Below, in pieces: positions 1-64,000 of a stretch of 64,000 nt of DNA. Each line of letters opens with the position of its first letter. The first letter of the stretch is position 1. Under the pieces are notes generated by a model. That model made no database searches and was not told the DNA's origin. It saw only the letters and a list, made by a program, of their open reading frames with translations. This stretch comes from Eledone cirrhosa (Eukaryota), in contig OZ024745.1 of NCBI GenBank assembly GCA_964016885.1, positions 11,408,001 through 11,472,000 on the forward strand, in the 5' to 3' direction. A program made the position numbers and the translations under genes.

Positions 1-210
1 AACTGAATAAATTTGTCCGTAGATTAAGGGAATTTTTAGATTTTAGTATAAAGAATATCTCCTCTGCGCAGAGGTCACATGTCCCAGAGGATGAATTAAA
101 AGGAATCCCTCTTGAGACTATATTCCAAGCCGTCGAATATCTAACGTTATCTAGCTTAAGTTGCCAGAGTACGCCTGATAGTGCCGTTGAAGATTTTTTG
201 CTTGGATCTG
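1..210 (-). repeat. Inverted copy of the PLE1 3' coding region (1543-1752)
   Basis: Base-by-base reverse complement over 210 nt; may extend beyond the window start. Confidence 0.95.
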
Positions 211-1808
211 GGCAAATTAAGCAAACACATTCTTGACAGGGTGATACAGCAAATTAAGAACTTGGATTGTTTATCTAACCTGAGCTTGTGGGAGGGAACT
301 GGAGAGGTTGTTGAGTGGTTTAAGAAAATTAAATATAACAATAATAATAAGTTTATTCAACTTGATATTGCTAACTATTATTCTTCTATTACCTCTAATC
401 TACTAAATAAGGCACTAAATTACGCATTCAAACATACAGACCTAACTAGCAATGAAATGCATATTATATTATCGGCTAGGAAAACATTGATAGAATTTAA
501 TGACCAACTATGGACCAGAGCAGATAGAGATAGCAATTTTGACATTACTATGGGATCATCCGACTCAGCTCAGGTAACTGACCTTGTGGGCTTATTTTTA
601 ATCAATTCGCTACATAGGAAAATACCTGGTATTACCGGAGGTTTATATAGAGATGACATGCTTTTACTTATTGATAATAATAACTCTGAACTAAATAGAA
701 AATGTAAACAAATTACACAATTTTTTAATTACTTTAATCTTAAAATAGAAATTGAGAACAACCATAGAATAGTCAATTTCCTAGATATAACATTAAATCT
801 CAACACATGTCTTCACTATCCTTTTCACAAGTTGAATGAAAACTTAAACTATGTCAGCTTTAACTCTAACCACCCCAGATCTGTCAAAAACACTATAGTA
901 AACTCTGTTCAAAAACGTATCTCTAGAATCTCGTCTAACAGAAATATTTTCGACGAAAAAGCCCAGTACTACAATGAAGCGTTAGCTAGAGCAGGATATA
1001 CTGATAAGATTATGTACATAGATAATGATAGACAAACTAAACAAAATAACAACTATTTTAATTACGGCAACAACCTTAACAACTATAATAGAAAGCATTA
1101 CAATAATTCCAAGGGCCAAAAAAGTAATAGAACTAGGAACATAATTTGGTTTGCCCCCCCCCCTTTCTCACTAAACATTAAAACCCACATCGCTAAACTA
1201 TTTTTAAAGCTCTTGATAATCGCTTCCCTAGAACACATAGGTATCACTCAATTTTCAATAGACATACTATAAAATTAACCTACTCATCCACCAAAAGTTT
1301 AGCACAAAATATTAATAGAATAAATAATAGGAACTTAAAACCTAGTGATAATAGCATAAATAATATACAAGTTAACAAATGTAACTGTAGAGATAGATCT
1401 AAATGTCCGTTAAATAACAACTGCTTAGTTAAAAATATAGTATAAAATTGTAATGTTAAAACTGATTCTAATTCTTTTAACTACGTCGGTTCCACATCGA
1501 CGGAATTTAAACTTCGCTATAATAACCACAAGAATTCTTTCACAGATCCAAGCAAAAAATCTTCAACGGCACTATCAGGCGTACTCTGGCAACTTAAGCT
1601 AGATAACGTTAGATATTCGACGGCTTGGAATATAGTCTCAAGAGGGATTCCTTTTAATTCATCCTCTGGGACATGTGACCTCTGCGCAGAGGAGATATTC
1701 TTTATACTAAAATCTAAAAATTCCCTTAATCTACGGACAAATTTATTCAGTTGCTGCAAACATAGATTAAACTCAACTTTTAAATATAAATTTAAATTTA
1801 AAATGTAG
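211..1808 (+). pseudogene. PLE reverse transcriptase + GIY-YIG endonuclease, disrupted
   Basis: Frameshift near 1200. The second frame reads KALDNRFPRTHRYHSIFNRHTIKLTYS...CNCRDRSKCPLNNNCLVKNIV*NC...YVGSTSTEFKLRYNNH...CDLCAEE...CCKH and ends at TAG 1808. There is an in-frame TAA at about 1443 where the GIY tyrosine is expected. Confidence 0.85.
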
Positions 1809-2259
1809 TATATTTAGTTTGATTTATAATTATTTGGGAAACTAGCCGATAAATCTTTCGATTTCTTCTTTTTATTCTTCTTTGTATTTTTATTTAAACA
1901 TTCTTCATGGAAAATTAAACTACCCTAAAAGTTGATGCTCCAAATATTTCGAATAAACGTTACACTAGATAAACTTCTATATTAAATATAAGAACACATG
2001 TAGACCAAATGGGCATCCTAAACTTTTTGAAATGATTTTTGCTAGATGCGATTTGATAAATAATTTTTAGCTTTATCTGTTTTCGACTCTGATGCTTATA
2101 ATGAACTTGGCAATATATTGTCAATTAATTTTGAAGGGTTGATCTTTGTGGTTTATTTTTATTTTTTTTATTTTTTATTATTGTAGTATTTTCTAATATT
2201 TTTATTTTTAATATGTAATATTTTTAATATGTAATATTTTTTTCGTAATATTTTATTAT

Positions 2260-2292
<33 letters not shown>

Positions 2293-3137
2293 GTTGTTTT
2301 TTGGTTTTTGTTTCTGATATATTTTTTATTGATATATTGAAATCTGCTCTCTATTTCTGCTTGATAGATAATCTTGTAGAGTAAAGACAAGAATAGTAGT
2401 AATATAGACTCTATATATATATGTGTATATATATACACATATGTGTATACTTAAATTTTTATAGCACAATGAGATTGTTTTCCGTGTGAACTTAGGGTTT
2501 GCAGAGTTGATCATGTGAATTCACATCGATGTTTGTAGTTATCATATAAACATATGAATTTTTTAAAACTAAACATAAGATCATTACTTTTCACACATTA
2601 TGGATACGTGTCTCATTCAGGAATACTGATATTTTCAATATAGTGCCTGGTTTTTATACATATTAATACTTCTACATTAAAACATAGGGTGTTTATGCCT
2701 CGCCTATGTCTGGTTACTTTTCATTTTTCTCTATATATAACAGCTGGTTTCTCTCCTAACCACATATATCTCCCTTACATTAATACTAGAGCTAAATAAA
2801 TAAATAAATAAATAAATGTATCATTGATACGTTTACTCAACGGATGTCCAACTACATATTTTTCTATATATATATCTATCTCTATCTATTTCCTCTCTCT
2901 ATATATATCTCTCTCTGTTTCTTTACATGAAGTTCTTCTCTTTATCTATCTTTCCATCTCTCTATTTTGTTCCATGCATTTCTTCTTTTTCTTCTTTTTC
3001 TTCGTTTTCTGTCTTTCTTTTTTTCTCTCTTTCTTTCTTTCTGTTTACAATTTTTTCACTGCCAATTCAACTTTTCAAATACAAGTCGATGTTGTACGGT
3101 ATGTCAAATCTATTTATCTATAAAACTGTTTATATTG

Positions 3138-3203
3138 TATTTTGTCTGAGGAAGGCATAGCATATTGTTAATATGATATCCCTGAAATATATATAATGAA
3201 ATA
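3138..3203 (+). ncRNA. Type I hammerhead ribozyme, minimal, with palindromic stem III
   Basis: tattttgt-CTGAGGA-agg...cct-GAAA-tatata-TA-atgaaata; stems I and II pair, with two G.U pairs in stem I. Confidence 0.7.
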
Positions 3204-3244
3204 GATATGGTTTTATAAATATAGTTTCCATTTATTTAATATCG

Positions 3245-3276
<32 letters not shown>

Positions 3277-3365
3277 GAATTGGTGCTCAGACTGTCACTA
3301 CTCTAAAACAATAGCGTAAGGTCTTCAAAATGGTTTTAATTAAGCATACAGTGTATTGCAAAATA

Positions 3366-3422
<57 letters not shown>

Positions 3423-3553
3423 ATATATATATAGATGCCGGGAACTGTACAGTGACGACAATACAAATTTATATCAACACCTTCATATCTAGTTCAAATA
3501 TATATATTATAATACAAGTACAATTGGTTAAGCCTTCATTGCGTTTATTGGTT

Positions 3554-3638
3554 GGTGACGCGCGTTTCGCTATTGATCAGCGCAAGGTTCGATCTGTATC
3601 GATCTGGCACGACTCTGGAATCAAACGCTCGTCGGACC
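3554..3638 (-). ncRNA. Type I hammerhead ribozyme, U4C core variant
   Basis: Minus strand: ggt-CCGACGA-gcgtttgat...atcaatagc-GAAA-cgcgcg-TC-acc; GUC cleavage triplet and palindromic stem III. Confidence 0.7.
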
Positions 3639-3839
3639 TCTATTGTAGTACATGTTAGGGCTGTGAAATTTTATTAATAACTACATTGCTTCTTTCCAAG
3701 AACTTTGTTGAAAAATAAACCTCATTTAGTCATTCCATGAGAGTATCTTGGTCAGGCTATGAATTTTTCAGCCGAGTCCCGTTAGTGGTGACATTTTTAG
3801 TACTAATATAATGTGACTTGAATAATCATGCAACAGAAC

Positions 3840-4640
3840 ATGTCTCAAAAGAAAAGATACTGGCATCTACTTATCAGAATATCGGAAGATAGGTTTCATC
3901 GAATCTACTACGACCAAATTACAGTGTTTTCTGTGTCAGAAGACACAATTGCCGGAATATATTACTAAAAAACCCCATAAAAATGTGAAGGATAAACCTA
4001 TTGAATATTTTCCAGGTATGAAAGGTTTAAAAACCTTTTTTTACATAACTGCATTATTGAAGAAACAAAATTCAATGAACAAAGATGGATAAACTGCCGA
4101 TTATTGTATATCAGTAAAAAGTTGTAAAAGAGAAACTTTAATATCAAAGGATTTATCTCAACAGTAATGTATCAGGATTCAACGGAAGTTATAAAAACAC
4201 TGCCCTCAGCGATAACACAGTAAAGCGACACATTCATAAAATGGCGGTTAACGATGAAAATAAACATAGCTCACCTCTTTTTATGCTGTGGGGTGAGATA
4301 ATAATGTTTTAATAATGGCATATGTACAGTGCTTTGATCAAAACAGTATATTGCAAGAAGAAACGCTATAAATTTTAAATCTTATTACAGATACAAAAGG
4401 ATTATTAATATGAACTCTTGTGAAAACATACCTAACAACAACAGCAACAACAAGAAATAGTATATACATCAACAATATTATTGCCTATGCTAGTGAGGGC
4501 TGCCCCATCAACGGTAGGTCACTATCGGGATTGTGTTGTGTATTTGAAGGGGAACTTCCAAACGTTTTGTGCATTTATTGTTTGGGTTGATGGAGAAGAT
4601 CTTGGAAAACATTAGAATACGTTCATTCGTTATCATGGCT
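3840..4640 (+). pseudogene. Decayed hAT (Buster/Charlie, ZBED5/SCAND3-like) transposase fragment
   Basis: Broken-frame peptides MSQKKR..YLSEYRKIGFIE..QCFLCQK, HKNVKDKPIEYF, LSDNTVKRHIHKMA and ASEGCPSTVGHYR resemble Buster-family motifs (KDKPxEYF, LSNNTIxRRI, TDGAPAMVG). Confidence 0.65.
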
Positions 4641-4763
4641 ATAAATCAAATCAAATTGAATGTTAAAAATAATAGGATACTCCAACATCTGTACAAGTAT
4701 AATGTATGGAGCCTGAGGGGAGTCGTGGGGGCGCCATATTGACATACGGGCATTTTATTTCAC

Positions 4764-4891
<128 letters not shown>

Positions 4892-4955
4892 TCGACACCA
4901 GTACTACACTGGTACTTTTTATCGACCTTAAATGGATGAAAGGCAAGGTTGAGCT
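4892..4955 (-). mobile_element. SINE central-domain fragment
   Basis: ctggtactttttatcgaccttaaatggatgaaaggcaaggttga is the reverse complement of the core of the SINE at 18203. Confidence 0.6.
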
Positions 4956-5374
4956 GGGACAAGGATAATGTTACTGCTATACACACGAATTGATTTATAT
5001 TGAAGGTGTACTTTAGGACTGGAATGTCTCGTATTTATACCTATCATCTTATTTCTAGGATTGAGTACAGTTTTAATATGAATGTGATCTTACTAACTTT
5101 CTCCTTTATTTAATGTTTTGTATCGTATCAATTACATCTAATCTCCTCCTCTTACGTCAATCTAGTTAGATTCTAATCTCTTGTTTATTATTTACCTATC
5201 TCGTATATAAAGAATGATCTAATTATAGAAATGTTGGGCAGATATGTATTTATTGAACATTTAGAAGCTTCAATGCATTATTTTTTTACTCTGAAAAAAA
5301 ATAGTCTAAAACATTGAGCCTAAAACCCCTTGACGGGTTCTGTTCAGGGCCTTTTATGACCAATTATACTATTT

Positions 5375-5555
<181 letters not shown>

Positions 5556-5886
5556 TCTTTTACCTGTTTCAGCCATCCGACTGAGGCCATGCTGGGGCAC
5601 CGCCCTTGGATATATATATATACACGTTGAAGCTTCTAAATTTTCAATAAACCATAAAGGCTTTTTGTTTGCGTTCTTCATATTTGCTTATCATACAAAT
5701 CAGTTTCCATCTTCATGTCATATTTCCAGTGAAGGAGTTCTTTATTTGTATCTGACCCCGTCTTCCATGTAAATAGATTCCTGCTTTTCTGTTAAACCAG
5801 TTTATTAGGTTAAAGCAGTAGCTTACAATTAGAATGGCTAGTTTAATATACTTATCTTATTTCAAGCATTGAGCTCAGTTTTTAAT

Positions 5887-6230
5887 ATTAGTCTTAAATA
5901 TTACTAAACTTTACGTTCCAAGTTAAATCCCGTCAAGGTCCACATCGCTTTTTATCCAACGGGGTTGATAAAAATAAAATACTAGTCAGATACTGGGGTT
6001 GATTTAATCAACTTTGCCCTTCCCTCAAATTTGCTGATCTTGTGCCTAAATTAGACATCTGTATTAGTCTTAACTATTACGGACCTTTACGTTCCCAGTT
6101 CAAGTCTCGTCGAGGTCAACTGTGCCTTTCGCCTTCCGGGATCGATAAGATAAAGTACCCGTTATGTACAGGATCGATGTAATCGACTTTCAAATTGTTG
6201 GTATTGTGTCTAGATTTGAAATCAATATTA
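5887..6230 (+). mobile_element. Two tandem 5'-truncated tRNA-SINE copies (about 175 bp each)
   Basis: Each has a B-box-like gttaaatccc/gttcaagtctc, a ...gataa..aa(a/g)tac.. core and a ttgtg(c/t)cta 3' end; tattagtct recurs at the junctions. Confidence 0.65.
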
Positions 6231-6649
6231 GTCTAAAGTTTTTTTACCCTATCTCTACCCCACCACTTTGCACACTCTCGTGTTTGAGCATCGCTGACTT
6301 GTAAAGTTATACCAAACAAGTTATCAGGTGTAGGACGGATCCGACTATCAGTTGAATGTACTGCTTTCCTTTGACTAGGAAGAGCAGGTAGTTTATATCT
6401 ATCCTATGATAAAGATTGTGTAGTGGACGAGGTTGAAAGGGCCGAAGACAGACCCAATTCATTTTAGCCAAACCCTCAGTCTTTTCCAAGTTTCACTTGA
6501 AAAAGAAACGGAGTGGAGAGAGAAGTGTTGGCTTCCAAATAATTTGATGAAATGTGGCGATCATGGTCCTAGTGAATGGCTTAGCTCTGAGTCTGCACCT
6601 GTAGATTGAAGGAGGACCACTGGAAGAAGGTGCCTGCTTTATGGTGATC

Positions 6650-6893
6650 AAAGCATTTTGTGTGTTTTCGACGAGTAGCCCTTGGACGTCCCCCCCCCCA
6701 TGGGGAATTATCTTTGATTTTATTCTTTCCTAAACTTGTTTTTAATTTCTTTATTTCTCATTTTTATATGTCCTTATGTAAACCCATACTAAGCGTTCTC
6801 TATCACCATCGATATTTATGTAAACCCACCAACACTAATTCCCCTCTATCGTCATCGATCTTCATGTTAACCTCTGTGGTTAATAAAGGAAAT
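6650..6893 (+). mobile_element. 3' UTR remnant of a Tx1/L1-like element
   Basis: Similar to 7890-7950 (acgagta.ccct.gga.gt..ccccc..tggggaatt) and ends in ggttaataaaggaaa, like the copies ending at 7594 and 9036. Confidence 0.5.
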
Positions 6894-7177
6894 ATTTTCA
6901 ATATTATCATTCATATTCATTTTCACAGTAATTTAATTGACTTCTTATCAAGTTATGTAACCTCTGACAGTATTTTCCGCAAAACTGTTGTTTTCTGCAA
7001 TGTCGTAATCCTGGAACTGATTCTATCAAGGTTTTACTCGATGTTTCTGTCACCGACCCAAGTCTCCAATCATAATTGCTACCATTCTTACTTTCATATT
7101 CCAAATTCTCTCGACATCTATTCTCAAGTCTGCACACCTCACAATGTTCTCCCTTTCTTTACTATTATTATTATTAT

Positions 7178-9036
7178 TACCTCTTCGGTGATGCCCTGAT
7201 TAACTTTTTCAAATTTCATTTGAAAAGGAAAATCAGGGTAGAGAGGGAAGTTCTCTCTTCCCAGCATTTTGTTGAAAGATGGGTGAGAGAGACAAGAATG
7301 GCCCGAGTGAGTGGACCTACTCTGAGTATATATCTGTAAATTGAAGGTGGAAAACTGGGAGAGGGCACTTGCCCTGGTGGCCAGGGTCACCGTGGCTTTT
7401 TTTAATGGGCTTTCTCCACGATGGCCCTCGGAAGTCTCCTCCTATTGGGGAATTTTTCATTGTTCTTTTTTTGTTACATCCTCTTTTTTTTTTTTTTTTT
7501 TTTACACGCAGAAATGCCCATTTCTACAATGCTGTATTGTCCTGTACTGTCCTTAATGTCTACTTTGTGTAAATCCTTGTGGTTAATAAAGAAAGCCTTC
7601 TGCCTGGTGGCCATGGTGAAAGAGATTGTGTGGTGGACAAGGTTGAAAGGGTTAAAGACAGACACTTTCTTCTTCGGTGAATCCCTGATTAACTTTTTCA
7701 AGTTTCACTTGAAGAGGAAAATCAGGGTGGAGAGGCAAGTGCTGCCTTCTAGCAAGTTTGTTGAAAGGTGGGTGAATGTAGCGAGAATGGTCCGAGTGAA
7801 CGGGACCGCTCTGAATATACGCTTGTAGCTTGAGAAATGGAAAAAATTGAGAGAGGGTGCTTGCCCTGGTGGTCAGAGTGGCCGTGGTCTTTTGTGTGGT
7901 TTTCGCCACGAGTAACCCTCGGAGGTTTCCCCCCTATTGGGGAATTTTTCATTGTTTCAATTTTCATTTTTATTGTTTATATATGTTTCTATGTCTTTTT
8001 TTTTTTTCTTATATAAATAATAAAAATCTTTACGTATTTCCCCAGCTCGTTTCCTTGACGGAGCTGCAGTCCTGGGTCAAGCGAAGACCGAGATGGAGCG
8101 CCTGGAGACTGGAATGTCTTAAGGCGCTCACAGCCCTCGACCAATCGGGCAATGTGATCGCCGTTCTATAGAGGATTAGTGGAGGGCAAGAGCAACGACG
8201 TACTTGGGGAAACTCTAGGCGTCGACGAAAATCAACTAGCCAATCTCTTCGGAAGAACTTTCGGGCCGGGACCTATGGACAATTTCCAGAAATCTCTGGC
8301 CTGGCAGTGCTACCGAGGAGCCTTGCCAGTTCGGGATACACTCTACAGGCATGGAGGTGCCGTCAGCCGGGCATGTCCGAGATGCGCGCAGGGCGACGAA
8401 ACCGTCCTGCACGCACTCGTCCAGTGTCCGAAAATTGCTGACTTGTGGGTTTATGTCGAACACCTGCTGTCGCGTGTAGGACGGATCCGGCTATCATCTG
8501 AGTCCATCGTGAGGATTGCCCCGCCCTCTTCCTTTATCCGGGAAGGCCAGGCAGTTTTTATCTGTCTGGTGGCCATGGCGAAAGAGATAGTATGGTGGAC
8601 ACGTTTGAAAGGGCTGAAGACGAGCACTTACCTCTTCGGTGATACCCTGATTGACTTTTTCAAATTTCATTTGAAAAAGAAAATCAGAGTAGAGAGGGAA
8701 GTGCTCTCTTCCCAGCATTTTGTTGAAAGATGGGTGAGAGAAGCAAGAATGGCCCGAGTGGGCCTACTCTGAGTACGTATCTGTAAATTAAAGGTGGAAA
8801 ACTGGGAGAGGGCACTTGCCTTGGTGGTCAGGGTCACTGTGGCCTTTTACTGGGCTTTCTCCACAAATGTTCCTCCGAAGTCTCCCCTCTATTGGGGAAT
8901 TTTTCATTGTTATTTTTTTTGTTACATCCTCTGTTTTTGTTTTTTACACGCAGAAATGCCCATTTATACCGTCCTGTATTGTCCTGCACTGTCCTTAATG
9001 TCTACTTTATGTAAACCCTTGTGGTTAATAAAGAAA
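7178..9036 (+). mobile_element. Three head-to-tail 5'-truncated Tx1/L1-clade non-LTR 3' ends (about 7178-7594, 7595-8026, 8027-9036)
   Basis: Repeated FFKFHLKRKIRVER..FVERWV peptide and shared 3' UTR ending aataaagaaa; flanked by (TTA)n on both sides. Confidence 0.8.
8179..8772 (+). pseudogene. C-terminal part of Tx1/L1 ORF2 with zf-RVT CCHC finger
   Basis: LAWQCYRGALPVRD..CPRCAQGDETVLHALVQCP..LW matches the L1/Tx1 C-terminal zinc knuckle; the RT core is absent. Confidence 0.8.
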
Positions 9037-9077
<41 letters not shown>

Positions 9078-9086
9078 GTTGTTATT

Positions 9087-12000
9087 CCTTGAATCTCAGT
9101 CATTGATGTTGGTTAACTGGAAAGTCCGTTGGATTGAATATCAAGCCACTACCTGCAGCCTCAGATATTCAGGACGTATCGGAGGGTTCTTGCTGTTCCA
9201 AGCAAGCATGCCTTTTGAAGCGTTCCAAAAAGCGTGAAGGGGCCGATTTTCTTTAACCATCCCTGGAAACTTTTGGAGATAGTCCCCAGTGCGCCTATGA
9301 CAATCGGGATCACTTTGACTTCATGGCAGTTCCAAATCCTTTTCACCTCCCACTTTAGGTCCTGGTATCGGTTAATTTTCTCCCTCTCCTTCTCTTGCAC
9401 TCTCGTGTCGAACGGGCAGGCCACATCCACAATCAGACATGATCTTTTTTCTTTGTCCACAACCACCAGGTCAGGTCTATTGTGTTCCAGTTTTTTGTCC
9501 GTCTGTATCCTAAAATCCCACAGCACCTTCACCTGATTGTTCTCCATCACCGCCTCTGGCCTATGCTCATACCATTTCTCAGAATGTGGTAAATTGTTTA
9601 CTTTGCACAGGTGCCAGTGGATCACCCTGCCCATCACATCGTGTCTCCAGCCCTTATAGTGGGTCTGGGCTAGGTGTTTACACTCGGACACAATGTGAGC
9701 CACAGTCTCCTCTCTCTCTCTCCACAGATCCTGCACAGTGGGCTAGCCTCCTCCTTGTAGATATGGTGCTTCAACCACTTCGTTTTGAGGGCCTGCTCCT
9801 GCGCAGCCATTAGCATTCCTTCTGTAGCCTTTTTGAGGTCTCCTCTTCTCAACCAGTTCCATGTCTGTGGATCTCTAAATTCAGTTTTCTCAAAGAAGGT
9901 ACTATGAAGGGATTTTCCCTTAAGGCTGCTCTTCCTCCATGATGTTATTTCCTCCTTGGACATCCCCTGGCCTACTGTCCCCTCCTTCAGTACAGTTCTG
10001 AGCATTGGCTCCTTACTATAGGTCACGTATTTGTATAGGTTGTTTTTCTCCATCTGAACACAGTCCTCTATGCTGATAAGACCTCTTCCACCCTCAGATC
10101 TCCTTAGGTAGAGTCTATCGACATCACTCCTCTTGTGGAACATGTTGTAGATAGTCAATAGCTTCCTAGTCTTCCTATCCATTTCTTTTTGTTCAGCAAC
10201 ATTCCATCTCAGAATTCCCGCACTGTACCTAATAATAGACACAGCTCGGGAATTTACTGCGCTTATGGCATTTCTGCTGTTCATATGTGACTTCAATACG
10301 CTCCTTACTCTCCGAATGTATTCAGTTCTTAACAATTCCTTCATTTTTTTGTTCTTTATGCCATCAGCCTCCAGAACGCCCAAATACTTGTATCCTTCCT
10401 CAGAGTCAATTTCCTTTATCATCTCACCTGTTGGTATCTGGATCCCGTTACTTCTGCTCAACCTACTCCTCTTCATCACAATGACTCCACATTTACCAAT
10501 ACCAAACTGCATACATATATCACTGCTGAAAATACGGACAGTGTCAACAAGCACATCCAACTCCTTCTCACTTTTCCCGAAGAGCTTAAGATCGTCCATG
10601 AAGAGGAGGTGATTGATGGTAAGCTCTCCCCTTCCCAACTTGTATCCTGCTCTCACTTTTCGCAGCATAATGGTCAAGGGCATCAGGGCAAGGACAAACA
10701 ACAGAGGGGACAGGCTATCTCCCTGGAAGATACCTCTCTTGATCTTCACGCTTCCCAAGGATACTCCAGTTGATGTCAACTCTGTCTCCCAGGACCCCAT
10801 ACTCCTGCCTAGCAACTGTCTGATGTTATCTGCCACCCTGAAGATCTCCAGGCTTTTGGTGATCCAGGAATGAGGCACCATGTCAAATGCCTTTCTGTAG
10901 TCTATCCATCCCATGGCAAGATCAGTGTGTCTTCTCCTGCAATTCCCCATTACCATCTTATCAATAAGTAACTGGTCCTTTGTACCACGTGACTTCTTTC
11001 GGCATCCTTTCTGTTCGTCCGGTAACAAGTTGTTTGTGTGGAGGTGATGGTAGATTTCCTCAGACACAATGCTCGTCAACAGTTTCCACATTACGGACAG
11101 ACATGTGATAGGTCTATAGTTGGTAACATCATTACCCTTGATTCGGTCTTTCATTATCAGAACTGTGGTACCTTTTGTCAACCACTCTGGCACCTCACCC
11201 GACACCAAGCAGTCATTGAACATGGCCGTCAGCTTCGGGTGGAGGGATGTTAAATGTTTAATCCAATACCCCTGCACACCATCTGGGCCTGGTGATTTCC
11301 AGTTGGTTAGTTTTTTGGCCTGCCCCTTAAGAGTTTCAACTGTGATACTCAAATCAGTTTGTTGTTGTGCCTGCTCACCGATCTCCCTCTGTACTGTCTC
11401 AATCCACCCTGCCTGGGCATTGTGTCTAACATCCTGCTCCCATATTCCTCTCCAGAATGTTTTAGTTTGCTCCGCCCCAGGGATCAAGTCGTTGCCTCTT
11501 TCTTTCCCCTCAAGCTGTCCAAACAGCATCTTCTGGTTGTTGTCGAACATGCGGTTCTGTTTATACTGACTGACTCTGTTCTCGTATCGCCTGATTTTTG
11601 CACTCTTTGCTACAATGCGTTGCTTCAGTTCCTCTATGATAATATTTAGCTTTTTCCTCCTAGTTTTGTATTTTATTTCCAGTCTATTTTTAGTGCCTAT
11701 GTTTTTTAGTGTCCCATTCAGTAGTGACTCAAGCTTTCCTATGTCATTTCTCATTTCCCCGATTTGCCCACTCAGTCGCTTCTTCCACCACGGCTCTGCT
11801 CTTTCTTGTCTGTTGTTTCCTCTCGCTTTTATACCAAGTAGTTTCCTCACCGTATTTGCTGTTGCTTTGAGGATATTGTTGCACTGGTGAAGGCTCCTCG
11901 CCTCAAGATATGGGATGACTTTGTTTACCTTAGCTGTTGTTTCTTTTAACTTTTTCCTGTCTACAAATCTTAGGTTCATAGGTCTCCCACTATCATTGTT

Positions 12001-13612
12001 CAATTCATCTACCACTAAATTTAGGATGTCAACCGAATCTTGTCCTAGCCCGTCAGCATTCATCTCCTCAGTGGCCGTATCTCTGTTCCAGGTATTATTT
12101 ATCTCAGTATTCAGATCATTGTCTGCTTCGGGTGGTTCCTCCGTTCTCAGGACCTCTTCACCTTCATTTCCCACTGGCTCGCTTGTCTGGCATACTACAC
12201 CCGCCATCTCCAAGCCATTCTCTCTGCTCAGTTCCTCCAGTTCCAGCTCGCTTATCCATCCATTAGTTCTTATTACCCGAGCCTGCCCGGCCAATTTTTG
12301 TTCATCTAATTTAAATAAACCAATCTCGTTCCAGATGCTATGCATCCGTCTCCTGTAGCCCCTCTCCTTGGGGTTACTTTTCAGGTAACATTGCATAACA
12401 GTTCTATTCAATTCTTTCGTCCAGTTGGTTCTGGCCCCTTTCCTTCTTCTCCTTCCTCCAACATCAGCAGTATTTGGTAGACAGTCAGGTTCCTGCTGCT
12501 GAGCCAGGGGGCACCTGTTGGGTGAGAGTCTGTCACATGACGTTCTAGTCTCCATTTCACCGTTATTCGAACTGTTTATGTTCGATATTTAAACACTCTT
12601 ATCGAGGATTGGCGAATGTATGGTTACATATCCATCTGTGGATCCGCCATTCCACTTGGCCCTTGTGTGGCATTATCACCACGCTGTATACGAACACACA
12701 TAAACAAACAAACACACAGGCAGAAAGGGCCCCAAAAATGAATAAGCATAAGTTTCATTGTAATGTAGTGTTCGAATGTCTGACTTAGTTTTTGTTTTTT
12801 AAGTTTTAGTTTTTCCCCCCTCTTCTCTGTCCGTCCGCCTGCTTCTCTCTTCATTCTTATTTTCTTTACGTTTTTTGGGGTTTTTTTTTTTGTTTGTTTT
12901 TGTTTTTGTTTTTCTCTGTTTGTTTTTCTCGTTTTTTGATGTTGTTGCTGTGCTGCTTTGGTTTTGTTGTTTGTTTTTTCTTTTTTCTTTTGAGTCTATC
13001 TATATATTTTGATGCCTTCCTCTTTTTTAGCAGTAGGGATTCTATAATGTGGTGGCAGCAGCCAGCTGGAAGAAGTGGGAGACTGGCGGCGGTAGCGATA
13101 CTGAGACAGTGGTGGTGGTGATGTCGATACCGAGGCAGTGGTGGCGGTGATGTGACCGTATTACTGTAGTGATGGTGCTGTAGCGGTGGTAGCAGTGAAG
13201 GAGTGAAGGGGTGGTGGCGGCGGTGATGGGATAATGGTTGTAATGATGGCCGTAGTGAGCGGTGGTGGTTTAGTGTACACAGGTGATGGGGTGGGTGGTG
13301 TATCTAGTTTCTGGTGTTGGTGAGTTTGGCTGTTCTATATAGTGTAGACAGAGGAGGAGGAGGGGGGGGGGTTCTTCTTCCATTTATAGCCATTTTCTTT
13401 TTTGGATATACAGTGTACAATACAAAGTTGAATATTTGAATATTTGAGCCTTATAACAATATATTTTGGGTCCGAATTTTTTGGGGCTCAAGCCGGGTGC
13501 TTTACGTAGCATTTGTACTAAGAGTTGTTATTTCACAAATGATTTAAATATGTTAAAAATTCAAAACTTACGGGAGCGATTTCATGACCTCCGTCACCTC
13601 GTGCGTCTTCTT
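9087..13612 (-). mobile_element. Dong/R4-clade RLE non-LTR retrotransposon, full-length copy A
   Basis: About 4.5 kb: roughly 1 kb 5' UTR, single ORF, roughly 75 bp 3' UTR, (TAA)n at both ends; near-identical to copy B. Confidence 0.92.
9161..12555 (-). pseudogene. RT + restriction-like endonuclease ORF of copy A with one frameshift
   Basis: ORFs 9670-12555 and 9161-9736 join across (TC)6 at 9711-9722, where copy B has (TC)5. Confidence 0.9.
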
Positions 13613-13637
13613 CCCTATTATTATTATTATTATTATT

Positions 13638-16600
13638 CCTTGAATCTCAGTCATTGATGTTGGTTAACTGGAAAGTCCGTTGGATTGAATATCAAGCCAC
13701 TACCTGCAGCCTCAGATATTCAGGACGTATCGGAGGGTTCTTGCCGTTCCAAGCAAGCATGCCTTTTGAAGCGTTCCAAAAAGCGTGAAGGGGCCGATTT
13801 TCTTTAACCATCCCTGGAAACCTTTGGAGATAGTCCCCAGTGCGCCTATGACAATCGGGATCACTTTGACTTCATGGCAGTTCCAAATCCTTTTCACCTC
13901 CCACTTTAGGTCCTGGTATCGGTTAATTTTCTCCCTCTCCTTCTCTTGCACTCTCGTGTCGAACGGGCAGGCCACATCCACAATCAGGCACGATCTTTTT
14001 TCTTTGTCCACAACCACCAGGTCAGGTCTATTGTGTTCCAGTTTTTTGTCCGTCTGTATCCTAAAATCCCACAGCACCTTCACCTGACTGTTCTCCATCA
14101 CCGCCTCTGGCCTATGCTCATACCATTTCTCAGAATGTGGTAGATTGTTTACTTTGCACAGGTGCCAGTGGATCACCCTGCCCATCACATCGTGTCTCCA
14201 GCCCTTATAGTGGGTCTGGGCTAGGTGTTTACACTCGGACACAATGTGAGCCACAGTCTCCTCTCTCTCTCCACAGATCCTGCACAGTGGGCTAGCCTCC
14301 TCCTTGTAGATATGGTGCTTCAACCACTTCGTTTTGAGGGCCTGCTCCTGCGCAGCCATTAGCATTCCTTCTGTAGCCTTTTTGAGGTCTCCTCTTCTCA
14401 ACCAGTTCCATGTCTGTGGATCTCTAAATTCAGTTTTCTCAAAGAAGGTACTATGAAGGGATTTTCCCTTAAGGCTGCTCTTCCTCCTTGATGTTATTTC
14501 CTCCTTGGGTATCCCCTGGCCTACTCTCCCCTCCTTCAGTACAGCTCTGAGCATTGGCTCCTTACTATAGGTCACGTATTTGTATAGGTTGTTTTTCTCC
14601 ATCTGAACACAGTCCTCTATGCTGATAAGACCTCTTCCACCCTCAGATCTCCTTAGGTAGAGTCTATCGACATCACTCCTCTTGTGGAACATGTTGTAGA
14701 TAGTCAATAGCTTCCTAGTCTTCCTATCCATTTCTTTTTGTTCAGCAACATTCCATCTCAGAATTCCCGCACTGTACCTAATAATAGACACAGCTCGGGA
14801 ATTTACTGCGCTTATGGCATTTCTGCTGTTCAGATGTGACTTCAATACGCTCCTTACTCTCCGAATGTATTCAGTTCTTAACAATTCCTTCATTTTTTTG
14901 TTCTTTATGCCATCAGCCTCCAGAACGCCCAAATACTTGTATCCTTCCTCAGAGTCAATTTCCTTTATCATCTCACCTGTTGGTATCTGGATCCCGTTAC
15001 TTCTGCTCAACCTACCCCTCCTCATCACAATGACTCCACATTTACCAATACCAAACTGCATACATATATCACTGCTGAAAATACGGACAGTGTCAACAAG
15101 CACATCCAACTCCTTCTCACTTTTCCCGAAGAGCTTAAGATCGTCCATGAAGAGGAGGTGATTGATGGTAAGCTCTCCCCTTCCCAACTTGTATCCTGCT
15201 CTCACTTTTCGCAGCATAATGGTCAAGGGCATCAGGGCAAGGACAAACAACAGAGGGGACAGGCTATCTCCCTGGAAGATACCTCTCTTGATCTTCACGC
15301 TTCCCAAGGATACTCCAGTTGATGTCAACTCTGTCTCCCAGGACCCCATACTCCTGCCCAGCAACTCTCTGATGTTATCTGCCACCCTGAAGATCTCCAG
15401 GCTTTTGGTGATCCAGGAATGAGGCACCATGTCAAATGCCTTTCTGTAGTCTATCCATCCCATGGCAAGATCAGTGTGTCTCCTCCTGCAATTCCCCATT
15501 ACCATCTTATCAATAAGCAACTGGTCCTTTGTACCACGTGACTTCTTTCGGCATCCTTTCTGTTCGTCCGGCAACAAGTTGTTTGTGTGGAGGTGATGGT
15601 AGATTTCCTCAGACACAATGCTCGTCAACAGTTTCCACATTACGGGCAGACATGTGATAGGTCTATAGTTGGTAACATCATTACCCTTGATTCGGTCTTT
15701 CATTATCAGAACTGTGGTACCTTTTGTCAACCACTCTGGCACCTCACCCGACACCAAGCAGTCATTGAACATGGCCGTCAGCTTCGGGTGGAGGGATGTT
15801 AAATGTTTAATCCAATACCCCTGCACACCATCTGGGCCTGGTGATTTCCAGTTGGTTAGTTTTTTGGCTTGCCCCTTAAGAGTTTCAACTGTGATACTCA
15901 AATCAGTCTGTTGCTGTGCCTGCTCACCGATCTCCCTCTGTACTGTCTCAATCCACCCTGCCTGGGCATTGTGTCTAACATCCTGCTCCCATATTCCTCT
16001 CCAGAATGTTTTAGCTTGTTCCGCCCCAGGGATCAAGTCGGTGCCTCTTTCTTTCCCCTCAAGCTGTCCAAACAGCATCTTCTGGTTGTTGTCGAACATG
16101 CGGTTCTGTTTATACTGACTGACTCTGTTCTCGTATCGCCTGATTTTGGCACTCTTTGCTACAATGCGTTGCTTCAATTCCTCTATGATAATATTTAGCT
16201 TTTTACTCCTAGTTTTGTATTTTATTTCCAGTCTATTTTTAGTGCCTATGTTTTTTAGTGTCCCATTCAGTAGTGACTCAAGCTTTCCTATGTCATTTCT
16301 CATTTCCCCGATTTGCCCACTCAGTCGCTTCTTCCACCACGGCTCTGCTCTTTCTTGTCTGTTGTTTCCTCTCGCTTTTATACCAAGTAGTTTCCTCACC
16401 GTATTTGCTGTTGCTTTGAGGATATTGTTGCACTGGTGAAGTCTCCTCGCCTCAAGGTATGGGATGACTTTGTTTACCTTAGCTGTTGTTTCTTTTAACT
16501 TTTTCCTGTGTACAAATCTTAGGTTCATAGGTCTCCCACTATCATTGTTCAACTCATCTACCACTAAATTTAGGATGTCAACCGAATCTTGTCCTAGCCC

Positions 16601-18138
16601 GTCAGCATTCATCTCCTCAGTGGCCGTATCTCTGTTCCAGGTATTATTTATCTCAGTATTCAGATCATTGTCTGCTTCGGGTGGTTCCTCCGCTCTCAGG
16701 ACCTCCTCACCTTCATTTCCCGCCGGCTCGCTTGTCTGGCATACTACACCCGCCATCTCCAAGCCATTCTCTCTGCTCAGTTCCTCCAGTTCCAGCTCGC
16801 TTATCCACCCATTAGTTCTTATTACCCGAGCCTGCCCGGCCAATTTTTGTTCATCTAATTTAAATAAACCAATCTCGTTCCAGATGTTATGCATCCGTCT
16901 CCTGTAGCCCCTCTCCTTGGGGTTACTTTTCAGGTAGCATTGCATAACAGTTCTATTCAATTCTTTCGTCCAGTTGGTTCTGGCCCCTTTCCTTCTTCTT
17001 CTTCCTCCAACATCAGCAGTATTTCGTTGACAGTCAGGTTCCTGCTGCTGAGCCAGGGGGCACCTGTTGGGTGAGAGTCTGTCACATGACGTTCTAGTCT
17101 CCATTTCACCGTTATTCGAACTGTTTATGTTCGATATTTAAACACTCTTATCGAGGATTGGCGAATGTATGTTTACATAGCCATCTGTGGATCCGCCATC
17201 CCACTTGGCCCTTGTGTGGCATTATCACCACGCTGTATACGGACACACATAAACAAACAAACACACGGGCAGAAAGGGCCCCAAAAATGAATAAGCATAA
17301 GTTTCATTGTAATGTAGTATTCGAATGTCTGACTTAGTTTTTGTTTTTTAAGTTTTACTTTTTCCCCCCTCTTCTCTGTCCGTCCGCCTACCTCTCTCTT
17401 CATTCTTATTTTCTTTACGTTTTGGGGGTTTCTTTTTTTGTTTTTGTTTTTCTCTGTTTTTCTCGTTTTTTACTGTTGTTGCTGTGCTGCTTTTGTTGTT
17501 TATTTTTTCTTTTTTCTTTTGAGTCTATCTATATATTTTGATGCCTTCCTCTTTTTTAGCAGTAGGGATTCTATAATGTGGTGGCAGCAGCCAGCTAAAA
17601 GAAGAAGTGGGAGACCGGCGGCGGTAGCGATACTGAGACAGTGGTGGTGGTGATGTCGATACCGAGGCAGTGGTGGCGGTGATGTGACCGTATTACTGTA
17701 GCGATGGTGCTGTAGCGGTGGCAGCAGTGAAGGAGTGAAGGGGTGGTGGCGGCGGTGATGGGATAATGGTTGTAATGATGGCCGTAGTGATCGGTGGTGG
17801 TTTAGTGTACACAGGTGATAGGGTGGGTGGTGTATCTAGTTTCTGGTGTTGGTGAGTTTGGCTGTTCTATATAGTGTATACAGAGGAGGAGGGGGGGGGT
17901 TCTTCTTCCATTTATAGCCATTTTCTTTTTTGGATATACAGTGTACAATACAAAGTTGAATATTTGAATATTTGAGCCTTATAACAATATATTTTGGGTC
18001 CGAATTTTTTGGGGCTCAAGCCGGGTGCTTTACGTAGCATTTGTACTAAGAGTTGTTATTTCACAAATGGTTTAAATATGTTAAAAATTCAAAACTTACG
18101 GGAGCGATTTCATGACCTCCGTCACCTCGTGCGTCTTC

Positions 18139-18140
<2 letters not shown>
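13638..18140 (-). mobile_element. Dong/R4-clade RLE non-LTR retrotransposon, full-length copy B
   Basis: Same termini as copy A (3' ..gattcaagg-(TAA)n; 5' aagaagacgcacgagg); embedded in (TAA)n. Confidence 0.95.
13712..17104 (-). CDS. Intact 1130-aa reverse transcriptase / CCHC finger / PD-(D/E)xK restriction-like endonuclease
   Basis: KSPGPDG, NYRPITCL, EQKG, WIDYRKAFD, GIFQGDSLSP, LFMDD, YKYLG, GGRGL; CRICGEREETVAHIVSEC; RHD; RPDLVVVD..DVACP..EKINRY. Confidence 0.95.
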   Translation of the reverse strand: METRTSCDRLSPNRCPLAQQQEPDCQRNTADVGGRRRRKGARTNWTKELNRTVMQCYLKSNPKERGYRRRMHNIWNEIGLFKLDEQKLAGQARVIRTNGWISELELEELSRENGLEMAGVVCQTSEPAGNEGEEVLRAEEPPEADNDLNTEINNTWNRDTATEEMNADGLGQDSVDILNLVVDELNNDSGRPMNLRFVHRKKLKETTAKVNKVIPYLEARRLHQCNNILKATANTVRKLLGIKARGNNRQERAEPWWKKRLSGQIGEMRNDIGKLESLLNGTLKNIGTKNRLEIKYKTRSKKLNIIIEELKQRIVAKSAKIRRYENRVSQYKQNRMFDNNQKMLFGQLEGKERGTDLIPGAEQAKTFWRGIWEQDVRHNAQAGWIETVQREIGEQAQQQTDLSITVETLKGQAKKLTNWKSPGPDGVQGYWIKHLTSLHPKLTAMFNDCLVSGEVPEWLTKGTTVLIMKDRIKGNDVTNYRPITCLPVMWKLLTSIVSEEIYHHLHTNNLLPDEQKGCRKKSRGTKDQLLIDKMVMGNCRRRHTDLAMGWIDYRKAFDMVPHSWITKSLEIFRVADNIRELLGRSMGSWETELTSTGVSLGSVKIKRGIFQGDSLSPLLFVLALMPLTIMLRKVRAGYKLGRGELTINHLLFMDDLKLFGKSEKELDVLVDTVRIFSSDICMQFGIGKCGVIVMRRGRLSRSNGIQIPTGEMIKEIDSEEGYKYLGVLEADGIKNKKMKELLRTEYIRRVRSVLKSHLNSRNAISAVNSRAVSIIRYSAGILRWNVAEQKEMDRKTRKLLTIYNMFHKRSDVDRLYLRRSEGGRGLISIEDCVQMEKNNLYKYVTYSKEPMLRAVLKEGRVGQGIPKEEITSRRKSSLKGKSLHSTFFEKTEFRDPQTWNWLRRGDLKKATEGMLMAAQEQALKTKWLKHHIYKEEASPLCRICGEREETVAHIVSECKHLAQTHYKGWRHDVMGRVIHWHLCKVNNLPHSEKWYEHRPEAVMENSQVKVLWDFRIQTDKKLEHNRPDLVVVDKEKRSCLIVDVACPFDTRVQEKEREKINRYQDLKWEVKRIWNCHEVKVIPIVIGALGTISKGFQGWLKKIGPFTLFGTLQKACLLGTARTLRYVLNI

Positions 18141-18196
<56 letters not shown>

Positions 18197-18202
18197 CGTT
18201 AT

Positions 18203-18391
18203 AGGGCAGTGTACTGGCAGTATCGGTAGAGGGCCTGACGCCATGCTTTGCAGCAAAGAGTTACGGCCCTTTGTGGTCTGAGTTCAAATCCCGCCGAGGT
18301 TAACTTTGCCCTTCATCCTTACGGGGTCGATAAAATAGAGTACCAGTAATGTACTGGGAGAATTGCTGGCCTTGTGCCAAAAGTAGAAACA
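18203..18391 (+). mobile_element. tRNA-derived SINE with Meta/MESC-like central domain
   Basis: A box tggcagtatcgg, B box gagttcaaatccc, core gcccttcatccttacggggtcgataaaatagagtaccag, (ATT)n tail. The domain name is from recall, not from a search. Confidence 0.8.
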
Positions 18392-18418
18392 ATTATTATT
18401 ATTATTATCGTTATTATC

Positions 18419-18800
18419 GCTCTGTCACGCAGATGGAAAATGTATCGAGGTATTTAGTCATCTGTCAAGTCCCATCAAGGACCTCAGACAAGTAATACTT
18501 TCCTCAAAATGTGCGCAGTACCTAGCAATGTCGCCTTTTGTATGTCAGCCAACCTGTTTGGTATTCTCAGTTGCTTTAAGAAATCTTGAAGTTTCAATGG
18601 GATTGACCTTAATACCCTGATCACTGGTATCACTTTCACATTACCCTCTTACATTTCAAATAGTCTTGCCTGTTCCACTTTCAATTCAGAGTACTTGGTG
18701 GTATTTTCAATCTTCTTACTCGTAATACCCGTGTCATTTGGTATGGCTACGTCAATGATCTGACAGTGTTTGTCTTTCTTGTTCAACACGACAATGTCTA
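18419..18800 (-). mobile_element. 3' fragment of a second, diverged Dong/R4-like family
   Basis: LDIVVLNKKDKHCQIIDVAIPND..KKIENTTKYSELK, then QKATLLGTAHILRKVL (compare QKACLLGTARTLRYVL in copy B); ends in an (ATT)n tract. Confidence 0.8.
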
Positions 18801-19394
18801 GATACGGTCCCAAAAGCCTTGGGATACCCGACTTCATAGGCAATGCTTCAATTTCTATCATCCCCAGCACTGCCAATACACGATATGTGTTGAGCCTCTG
18901 GAACCAGGGACTGGAGGCCAATCAACACGTCGCACCTAGCAACCGATTGATAGAGAAACCTTACAAAAGGAAAACAAAATTATTATTATTTAACATCTTT
19001 TCAAATCTGATTCTACATAAATCTCTGTGATTCTCGAGTGCCTTTTATTTCAGAATTTGTCAGATGTTTCTTTTCGTCAAAAATTGAAATTTTTCATTGT
19101 TATGCTGCTTCAGTTTGTTTGGGATAGAAGGAAAGAAAAACACTTGCTTTATTTTTATTTCAATCAACTATTTCAAGCGCTCTATTATATTATCTTATTT
19201 TTTTCATGTTTCTTGTCTCTTGGAGTTCTTGGATTGCTTTCATTAGTTTTTGTACTTTTTCAGAAACCTGAAATTGTAATAGAAGTCCAACTTGAAACGT
19301 GTGTCGTTCTACTTCAGCTTCACTATATCTTTCTCTAAGTGGGGAATAAAATATAGACTGAAATATATTTACTAGTTTACATTTATATAACAAG

Positions 19395-19640
19395 TGGAGA
19401 CGTGTGGCCTAGTGGTAACTGTGTTGGGCTTATGATCGTAATGTCGTGGGTTCAATTCCTAGACACTTCCTTTCATGTATACTCAGCTGAAATTGAATAT
19501 TACCAGCAGTAGCTGAAGGGTTTAACCCTGCGATGGACAAGCGTCTTGTTGAGTAGGGAGTCTTGTACTCTCGGGCAGTTATTGCCACAGAAACCAGGAT
19601 AAACACTGACCTAACGAACTTCCGAGTTCCAGATAGACTT
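19395..19640 (+). mobile_element. Second tRNA-derived SINE family (V-domain-like)
   Basis: A box gtggcctagtgg, B box gggttcaattcc, and aaccctgcgatggac...gaaaccagga resembling the V-SINE core. Confidence 0.6.
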
Positions 19641-20684
19641 TAGACATTTTAAATACTTTGATATAGAAAGTTATTCAGTTTCTTTATTGGAGAGGTAGTT
19701 AGGCCAACCGTAATATATTTTGTTTTGTAACACAACAGGAATGACAGTAATTATCTAAAACTTTAGTTCTAATCCTTTCAAAGCCCCAAGAATTTGAAAC
19801 TTCCGCATTATTGCATCGTCGTTTACTTTTGACTATTTTCTTACTACTACATTCATATTAACAAATTATTTCTACTTTTCTCTTCTCGAAGAAGATAAAG
19901 ATGATTATAAATTGAATAGGCTACTTATGTAACACAGAAGAAATATACTCTACACATTTTTGTCCAGCAGAAAGTTAAATTACAAGAGCTATAAAGAATA
20001 GGTAGAACAAAGCGTTTTTAGACTTAGTAGAAGAAACTTTATAACTTCGACATTTAAGAGGAATCCTATGCATCAATTGCTAAAAGAATCAACAGTATAG
20101 AATACATAACTCTTTGTAAATAATATATAGCTAAGTATTCAGTTGTCTCGTTGTTGCACGAATAAACTTACATTACATGTTTTGTTAAGTTGGTCAATTG
20201 CAACAAGTGCATTCAGAAGATTATCTAGCAGCAATACTTCAATGATTCATGAAGAGTAATTTCATAGGTCAGTTCTATTGAGAGCCAGAATTGTACTGGA
20301 CATTCGAAAACCAGTTGGTTTTACGAGCTATTTGTCTTACCGCGTTTTTATAAAAACTGAATGAGGTAGTTAATTGAGATCCTCTAAAATATATCGGTCT
20401 TTGATATTTTATCTCTCATAAGAAAGCTAAAGGTATTTCGGAACAATTTAACCAATTCCATTATCCCTTTAGTACATTTATTTTATGTATGAGATTAAAA
20501 TGGATTCAATAAAAGTTATGCCAATATGGTGAGCTAAAATCTGGTCCGCAGGTTTAGCAATAGATACCGGAATACCGTGTTATCAAAATATCCATAGTTT
20601 TCTTCGTTTTATTGTCTTAAGATTTACAGATTAAATATTTTACATTTTTTGTATATATTTCTATCCGAAGACACGTCTTTTTAC

Positions 20685-20719
<35 letters not shown>

Positions 20720-20725
20720 CGCGCA

Positions 20726-20781
<56 letters not shown>

Positions 20782-21057
20782 GATTTCTTACGAATGAAAC
20801 AGTTCTAGTGATGTAGAAGTCATTTCTATAATTTAAAAAAATGCCTATACTCTTCTAACGTATTGAGTACCTTTATTATCTGGGGTCACCTCCCGATATA
20901 CACAGGGAATCCACCTATATATATATATATATATATATATATGCAGAAGTTATATTTAATTTGTGGGGATTCAACAAGCTTAAAAGTTTTATAACTGATA
21001 TAAAGCACTCAACAAATTACTGGAGGAATTATTGAAATTATTATAAAACCATAATTA

Positions 21058-21118
21058 TTTTATTATATATATTTCAAGGGCAACCAAGGCAAATTTGGTG
21101 CGCTTTCATCAGATAAAA
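21058..21118 (-). ncRNA. Type I hammerhead ribozyme, canonical core
   Basis: Minus strand: ttttat-CTGATGA-aagcgcacca..tggttgccctt-GAAA-tatata-TA-ataaaa. Its 3' half is repeated inverted at about 21130-21156. Confidence 0.85.
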
Positions 21119-21174
21119 ATGTTGACATACCCGAAATATATATAATAAAATAATTATATTTTATAAATATAGAT

Positions 21175-21700
21175 ACACACAGACACACAGAGACACAGAG
21201 ACACACACAGACACACATAGACACACACAGACACACAGGCACACAGAGACACACACAGACACATAGACACACAGAGACACACACAGACACACAGGCACAC
21301 ACAGACACACACAGAGACACAGAGATACAGAGACACACACAGACACACAGACACACAGACGCACGCAGACACACACAGACACACAGACACACACAGACAC
21401 ACACAGACACACACAGACACACATATACACACAGACACACAGACACACACAGACACACAGACACACACAGACACACACATACACACATACACACAGAGAC
21501 ACACAGAGACACACAGACACACAGACACACACAGACACACACAGACACACAGAGACACACACAGACACACACAGACACACACAGACACACAGACACACAG
21601 AGACACACAGAGACACACACAGACACACACAGACACAAACAGACACACACAGACACACACAGACACACAGAGACACACAGACACACACAGACACACACAG

Positions 21701-21786
<86 letters not shown>
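21175..21786. repeat. Compound (CA)/(CAGA) microsatellite followed by (TA)n
   Basis: Seen directly; the Cys/Val-rich ORFs here are artefacts. Confidence 0.95.
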
Positions 21787-21789
<3 letters not shown>

Positions 21790-22116
21790 GTGTGTTGGAC
21801 TGTTATTTCTATTCAATACACGCTTACCACGTTAGTCTAGCGGAGCACGAGGTGATAAATTCATCTTTCTGTGTGAACGTTGGCAAATAGTGTTTGTGGC
21901 ATTTAATCAGATTCTCTCGCTGATGAAGCCCAGAATTATCTGTTACAAACACACTCAGGGCGAAACAGATTAGGGATAATCTGTCCGAGAGATATAATGG
22001 TTATTGAGGCGGTTTGTATATTTTATCATTCTGTCTGCTTCTTGGTTAAATATTTCAAACAAATGTGGTTTTTCAACCCTTGTAATTTTAGACACACGGT
22101 TTACTGTGTTTCTTAC
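21787..22116 (+). mobile_element. About 330-bp ORF-less HHR element inserted in (TA)n (solo pseudo-LTR or retrozyme-like)
   Basis: (TA)n on both sides with a central HHR. Confidence 0.7.
21913..21992 (+). ncRNA. Type I hammerhead ribozyme, canonical core, full stems
   Basis: tctctcg-CTGATGA-a-gccc..gggc-GAAA-cagatta-ggga-taatctg-TC-cgagaga: 7-bp stem I, 7-bp stem III, GUC site at 21983-21985. Confidence 0.93.
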
Positions 22117-22120
22117 TATA

Positions 22121-22244
<124 letters not shown>

Positions 22245-22260
22245 TTATACATATATATAT

Positions 22261-22935
22261 ATATGTGAAAAAATGGGGAGAAGAATAAGCTGGGTGAATA
22301 TATGAGCGCGTAGAAAAAAGATCTTTCGAGATGAATCCAAATGTAAGAAAGAAGGAAATTGTTTTCGTCGCGAACGGGGTGAAGTGAGAAGGGGAGAAAC
22401 AGTGAATGAGTGAGTGGAAGTGTGAGGAAGAGGTCAGTAGAGAGAAAGTGTTAACTGACATGACAGAGGGGGCCAAAGAAAGTAAGAGAAACAGAGAGAA
22501 CGAGGGAGCAGTAAGAGAGAGAGAGAGAAAAACAGAATCGCAGTTTAGGTAAATATATGTGAAAAAATAGGGAGAAGAATACTGCAGGTTGCACATGGAT
22601 AACATGTTATAAAATGAGTCCCTCATCAGTGATTTGCCAACGATCATAGATATTTCATTGCATTAAAAATCATATACCTCACGTTGGTGCAATAATAACT
22701 AAATTAAGTTATTAGGACAATTAAAACGCGTAAAGCGAGTGAGACAAGTAACAACAAAGAGGAAAGCTAACCGTAGATAGGAAGGGCACAAGCTACATAG
22801 TTATTCTGTCAGCATAAGCTCGGTGAATATATGAGCGAGTAGAAAAAAAGACCTTTCGAGATGAATCCAAATGTAAGAAAGAAGGAAATTGTTTTCGTCG
22901 CGAACGGGGTGAAGTGAGAAGGGGAGAAACAGTGA
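22261..22935. repeat. Partial tandem duplication (about 120 bp at 22285 and 22814; 27 bp at 22261 and 22555) between (TA)n tracts
   Basis: ataagct.ggtgaatatatgagcg.gtagaaaaaaga...ggggagaaacagtga occurs twice. Confidence 0.85.
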
Positions 22936-23275
22936 GTGAATATATATGTATATATATATATATATGTATACACAGTTCAAGAGTAACCAATCTTAAAGAG
23001 AGAGATGGAGATAAGAGAAGGGATAGGAGAGGAGCGATTGGTGAATTAGTTAGAAGCCTAAGCGTAAAGGCATGTGCTCAATGTGCAATATGCAGTGGAA
23101 GGCAGCTAGGTGGCTGGGTTCATGCAGAAGTTAGATGCGCAGAGCTGGAAATATTCATTAGTTAAGCAAAACAAGACCACAAATTTCACAAGGAAGACAT
23201 TATTAAAAGATTGTCAACATATTTTAGTTTGATGTAAGGAATGTAGAGAATAATAATAATAATATTAATAATAAT

Positions 23276-23471
23276 TGCTTCTACTTTAGGCACAAGGCCA
23301 GCAATTACCCAGTACATTATGGTACTTTATTTTATCGACCCCATAAGGACGAAAGGCAAAGTTAACTTCGGCGGGATTTGAACTCAGATCATAAAGGGTC
23401 GTAACTATGCTAGAAAGCATAGCGTCCGACCCTCTACTGATACTGCCAATCCACCGCCCTAATCCACGCCC
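23276..23471 (-). mobile_element. tRNA-SINE (same family as 18203) with a 19-bp target-site duplication
   Basis: TSD taataatattaataataat at 23257-23275 and 23472-23490. Confidence 0.88.
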
Positions 23472-23497
23472 TAATAATATTAATAATAATAATGTCC

Positions 23498-23617
23498 GTT
23501 TACAATTGTTTCGCTACTCCATATGATATTTCTGGATCAGATGACTATATATCATAATTGATCTGGTTCAGTTGAAAATAATTAACATATTTAAAAGACA
23601 GAGCGGCTCATCGGAAC
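23498..23617 (-). ncRNA. Type I hammerhead-like motif, U4C core, long stem II insert
   Basis: Minus strand: gtt-CCGATGA-gccgct...agtagc-GAAA-caattg-TA-aac. Confidence 0.6.
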
Positions 23618-23847
23618 TTCAAAGGAATATAAATTAAAATAATGAGAAAATGTTACATAATATAATGTTCCATATAGTTCCATATAGTTCCATATAGTAG
23701 CGAAACAATTGTAAACGGACATTATTATTATTATTAATATTATTATTATTATTCTCTACATTCCTTACATCAAACTAAAATATGTTGACAATCTTTTAAT
23801 AATGTCTTCCTTGTGAAATTTGTGGTCTTGTCTTGCTTAAATAATGA

Positions 23848-24475
<628 letters not shown>

Positions 24476-24745
24476 TTCGTCAGCTTGTATATATGTATGT
24501 AGCTATTAATTAATATTTATTTTTTGTACAGATTATCACATGTATCACTTAGCATTGTCAAGAGTGTCTGTTAAATGGCATGTATTTCCTCGGAGACATC
24601 TTTTCCTCAGGCAGATCTCGCAGAAACATTAATTAGAAAAATATGATGAGAAATAATTAGGCTCTTCTTTCTGTCCCCACACTCTTACACATACTACACA
24701 ACATGGATACACCGCTTCTATTTTTATAAATGTAGAATGAGTACA

Positions 24746-24935
<190 letters not shown>

Positions 24936-25207
24936 GGTAATTCCGAAGAAAAAGCAAAGGAAAAACGAGTGCTCTATGTATAGAACAGAGCTATTTAAAT
25001 AGAAAGTGAACAACTACTCCATTACCAAAGGTTTCTGGATCGAAAAACTTTTGGTAATGGAGTAGTTATATATTGTGTTGTTCACTTTGTAATTAAATAT
25101 ATATATATATTGCTCCCACATCATTCATTCTCATCTCGGGAACAATTTTGAATAGCGCCAGTTCGTAATTTGAACTTGGGAATTTTATATTCTCTGAGTG
25201 AAAAGAC

Positions 25208-25292
25208 CCTTCTGACGAGAGTTTATCTTTTCAATGGAAGGCCGCAAAGACTGTCCATTTATTTTTGAGACTCGAAACCGATTCGGTAAAGG
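25208..25292 (+). ncRNA. Type I hammerhead ribozyme, canonical core
   Basis: cctt-CTGACGA-gagt...actc-GAAA-ccg-att-cgg-TA-aagg, inside a roughly 250-bp (TA)n-flanked segment (25111-25362). Confidence 0.85.
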
Positions 25293-25360
25293 TAACCATA
25301 GTGAGTACAGTGAATCTTTTAAAATTTATTTTGAAGCTTTTTCTTATTTGCTAAACCTTG

Positions 25361-25403
<43 letters not shown>

Positions 25404-25406
<3 letters not shown>

Positions 25407-25722
25407 ATAGAAAACGAAAAATCAGTGATGCATCTGAACTCAATTTATTGTGTGTTACAATTGTTTCCCCGGCGGACAGCTCGAGACGCAATCATTGTGT
25501 GGATCTGCCTGATTCTGGACTCGCAGGTTCGACGGACACGTTTAATGATTTCGGAGAGAAGAGAATATGCTCCGAAATCATTAAACGTGTCCGTCGAACC
25601 TGCGGGTCCAGAATCAGACAGATCCACACAATGATCGCGTCTCGAGCTGTCCGCCGGGGAAACAATTGTAACACACAATAAATTGAGTTCAGATGCATCA
25701 CTGATTTTTCATTTTCTATTCT
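25404..25722. repeat. Near-perfect palindrome, about 153-bp arms with a 13-nt spacer
   Basis: Arms 25404-25556 and 25570-25722; mirrored ORFs appear in the track. Confidence 0.95.
25587..25674 (+). ncRNA. Hammerhead-like fold with variant core CCGUCGA (mirror copy on the minus strand at 25452-25539)
   Basis: gtgt-CCGTCGA-a-cctgcgg...ccgccggg-GAAA-caattg-TA-acac. Confidence 0.45.
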
Positions 25723-25796
25723 ATCATACTCTGCTCTGTAAGAGCATAGAGTGCTCAACCGGCATACCGCCTATGGAAGCATCTTAGCTACCATCA

Positions 25797-25893
<97 letters not shown>

Positions 25894-26050
25894 AATATAC
25901 ACGGGTGTGTATGATTGTGTATAGAAGATTATATTAATAAGAGGAATTCAAACTTTGTCTGATTTACTCGTTTTATTTACAATCCTTTAACATTTATAAT
26001 GGTATTATAATGAAATAGTATGATAGAATATTAAATGTTAAGTGTTAATT

Positions 26051-26087
26051 GAACAAGTACTTTCATGTTTTCGCAATCTTCAGGTTC
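26051..26087 (-). ncRNA. Minimal type I HHR in the 3' pLTR of PLE2
   Basis: gaac-CTGAAGA-ttgcgaaaacat-GAAA-gtac-TT-gttc; one mismatch in stem II. Confidence 0.7.
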
Positions 26088-26457
26088 ATAATGTGTGGTG
26101 ACAGTCAAGTTTGCAGTTTTCAAATGTAATGAGATGGGTAAATTTTGTACCTATATACAGTGAAAAGTGGTTCCAGAATGCTAAATCTTGCAAACTGTAT
26201 TTCGACCAATCGGTGTATAGTTTCACTGAATTACTAAAGCTGATTGGTTTAGGCGTCACGGTTGGTTGAGCATGTCTAACGACCACTAATTGATCCTATC
26301 CAAAGCATCAATTGTTTTGCTATTTTTAGAAATGATGAAAATAGCATTTTCTAGTAATCATCACCATCAACATCACTTTTATTATTATTATTATTATTGT
26401 TGTTGTTGTTAGTGGTCGTAGTCATAGTCATAGTAGAAGTAATACCCCTAAGCATTA

Positions 26458-29400
26458 TTATTGTTCATTTAACTTGGGTTTGAATTTATCAATAACATTC
26501 TTTTCTTTGATTTTTCTCTTGATTTCACTTGGACTGTGTAATTTGTAGAATGGGAATATTATAAATATTCCCTGACCACATGTTGCTAGATGGTTACTTA
26601 GGGGTATCTGACGGACATTTGGGTATCTGATTTGCTGACGGTGTGCCCGTGCACGTTCCGATAGTGCATTTCCAGTTTGACCGACATATAGTTCTTCACA
26701 ATTCGGGCATTTAATGCAGTAAATTAGATTTCTGCTTTTGCAGTTCATGCATTTGGGAATATTTTTCCAGTTTTTGTTTTCATATATTGACCGGCGTGTA
26801 TGGACTGACATGTGCCGCATCGACTATCATTGCATTTAGATACAGTGAATGATTGGTCTTTGTTGTTAAGGTCAAACTTTGCTTTTGTTAGTAATTGCTT
26901 CAAAAATTTCGGCTGTCTTTTACTAAGAGTCAAAGATCGATCTGTGATTAAGCCTTTTAATTCATTACTTTGAGCAATGATCGGTAGGTTTGTTTTGGCA
27001 GTGTTGAAGATATTCTGGTGACATGGGTTGTGTGTCATAAATGGTATGACCAGTTCTTGGTTTCTTCTTCCTTGGGTTGTCCTAAGTTGTTGTATAGGTA
27101 TTTTTATAGCCCGCTGTATGCCATTTTCTATAAGTATAGATGGGTATTTTTGTTTGAGCAAAAATTCTCTTAGTTCTGTTAGGCGTTTGTACCTGGTATT
27201 CGTATCTTCTACAATGGTACAAATTCTTCTGGCTAGGCAGTATGGGATGTTGCGTTTTGTATGAGGTGGATGGCACGACTTAAAATTCAGATATTGATGG
27301 GTGTTTGTGTGTTTATAATATATATCCGTGGTAATGGTGGTGTCGTTTTTGATTATCATTATATCTAGGAATGGTAATTTGGTCCTACTCATCTGTTTTG
27401 TGAATTGGAGAGATGGGTGTAGGTTATTCAGGAGGATATTGAACTCATCCAGAGTATCTAGAGATTCTGTCCAGATGATGAAACAGTCGTCAAGGTATCT
27501 CTTCCAAGATTTTTCAATGTACTTTCTAAAGTCAGTACTTTATTTTTCCTCTATTTCTTGGTAGAGTTGTTGTTCTAAGTATCCCATTACAGAGTTCGCG
27601 TAAACGGGAGCAAACTTCGTTCCCATCGCTGTGCCTCTAATTTGGATGTAATTATTTCCATTGAAGAAGAAAGTATTGTTTTCCAGAATAAGTTTAACTG
27701 CGTCTAATATAAATGGCGCTGTGAATCTGATGGGAATCACTTCTCTATGTTTTTCCACCCAGTATTTAACCGCCTTTATTCCTAAGTCATGTGTAATGTT
27801 GGTGTGAAGGCTTACCACATCAAAACTAAGTAGAAGTGAATTCGTTTCCGTGGTTTTGGGAAGATGGGACAAAAAGTCGATATCATCCCGGATGAAACTG
27901 GGTATGTGAATACATAGTCGTTTCAAAATAATGTCAACAAAATTGCTTAGACGGTGGGTGGGGCATGTTGGACCAGCTATAATAGGTCTAAGTTTTAAGT
28001 CTTTTGGGTGTAGTAATTTAATGTACTCACTGTTTTGTTCTCTTACTGCCAGTTGTATTTCGGTAGGCCATACAGGTTGCTGGGTTTTGGCTCAAAATTG
28101 GTGATGTAATCTCTTTCCTTATCAGTAAGTGAGTTGTGGTATTTTGAAGCCAGGTTGCTGATCTTCTTCATGATGTTGTGGTCTATATTTGACGGTATTT
28201 CATGATAGAATGTTGTGTCTTTCAGTTGTTCCTCAACCAAATCCTTGTAGTATTCAGCATCCATTATAACAACTGCACCCCTTTATCTGCTTGTTTAATT
28301 ATTATTGTTTTATCATTATGTATACGTTTAAGTGCAGACATTTCTGATTTGTTAATGTTTGGCCTAACATTAGTATTACGTCTAAGAGGAAATTTAGACA
28401 GGATGTCAATGTATTGGTCGAGATAGATATTTCTTCCTTTTGGCTGATTGAAATTTGATTTATTCTTTACTAGTGATTCATCACTCTCATTACTTTTATC
28501 AGTGAAGAATTCTACAAGACGTAATTTTCGACAGAATTCTTGGGTATCCTCCTTCAGTTCTTGGTGGTTGACTGTTGGAGTCGGTGTGAATTTCAGTCCT
28601 TTTGACAGAATTTGCATTTCATCATTGTCAAGATCTCTTTTGGATAAATTAATTATTTTAGGATCTACGTGTACAGTTGTTTTGGGTATGTTTCCCCCTG
28701 GAGTTTTTCTTTTTCCGGTTTTTGTTGTCCTGACGTTAAAAAATGGATTTTTCTCTGTTCAGGATTTATATTCCTGTTGGTGTTCGCTTGATGAACTTTT
28801 GGTCGTGATATTATATTTGGTTTCGTTATGTATTTTGTCCTATTTTTGGTATTATGTATATTATTTTTCCATTTTTTGTTAGCATTATTTTTAACAATCT
28901 GGGGAAATGACCTAGGTTTGCTTTCAGGTTTAGATCGTTTTTTCGCCCAGTTTCTTGTGGGTAATCTCTGTTGAGATCTTGAGAGTGATCTGGTTATTCT
29001 ACGTTTTGTTTCCACATTCCTTGTGGGTAGTCTCTGTTGAGATCTTGAGAATGATCTCCTGGTTTTACTACTTCTCATGGTCTGGTCAAAGGAATATCGT
29101 GTTTGTGCTTTTTGTTCATGTTGTGTGCGATAGGGTGTTTTTGTAGAAAAAGCGAAGAGTTATTACCGTAGTTCTTCTTTGATTCAAGGTAAGGTGAGTG
29201 TTTGTGTTGGCACGTGTTCTGGCGTATGTTGTGTTGGTGAGATTGTCCACTTTTAATGCTTTTTCTCAGGGTTCCAGAGTCTTTACCGTAATTTGCAGCA
29301 TATTCGTCGAGAAATAATTGTTTCTGCTGCCATACCTTTCTTGATTTGTTTTCTTCTTTTGAGATATCTCTGATCCATAGTTCTCGTAGTTTTTCAGCTA

Positions 29401-30012
29401 TAATACCAGTCGTTAGTTTTGAAATTTCAACTTCAATTTGGTCATCAATAGCTTCATATTTGGCTTTGTAGCTGGATTGTTACATTGAGAAATGGAGATG
29501 TCGGTCCTGAATTTTGTCAATGTAAGTTCCCATCGGAGTTATTTTTCTTCTTCTGGTTCTCCTGCAATTTCTGTAATTAGGTATTTACGATGGAGTATGG
29601 ATGCCGTTAGAGAGAGCCATTTCGAATGTGTTTCGACATATTTTTCGCATTTGTATGCTTTCCAGAAGTTTTGTTTTCTTATGTTAAGAAATCTTTTCCA
29701 TGTCTTCCACATTTCTTAACTTATTCGATGTGTTTTGTTTTCCAAATTTCTTTCGTTTAGTTCTGACATCCAAGGGGGTTGTGGTAGGCTTTCTCTTGTA
29801 TCTTTGATAACTGTTGGTAAAATTTCAGCTAAATTCTTAATTTCAGAGTTTATATGTTCAGTTATAAGTTTTCCGTCTGTAGATTGTTTTTCTATTTCCT
29901 TTAAAATAGAGGATTGTGTGTCAATCACCGTGATAAGTGTTGATAATTTCGATGATATCTCCTTTAGAATTCTTTCTGATTCTGTTGATTTCATTTGTTG
30001 CTTTCCAAACAT
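26458..30012 (-). pseudogene. PLE ORF (N-terminal extension, RT, Cys linker, GIY-YIG) with multiple frameshifts
   Basis: LSKGLKFTPTP, IIIKQADKG, LYGLPK, SFDVVSL, GTAMGT, RYLDD (about 27490), FLDI, CNDSRCGTC linker, LIYCIKC..LYVGQT. Confidence 0.9.
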
Positions 30013-30213
30013 GTTGGCATATACACAATAGGAATATATATATAGAGAGATAGATAAATATACACGGGTGTGTATGATTGTGTATAGAAGATTATATTAA
30101 TAAGAGGAATTCCAACTTTGTCTGATTTACTCGTTTTATTTACAATCCTTTAAAATTTATAATGGTATTATAATGAAATAGTATGATAGAATATTAAATG
30201 TTAAGTGTTAATT

Positions 30214-30250
30214 GAACAAGTACTTTCATGCTTTCGCAATCTTCAGGTTC
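30214..30250 (-). ncRNA. Minimal type I HHR in the 5' pLTR of PLE2
   Basis: gaac-CTGAAGA-t-tgc-gaaa-gca-t-GAAA-gtac-TT-gttc; GNRA-capped stem II and palindromic stem III. Confidence 0.8.
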
Positions 30251-30478
30251 ATAATGTGTGGTGACAGTAAAGTTTGCAATTTTCAACTGTAATGAGATGG
30301 GTAAATTTTGTAAAGATTACGAAAGCATGAAAGTACTTGTTCAATTAACACTTAACATTTAATATTCTATCATACTATTTCATTATAATGCCATTATAAA
30401 TTTTAAAGGATTCTAAATAAAACGAGTAAATCAGACAAAGTTGGAATTCCTCTTATTAATATATATATATATATATAT

Positions 30479-31462
30479 ATTAAAATAACAGATTAAAGTT
30501 TAAGCAAAGAATCGCTGCTTTCACCCTTAACAGAGATCTTCTGAAACTAACAAAGTCAATCTGTGAACGCAGAAGTGAATATTTCAAAAAAACGTTGCAA
30601 TCGGAGGAAGACAGGAAGACGATACTTTGGTTCGTGGAAACGTTCCCTGGCAAAGAACGGGAAAAAATGAATATAATACGTCATTAATAGGAGCGGTGAA
30701 AAACAATTACACGCAAAGACAAAACCACGTTTATGGTATAAAAGAAGTCGTAGACTAATGTTCTATTAGGTGGTTCATAGAGACGTTCTCTGGCAATGAA
30801 CGGAAATTCGGTTTTCTAGTTAGAATTTTAGTCTACCATTAGCTATACCATTTACGTGGTTTTGTCTTTGCGTGCAATTGTTCTCCACGCTCCACATATG
30901 ACGTATTATCTTCGTTTTTTTCGTTCATTGCCAGAGAACGTCTCTATGAACCAGCTAAGAGAATATTAGTCTACGACTTCTTTTATACCATAGACGTGGT
31001 TTTGTCTTTGCGTGTAATTGTTTTTCACCGCTCCAAATAATGACGTATTATATTCGTTTTTTACCGTTCTTTGCCAGAGAACGTCTCTATGAACCACCTA
31101 ATAGAATATTAGTCTACGACTTCATTTACACCATAAACGTGGTTTTGTCTTTGCGAGTAATTGTTTTTCACTGCTCCAAATAATTGTTTCTTCTTTTGGC
31201 ACAAGGCCAGCAATTACCCAGTACATTACTGGTACTTTATTGTATCGACCCCAAATAATGACGTATTATATTCATTTTTTTTCCCGTTCTTTGCCAGGGA
31301 ACGTTTCCACGAACCAAAGTATCGTCTTCCTGTCTTCCTCCGGTTGCAACGTTTTTTGAAATATTAACTTCTGCGTTCACAGATTGACTTTGTTAGTTTC
31401 AGAAGATCCCGTTAAGGGTGAAAGCAGCGATTCTTTGCTTAAACTTTAATTTGTTATTTTAA
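30479..31462. mobile_element. About 1-kb fold-back element in (TA)n, with about 140-bp internal subrepeats and terminal HHR-like motifs
   Basis: The outer roughly 205 bp are inverted. atgacgtatt recurs at 30898 and 31040. A SINE fragment lies at about 31190-31252. Confidence 0.85.
31395..31445 (+). ncRNA. Type I hammerhead-like motif, U4A core (mirror copy on the minus strand at 30497-30548)
   Basis: agttt-CAGAAGA-t-ccc-gttaa-ggg-t-GAAA-gca-gcgattctt-tgc-TT-aaact. Confidence 0.6.
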
Positions 31463-31608
31463 TAAATATTTGCTCTATATATATATATATTTATCCTTAT
31501 CGAGCTCTCTTTGGATTTTAGTTTTCAAATTTATTATTATTACTATATATATATATATATACATAACGTCAAAACGGCTTGAGCTCTGCCGTCGGGGTTA
31601 AACATTTT

Positions 31609-31659
<51 letters not shown>

Positions 31660-31715
31660 AAAAAATTATAAAAAATAAACCAAAGAAGCCTTCAATACAT
31701 CAAAAGTCTTTATTA

Positions 31716-31753
31716 GCCAACAATGTTTCGTCCTATTAAGGACTCATCAGGGC
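31716..31753 (-). ncRNA. Minimal type I HHR, canonical core
   Basis: gcc-CTGATGA-gtcc-ttaata-ggac-GAAA-cattg-TT-ggc. Confidence 0.85.
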
Positions 31754-32050
31754 AAGTAAAGCTACAAGAAGCACTATCGGCCAATACAAGCCAAAAACTC
31801 AGAAGAATATGGAGTATACATCTATTAAAGCCTAGGAAGGATATCAAGGAAAAGTAGGCTAAGATTAAGAGTGAGCTGTTACAAACAGAGATATAGACCA
31901 AATAGCAAGGAAGTGATTAACATGTTGAACCCACATTGTAAATATTATATAATCCAAAAACTTGAAACACAAATGGTAATATAATGCGAGAATTACAGTA
32001 CGATATAGAATATAATATAATATAATAGATGGTGATAATAAAAAGCTTAA

Positions 32051-32140
<90 letters not shown>

Positions 32141-33431
32141 TATATATATATATATATACATATATACATTAGTACAAACACAAACTAACATATATTAAGT
32201 ATTTAAATATATATATATATAAATATATATATTGTTTACAGTATAATATAATAAAGATAAAAATAAAAATAAAATATAATATATAATTCCCTGTCAGTGT
32301 ACATAAACAATATAAAAACATTATAATAACATTATAATAACAATATTATAATATATTGGCATCAAAAGATATACAAAATTACATCATATATATAATCCAA
32401 GGTTAACAAATATTATAAAGTTTTACACAGGATAAAAAAAAAATCATATAGAACTAAATAGTGTTAAAAAATTGTGTTGAAAAAAATATCTATACCATTG
32501 TAACAAATACACGGAGGTCAAGACGTTTTACATTGGCATAAATATTATCAAAATATCACAAGATACTACAAAATACAACAGAACAGTACTTCGAATAACA
32601 TATATTAAAATCTATAATACGATTACATAAAAATGATATGATATAACAACATTAATGTCAAATATCAAACAGAGTCTAAGGAAATGCTTAATAAATATTT
32701 ACGTGGTTGCGATACACAGACATATTAATGAACAGCGTGTGGTAGTAAAAAAATATAAATAAAATAAACCGAAGATCGAAAAACAAAAACAAGTATATTT
32801 ACTTAGGTGTCACAAGCGGTTAAGTAAAAGAAGAGATAGAAATGTAAGCGGCGAATTGACTAGAAAACCTTTTTAAATTAATTAATATTAAAAGTATTTA
32901 AAATACATATTTAGTCACTTCAAAATTGGCTATAGTTTAAGTCATCAAAATCGTATAAGTTTGAGATATTTCAATAAAATTATCAAGAATAGAGTAAAAT
33001 ATGCTCCGTTCAGTCGAATAACGTTATCGAATAAAAGGACTCTAAATAGAACTATGGTAGACCAATGGGAACAGAAAGAAGAGAGGTTATGGAGGGTAGG
33101 AAGGAGCATACAAGTAAAATCAATATATTATATAATATCATAAAAGGAGCATAAAGGTGAAATTTATATATAGTATAATAGAAGGGGCGGATATTAAGTG
33201 TGTAGAGGAGGAGGTACATTAGTTGAATGAGACTCCAACCAAAGTATTCAATAAGATATAAACCCATAAGGTGTTAGTAGTGAAACTATAATAATGCTTA
33301 AGACGATAGATAGGGTATAGTAGCCAAAAGTCTATGGAAACTAAAATCGAAAAGTTGTAAAACAACTAATAATAATAAAGATGATGGTAATCAAAATGAA
33401 CCTAAACAAAAAAGATAAGGAAATATAGCAG

Positions 33432-35315
33432 CTAATGGATACGATTTAAACTACCAGAACTTTTAGGTCTATAATAGAAGAAAGGATTAGAAATGGCATG
33501 GGGGCAGGAAGAAAATATCTCAGACTTTCTATTAAGCAAAACTTCCCTAGAGAAAATTATAGAGTGGGTCTCTAAGATACAGAGATTACAGAATTTAGTG
33601 TGTGTTGATAGGTTATTAGAGCGTGCTACTATACGCCAATTAAGGCTATATGGCATGCCTGCCCCTTTAAGATCCCAGATATGGTGTTCTAAAGAAGTAG
33701 AGTTCTTAAACTTAACATGCTTAAAATTAGAGATATGAGAATTAAACCTAGTTTTAAAAGTATTAGATGTGGAGCCTATATATGTGCTATTAGAAGAATC
33801 AGTCTTAACTTCACAAGCATAAACAATGTTCCTAGAGAGGCAGTGACCATTTAAAGGGCAGTTAATACTTACTCTACAGTTGCACTTCCTGGTGCTATTT
33901 ACCGGCTGAATAAGTGATTATAAGATAAGGTTATTATAAGATAAGGTCTGCTCAGGTGGTAAGGCATTAATGGATCTATCAAGACTAGTAGTACGCAAAG
34001 AGGAGTAGCTGTCCCTAATTTTCTTATTGTTAGTGCTAGCTAAATGAGAACTAATATTAGGGGTGGTCGAGAATGATAGTTTAATTACATTTTTATTAAA
34101 AATACCATGGTATTTATTAGTAGGAGGGAAATTTTTCTCTAAGATAGAAAAGAAAGACCTAGGGATGTTAGTTAATACTTCATGATCATAAGGCGGGTTA
34201 AAATAAGTATTGAGTCTCCTCCTATTTCTATCCTTACGAACTCTACCGTTATCCAGTATCCCACTAATAGGATCAGGGTTACTACGAGGACTAGTTGAAA
34301 CAACATTATTAGAAGCAGCCAAAACCCTATTGAGTCTCCTTCTGTTTCTACCTTTAATATATCTACTGTTATCTGGAAGCATATCAATAGGATTAGGGCT
34401 ACTACCAGGATCAGTTGAAACAACACTATTAGAATTAGTAAAAACATTACCACTGGGTGAGCGATCAGAGTGCCTAACTTGTTCCCTAGAACTAATCCCG
34501 AAAAGTGTATCATTAGACTCACTATTACGATTACGGTAGCTTAACCTATGGATGGGTTCGGATACACCTATGGGATTTCTACGATTCTTATGCTTTCTAT
34601 TCCCATTCATGGCCATATTATGGGAAATTACGTTATTATTATTATGGGTAAACGGAGACTTTCTAAGGTTGTTCTCATTATAACGTATTTTACCAGAGTA
34701 ACCAGAGTTAGCTAGGGCATTATTATAGTACTCTACATGTGAATTAAATATTCCTATATCCTTAGAGAGTGTGGAAATTCTATTAGATACACCGTTAATT
34801 ATAGAGCTAATCATAGATTCGGGGTGGTTAGAATTGGGATTAACATAAGAGAGTATCTCATTTGGCTTATGGAAGGGTTTATAACTATTAGTGACCAAGT
34901 CCAAAGTCACATCTAAAAAGTTGACCGCTCTATCATTTCTATCAATCGTGATCGAAAGGTTAAAATTTTAAAAAAATGTATAAAGTTTCTTCCTATTATG
35001 CTCAATGTTGTTGGTGCTAGAGTTTATCACAAACAATGCATCGTCACGATAAAGTCCGCCTTTAAGGTGTGGAAAGGTAACATACAGTTCATTTAGGAGG
35101 AACAGCCCAACAAGATCAATTACCTGGCCGAATCACTCGAACCCATTGTAACGTCGAAATTGTTGGGTGTGTTTTTACGCGTCCAAAGTGTATCCTGGAA
35201 TTTGATGATAGTCCTACGGGCTGCTAGTATAACATCAATCCGCGGTCGTGTAAGGCTAGACACTCGCATGGCCATAATTAAGGCTTTATTAAGGAGGATA
35301 GGTGAAATCGACGTG
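33432..35315 (-). pseudogene. PLE RT + GIY-YIG, disrupted
   Basis: MGSSDSA, GGLYRDD, FLDVTLDL, YFNPPY, CNCRVSINCPLNGHC, IVYAC..YIGST, CNLCILE..CPH. Confidence 0.88.
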
Positions 35316-35427
35316 TATATTTTTATAATTCTTCGGCTCTGTTTAATTACATTGAGCTATATCTTATACTGTCATTTCTATAATATGAAGAATGTGTTTA
35401 CCTCCAACACACTATAGTATTTTAATT

Positions 35428-35482
<55 letters not shown>

Positions 35483-35623
35483 AATATATATTTATACAAT
35501 CGTTTACGTGTGTCAGCCGATAGGCTGGGGCCATGCTGGGGCATGGTGATTTCTTTTGAATGAAACAGTTCTAGTTTCTATATAAAAAAAAATTGATTTT
35601 TACACCCACGATTGAACCCCCCC

Positions 35624-35749
<126 letters not shown>

Positions 35750-35776
35750 CTATCTATCTCTATATATATATATATC

Positions 35777-36272
35777 ATAATAGAATATAAAAGAAAAACG
35801 AACACAGATATATAGATATATGTGTTCAAATCGTAAGGGACCTGATTCGCTAAGGTGAAAAGAATACTAACTATAGACAATTGGGTTTGTTGCTTCTCTC
35901 AAGTTAAGAAAAAAATCAAGAAAATAAATACAAACCGGAATTGTGGTAACTACCAATCACCCAGACAACTTGTTGTTTTGCAATGTTAATTGTAAATAGA
36001 ATTACCAATTCAAGCTCATCAGTGGGTGATGAATTAGTATCCTAGACACTTCTAAGTATATTAAGGATCTGAATAGTGTGCTATATATAAACATTTTAGC
36101 GCACATGGCATCCAAGCGCGTCTCACAAACTTACACCACTAAACATAGCAGCCAGGTTTATTCGACATTTGTCTATAGTTAGTATTCTTTTCACCTTAGC
36201 GATTCTGGTCCTTTACGATTTGAACACATACATCTATATATCTGTGTTCGCTTTTCTTTTATAGTCTATTAT
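35777..36272. repeat. Fold-back element with about 104-bp inverted arms (35777-35880 and 36169-36272) in (TA)n
   Basis: The arms are reverse complements with a few mismatches. Confidence 0.88.
35956..36030 (-). ncRNA. Type I HHR with a G12A substitution (probably inactivated)
   Basis: atcaccca-CTGATGA-gc...gc-AAAA-caac-aa-gttg-TC-tgggtgat; 8-bp stem I. Confidence 0.7.
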
Positions 36273-36355
36273 AATATACGGCTCAGAAATATCTCTTTCT
36301 TAGAGCTATTTTAGTGTAAGAGACTATTTTGAGTTCCTAACTCAATATATACCTT

Positions 36356-36399
<44 letters not shown>

Positions 36400-36874
36400 G
36401 TATATGTATACATATGTTGACACACATACACACACATATGTACATATAGATACAAATCTACATACATCTATACATAGGTACTTATAAGTAACAGTACTTA
36501 CCAACCTCTCACTTTATGTTATTTATTTGTCGAATAAAACAAAAGTCCTGGACATCACGAATATTCATGTATATAAAGTTGGTGAAATATTGGTAAAATC
36601 TCTATAAGTAATTATTTAACTTTGTTGTTGTTGCTGTTTGAAATATTGCAACAGCATCTCTAGGTGTGAGTACCACCGAATTGATGATAGCAGCTCTATA
36701 AAAACGTAAATAATATCGGAATTATTATGAATTATTATGAATAAACTATTCTATTCCATCTCGTTTATGAGAGCTTCAAAGTATTGTTAAGTATTGTAAG
36801 TAGAAGATCAATGTGCTATAAAAAAATCTATGAAACTTGCTATTAACAAATATTAACAGCGTACGAAACACATT

Positions 36875-36907
<33 letters not shown>

Positions 36908-36922
36908 TTGTGTAGGTGTGTG

Positions 36923-37043
<121 letters not shown>

Positions 37044-37728
37044 AAGCTAGAAAAATCTAGTGCGGGCGTGTGAATAGTTTGATCTTAGGCGGACATTTGT
37101 CTATATTTGTGAAGAAATTATTTCGCATAACCTTACAGGTTACATGGTTCACTTGCCCTGCTCAGTTTGCCGCTCTTTATCTTCACCAATTTCAATCATT
37201 TTTCTTTCTTTCTTCCATTTGTTTTTCCCCACCTTCTCTCTTTCTAGTGTGTGAGATGTCTATCTAGATACCGATCTTTGATATATTTTAAAACAAAATC
37301 TAATATATATATATATATATATGAAGCATTAATTTTTTTAATGTGTTACACTATAAAATATACCACATAGAATCTTTCTCTGTATTATATTTTCAATTCA
37401 AAACATTCATTAAATTCACAATATTCAGCACAAGTTATTTCTTTACGTGGTTCTGTAGATACACTAATAGAAATGTTGATGCAATGTAAGTTTCAATTTG
37501 TTTTATTAGTAGTGAAATCTGAGAGATTCTTCATATTCATTGTCATATTTACATTGTTATATTTACAATACCATTTACAACTGTGTAGCTAATGAAGATT
37601 ATAGAGTAAAATCAAGAAAAAACCTGAAATACAAATAAATAGTTTAGTGTTCGCTGCTTAAAATTAAACATTGTAACATAAGGAAGCACGTGGGAGTTAG
37701 AATACGAGCGTAATTGAACATTTTGAAT

Positions 37729-37914
37729 ATAGAATTAGAAGCTTTCACTGTTGGTTGACTACAGTCTAATATTAGGGCGTTATACCTCCAGAACAGAAAC
37801 AATGGGCATGCAAGCTAATTAATGCCCAATTTCCCCCCCTGTTATGTGGGTTCATATGCCCTAATATTAGTCTAGTTTTTGTAGTCTATATACAGTGAAA
37901 GTTTCTAAATCTAT
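37729..37914. repeat. Imperfect inverted repeat (about 50-bp arms) with an inner hairpin
   Basis: atagaattagaagctttcactgt..gactaca.ctaatattagggc pairs with gccctaatattag..tgtagtc..acagtgaaagtttctaaatctat. Confidence 0.7.
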
Positions 37915-38084
37915 TTACACTGTAAAATAGATTTAGTTCACTTTTAAGAATACATCTTGGAAATCATAAGACTTTTAATCGACCTTCTTTTCATTTTTTT
38001 CTTAATGAATCAACCCTCTCCCTGTGTGTATATGTGTGTGTGTATGTGCGTATGTGTGTGTGTAATCTATATGATATAATGTTT

Positions 38085-38488
38085 ACTACTTTAGGCACAA
38101 GGCCAACAATTTTGGGGAAGGAGAAGCCGATTAAATCGACCAAATATGTGACTGGTACTTTATTTTATCGACCTTGGATGGATAACCTCGGCAGGATTTG
38201 GACTCAGAACGTAGAAAGTCGTAACTAAAAACAATAAACCATTTTATCCGACGCTCTCCCGATCTGCCAATCCTCCTTCCTTGCAATCTATAAACTTATA
38301 CTCCAACAAATAATTGTTTCTACATTTGGCCAGCAATTACCCAGTGCATTACTGCTACTTTATTTTATCGACCCAGTAAGAATGAAAGGCAAAGTTGACC
38401 TCGGTGGGATTTGAACTCACACTGTAAAGGGCAGTAACTCTATGCTACAAAGCATGGCGTCCGACCTTCTACCGATACTGCCAATCCA
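38085..38488 (-). mobile_element. Two adjacent tRNA-SINE copies (about 38085-38280 and 38314-38488)
   Basis: Reverse complements of the 18203 family: ctgccaatcc A box, gatttg(g/a)actca B box, tactttattttatcgacc core. Confidence 0.8.
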
Positions 38489-38648
38489 GTTTATAAGCCA
38501 ATAAAAAAACACAGGCATTCTTATTTATAGGTAGTATTTCGTCTCTCCTCTTTGAGTTCTTATTCAAGAGTCAACATTCTTTCTGAAACTTCTGGAATGT
38601 CAATAAAATTCCTATTTACATTTGATGTAAGTATGGTCCCTGGGGAAA

Positions 38649-38761
38649 TAGTAGTGAGGGTTTGGGGACCGTATTGATATACGGCGTAGTAGTGAAGGTG
38701 GGGGGACCGTATTGATATACGGCGTAGTAGTGGGGGTGGGGGACCGTATTGATATACGGCG
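38649..38761. repeat. 3 x 37-38-bp G-rich minisatellite
   Basis: tagtagtg..ggggaccgtattgatatacggcg occurs three times. Confidence 0.92.
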
Positions 38762-38800
38762 TTTATAGGGTTTGAATACAGCAGATTTCATCTAGAGAAG

Positions 38801-41800
38801 GATAAAGAGAGTGAGAGAATGGATGTGAGATAAAGAGAGTGAGAGAATGGATGTGAGATAAAGAGAGTGAGAGAATGGATGTGAGAGAAAGAGAGTGAGA
38901 GAATGGACATGAGATAGAGAGAGTGAGAGAATGGATGTGAGATAGAGAGAGTGAGAGAATGGATGTGAGATAAAGAGAGTGAGAGAATGGATGTGAGATA
39001 GAGAGAGTGAGAGAATGGATGTGAGATAGAGAGAGTGAGAGAATGGATGTGAGATAAAGAGAGTGAGAGAATGGATGTGAGATAGAGAGAGTGAGAGAAT
39101 GGATATGAGATAGAGAGAGTGAAAGAATGGATGTGAGATAGAGAGAGTGAGAGAATGGATGTGAGATAGTGAGAGTGAGAGAATGGATGTGAGATAGAGA
39201 GAGTGAGAGAATGGATGTGAGATAAAGAGAGTGAGAGAATGGATGTGAGATAAAGAGAGTGAGAGAATGGATGTGAGATAAAGAGAGCGAGAGAATGGAT
39301 GTGAGGTAGAGAGAGTGAGAGAATGGATGTGAGTAGAGAGAGTGAGAGAATGGATGGGAGATAAAGAGAGTGAGAGAATGGATGTGAGATAAAGAGAGTG
39401 AGAGAATGGATGTGCGATAGAGAGAGTGAGAGAATGGATGTGAGATAGAGAGAGTGAGAGAATGGATGTGAGATAAAGAGAGTGAGAGAATGGATGTGAG
39501 ATAGAGAGAGTGAGAGAATGGATGTGAGATAGAGAGAGTGAGAGAATGGATGTGAGATAGAGAGAGTGAGAGAATGGATGTGAGATAAAGAGAGTGAGAG
39601 AATGGATGTGAGATAGAGAGAGTGAGAGAATTTATCAGAGATAGAGAGAGTGAGAGAATGGATGTGAGATAGAGAGAGTGAGAGAATGGATGTGAGATAA
39701 AGAGAGTGAGAGAATGGATGTGAGATAAAGAGAGTGAGAGAATGGATGTGAGATAAAGAGTGTGAGAAAATGGATGTGAGATAGAGAGAGTGAGAGAATG
39801 GATGTGAGATAGAGAGAGTGAGAGAATCGATGTGAGATAGAGAGAGTGAGAGAATGGATGTGAGATAGAGAGAGTGAGAGAATGGATGTGAGATAAAGAG
39901 AGTGAGAGAATGGATGTGAGATAGAGAGAGTGAGAGAATGGATGTGAGATAGAGAGTGAGAGAATGGATGTCAGATAAAGAGAGTGAGAGAATGGATGTG
40001 AGATAGAGAGAGTCAGAGAATGGATGTGAGATAGAGAGAGTGAGAGAATGGATGTGAGATAGAGAGAGTGAGAGAATGGATGTGAGATAGAGAGAGTGAG
40101 AGAATGGATGTGAGATAAAGAGAGTGAGAGAATGGATGTGAGATAAAGAGAGTGAGAGAATGGATGTGAGATAGAGAGAGTGAGAGAATGGATATGAGAT
40201 AGAGAGAGTGAGAGAATGGATGTGAGATAGAGAGAGTGAGAGAATGGATGTGAGATAGAGAGAGTGAGAGAATGGATGTGAGATAAAGAGAGTGACAGAA
40301 TGGATGTGAGATAGAGAGAGTGAGAGAATGGATGTGAGATAAAGAGAGTGACAGAATGGATGTGAGCTAGAGAGAGTGAGAGAATGGATGTGAGATAAAG
40401 TGAGTGAGAGAATGGATGTGAGATAGAGAGATTTAGAGAATGGATGTGAGATAGAGAGAGTGAGAGAATGGATGTGAGATAGAGAGAGTGAGAGAATGGA
40501 TGTGAGATAGAGAGAGTGAGAGAATGGATGTGAGATAAAGAGAGTGAGAGAATGGATGTGAGATAGAGAGAGTGAGAGAATGGATGTGAGATAGAGAGAG
40601 TGAGAGAATGGATGTGAGATAAAGAGAGTGACAGAATGGATGTGAGCTAGAGAGAGTGAGAGAATGGATGTGAGATAAAGTGAGTGAGAGAATGGATGTG
40701 AGATAGAGAGATTTAGAGAATGGATGTGAGATAAAGAGAGTGAGAGAATGGATGTGAGATAGAGAGAGTGAGAGAATGGATGTGAGATAGAGAGAGTGAG
40801 AGAATGGATGTGAGATAGAGAGAGTGAGAGAATGGATGTGAGATAGAGAGAGTGAGAGAATGGATGTGAGATAAAGAGAGTGAGAGAATGGATGTGAGAT
40901 AGAGAGAGTGAGAGAATGGATGTGAGATAGAGAGAGTGAGAGAATGGATGTGAGATAGAGAGAGTGAGAGAATGGATGTGAGATAGAGAGAGTGAGAGAA
41001 TGGATGTGAGATAAAGAGAGTGAGAGAATGGATGTGAGATAGAGAGAGTGAGAGAATGGATGTGAGATAGAGAGAGTGAGAGAATGGATGTGAGATAAAG
41101 TGAGTGAGAGAATGGATGTGAGATAGAGAGTGTGAGAGAATGGATGTGAGATAGAGAGAGTGAGAGAATGGATGTGAGATAGAGAGAGTGAGAGAATGGA
41201 TGTGAGATAGAGAGAGTGAGAGAATGGATGTGAGATAAAGTGAGTGAGAGAATGGATGTGAGATAGAGAGAGTGAGAGAATGGATATGAGATAGAGAGAG
41301 TGAGTGAATGGATGTGAGATAGAGAGAGTGAGAGAATGGATATGAGATAGAGAGAGTGAGTGAATGGATGTGAGATAGAGAGAGTGAGAGAATGGATGTG
41401 AGATAAAGTGAGTGAGAGAATGGATGTGAGATAGAGAGAGTGAGAGAATGGATGTGAGATAGAGAGAGTGAGTGAATGGATGTGAGATAGAGAGAGTGAG
41501 AGAATGGATGGGAGATAGAGAGAGTCAGAGAATGGATGTGAGATAGAGAGAGTCAGAGAATGGATGTGAGATAAAGTGAGTGAGAGAATGGATGTGAGAT
41601 AAAGAGAGTGAGAGAATGGATGTGAGATAAAGAGAGTGAGAGAACGGATGTGAGATAGAGAGAGTGAGAGAATGGATGTGAGATAGAGAGTGAGAGAATG
41701 GATATGTGATAGAGAGAGTGAGAGAATGGATGTGAGATAGAGAGAGTGAGAGAATGTATGTGAGATAGAGAGAGTGAGAGAATGGATGTGAGATAGAGAG

Positions 41801-44800
41801 AGTGAGAGAATGGATGTGAGATAGAGAGAGTGAGAGAATGGATGTGAGATAGAGAGAGTCAGAGAATGGATGTGAGATAAAGAGAGTGAGAGAATGGATG
41901 TGAGATAAAGAGAGTGAGAGAATGGATGTGAGATAAAGAGAGTGAGAGAATGGATGTGAGATAAAGAGAGTGAGAGAATGGATGTGAGATAGAGAGAGTG
42001 AGAGAATGGATCTGAGATAGAGAGAGTGAGAGAATGGATGTGAGATAAAGAGAGTGAGAGATGGATGTCAGATAGAGAGAGTGAGCGAATGAATGTGAGA
42101 TAGAGAGAGTGACAGAATGGATGTGAGATAAAGATAGTGAGAGAATGGATGTGAGATAGAGAGAGTGAGAGAATGGATGTGAGATAGAGAGATTGAGAGA
42201 ATGTATGTGAGATAGAGAGAGTGAGAGAATGGATGTGAGATAGAGAGAGTGAGGGAATGGATGTGAGATAGACAGAGTGAGAGAATGGATGTGAGATAGA
42301 GAGAGTGAGAGAATGGATGTGAGATAGAGAGAGTCAGAGAATGGATGTGAGATAGAGAGAGTCAGAGAATGGATGTGAGATAAAGAGAGTGAGAGAATGG
42401 ATGTGAGATAAAGAGAGTGAGAGAATGGATGTGAGATAAAGAGAGTGAGAGAACGGATGTGAGATAGAGAGAGTGAGAGAATGGATGTGAGATAAAGAGA
42501 GTGAGAGAATGGATGTGAGATAGAGAGAGTGAGAGAATGGATGTGAGATAGAGAGAGTGAGAGAATGGATGTGAGATAGAGAGAGTGAGGGAATGGATGT
42601 GAGATAAAGAAAGTGAGAGAATGGATGTGAGATAGAGAGAGTGAGAGAATGGATGTGAGATAGAGAGAGTGAGAGAATGGATGTGAGATAGAGAGAGTGA
42701 GAGAATGGATGTGAGATAAAGAGAGTGAGAGAATGGATGTGAGATAAAGAGAGTGACAGAATGGATGTGAGCTAGAGAGAGTGAGAGAACGGATGTGAGA
42801 TAGAGAGAGTGAGAGAATGGATGTGAGATAAAGAGAGTGAGAGAATGGATGTGAGATAGAGAGAGTGAGAGAATGGATCTGAGATAGAGAGAGTGAGAGA
42901 ATGGATGTGAGATAAAGAGAGTGAGAGAATGTATGTGAGATAGAGAGAGTGAGAGAATGGATGTGAGATAGAGAGTGTGAGAGAATGGATGTGAGATAGA
43001 GAGAGTGAAAGAATGGATGTGAGATAGAGAGAGTGAGAGAATGGATGTGAGATAGTGAGAGTGAGAGAATGGATGTGAGATAGTGAGAGTGAGAGAATGG
43101 ATGTGAGATAGAGAGAGTGAGAGAATGGATGTGAGATAAAGAGAGTGAGAGAATGGATGTGAGATAAAGAGAGTGAGAGAATGGATGTGAGATAAAGAGA
43201 GCGAGAGAATGGATGTGAGGTAGAGAGAGTGAGAGAATGGATGTGAGATAGAGAGAGTGAGAGAATGGATGGGAGATAAAGAGAGTGAGAGAATGGATGT
43301 GAGATAGAAAGTGTGAGAGAATGGATGTGAGATAGAGAGAGTGAAAGAATGGATGTGAGATAGAGAGAGTGAGAGAATGGATGTGAGATAAAGAGAGTGA
43401 GAGAATGGATGTGAGATAAAGAGAGTGAGAGAATGGATGTGAGATAAAGAGTGTGAGAAAATGGATGTGAGATAGAGAGAGTGAGAGAATGGATGTGAGA
43501 TAGAGAGAGTGAGAGAATCGATGTGAGATAGAGAGAGTGAGAGAATGGATGTGAGATAGAGAGAGTGAGAGAATGGATGTGAGATAAAGAGAGTGAGAGA
43601 ATGGATGTGAGATAGAGAGTGAGAGAATGGATGTCAGATAAAGAGAATGAGAGAATGGATGTGAGATAGAGAGAGTCAGAGAATGGATGTGAGATAGAGA
43701 GAGTGAGAGAATGGATGTGAGAGAGAGAGAGTGAGAGAATGGATGTGAGATAGAGAGAGTGAGAGAATGGATGTGAGATAAAGAGAGTGAGTGAATGGAT
43801 GTGAGATAAAGAGAGTGTGAGAATGGATGTGAGATAAAGAGAGTGAGAGAATGGATGTGAGATAAAGAGAGTGAGAGAATGGATGTGAGATAAAGAGAGT
43901 GAGAGAATGGATGTGAGATAGAGAGAGTGAGAGAATGGATGTGAGATAGAGAGAGTGAGAGAATGGATGTGAGATAGACAGAGTGAGAGAATGGATGTGA
44001 GATAGAGAGAGTGAGAGAATGGATGTGAGCTAAAGAGAGTGAGAGAATGGATGTGAGATAGAGAGAGTGAGAGAATGGATGTGAGATAAAGAGAGTGACA
44101 GAATGGATGTGAGCTAGAGAGAGTGAGAGAATGGATGTGAGATAAAGTGAGTGAGAGAATGGATGTGAGATAGAGAGATTTAGAGAATGGATGTGAGATA
44201 GAGAGAGTGAGAGAATGGATGTGAGATAGAGAAAGTGAGAGAATGGATGTGAGATAAAGAGAGTGAGAGAATGGATGTGAGATAGAGAGAGTGAGAGAAT
44301 GGATGTGAGATAGAGAGAGTGAGAGAATGGATGTGAGATAAAGAGAGTGACAGAATGGATGTGAGCTAGAGAGAGTGAGAGAATGGATGTGAGATAAAGT
44401 GAGTGAGAGAATGGATGTGAGATAGAGAGATTTAGAGAATGGATGTGAGATAAAGAGAGTTAGAGAATGGATGTGAGATAGAGAGAGTGAGAGAATGGAT
44501 GTGAGATAAAGAGAGTGACAGAATGGATGTGAGCTAGAGAGAGTGAGAGAATGGATGTGAGATAAAGTGAGTGAGAGAATGGATGTGAGATAGAGAGATT
44601 TAGAGAATGGATGTGAGATAGAGAGAGTGAGAGAATGGATGTGAGATAGAGAGAGTGAGAGAATGGATGTGAGATAGAGAGAGTGAGAGAATGGATGTGA
44701 GATAAAGAGGGTGAGAGAATGGATGTGAGATAGAGAGAGTGAGAGAATGGATGTGAGATAGAGAGAGTGAGAGAATGGATGTGAGATAGAGAGAGTGAGA

Positions 44801-47800
44801 GAATGGATGTGAGATAGAGAGAGTGAGAGAATGGATGTGAGATAAAGAGAGTGAGAGAATGGATGTGAGATAGAGAGAGTGAGAGAATGGATGTGAGATA
44901 GAGAGAGTGAGAGAATGGATGTGAGATAAAGTGAGTGAGAGAATGGATGTGAGATAGAGAGAGTGAGAGAATGGATGTGAGATAGAGAGAGTGAGAGAAT
45001 GGATGTGAGATAGAGAGAGTGAGAGAATGGATGTGAGATAGAGAGAGTGAGAGAATGGATGTGAGATAAAGTGAGTGAGAGAATGGATGTGAGATAGAGA
45101 GAGTGAGAGAATGGATGTGAGATAAAGAGAGTGAGAGAATGGATATGAGATAGAGAGAGTGAGTGAATGGATGTGAGATAGAGAGAGTGAGAGAATGGAT
45201 ATGAGATAGAGAGAGTGAGTGAATGGATGTGAGATAGAGAGAGTGAGAGAATGGATGTGAGATAGAGAGAGTGAGAGAATGGATGTGAGATAGAGAGAGT
45301 CAGAGAATGGATATGAGATAAAGTGAGTGAGAGAATGGATGTGAGATAAAGAGAGTGAGAGAATGGATGTGAGATAAAGAGAGTGAGATAACGGATGTGA
45401 GATAGAGAGAGTGAGAGAATGGATGTGAGATAAAGAGAGTGAGAGAATGGATGTGAGACAGAGAGAGTGAGAGAATGGATGTGAGATAGAGAGAGTGAGA
45501 GAATGGATGTGAGATAAAGAGAGTGAGAGAATGGATGTGAAATAGAGAGTGAGAGAATGGATGTGAGATAGAGAGAGTCAGAGAATGGATGTGAGATAAA
45601 GAGAGTGAGAGAATGGATGTGAGATAAAGAGAGTGAGAGAATGGATGTGAGATAAAGAGAGTGAGAGAACGGATGTGAGATAGAGAGAGTGAGAGAATGG
45701 ATGTGAGATAAAGAGAGTGAGAGAATGGATGTGAGATAGAGAGAGTGAGAGAATGGATGTGAGATAGAGAGAGTGAGAGAATGGATGTGAGATAAAGAGA
45801 GTGAGAGAATGGATGTGAGATAAAGAGAGTGAGAGAATGGATGTGAGATAAAGAGAGTGAGAGAATGGATGTGAGATAAAGAGAGTGAGAGAATGGATGT
45901 GAGATAGAGAGAGTGAGAGAATGGATGTGAGATAGAGAGTGAGAGAATGGATGTGAGATAAAGAGAGTGAGAAAATGGATGTGAGATAGAGAGAGTGAGC
46001 GAATGGATGTGAGATAGAGAGAGTGAGAAAATGGATGTGAGATAAAGATAGTGAGAGAATTGATGTGAGATAGAGAGAGTGAGAGAATGTATGTGAGATA
46101 GAGAGAGTGAGAGAATGAATGTGAGATAGAGAGAGTGAGGGAATGGATGTGAGATAGACAGAGTGAGAGAATGGATGTGAGATAGAGAGAGTGAGAGAAT
46201 GGATGTGCGATAGAGAGAGTGAGAGAATGGATGTGAGATAGAGAGAGTCAGAGAATGGATGTGAGATAAAGAGAGTGAGAGAATGGATGTGAGATAAAGA
46301 GAGTGAGAGAATGGATGTGAGATAAAGAGAGTGAGAGAACGGATGTGAGATAGAGAGAGTGAGAGAATGGATGTGAGATAAAGAGAGTGAGAGAATGGAT
46401 GTGAGATAGAGAGAGTGAGAGAATGGATGTGAGATAGAGAGAGTGAGAGAATGGATGTGAGATAGAGAGAGTGAGGGAATGGATGTGAGATAAAGAAAGT
46501 TAGAGAATGGATGTGAGATAGAGAGAGTGAGAGAATGGATGTGAGATAGAGAGAGTGAGAGAATGGATGTGAGATAGAGAGAGTGAGAGAATGGATGTGA
46601 GATAGAGAGAGTGAGAGAATGGATGTGAGATAAAGAGAGTGACAGAATGGATGTGAGCTAGAGAGAGTGAGAGAATGGACGTGAGATAAAGTGAGTGAGA
46701 GAATGGATGTGAGATAGAGAGATTTAGAGAATGGATGTGAGATAAAGAGAGTGAGAGAATGGATGTGAGATGGAGAGAGTGAGAGAATGGATGTGAGATA
46801 GAGAGAGTGAGAGAATGGATGTGAGATAGAGAGAGTGAGAGAATGGATGTGAGATAGAGAGAGTGAGAGAATGGATGTAAGATAAAGAGAGTGAGAGAAT
46901 GGATGTGAGATAGAGAGAGTGAGAGAATGGATGTGAGATAGAGAGAGTGAGAGAATGGATGTGAGATAGAGAGAGTGAGAGAATGGATGTGAGATAGAGA
47001 GAGTGAGAGAATGGATGTGAGATAAAGTGAGTGAGAGAATGGATGTGAGATAGAGAGAGTGAGAGAATGGATGTGAGATAGAGTGAGAGAATGGATATGA
47101 GATAGAGAGAGTGAGTGAATGGATGTGAGATAGAGAGAGTGAGAGAATGGATATGAGATAGAGAGAGTGAGTGAATGGATGTGAGATAGAGAGAGTGAGA
47201 GAATGGATGTGGGATAGAGAGAGTGAGAGAATGGATGTGAGATAGAGAGAGTCAGAGAATGGATGTGAGATAAAGAGAGTGAGAGAATGGATGTGAGATA
47301 AAGAGAGTGAGAGAATGGATAGATAAAGAGAGTGAGAGAACGGATGTGAGATAGAGAGAGTGAGAGAATGGATGTGAGATAAAGAGAGTGAGAGAATGGA
47401 TGTGAGACAGAGAGAGTGAGAGAATGGATGTGAGATAGAGAGAGTGAGAGAATGGATGTGAGATAAAGAGAGTGAGAGAATGGATGTGAGATAGAGAGTG
47501 AGAGAATGGATGTGTGATAGAGAGAGTGAGAGAATGGATGTGAGATAGAGAGAGTGAGAGAATGTATGTGAGATAGAGAGAGTGAGAGAATGGATGTGAG
47601 ATAGAGAGAGTGAGAGAATGGATGTGAGATAGAGAGAGTGAGAGAATGGATGTGAGATAGAGAGAGTGAGAGAATGGATGTGAGATAGAGAGAGTGAGAG
47701 AATGGATGTGAGATAAAGAGAGTGAGAGAATGGATGTGAGATAAAGAGAGTGAGAGAATGGATGTGAGATAAAGAGAGTGAGAGAAGGGATGTGAGATAA

Positions 47801-50800
47801 AGAGAGTGAGAGAATGGATGTGAGATAGAGAGAGTGAGAGAATGGATGTGAGATAGAGAGTGAGAGAATGGATGTGAGATAAAGAGAGTGAGAGAATGGA
47901 TGTGAGATAGAGAGTGTGAGCGAATGGATGTGAGATAGAGAGAGTGAGAGAATCGATGTGAGATAGAGAGAGTGAGAGAATGGATGTGAGATAGAGAGAG
48001 TGAGAGAATGGATGTGAGATAAAGAGAGTGAGAGAATGGATGTGAGATAGAGAGTGAGAGAATGGATGTCAGATAAAGAGAATGAGAGAATGGATGTGAG
48101 ATAGAGAGAGTCAGAGAATGGATGTGAGATAGAGAGAGTGAGAGAATGGATGTGAGAGAGAGAGAGTGAGAGAATGGATGTGAGATAGAGAGAGTGAGAG
48201 AATGGATGTGAGATAAAGAGAGTGAGTGAATGGATGTGAGATAAAGAGAGTGTGAGAATGGATGTGAGATAAAGAGAGTGAGAGAATGGATGTGAGATAA
48301 AGAGAGTGAGAGAATGGATGTGAGATAAAGAGAGTGAGAGAATGGATGTGAGATAGAGAGAGTGAGAGAATGGATGTGAGATAGAGAGAGTGAGAGAATG
48401 GATGTGAGATAGACAGAGTGAGAGAATGGATGTGAGATAGAGAGAGTGAGAGAATGGATGTGAGCTAAAGAGAGTGAGAGAATGGATGTGAGATAGAGAG
48501 AGTGAGAGAATGGATGTGAGATAAAGAGAGTGACAGAATGGATGTGAGCTAGAGAGAGTGAGAGAATGGATGTGAGATAAAGTGAGTGAGAGAATGGATG
48601 TGAGATAGAGAGATTTAGAGAATGGATGTGAGATAGAGAGAGTGAGAGAATGGATGTGAGATAGAGAAAGTGAGAGAATGGATGTGAGATAAAGAGAGTG
48701 AGAGAATGGATGTGAGATAGAGAGAGTGAGAGAATGGATGTGAGATAGAGAGAGTGAGAGAATGGATGTGAGATAAAGAGAGTGACAGAATGGATGTGAG
48801 CTAGAGAGAGTGAGAGAATGGATGTGAGATAAAGTGAGTGAGAGAATGGATGTGAGATAGAGAGATTTAGAGAATGGATGTGAGATAAAGAGAGTTAGAG
48901 AATGGATGTGAGATAGAGAGAGTGAGAGAATGGATGTGAGATAAAGAGAGTGACAGAATGGATGTGAGCTAGAGAGAGTGAGAGAATGGATGTGAGATAA
49001 AGTGAGTGAGAGAATGGATGTGAGATAGAGAGATTTAGAGAATGGATGTGAGATAGAGAGAGTGAGAGAATGGATGTGAGATAGAGAGAGTGAGAGAATG
49101 GATGTGAGATAGAGAGAGTGAGAGAATGGATGTGAGATAAAGAGGGTGAGAGAATGGATGTGAGATAGAGAGAGTGAGAGAATGGATGTAAGATAGAGAG
49201 AGTGAGAGAATGGATGTGAGATAGAGAGAGTGAGAGAATGGATGTGAGATAAAGAGAGTGAGAGAATGGATGTGAGATAGAGAGAGTGAGAGAATGGATG
49301 TGAGATAGAGAGAGTGAGAGAATGGATGTGAGATAGAGAGAGTGAGAGAATGGATGTGAGATAAAGAGAGTGAGAGAATGGATGTGAGATAGAGAGAGTG
49401 AGAGAATGGATGTGAGATAGAGAGAGTGAGAGAATGGATGTGAGATAAAGTGAGTGAGAGAATGGATGTGAGATAGAGAGAGTGAGAGAATGGATGTGAG
49501 ATAAAGAGAGTGAGAGAATGGATATGAGATAGAGAGAGTGAGTGAATGGATGTGAGATAGAGAGAGTGAGAGAATGGATATGAGATAGAGAGAGTGAGTG
49601 AATGGATGTGAGATAGAGAGAGTGAGAGAATGGATGTGAGATAGAGAGAGTGAGAGAATGGATGTGAGATAGAGAGAGTCAGAGAATGGATATGAGATAA
49701 AGTGAGTGAGAGAATGGATGTGAGATAAAGAGAGTGAGAGAATGGATGTGAGATAAAGAGAGTGAGATAACGGATGTGAGATAGAGAGAGTGAGAGAATG
49801 GATGTGAGATAAAGAGAGTGAGAGAATGGATGTGAGACAGAGAGAGTGAGAGAATGGATGTGAGATAGAGAGAGTGAGAGAATGGATGTGAGATAAAGAG
49901 AGTGAGAGAATGGATGTGAAATAGAGAGTGAGAGAATGGATGTGTGATAGAGAGAGTGAGAGAATGGATGTGAGATAGAGAGAGTGAGAGAATGTATGTG
50001 AGATAGAGAGAGTGAGAGAATGGATGTGAGATAGAGAGAGTGAGAGAATGGATGTGAGATAGAGAGAGTGAGAGAATGGATGTGAGATAGAGAGAGTGAG
50101 AGAATGGATGTGAGATAAAGAGAGTGAGAGAATGGATGTGAGATAAAGAGAGTGAGAGAATGGATGTGAGATAAAGAGAGTGAGAGAATGGATGTGAGAT
50201 AAAGAGAGTGAGAGAATGGATGTGAGATAGAGAGAGTGAGAGAATGGATGTGAGATAGAGAGTGAGAGAATGGATGTGAGATAAAGAGAGTGAGAAAATG
50301 GATGTGAGATAGAGAGAGTGAGCGAATGGATGTGAGATAGAGAGAGTGAGAGAATGGATGTGAGATAAAGATAGTGAGAGAATGGATGTGAGATAGAGAG
50401 AGTGAGAGAATGGATGTGAGATAGAGAGAGTGAGAGAATGTATGTGAGATAGAGAGAGTGAGAGAATGAATGTGAGATAGAGAGAGTGAGGGAATGGATG
50501 TGAGATAGACAGAGTGAGAGAATGGATGTGAGATAGAGAGAGTGAGAGAATGGATGTGCGATAGAGAGAGTGAGAGAATGGATGTGAGATAGAGAGAGTC
50601 AGAGAATGGATGTGAGATAAAGAGAGTGAGAGAATGGATGTGAGATAAAGAGAGTGAGAGAATGGATGTGAGATAAAGAGAGTGAGAGAACGGATGTGAG
50701 ATAGAGAGAGTGAGAGAATGGATGTGAGATAAAGAGAGTGAGAGAATGGATGTGAGATAGAGAGAGTGAGAGAATGGATGTGAGATAGAGAGAGTGAGAG

Positions 50801-53800
50801 AATGGATGTGAGATAGAGAGAGTGAGGGAATGGATGTGAGATAAAGAAAGTTAGAGAATGGATGTGAGATAGAGAGAGTGAGAGAATGGATGTGAGATAG
50901 AGAGAGTGAGAGAATGGATGTAAGATAGAGAGAGTGAGAGAATGGATGTGAGATAGAGAGAGTGAGAGAATGGATGTGAGATAAAGAGAGTGACAGAATG
51001 GATGTGAGCTAGAGAGAGTGAGAGAATGGACGTGAGATAAAGTGAGTGAGAGAATGGATGTGAGATAGAGAGATTTAGAGAATGGATGTGACATAAAGAG
51101 AGTGAGAGAATGGATGTGAGATGGAGAGAGTGAGAGAATGGATGTGAGATAGAGAGAGTGAGAGAATGGATGTGAGATAGAGAGAGTGAGAGAATGGATG
51201 TGAGATAGAGAGAGTGAGAGAATGGATGTAAGATAAAGAGAGTGAGAGAATGGATGTGAGATAGAGAGAGTGAGAGAATGGATGTGAGATAGAGAGAGTG
51301 AGAGAATGGATGTGAGATAGAGAGAGTGAGAGAATGGATGTGAGATAGAGAGAGTGAGAGAATGGATGTGAGATAAAGTGAGTGAGAGAATGGATGTGAG
51401 ATAGAGAGAGTGAGAGAATGGATGTGAGATAGAGTGAGAGAATGGATATGAGATAGAGAGAGTGAGTGAATGGATGTGAGATAGAGAGAGTGAGAGAATG
51501 GATATGAGATAGAGAGAGTGAGTGAATGGATGTGAGATAGAGAGAGTGAGAGAATGGATGTGGGATAGAGAGAGTGAGAGAATGGATGTGAGATAGAGAG
51601 AGTCAGAGAATGGATGTGAGATAAAGAGAGTGAGAGAATGGATGTGAGATAAAGAGAGTGAGAGAATGGATAGATAAAGAGAGTGAGAGAACGGATGTGA
51701 GATAGAGAGAGTGAGAGAATGGATGTGAGATAAAGAGAGTGAGAGAATGGATGTGAGACAGAGAGAGTGAGAGAATGGATGTGAGATAGAGAGAGTGAGA
51801 GAATGGATGTGAGATAAAGAGAGTGAGAGAATGGATGTGAGATAGAGAGTGAGAGAATGGATGTGTGATAGAGAGAGTGAGAGAATGGATGTGAGATAGA
51901 GAGAGTGAGAGAATGTATGTGAGATAGAGAGAGTGAGAGAATGGATGTGAGATAGAGAGAGTGAGAGAATGGATGTGAGATAGAGAGAGTGAGAGAATGG
52001 ATGTGAGATAGAGAGAGTGAGAGAATGGATGTGAGATAGAGAGAGTGAGAGAATGGATGTGAGATAAAGAGAGTGAGAGAATGGATGTGAGATAAAGAGA
52101 GTGAGAGAATGGATGTGAGATAAAGAGAGTGAGAGAAGGGATGTGAGATAAAGAGAGTGAGAGAATGGATGTGAGATAGAGAGAGTGAGAGAATGGATGT
52201 GAGATAGAGAGTGAGAGAATGGATGTGAGATAAAGAGAGTGAGAGAATGGATGTGAGATAGAGAGTGTGAGCGAATGGATGTGAGATAGAGAGAGTGAGA
52301 GAATGGATGTGAGATAAAGATAGTGAGAGAATGGATGTGAGATAGAGAGAGTGAGAGAATGGATGTGAGATAGAGAGAGTGAGAGAATGTATGTGAGATA
52401 GAGAGAGTGAGAGAATGGATGTGAGATAGAGAGAGTGAGAGAATGGATGTCAGATAGACAGAGTGAGAAAATGGATGTGAGATAGAGAGAGTGAGAGAAT
52501 GGATGTGAGATAGAGAGAGTGAGAGAATGGATGTGAGATAGAGAGAGTGAGAGAATGGATGTGAGATAGAGAGAGTGAGAGAATGGATGTGAGATAGAGA
52601 GAGTGAGAGAATGGATGTGAGATAAAGAGAGTGAGAGAATGGATGTGAGATAAAGAGAGTGAGAGAATGGATGTGAGATAAAGAGAGTGAGAGAATGGAT
52701 GTGTGATAGAAAGAGTGAGAGAATGGATGTTAGATAGAGAGAGTGAGAGAATGGATGTGAGATAGAGAGAGTGAGAGAATGGATGTGAGATAGAGAGAGT
52801 GAGGGAATGGATGTGAGATAAAGAGAGTGAGAGAATGGACGTGAGATAGAGAGAGTGAGAGAATGGATGTGAGATAAAGAGAGTGAGAGAATGGATGTGA
52901 GATAAAGAGAGTGAGAGAATGGATGTGAGATAAAGAGAGTGAGAGAATGGATGTGAGATAGAGAGAGTGAGAGAATGGATGTGACATAGAGAGAGTGAGA
53001 GAATGGATGTGAGATAAAGAGAGTGGGAGAATGGATGTGAGATAGAGAGTGAGAGAATGGATGTGAGATAGAGAGAGTGAGAGAATGGATGTGAGATAGA
53101 GAGAGTGAGAGAATGGATGTGAGATTAAGAGAGTGAGAAAATGGATGTGAGATAGAGAGAGTGAGAGAATGGATGTGAGATAAGAGAGTGAGAGAATGGA
53201 TGTGAGATAGAGAGAGTGAGAGAATGGATGTGAGATAAGAGAGTGAGAGAATGGATGTGAGATAAAGAGAGTGAGAGAATGGATGTGAGATAAAGAGAGT
53301 GAGAGGATGGATGTGAGATAAAGAGAGTGAGAGAATGGATGTGAGATAGAGAGAGTGAGAGAATGGATGTGAGATAAAGAGAGTGAGAGATGAATGTGAG
53401 ATAAAGAGAGTGAGAGAATGGATGTGAGATAAAGAGAGTGAGAGAATGGATGTGAGATAGAGAGAGTGAGAGAATGGATGTGAGATAGAGAGAGTGAGAG
53501 AATGATGTGAGATAGAGAGAGTGAGCGAATGGTGTGAGATAGAGAGAGTGAGAGAATGGATGTGAGATAAAGAGAGTGAGAGAATTGGATGTGAGATAGA
53601 GAGAGTGAGAGAATGGATGTGAGATAAAGAGAGTGAGAGAATGAATGTGAGATAGAGAGTGAGAGAATGGATGTGAGATAGAGAGAGTGAGAGAATGGAT
53701 GTGAGATAGAGAGACTGAAAGGAATGGATGTGAGATAAAGAGAGTGAGAGAATGGATAGTGAGATAAAGAGAGTGAGAGATGGATGTGAGATAGAGAGAG

Positions 53801-56800
53801 TGAGAGAATGAATGTGAGATAGAGAGTGAGAGAATGGTGTGAGATAAGAGAGTGAGAGAATGGATGTGAGATAGAGAGAGTGAGAGAATGGATGTGAGAT
53901 AAAGAGAGTGAGAGAATGGATGTGAGATAGAGAGTGAGAGAATGGATGTGAGATAGAGAGAGAGTGATGGATGTGTGATAGAGAGAGTGAGAGAATGATG
54001 TGAGATAGAGAGAGTGAGAGAATGGATGTGAGATAGAGAGAGTGAGAGAATGGATGTGAGATAGAGAGAGTCAGAGAATGGATGTGAGATAGAGAGAGTG
54101 AGAGAATGGATGTGAGATAGAGAGAGTCAGAGAATGGATGTGAGATAAAGAGAGTGAGAGAATGGATGTGAGATAAAGAGAGTGAGAGAATGGATGTGAG
54201 ATAAAGAGAGTGAGAGAATGGATGTGAGATAAAGAGAGTGAGAGAATGGATGTGAGATAGAGAGAGTGAGACAATGGATGTGAGATAGAGAGTGAGAGAA
54301 TGGATGTGAGATAAAGAGAGTGAGAGAATGGATGTGAGATAGAGAGAGTGAGCGAATGGATGTGAGATAGAGAGAGTGAGAGAATGGATGTGAGATAAAG
54401 ATAGTGAGAGAATGGATGTGAGATAGAGAGAGTGAGAGAATGGATGTGAGATAGAGAGAGTGAGAGAATGTATGTGAGATAGAGAGAGTGAGAGAATGGA
54501 TGTGAGATAGAGAGAGTGAGGGAATGGATGTGAGATAGACAGAGTGAGAGAATGGATGTGAGATAGAGAGAGTGAGAGAATGGATGTGAGATAGAGAGAG
54601 TGAGAGAATGGATGTGAGATAGAGAGAGTCAGAGAATGGATGTGAGATAAAGAGAGTGAGAGAATGGATGTGAGATAAAGAGAGTGAGAGAATGGATGTG
54701 AGATAAAGAGAGTGAGAGAACGGATGTGAGATAGAGAGAGTGAGAGAATGGATGTGAGATAAAGAGAGTGAGAGAATGGATGTGAGATAGAGAGAGTGAG
54801 AGAATGGATGTGAGATAGAGAGAGTGAGAGAATGGATGTGAGATAGAGAGAGTTAGGGAATGGATGTGAGATAAAGAAAGTGAGAGAATGGATGTGAGAT
54901 AGAGAGATTTAGAGAATGGATGTGAGATAAAGAGAGTGAGAGAATGGATGTGAGATAGAGAGAGTGAGAGAATGGATGTGAGATAGAGAGAGTGAGAGAA
55001 TGGATGTGAGATAGAGAGAGTGAGAGAATGGATGTGAGATAGAGAACGTGAGAGAATGGATGTGAGATAAAGAGAGTGAGAGAATGGATGTGAGATAGAG
55101 AGAGTGAGAGAATGGATGTGAGATAGAGAGAGTGAGAGAATGGATGTGAGATAGAGAGAGTGAGAGAATGTATGTGAGATAGAGAGAGTGAGAGAATGGA
55201 TGTGAGATAAAGTGAGTGAGAGAATGGATGTGAGATAGAGAGAGTGAGAGAATGGATGTGAGATAAAGAGAGTGAGAGAATGGATATGAGATAGAGAGAG
55301 TGAGTGAATGGATGTGAGATAGAGAGAGTGAGAGAATGGATATGAGATAGAGAGAGTGAGTGAATGGATGTGAGATAGAGAGAGTGAGAGAATGGATGTG
55401 GGATAGAGAGAGTGAGAGAATGGATGTGAGATAGAGAGAGTCAGAGAATGGATGTGAGATAAAGAGAGTGAGAGAATGGATGTGAGATAGAGAGAGTGAG
55501 AGAATGGATGTGAGATAAAGAGAGTGAGAGAATGGATATGAGATAGAGAGAGTGAGTGAATGGATGTGAGATAGAGAGAGTGAGTGAATGGATGTGAGAT
55601 AGAGAGAGTGAGAGAATGGATGTGGGATAGAGAGAGTGAGAGAATGGATGTGAGATAGAGAGAGTCAGAGAATGGATGTGAGATAAAGAGAGTGAGAGAA
55701 TGGAAGTGAGATAGAGAGAGTGAGAGAATGGATGTGAGATAAAGAGAGTGAGAGAATGGATATGAGATAGAGAGAGTGAGTGAATGGATGTGAGATAGAG
55801 AGAGTGAGAGAATGGATATGAGATAGAGAGAGTGAGTGAATGGATGTGAGATAGAGAGAGTGAGAGAATGGATGTGAGATAGAGAGAGTGAGAGAATGGA
55901 TGTGAGATAAAGAGAGTGAGAGAATGGATGTGAGATAAAGAGAGTGAGAGAATGGATGTGAGATAAAGAGAGTGAGAGAATGGATGTGTGATAGAGAGAG
56001 TGAGAGAATGGATGTTAGATAGAGAGAGTGAGAGAATGGATGTGAGATAGAGAGAGTGAGAGAATGGATGTGAGATAGAGAGAGTGAGGGAATGGATGTG
56101 AGATAAAGAGAGTGAGAGAATGGACGTGAGATAGAGAGAGTGAGAGAATGGATGTGAGATAAAGAGAGTGAGAGAATGGATGTGAGATAAAGAGAGTGAG
56201 AGAATGGATGTGAGATAAAGAGAGTGAGAGAATGGATGTGAGATAGAGAGAGTGAGAGAATGGATGTGACATAGAGAGAGTGAGAGAATGGATGTGAGAT
56301 AAAGAGAGTGGGAGAATGGATGTGAGATAGAGAGTGAGAGAATGGATGTGAGATAGAGAGAGTGAGAGAATGGATGTGAGATAGAGAGAGTGAGAGAATG
56401 GATGTGAGATTAAGAGAGTGAGAAAATGGATGTGAGATAGAGAGAGTGAGAGAATGGATGTGAGATAAAGAGAGTGAGAGAATGGATGTGAGATAGAGAG
56501 AGTGAGAGAATGGATGTGAGATAAAGAGAGTGAGAGAATGGATGTGAGATAAAGAGAGTGAGAGAATGGATGTGAGATAAAGAGAGTGAGAGGATGGATG
56601 TGAGATAAGAGAGTGAGAGAATGGATGTGAGATAGAGAGAGTGAGAGAATGGATGTGAGATAAAGAGAGTGAGAGAATGAATGTGAGATAAAGAGAGTGA
56701 GAGAATGGATGTGAGATAAAGAGAGTGAGAGAATGGATGTGAGATAGAGAGAGTGAGAGAATGGATGTGAGATAGAGAGAGTGAGAGAATGGATGTGAGA

Positions 56801-59800
56801 TAGAGAGAGTGAGCGAATGGGTGTGAGATAGAGAGAGTGAGAGAATGGATGTGAGATAAAGAGAGTGAGAGAATGGATGTGAGATAGAGAGAGTGAGAGA
56901 ATGGATGTGAGATAAAGAGAGTGAGAGAATGAATGTGAGATAGAGAGTGAGAGAATGGATGTGAGATAGAGAGAGTGAGAGAATGGATGTGAGATAGAGA
57001 GACTGAAAGAATGGATGTGAGATAAAGAGAGTGAGAGAATGGATGTGAGATAAAGAGAGTGAGAGAATGGATGTGAGATAGAGAGAGTGAGAGAATGAAT
57101 GTGAGATAGAGAGTGAGAGAATGGGTGTGAGATAAAGAGAGTGAGAGAATGGATGTGAGATAGAGAGAGTGAGAGAATGGATGTGAGATAGAGAGAGTGA
57201 GAGAATGGATGTGAGATAGAGAGAGTGAGAGAATGGATGTGAGATAGAGAGAGTGAGAGAATGGATGTGAGATAGAGAACGTGAGAGAATGGATGTGAGA
57301 TAGAGAGAGTGAGTGAATGGATGTGAGATAGAGAGAGTGAGAGAATGGATGTGGGATAGAGAGAGTGAGAGAATGGATGTGAGATAGAGAGAGTCAGAGA
57401 ATGGATGTGAGATAAAGAGAGTGAGAGAATGGATGTGAGATAGAGAGAGTGAGAGAATGGATGTGAGATAAAGAGAGTGAGAGAATGGATATGAGATAGA
57501 GAGAGTGAGTGAATGGATGTGAGATAGAGAGAGTGAGTGAATGGATGTGAGATAGAGAGAGTGAGAGAATGGATGTGGGATAGAGAGAGTGAGAGAATGG
57601 ATGTGAGATAGAGAGAGTCAGAGAATGGATGTGAGATAAAGAGAGTGAGAGAATGGAAGTGAGATAGAGAGAGTGAGAGAATGGATGTGAGATAAAGAGA
57701 GTGAGAGAATGGATATGAGATAGAGAGAGTGAGTGAATGGATGTGAGATAGAGAGAGTGAGAGAATGGATATGAGATAGAGAGAGTGAGTGAATGGATAT
57801 GAGATAGAGAGAGTGAGAGAATGGATGTGAGATAGAGAGAGTGAGAGAATGGATGTGAGATAAAGAGAGTGAGAGAATGGATGTGAGATAAAGAGAGTGA
57901 GAGAATGGATGTGAGATAAAGAGAGTGAGAGAATGGATGTGTGATAGAGAGAGTGAGAGAATGGATGTTAGATAGAGAGAGTGAGAGAATGGATGTGAGA
58001 TAGAGAGAGTGAGAGAATGGATGTGAGATAGAGAGAGTGAGGGAATGGATGTGAGATAAAGAGAGTGAGAGAATGGACGTGAGATAGAGAGAGTGAGAGA
58101 ATGGATGTGAGATAAAGAGAGTGAGAGAATGGATGTGAGATAAAGAGAGTGAGAGAATGGATGTGAGATAAAGAGAGTGAGAGAATGGATGTGAGATAGA
58201 GAGAGTGAGAGAATGGATGTGACATAGAGAGAGTGAGAGAATGGATGTGAGATAAAGAGAGTGGGAGAATGGATGTGAGATAGAGAGTGAGAGAATGGAT
58301 GTGAGATAGAGAGAGTGAGAGAATGGATGTGAGATAGAGAGAGTGAGAGAATGGATGTGAGATTAAGAGAGTGAGAAAATGGATGTGAGATAGAGAGAGT
58401 GAGAGAATGGATGTGAGATAAAGAGAGTGAGAGAATGGATGTGAGATAGAGAGAGTGAGAGAATGGATGTGAGATAAAGAGAGTGAGAGAATGGATGTGA
58501 GATAAAGAGAGTGAGAGAATGGATGTGAGATAAATAGAGTGAGAGGATGGATGTGAGATAAAGAGAGTGAGAGAATGGATGTGAGATAGAGAGAGTGAGA
58601 GAATGGATGTGAGATAAAGAGAGTGAGAGAATGAATGTGAGATAAAGAGAGTGAGAGAATGGATGTGAGATAAAGAGAGTGAGAGAATGGATGTGAGATA
58701 GAGAGAGTGAGAGAATGGATGTGAGATAGAGAGAGTGAGAGAATGGATGTGAGATAGAGAGAGTGAGCGAATGGGTGTGAGATAGAGAGAGTGAGAGAAT
58801 GGATGTGAGATAAAGAGAGTGAGAGAATGGATGTGAGATAGAGAGAGTGAGAGAATGGATGTGAGATAAAGAGAGTGAGAGAATGAATGTGAGATAGAGA
58901 GTGAGAGAATGGATGTGAGATAGAGAGAGTGAGAGAATGGATGTGAGATAGAGAGACTGAAAGAATGGATGTGAGATAAAGAGAGTGAGAGAATGGATGT
59001 GAGATAAAGAGAGTGAGAGAATGGATGTGAGATAGAGAGAGTGAGAGAATGAATGTGAGATAGAGAGTGAGAGAATGGGTGTGAGATAAAGAGAGTGAGA
59101 GAATGGATGTGAGATAGAGAGAGTGAGAGAATGGATGTGAGATAAAGAGAGTGAGAGAATGGATGTGAGATAGAGAGTGAGAGAATGGATGTGAGATAGA
59201 GAGAGAGAGAATGGATGTGTGATAGAGAGAGTGAGAGAATGGATGTGAGATAGAGAGAGTGAGAGAATGTATGTGAGATAGAGAGAGTGAGAGAATGGAT
59301 GTGAGATAGAGAGAGTCAGAGAATGGATGTGAGATAGAGAGAGTGAGAGAATGGATGTGAGATAGAGAGAGTCAGAGAATGGATGTGAGATAAAGAGAGT
59401 GAGAGAATGGATGTGAGATAAAGAGAGTGAGAGAATGGATGTGAGATAAAGAGAGTGAGAGAATGGATGTGAGATAAAGAGAGTGAGAGAATGGATGTGA
59501 GATAGAGAGAGTGAGAGAATGGATGTGAGATAGAGAGTGAGAGAATGGATGTGAGATAAAGAGAGTGAGAGAATGGATGTGAGATAGAGAGAGTGAGCGA
59601 ATGGATGTGAGATAGAGAGAGTGAGAGAATGGATGTGAGATAAAGATAGTGAGAGAATGGATGTGAGATAGAGAGAGTGAGAGAATGGATGTGAGATAGA
59701 GAGAGTGAGAGAATGTATGTGAGATAGAGAGAGTGAGAGAATGGATGTGAGATAGAGAGAGTGAGGGAATGGATGTGAGATAGACAGAGTGAGAGAATGG

Positions 59801-62800
59801 ATGTGAGATAGAGAGAGTGAGAGAATGGATGTGAGATAGAGAGAGTGAGAGAATGGATGTGAGATAGAGAGAGTCAGAGAATGGATGTGAGATAAAGAGA
59901 GTGAGAGAATGGATGTGAGATAAAGAGAGTGAGAGAATGGATGTGAGATAAAGAGAGTGAGAGAACGGATGTGAGATAGAGAGAGTGAGAGAATGGATGT
60001 GAGATAAAGAGAGTGAGAGAATGGATGTGAGATAGAGAGAGTGAGAGAATGGATGTGAGATAGAGAGAGTGAGAGAATGGATGTGAGATAGAGAGAGTTA
60101 GGGAATGGATGTGAGATAAAGAAAGTGAGAGAATGGATGTGAGATAGAGAGATTTAGAGAATGGATGTGAGATAAAGAGAGTGAGAGAATGGATGTGAGA
60201 TAGAGAGAGTGAGAGAATGGATGTGAGATAGAGAGAGTGAGAGAATGGATGTGAGATAGAGAGAGTGAGAGAATGGATGTGAGATAGAGAACGTGAGAGA
60301 ATGGATGTGAGATAAGAGAGTGAGAGAATGGATGTGAGATAGAGAGAGTGAGAGAATGGATGTGAGATAGAGAGAGTGAGAGAATGGATGTGAGATAGAG
60401 AGAGTGAGAGAATGTATGTGAGATAGAGAGAGTGAGAGAATGGATGTGAGATAAAGTGAGTGAGAGAATGGATGTGAGATAGAGAGAGTGAGAGAATGGA
60501 TGTGAGATAAAGAGAGTGAGAGAATGGATATGAGATAGAGAGAGTGAGTGAATGGATGTGAGATAGAGAGAGTGAGAGAATGGATATGAGATAGAGAGAG
60601 TGAGTGAATGGATGTGAGATAGAGAGAGTGAGAGAATGGATGTGGGATAGAGAGAGTGAGAGAATGGATGTGAGATAGAGAGAGTCAGAGAATGGATGTG
60701 AGATTAGAGAGTGAGAGAATGGATGTGAGATAGAGAGAGTGAGATATGGATGTGAGATTAAAGAGAGTGAGAGAATGGATATGAGATAGAGAGATGAGTG
60801 AGATGTGAGAATGGATGTGAGATAGAGAGAGTGAGAGAATGGATGTGGGATAGAGAGAGTGAGAGAATGGATGTGAGATAGAGAGAGTCAGAGAATGGAT
60901 GTGAGATAAAGAGAGTGAGAGAATGGAAGTGAGATAGAGAGAGTGAGAGAATGGATGTGAGATAAAGAGAGTGAGAGAATGGATATGAGATAGAGAGAGT
61001 GAGTGAATGGATGTGAGATAGAGAGAGTGAGAGAATGGATATGAGATAGAGAGAGTGAGTGAATGGATGTGAGATAGAGAGAGTGAGAGAATGGATGTGG
61101 GATAGAGAGAGTGAGAGAATGGATGTGAGATAGAGAGAGTCAGAGAATGGATGTGAGATAAAGAGAGTGAGAGAATGGATGTGAGATAGAGAGAGTGAGA
61201 GAATGGATGTGAGATAAAGAGAGTGAGAGAATGGATGTGAGACAGAGAGAGTGAGAGAATGGATGTGAGATAGAGAGAGTGAGAGAATGGATGTGAGATA
61301 AAGAGAGTGAGAGAATGGATGTGAGATAGAGAGGGAGAGATGATGTGGTGGAGGGAGAATGGATGTGAGATAGAGAGTGAGAGAATGGATGTGAGATAGA
61401 GAGAGTGAGAGAATGTATGTGAGATAGAGAGAGTGAGAGAATGGATGTGAGATAGAGAGAGTGAGAGAATGGATGTGAGATAGAGAGAGTGAGAGAATGG
61501 ATGTGAGATAGAGAGAGTGAGAGAATGGATGTGAGATAGAGAGAGTGAGAGAATGGATGTGAGATAAAGAGAGTGAGAGAATGGATGTGAGATAGAGAGA
61601 GTGAGCGAATGGATGTGAGATAAAGTGAGTGAGAGAATGGATGTGAGATAAAGAGAGTGAGAGATGGGATGTGAGATAAAGAGAGTGAGAGAATGGATGT
61701 GAGATAGAGAGAGTGAGAGAATGGATGTGAGATAGAGAGAGTGAGAGAATGGATGTGAGATAAAGTGAGTGAGAGAATGGATGTGAGATAAAGAGAGTGA
61801 GAGAATGGATGTGAGATAGAGAGAGTGAGAGAATGGATGTGAGATAAAGTGAGTGAGAGAATGGATGTGAGATAAAGAGAGTGAGAGAATGGATGTGAGA
61901 TAGAGAGAGTGAGCGAATGGATGTGAGATAGAGAGAGTGAGAGAATGGATGTGAGATAAAGATAGTGAGAGAATGGATGTGAGATAGAGAGAGTGAGAGA
62001 ATGGATGTGAGATAAAGAGAGTGAGAGAATGGATGTGAGATAGAGAGAGTGACGAATGGATGTGAGATAGAGAGAGTGAGAGAATGGATGTGAGATAAAG
62101 ATAGTGAGAGAATGGATGTGAGATAGAGAGAGTGAGAGAATGGATGTGAGATAGAGAGAGTGAGAGAATGTATGTGAGATAGAGAGAGTGAGAGAATGGA
62201 TGTGAGATAGAGAGAGTGAGAGAATGGATGTGAGATAGACAGAGTGAGAAAATGGATGTGAGATAGAGAGAGTGAGAGAATGGATGTGAGATAGAGAGAG
62301 TGAGAGAATGGATGTGAGATAAAGAGAGTGAGAGAATGGATGTGAGATAGAGAGAGTGAGAGAATGGATGTGAGATAGAGAGAGTCAGAGAATGGATGTG
62401 AGATAAAGAGAGTGAGAGAATGGATGTGAGATAAAGAGAGTGAGAGAATGGATGTGAGATAAAGAGAGTGAGAGAACGGATGTGAGATAGAGAGAGTGAG
62501 AGAATGGATGTGAGATAAAGAGAGTGAGAGAATGGATGTGAGATAGAGAGAGTGAGAGAATGGATGTGAGATAGAGAGTGTGAAGAATGGATGTGAGATA
62601 GAGAGAGTGAGAGAATGGATGTGAGATAGAGAGAGTGAGGGAATGGATGTGAGATAAAGAGAGTGAGGAATGGATGTGAGATAGAGAGAGGAGAATGGAT
62701 GTGAGATAAAGAGAGTGAGAGAATGGATGTGAGATAAAGAGAGTGAGAGAATGGATGTGAGATAAAGAGAGTGAGAGAATGGATGTGAGATAGAGAGAGT

Positions 62801-64000
62801 GAGAGAATGGATGTGACATAGAGAGAGTGAGAGAATGGATGTGAGATAGAGAGAGTGAGAGAATGGATGTGAGATTAAGAGAGTGAGAAAATGGATGTGA
62901 GATAGAGAGAGTGAGAGAATGGATGTGAGATAAAGAGAGTGAGAGAATGGATGTGAGATAGAGAGAGTGAGAGAATGGATGTGAGATAGAGAGAGTGAGA
63001 GAATGAATGTGAGATAGAGAGTGAGAGAATGGGTGTGAGATAAAGAGAGTGAGAGAATGGATGTGAGATAGAGAGAGTGAGAGAATGGATGTGAGATAAA
63101 GAGAGTGAGAGAATGGATGTGAGATAAAGAGAGTGAGAGAATGGATGTGAGATAAAGAGAGTGAGAGAATGCATGTGAGATAAAGAGAGTGAGAGAATGG
63201 ATGTGAGATAGAGAGAGTGAGCGAATGGATGTGAGATAGAGAGTGAGAGAATGGATGTGAGATAAAGAGAGTGAGAGAATGGATGTGAGATAGAGAGAGT
63301 GAGAGAATGGATGTGAGATAAAGAGAGTGAGAGAATGGATGTGAGATAGAGAGAGTGAGAGAATGGATGTGAGATAGAGTGAGTGAGAGAATGCATGTGA
63401 GATAGAGAGAGTGAGCGAATGGGTGTGAGATAGAGAGAGTGAGAGAATGGATGTGAGATAAAGAGAGTGAGAGAATGGATGTGAGATAGAGAGAGTGAGA
63501 GAATGGATGTGAGATAAAGAGAGTGAGAGAATGAATGTGAGATAGAGAGTGAGAGAATGGATGTGAGATAGGGAGAGTGAGAGAATGGATGTGAGATAGA
63601 GAGACTGAGAGAATGGATGTGAGATAAGAGAGTGAGAGAATGGATGTGAGATAAAGAGAGTGAGAGAATGGATGTGAGATAGAGAGAGTGAGAGAATGAT
63701 GTGAGATAGAGAGTGAGAGAATGGGTGTGAGATAAAGAGAGTGAGAGAATGGATGTGAGATAGAGAGAGTGAGAGAATGGATGTGAGATAAAGAGAGTGA
63801 GAGAATGGATGTGAGATAGAGAGTGAGAGAATGGATGTGAGATAGAGAGAGTGAGAGAATGGATGTGAGATAGAGAGAGTGAGAGAATGGATGTGAGATA
63901 AAGAGAGTGAGAGAATGGATGTGAGATAGAGAGAGTGAGAGAATGGATGTGAGATAGAGAGAGTGAGAGAATGGATGTGAGATAGAGAGAGTGAGAGAAT
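38801..64000. repeat. 28-bp tandem satellite, consensus AGAGAGTGAGAGAATGGATGTGAGATA(G/A), about 900 units, running off the window
   Basis: Period 28 (38801 to 38829) over 25.2 kb, single orientation, no insertions seen. Confidence 0.99.

What the first reader, a model, noticed from the sequence alone, without database searches (positions are those of the whole stretch)
21787..22116. Retrozyme-sized element with a complete HHR and a predicted 12-bp pseudoknot
Seen: a 330-bp ORF-less insert in (TA)n with an intact core, 7-bp stems I and III and a GUC site. Loop II (tgttacaaacac, 21941-21952) is complementary, with two G.U pairs, to upstream gtgtttgtggca (21890-21901). Inference: this long-range pairing could replace the usual loop I/II tertiary contact, giving a ribozyme active as a monomer. 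The size matches metazoan non-LTR retrozymes that produce circular RNAs.
Basis: partly seen in the sequence, partly recalled or inferred. Interest (0 to 1): 0.75.

Follow-up and report, generated by a model that had tools for sequence, protein, structure and literature searches.

The report
Retrozyme hammerhead with extra-long pseudoknot
This stretch is a shortened copy of a 451-base non-coding repeat with hundreds of copies in an animal genome; it carries an intact hammerhead (self-cutting RNA) motif whose big loop can pair over about 17 bases with the sequence just upstream, a pairing kept in a sister family with a different sequence, and the repeat is likely spread by Penelope-type jumping genes.

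Summary
The hammerhead and the 12-bp complementarity are real, but the element is not 330 bp. It is a 5'-truncated copy (337 of 451 nt) of a head-to-tail repeat; 372 exact hits of a loop-II 29-mer lie in this 3-Gb genome. Copies show Penelope-like (PLE) footprints: 76 of 83 arms end at one of two AU-rich internal sites, 5' ends are scattered, inversions are common. No coding PLE carried the unit as its terminal repeat in the loci examined, so it fits a non-LTR retrozyme. The pairing is longer than reported: 17 bp across 19 nt of loop II in the family (16 here). A sister family keeps a 17-22-bp helix in the same place with a different sequence, and each flank pairs well only with its own family's loop. 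Whether the helix activates the ribozyme or blocks it is untested. No cleavage, RNA or circle was shown; 0 of 100 copies start at the cut site. This single-hammerhead copy cannot release a monomer. The scan earlier noted other pseudoknotted retrozyme families in this genome, with different unit sizes.

The parts
21787..22123 (+). 5'-truncated copy (unit positions 1-337) of a 451-nt head-to-tail retrozyme unit
   Evidence: unit defined from natural tandem L003:1501-1951
21890..21908 (+). 5' strand of the long helix (12 bp, 2x2 loop, 5 bp)
   Evidence: 12 of 19 columns invariant across 9 subfamily majorities versus 1 of 30 just upstream
21934..21952 (+). 3' strand of the long helix, inside loop II; 21934 is a near-private G-to-A change
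   Evidence: 19 of 19 columns invariant across 9 subfamily majorities
21913..21919 (+). stem I, 5' strand
   Evidence: 98% of cells paired, 4 of 7 pairs with changes on both sides
21920..21927 (+). catalytic core CUGAUGA plus one extra nucleotide before stem II
   Evidence: invariant in alignment A1
21928..21961 (+). stem II (4 bp, 21928-21931/21958-21961) closing the 26-nt loop II
21962..21985 (+). GAAA, stem III hairpin (7 bp, 4-nt loop) and GUC; predicted cut after 21985
21986..21992 (+). stem I, 3' strand
22117..22123 (+). AU-rich internal site 1, where the copy ends and merges with the target; inferred start of reverse transcription
   Evidence: 37 of 83 arms end here, 39 of 83 at site 2 about 79 nt further on
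21717..21786 (.). left (TA)n target tract
22124..22264 (.). right (TA)n target tract

Best explanation
The stretch is a 5'-truncated copy of a 451-nt non-coding tandem unit with an intact type I hammerhead motif, likely a non-LTR retrozyme that is copied into (TA)n by the reverse transcriptase and endonuclease of a Penelope-like element, and its loop II likely pairs with the upstream flank as a long pseudoknot that braces stems I and II. Shown: unit size, tandem and inverted arrangement, two fixed 3' end sites in AU-rich motifs, scattered 5' ends, near-identity of units inside one insertion, family-specific complementarity of the helix. Inferred cycle: a copy with two or more hammerheads is transcribed, cuts itself into 451-nt monomers that may be ligated to circles; the PLE protein nicks (TA)n, starts cDNA at one of two internal AU-rich sites that each lie just 5' of a small hairpin, runs through the ribozyme junction, sometimes for several units, and often primes a second arm from the other target strand (inversion). 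The window copy is such a cDNA that stopped after 337 nt. The partner is not identified; two chimeric insertions hint at a Hydra-type PLE.
For: Unit and copies: 40 of 49 listed matches cover the whole 330 bp at 96-100%; flanks continue into the same 121 nt and back into the unit; 372 exact hits, control 0; 574 hits for a looser core pattern. Architecture from the first 100 of 353 pattern places: 83 arms, 37 end at site 1, 39 at site 2, 7 elsewhere; 57 of 83 exceed one unit, longest 4.7 units; 12 opposite-strand arm pairs; median difference 0.8% between tandem units of one arm (n=20), 1.5% between opposite arms (n=12), 4.6% between insertions (n=3309). 10 of 83 arms hold two or more complete hammerheads. 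These are the PLE features described in PMC8557442 and the two internal starts in PMC11167929. Core and stems intact in 68 of 73 family contexts. Helix: 16-24 pairs in all 14 A- and X-type representatives, 0-22 of 500 shuffled flanks as good; cross-pairing energies -14.6 to -26.7 kcal/mol within the A group and -14.1 to -23.3 within the X group, against -2.8 to -11.5 between groups; 6 of 17 helix pairs change on both sides in alignment A1. In the window's family the helix uses no core or stem nucleotide and starts 2 nt beyond stem II and 4 nt beyond stem I, where pseudoknots activate other hammerheads (PMC3088659). A length estimate allows it: 53 A needed, about 76 A reachable.
Against: No cleavage, transcript or circle was shown. 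0 of 100 copies begin at the cut site (shortest run past it 8 nt; 2 of 83 arms within 6 nt of a preceding cut site, 1.3 expected), so the genome gives no sign of a cut linear template; an uncut multimer explains this as well as a circle, and in PMC11167929 cleavage was not needed for insertion. With the flank present, nested folding drops stems I and II (pair probability 0.03 or less in the window copy, 0.00 in a 451-nt circle) in favour of the helix; without the flank the hammerhead folds (0.93-0.97). Such programs cannot represent pseudoknots, but the result equally fits a blocking helix. Within the A group both strands are mostly invariant (one-sided changes only), two positions are often mismatched, and the B subfamilies carry a bulge (14 and 22 of 500 shuffles as good). 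Loop II is more invariant (19 of 19) than pairing alone needs. The both-sided changes come from A versus X, essentially one or two events, and the X rows of A1 are partly out of register. In 8 of 9 Xenopus retrozymes tested in the 2026 preprint no cleavage was seen.
Confidence: 0.68

Rival explanations
1. Same retrozyme, but the long helix is an off switch: fully zipped it prevents stems I and II from forming and protects the monomer or circle from re-cutting; cleavage needs it to open, at least in part, perhaps with help from the PLE protein.
For: Helix plus stem III is 5.5 kcal/mol more stable than the hammerhead alone (-26.4 versus -20.9); helix probability 0.95-0.99 and stems I/II 0.00 in the circular monomer; its 5' strand is transcribed first; a 5-nt connector must span most of a 19-nt helix; reverse transcription passed the cut site in 100 of 100 copies. 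Plant retrozyme and viroid circles block their hammerhead by complementary sequence (PMC7229834); the anole PLE hammerhead cut only with protein (PMC11167929).
Against: In the window's family the helix spares every core and stem nucleotide; family X has a stem II of only 2-4 bp that would need bracing; nested folding cannot show a pseudoknot; the length estimate does not forbid coexistence.
Confidence: 0.22
2. The unit is the terminal repeat (pLTR) of a coding PLE not yet found, and the copies are its truncated 3' ends.
For: Footprints are those of PLEs; PLE terminal repeats hold type I hammerheads (PMC4209133); only a sample of PLE families was read (10,597 to 56,051 first-look candidates, 150 scored per search). 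Two of 180 loci join the unit's 5' end to coding PLE sequence on the same strand (L193, L195).
Against: Units join end to start with no ORF in arms of up to 4.7 units. In L193 the junction cuts the GIY-YIG domain; in L195 it lies inside a 3' UTR that goes on differently in 19 of 19 other copies of that PLE, so both are chimeras. No homology of the unit to the 3' ends in 37 Neptune-type loci (one separate insertion) or 60 GIY-YIG loci.
Confidence: 0.07
3. The hammerhead no longer cuts; the conserved loop and helix are a protein-binding or promoter element, and the repeat spreads as an uncut multimeric RNA.
For: No copy starts at the cut site; loop II invariant beyond pairing needs; cleavage dispensable for the anole PLE in vitro.
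Against: Core invariant and stems I and III kept by both-sided changes across families about 71% identical or less; units inside one insertion are far more alike than units of different insertions, which points to repeated copying of a monomer.
Confidence: 0.1

Closest known systems
Metazoan non-LTR retrozymes (Cervera and de la Pena 2020, PMC7229834; Li, Clavereau and Pollet 2026, bioRxiv 10.64898/2026.07.22.740005)
   Same: ORF-less, low-GC unit with one type I hammerhead, as monomers to short multimers, no LTR/PBS/PPT, coexisting with PLEs; size within the 51-972 bp range of the 2026 survey.
   Different: 451 nt versus 170-400 nt in the 2020 study; 26-nt loop II pairing with the flank instead of the usual loop contacts; long stem III; dispersed 1-5-unit insertions in (TA)n with two fixed internal 3' ends and inversions, which give a direct footprint of PLE copying. 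RNA and circles not shown here.
Pseudoknotted hammerheads of types I-III, including human C10orf118 (Perreault et al. 2011, PMC3088659)
   Same: Watson-Crick pairing that links the tips of stems I and II; about 40% of hammerheads are predicted to have one; shown there to be needed for fast cleavage.
   Different: The examples in the passages read have 4-6 bp; here 16-24 predicted pairs take up most of loop II. Activity untested here.
Penelope-like elements: Hydra, Neptune, Poseidon clades (Craig et al. 2021, PMC8557442; Frangieh et al. 2024, PMC11167929)
   Same: 5' truncation, partial tandems, inverted 5' arm, optional 3' tail from two internal start sites, (TA)n targeting, hammerhead upstream of the start sites.
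   Different: No ORF; tail about 79 nt instead of 30-40; start sites are AU-rich and match the target, whereas the anole element starts in an AC-rich stem-loop not homologous to the cut DNA; PLE hammerheads in this genome are minimal ones.

Membership tests
Type I hammerhead ribozyme | Core CUGAnGA, GAAA and NUH with stems I (open), II and III | tested here: met
   68 of 73 family contexts intact
Type I hammerhead ribozyme | Match to an Rfam hammerhead model | tested here: not met
   the 26-nt loop II is the probable reason (inference)
Type I hammerhead ribozyme | Self-cleavage after the NUH triplet | not testable with these tools
   no assay; indirect genomic test gave 0 of 100 copies starting at the site
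Non-LTR retrozyme | Head-to-tail repeats with a complete hammerhead in at least two consecutive units (criterion of Li et al. 2026) | tested here: met
   10 of 83 arms for the family; not met by the window copy itself, which has one
Non-LTR retrozyme | No coding capacity, no LTR retroelement layout, low GC | tested here: met
   no ORF inside the unit other than frames running through TA tracts; unit joins end to start
Non-LTR retrozyme | Expression as monomeric linear and circular RNA | not testable with these tools
   no RNA run was listed
Non-LTR retrozyme | Dependence on a PLE for mobilisation | tested here: inconclusive
   PLE-type footprints and two chimeras with Hydra-type PLE sequence; partner not identified
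pLTR of a coding PLE | Native continuity with the 3' end of an RT/GIY-YIG ORF | tested here: not met
   sample of loci only
Pseudoknotted hammerhead (Perreault 2011) | Predicted pairing of 4 bp or more linking loop II to the stem I side | tested here: met
Pseudoknotted hammerhead (Perreault 2011) | Pairing needed for fast cleavage | not testable with these tools
   needs disruption and compensatory mutants

The most novel reading that the evidence does not exclude
A structural subclass of animal hammerheads in which nearly the whole of loop II zips up with the 5' flank into a 17-22-bp helix that works as a two-state clamp: the part next to the stems braces the active fold in the new multimeric transcript, and the fully zipped helix locks the 451-nt circle so that a Hydra-type PLE reverse transcriptase can roll through it from two hairpin-marked AU-rich start sites. 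This would answer how animal retrozyme circles avoid re-cutting and name their mobilising partner.
Probability: 0.2. Interest if true: 0.78.

Novelty: new variant of a known kind. Interest (0 to 1): 0.5.

Why it matters
Non-LTR retrozymes and pseudoknotted hammerheads are both known, so the class is not new. Two points add something. First, the helix is about three times longer than the hammerhead pseudoknots in the passages read and is kept with different sequences in two families, which gives ready-made natural compensatory pairs for a clean test of activation versus blocking; how animal retrozyme circles escape re-cutting is stated as open in PMC7229834. Second, the copies record the copying mechanism (two fixed internal starts, read-through of the ribozyme junction, inverted second arms, chimeras with coding PLEs), which supports PLE mobilisation more directly than the co-occurrence and phylogeny used so far, and suggests the cis-signal and partner to test.

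Tried and rejected
Rfam: no hammerhead hit. RNA evidence: no RNA holder listed; four runs of unrecorded kind, one study, hold the family as contigs and show further flank variants but nothing on expression. Metagenome scan: 82 pattern matches, 0 of 82 with a hammerhead 3' arm and no BLAST match to the unit, taken as chance. Excess of copies starting at the cut site, a lead from earlier notes on other families: not seen here. Neptune-type PLE of the window as source of the unit: its 3' repeat is unrelated and has its own minimal hammerhead. X-like pieces behind four GIY-YIG loci are separate insertions in the same TA tract. Third family Z (window 25212): an 8-bp flank/loop match is visible by eye and, but the duplex test gave no support (241 of 500 shuffles as good; my trimming removed part of its strand), so it is not counted. 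A U1.7/loop II contact as in PMC11875169: position 1.7 is a paired A here, not pursued. Rows dropped: 38 of 160 hammerhead contexts as chimeric or short, one chimeric group, 4 of 29 copies with indels or offsets. Literature: searches listed no paper on a cephalopod retrozyme or on a hammerhead with so long a loop II helix; the library lacks most subscription papers, Lunse et al. on PLE hammerhead variants was not held, and figure and supplement drawings of hammerhead variants could not be seen, so a published example is not excluded.

Full report
Observation. The sequence holds a complete type I hammerhead on the + strand: stem I 21913-21919/21986-21992, CUGAUGA 21920-21926, one extra A, stem II 21928-21931/21958-21961, GAAA, a 7-bp stem III and GUC at 21983-21985. 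The 12-bp match 21890-21901/21941-21952 with two G.U pairs is real; 4 of 3000 shuffles of the 40-nt flank and 21 of 3000 of the 126-nt flank gave as long a run. The insert lies between (TA)n tracts. Rfam misses it.

The unit is 451 nt, not 330. A search of the own genome (3.0 Gb) listed 49 matches from 40 of 1517 candidates, 40 of them over the full query at 96-100%. Their flanks run on into the same 121 nt and back into the start of the query, so the element is a head-to-tail unit of 451 nt, with a 467-nt subfamily. The window copy is unit positions 1-337. Exact patterns gave 372 hits (loop II 29-mer, control 0), 353 (24-mer just 3' of the cut site) and 574 (looser core pattern). Ten groups with two or more members, one of them chimeric, span 67-93% identity (122 of 160 contexts kept).

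How it was copied. I fetched all of the first 100 of 353 places of the 24-mer (two chromosomes). They form 83 arms: 37 end at an AU-rich site near unit position 340, 39 at a second AU-rich site about 79 nt further on, 7 elsewhere or unresolved; 57 exceed one unit, 7 exceed two, the longest measured is 4.7 units; 12 pairs of arms face opposite ways. Inverted arms end at the same two sites. Tandem units in one arm differ by a median 0.8% (n=20), opposite arms by 1.5% (n=12), separate insertions by 4.6% (n=3309). 5' truncation, partial tandems, inverted 5' copies, an optional tail and (TA)n bias are PLE features (PMC8557442, passages), and two internal start sites explain the tail in the anole PLE (PMC11167929, parts 1-2 of 4). 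Each site here is followed by a GCUC/GAGC-type hairpin; folding showed it for both A sites, B site 2 and X site 1, not for the copies folded for B site 1 and X site 2. Its role as a start signal is inference. 0 of 100 copies begin at the cut site: the template was a circle or an uncut multimer, and these data cannot tell which. 10 of 83 arms hold two complete hammerheads and could yield a monomer; the window copy cannot.

Retrozyme or terminal repeat. Of 180 family loci 24 have a PLE protein hit nearby, mostly behind a TA tract. The unit is not homologous to the 3' ends of the Neptune-type family of the window (37 loci) or of 60 GIY-YIG loci. Two loci join the unit's 5' end directly to coding PLE sequence on the same strand: L193 inside the GIY-YIG domain and L195 inside a 3' UTR with a 5-nt shared stretch, where 19 of 19 other copies of that PLE go on differently. 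They are chimeras, probably template switches (inference). The L193 frame has the CxCX5C linker that defines the TA-targeting Hydra clade, and L195 a decayed form of it; this is a weak hint at the partner. The layout matches non-LTR retrozymes (PMC7229834, passages and sections 14 and 17; bioRxiv 10.64898/2026.07.22.740005, parts 1-3 of 5).

The helix. It extends beyond the 12 bp: after a 2x2 loop come five more pairs (21904-21908/21934-21938), 17 in all in a family-typical copy and 16 in the window copy, which has A at 21934 where 24 of 25 compared copies have G. Across 9 subfamily majorities 12 of 19 columns of the 5' strand and 19 of 19 of the loop strand are invariant, against 1 of 30 just upstream. 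Within this group changes are one-sided, two positions are often mismatched, and the B subfamilies have a bulge. A second repeat family X (248 pattern hits; same insertion layout) has the same ends on both strands with a different middle that still pairs (17-22 bp, 0-3 of 500 shuffles as good). Cross-pairing is block-diagonal: -14.6 to -26.7 kcal/mol within the A group, -14.1 to -23.3 within X, -2.8 to -11.5 between. On alignment A1 (15 copies) 87% of cells pair against 80% in shuffles and 31-50% for slid partners, and 6 of 17 helix pairs change on both sides; the X rows are partly out of register and related rows are not independent, so this is support, not a probability.

What the helix does. 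For bracing: in the window's family it spares all core and stem bases and starts 2 nt past stem II and 4 nt past stem I; Watson-Crick pseudoknots there are common (about 40%) and needed for fast cleavage, with 4-6 bp in the examples read (PMC3088659, passages, section 10 and a supplement search); a simple length estimate allows all helices at once (53 A needed, about 76 A reachable). For blocking: in nested folding the helix displaces stems I and II (0.03 or less in the window copy, 0.00 in a 451-nt circle; 0.93-0.97 without the flank), and plant retrozyme and viroid circles block their hammerheads by complementarity, while the block in animal circles is called unknown. I put bracing at about 0.6, a switch or block at about 0.25.

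Comparison and verdict. A new variant of known kinds: a non-LTR retrozyme with a pseudoknot-type hammerhead whose helix is unusually long. Literature searches listed no description of it; passages of PMC4209133, PMC6765202, PMC10085705, PMC11875169 and PMC13282606 (no mention of ribozyme or hammerhead) added none; one relevant paper was not held and figures could not be seen. That the host is an octopus-like mollusc is my guess from recalled repeat features and comes from no call. Earlier scan notes describe other pseudoknotted retrozyme families of 530-560 nt in this genome; sequence look-ups with this unit and with family X found no look-alike. Cleavage, expression and circles remain untested. 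Interest 0.5.

Noticed in passing
window 25110-25365 (+), core at 25212: A second, unrelated hammerhead repeat (family Z; GUA site, 6-bp stem II, long loop II with an 8-bp match to the flank); 40 full-length hits at 96-100%, tandem period 486 nt in L306.
   Followed up: partly
L320-L339: Family X: hammerhead repeat with 2-4-bp stem II and a 17-22-bp loop II/flank helix that shows compensatory changes between its subfamilies (L322 versus L336); shares the two AU-rich end sites with the window family.
   Followed up: partly
L193:2516-3905 and L195:3400-4160 (minus strand): Chimeric insertions in which the retrozyme's 5' end joins coding Hydra-type PLE sequence without a TA tract; possible template switches that point to the partner.
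   Followed up: partly
L030, L320: Different retrozyme families joined directly in one insertion (A with B; X with an A-group subfamily), suggesting a shared copying machinery.
   Followed up: no
L033-L035, L041, L043, L059, L060: Subfamily B copies repeatedly carry the same SINE-like element inserted at one fixed site next to AU-rich site 1.
   Followed up: no
window 160-3200 (+) and 33432-34967 (-): PLE fragments with C-terminal GIY-YIG; the second has a CxCX5C (Hydra-type) linker. The first belongs to a young family with open frames of about 745 aa elsewhere and a 3' UTR of over 1.3 kb leading to a minimal hammerhead at 3146. Another minimal hammerhead lies at 21112 (-).
   Followed up: partly
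window 25890-29479 (-): Broken Neptune-type PLE; relatives with open frames of 775 aa exist (L152, L154-L156), with their own 3' repeat and a minimal CUGAAGA hammerhead.
   Followed up: partly
window 9161-17137 (-): Two tandem copies of a non-LTR retrotransposon with RT (PF00078) and a C-terminal restriction-like endonuclease motif (R4-like by recall); the second has a 1141-aa open frame.
   Followed up: no
window 38801-64000: A 28-bp satellite of about 900 copies, 93% matches, with extreme GC skew.
   Followed up: no
L139, L303, L337: Further hammerhead-like cores with long loop II from other repeat families in the flanks.
   Followed up: no
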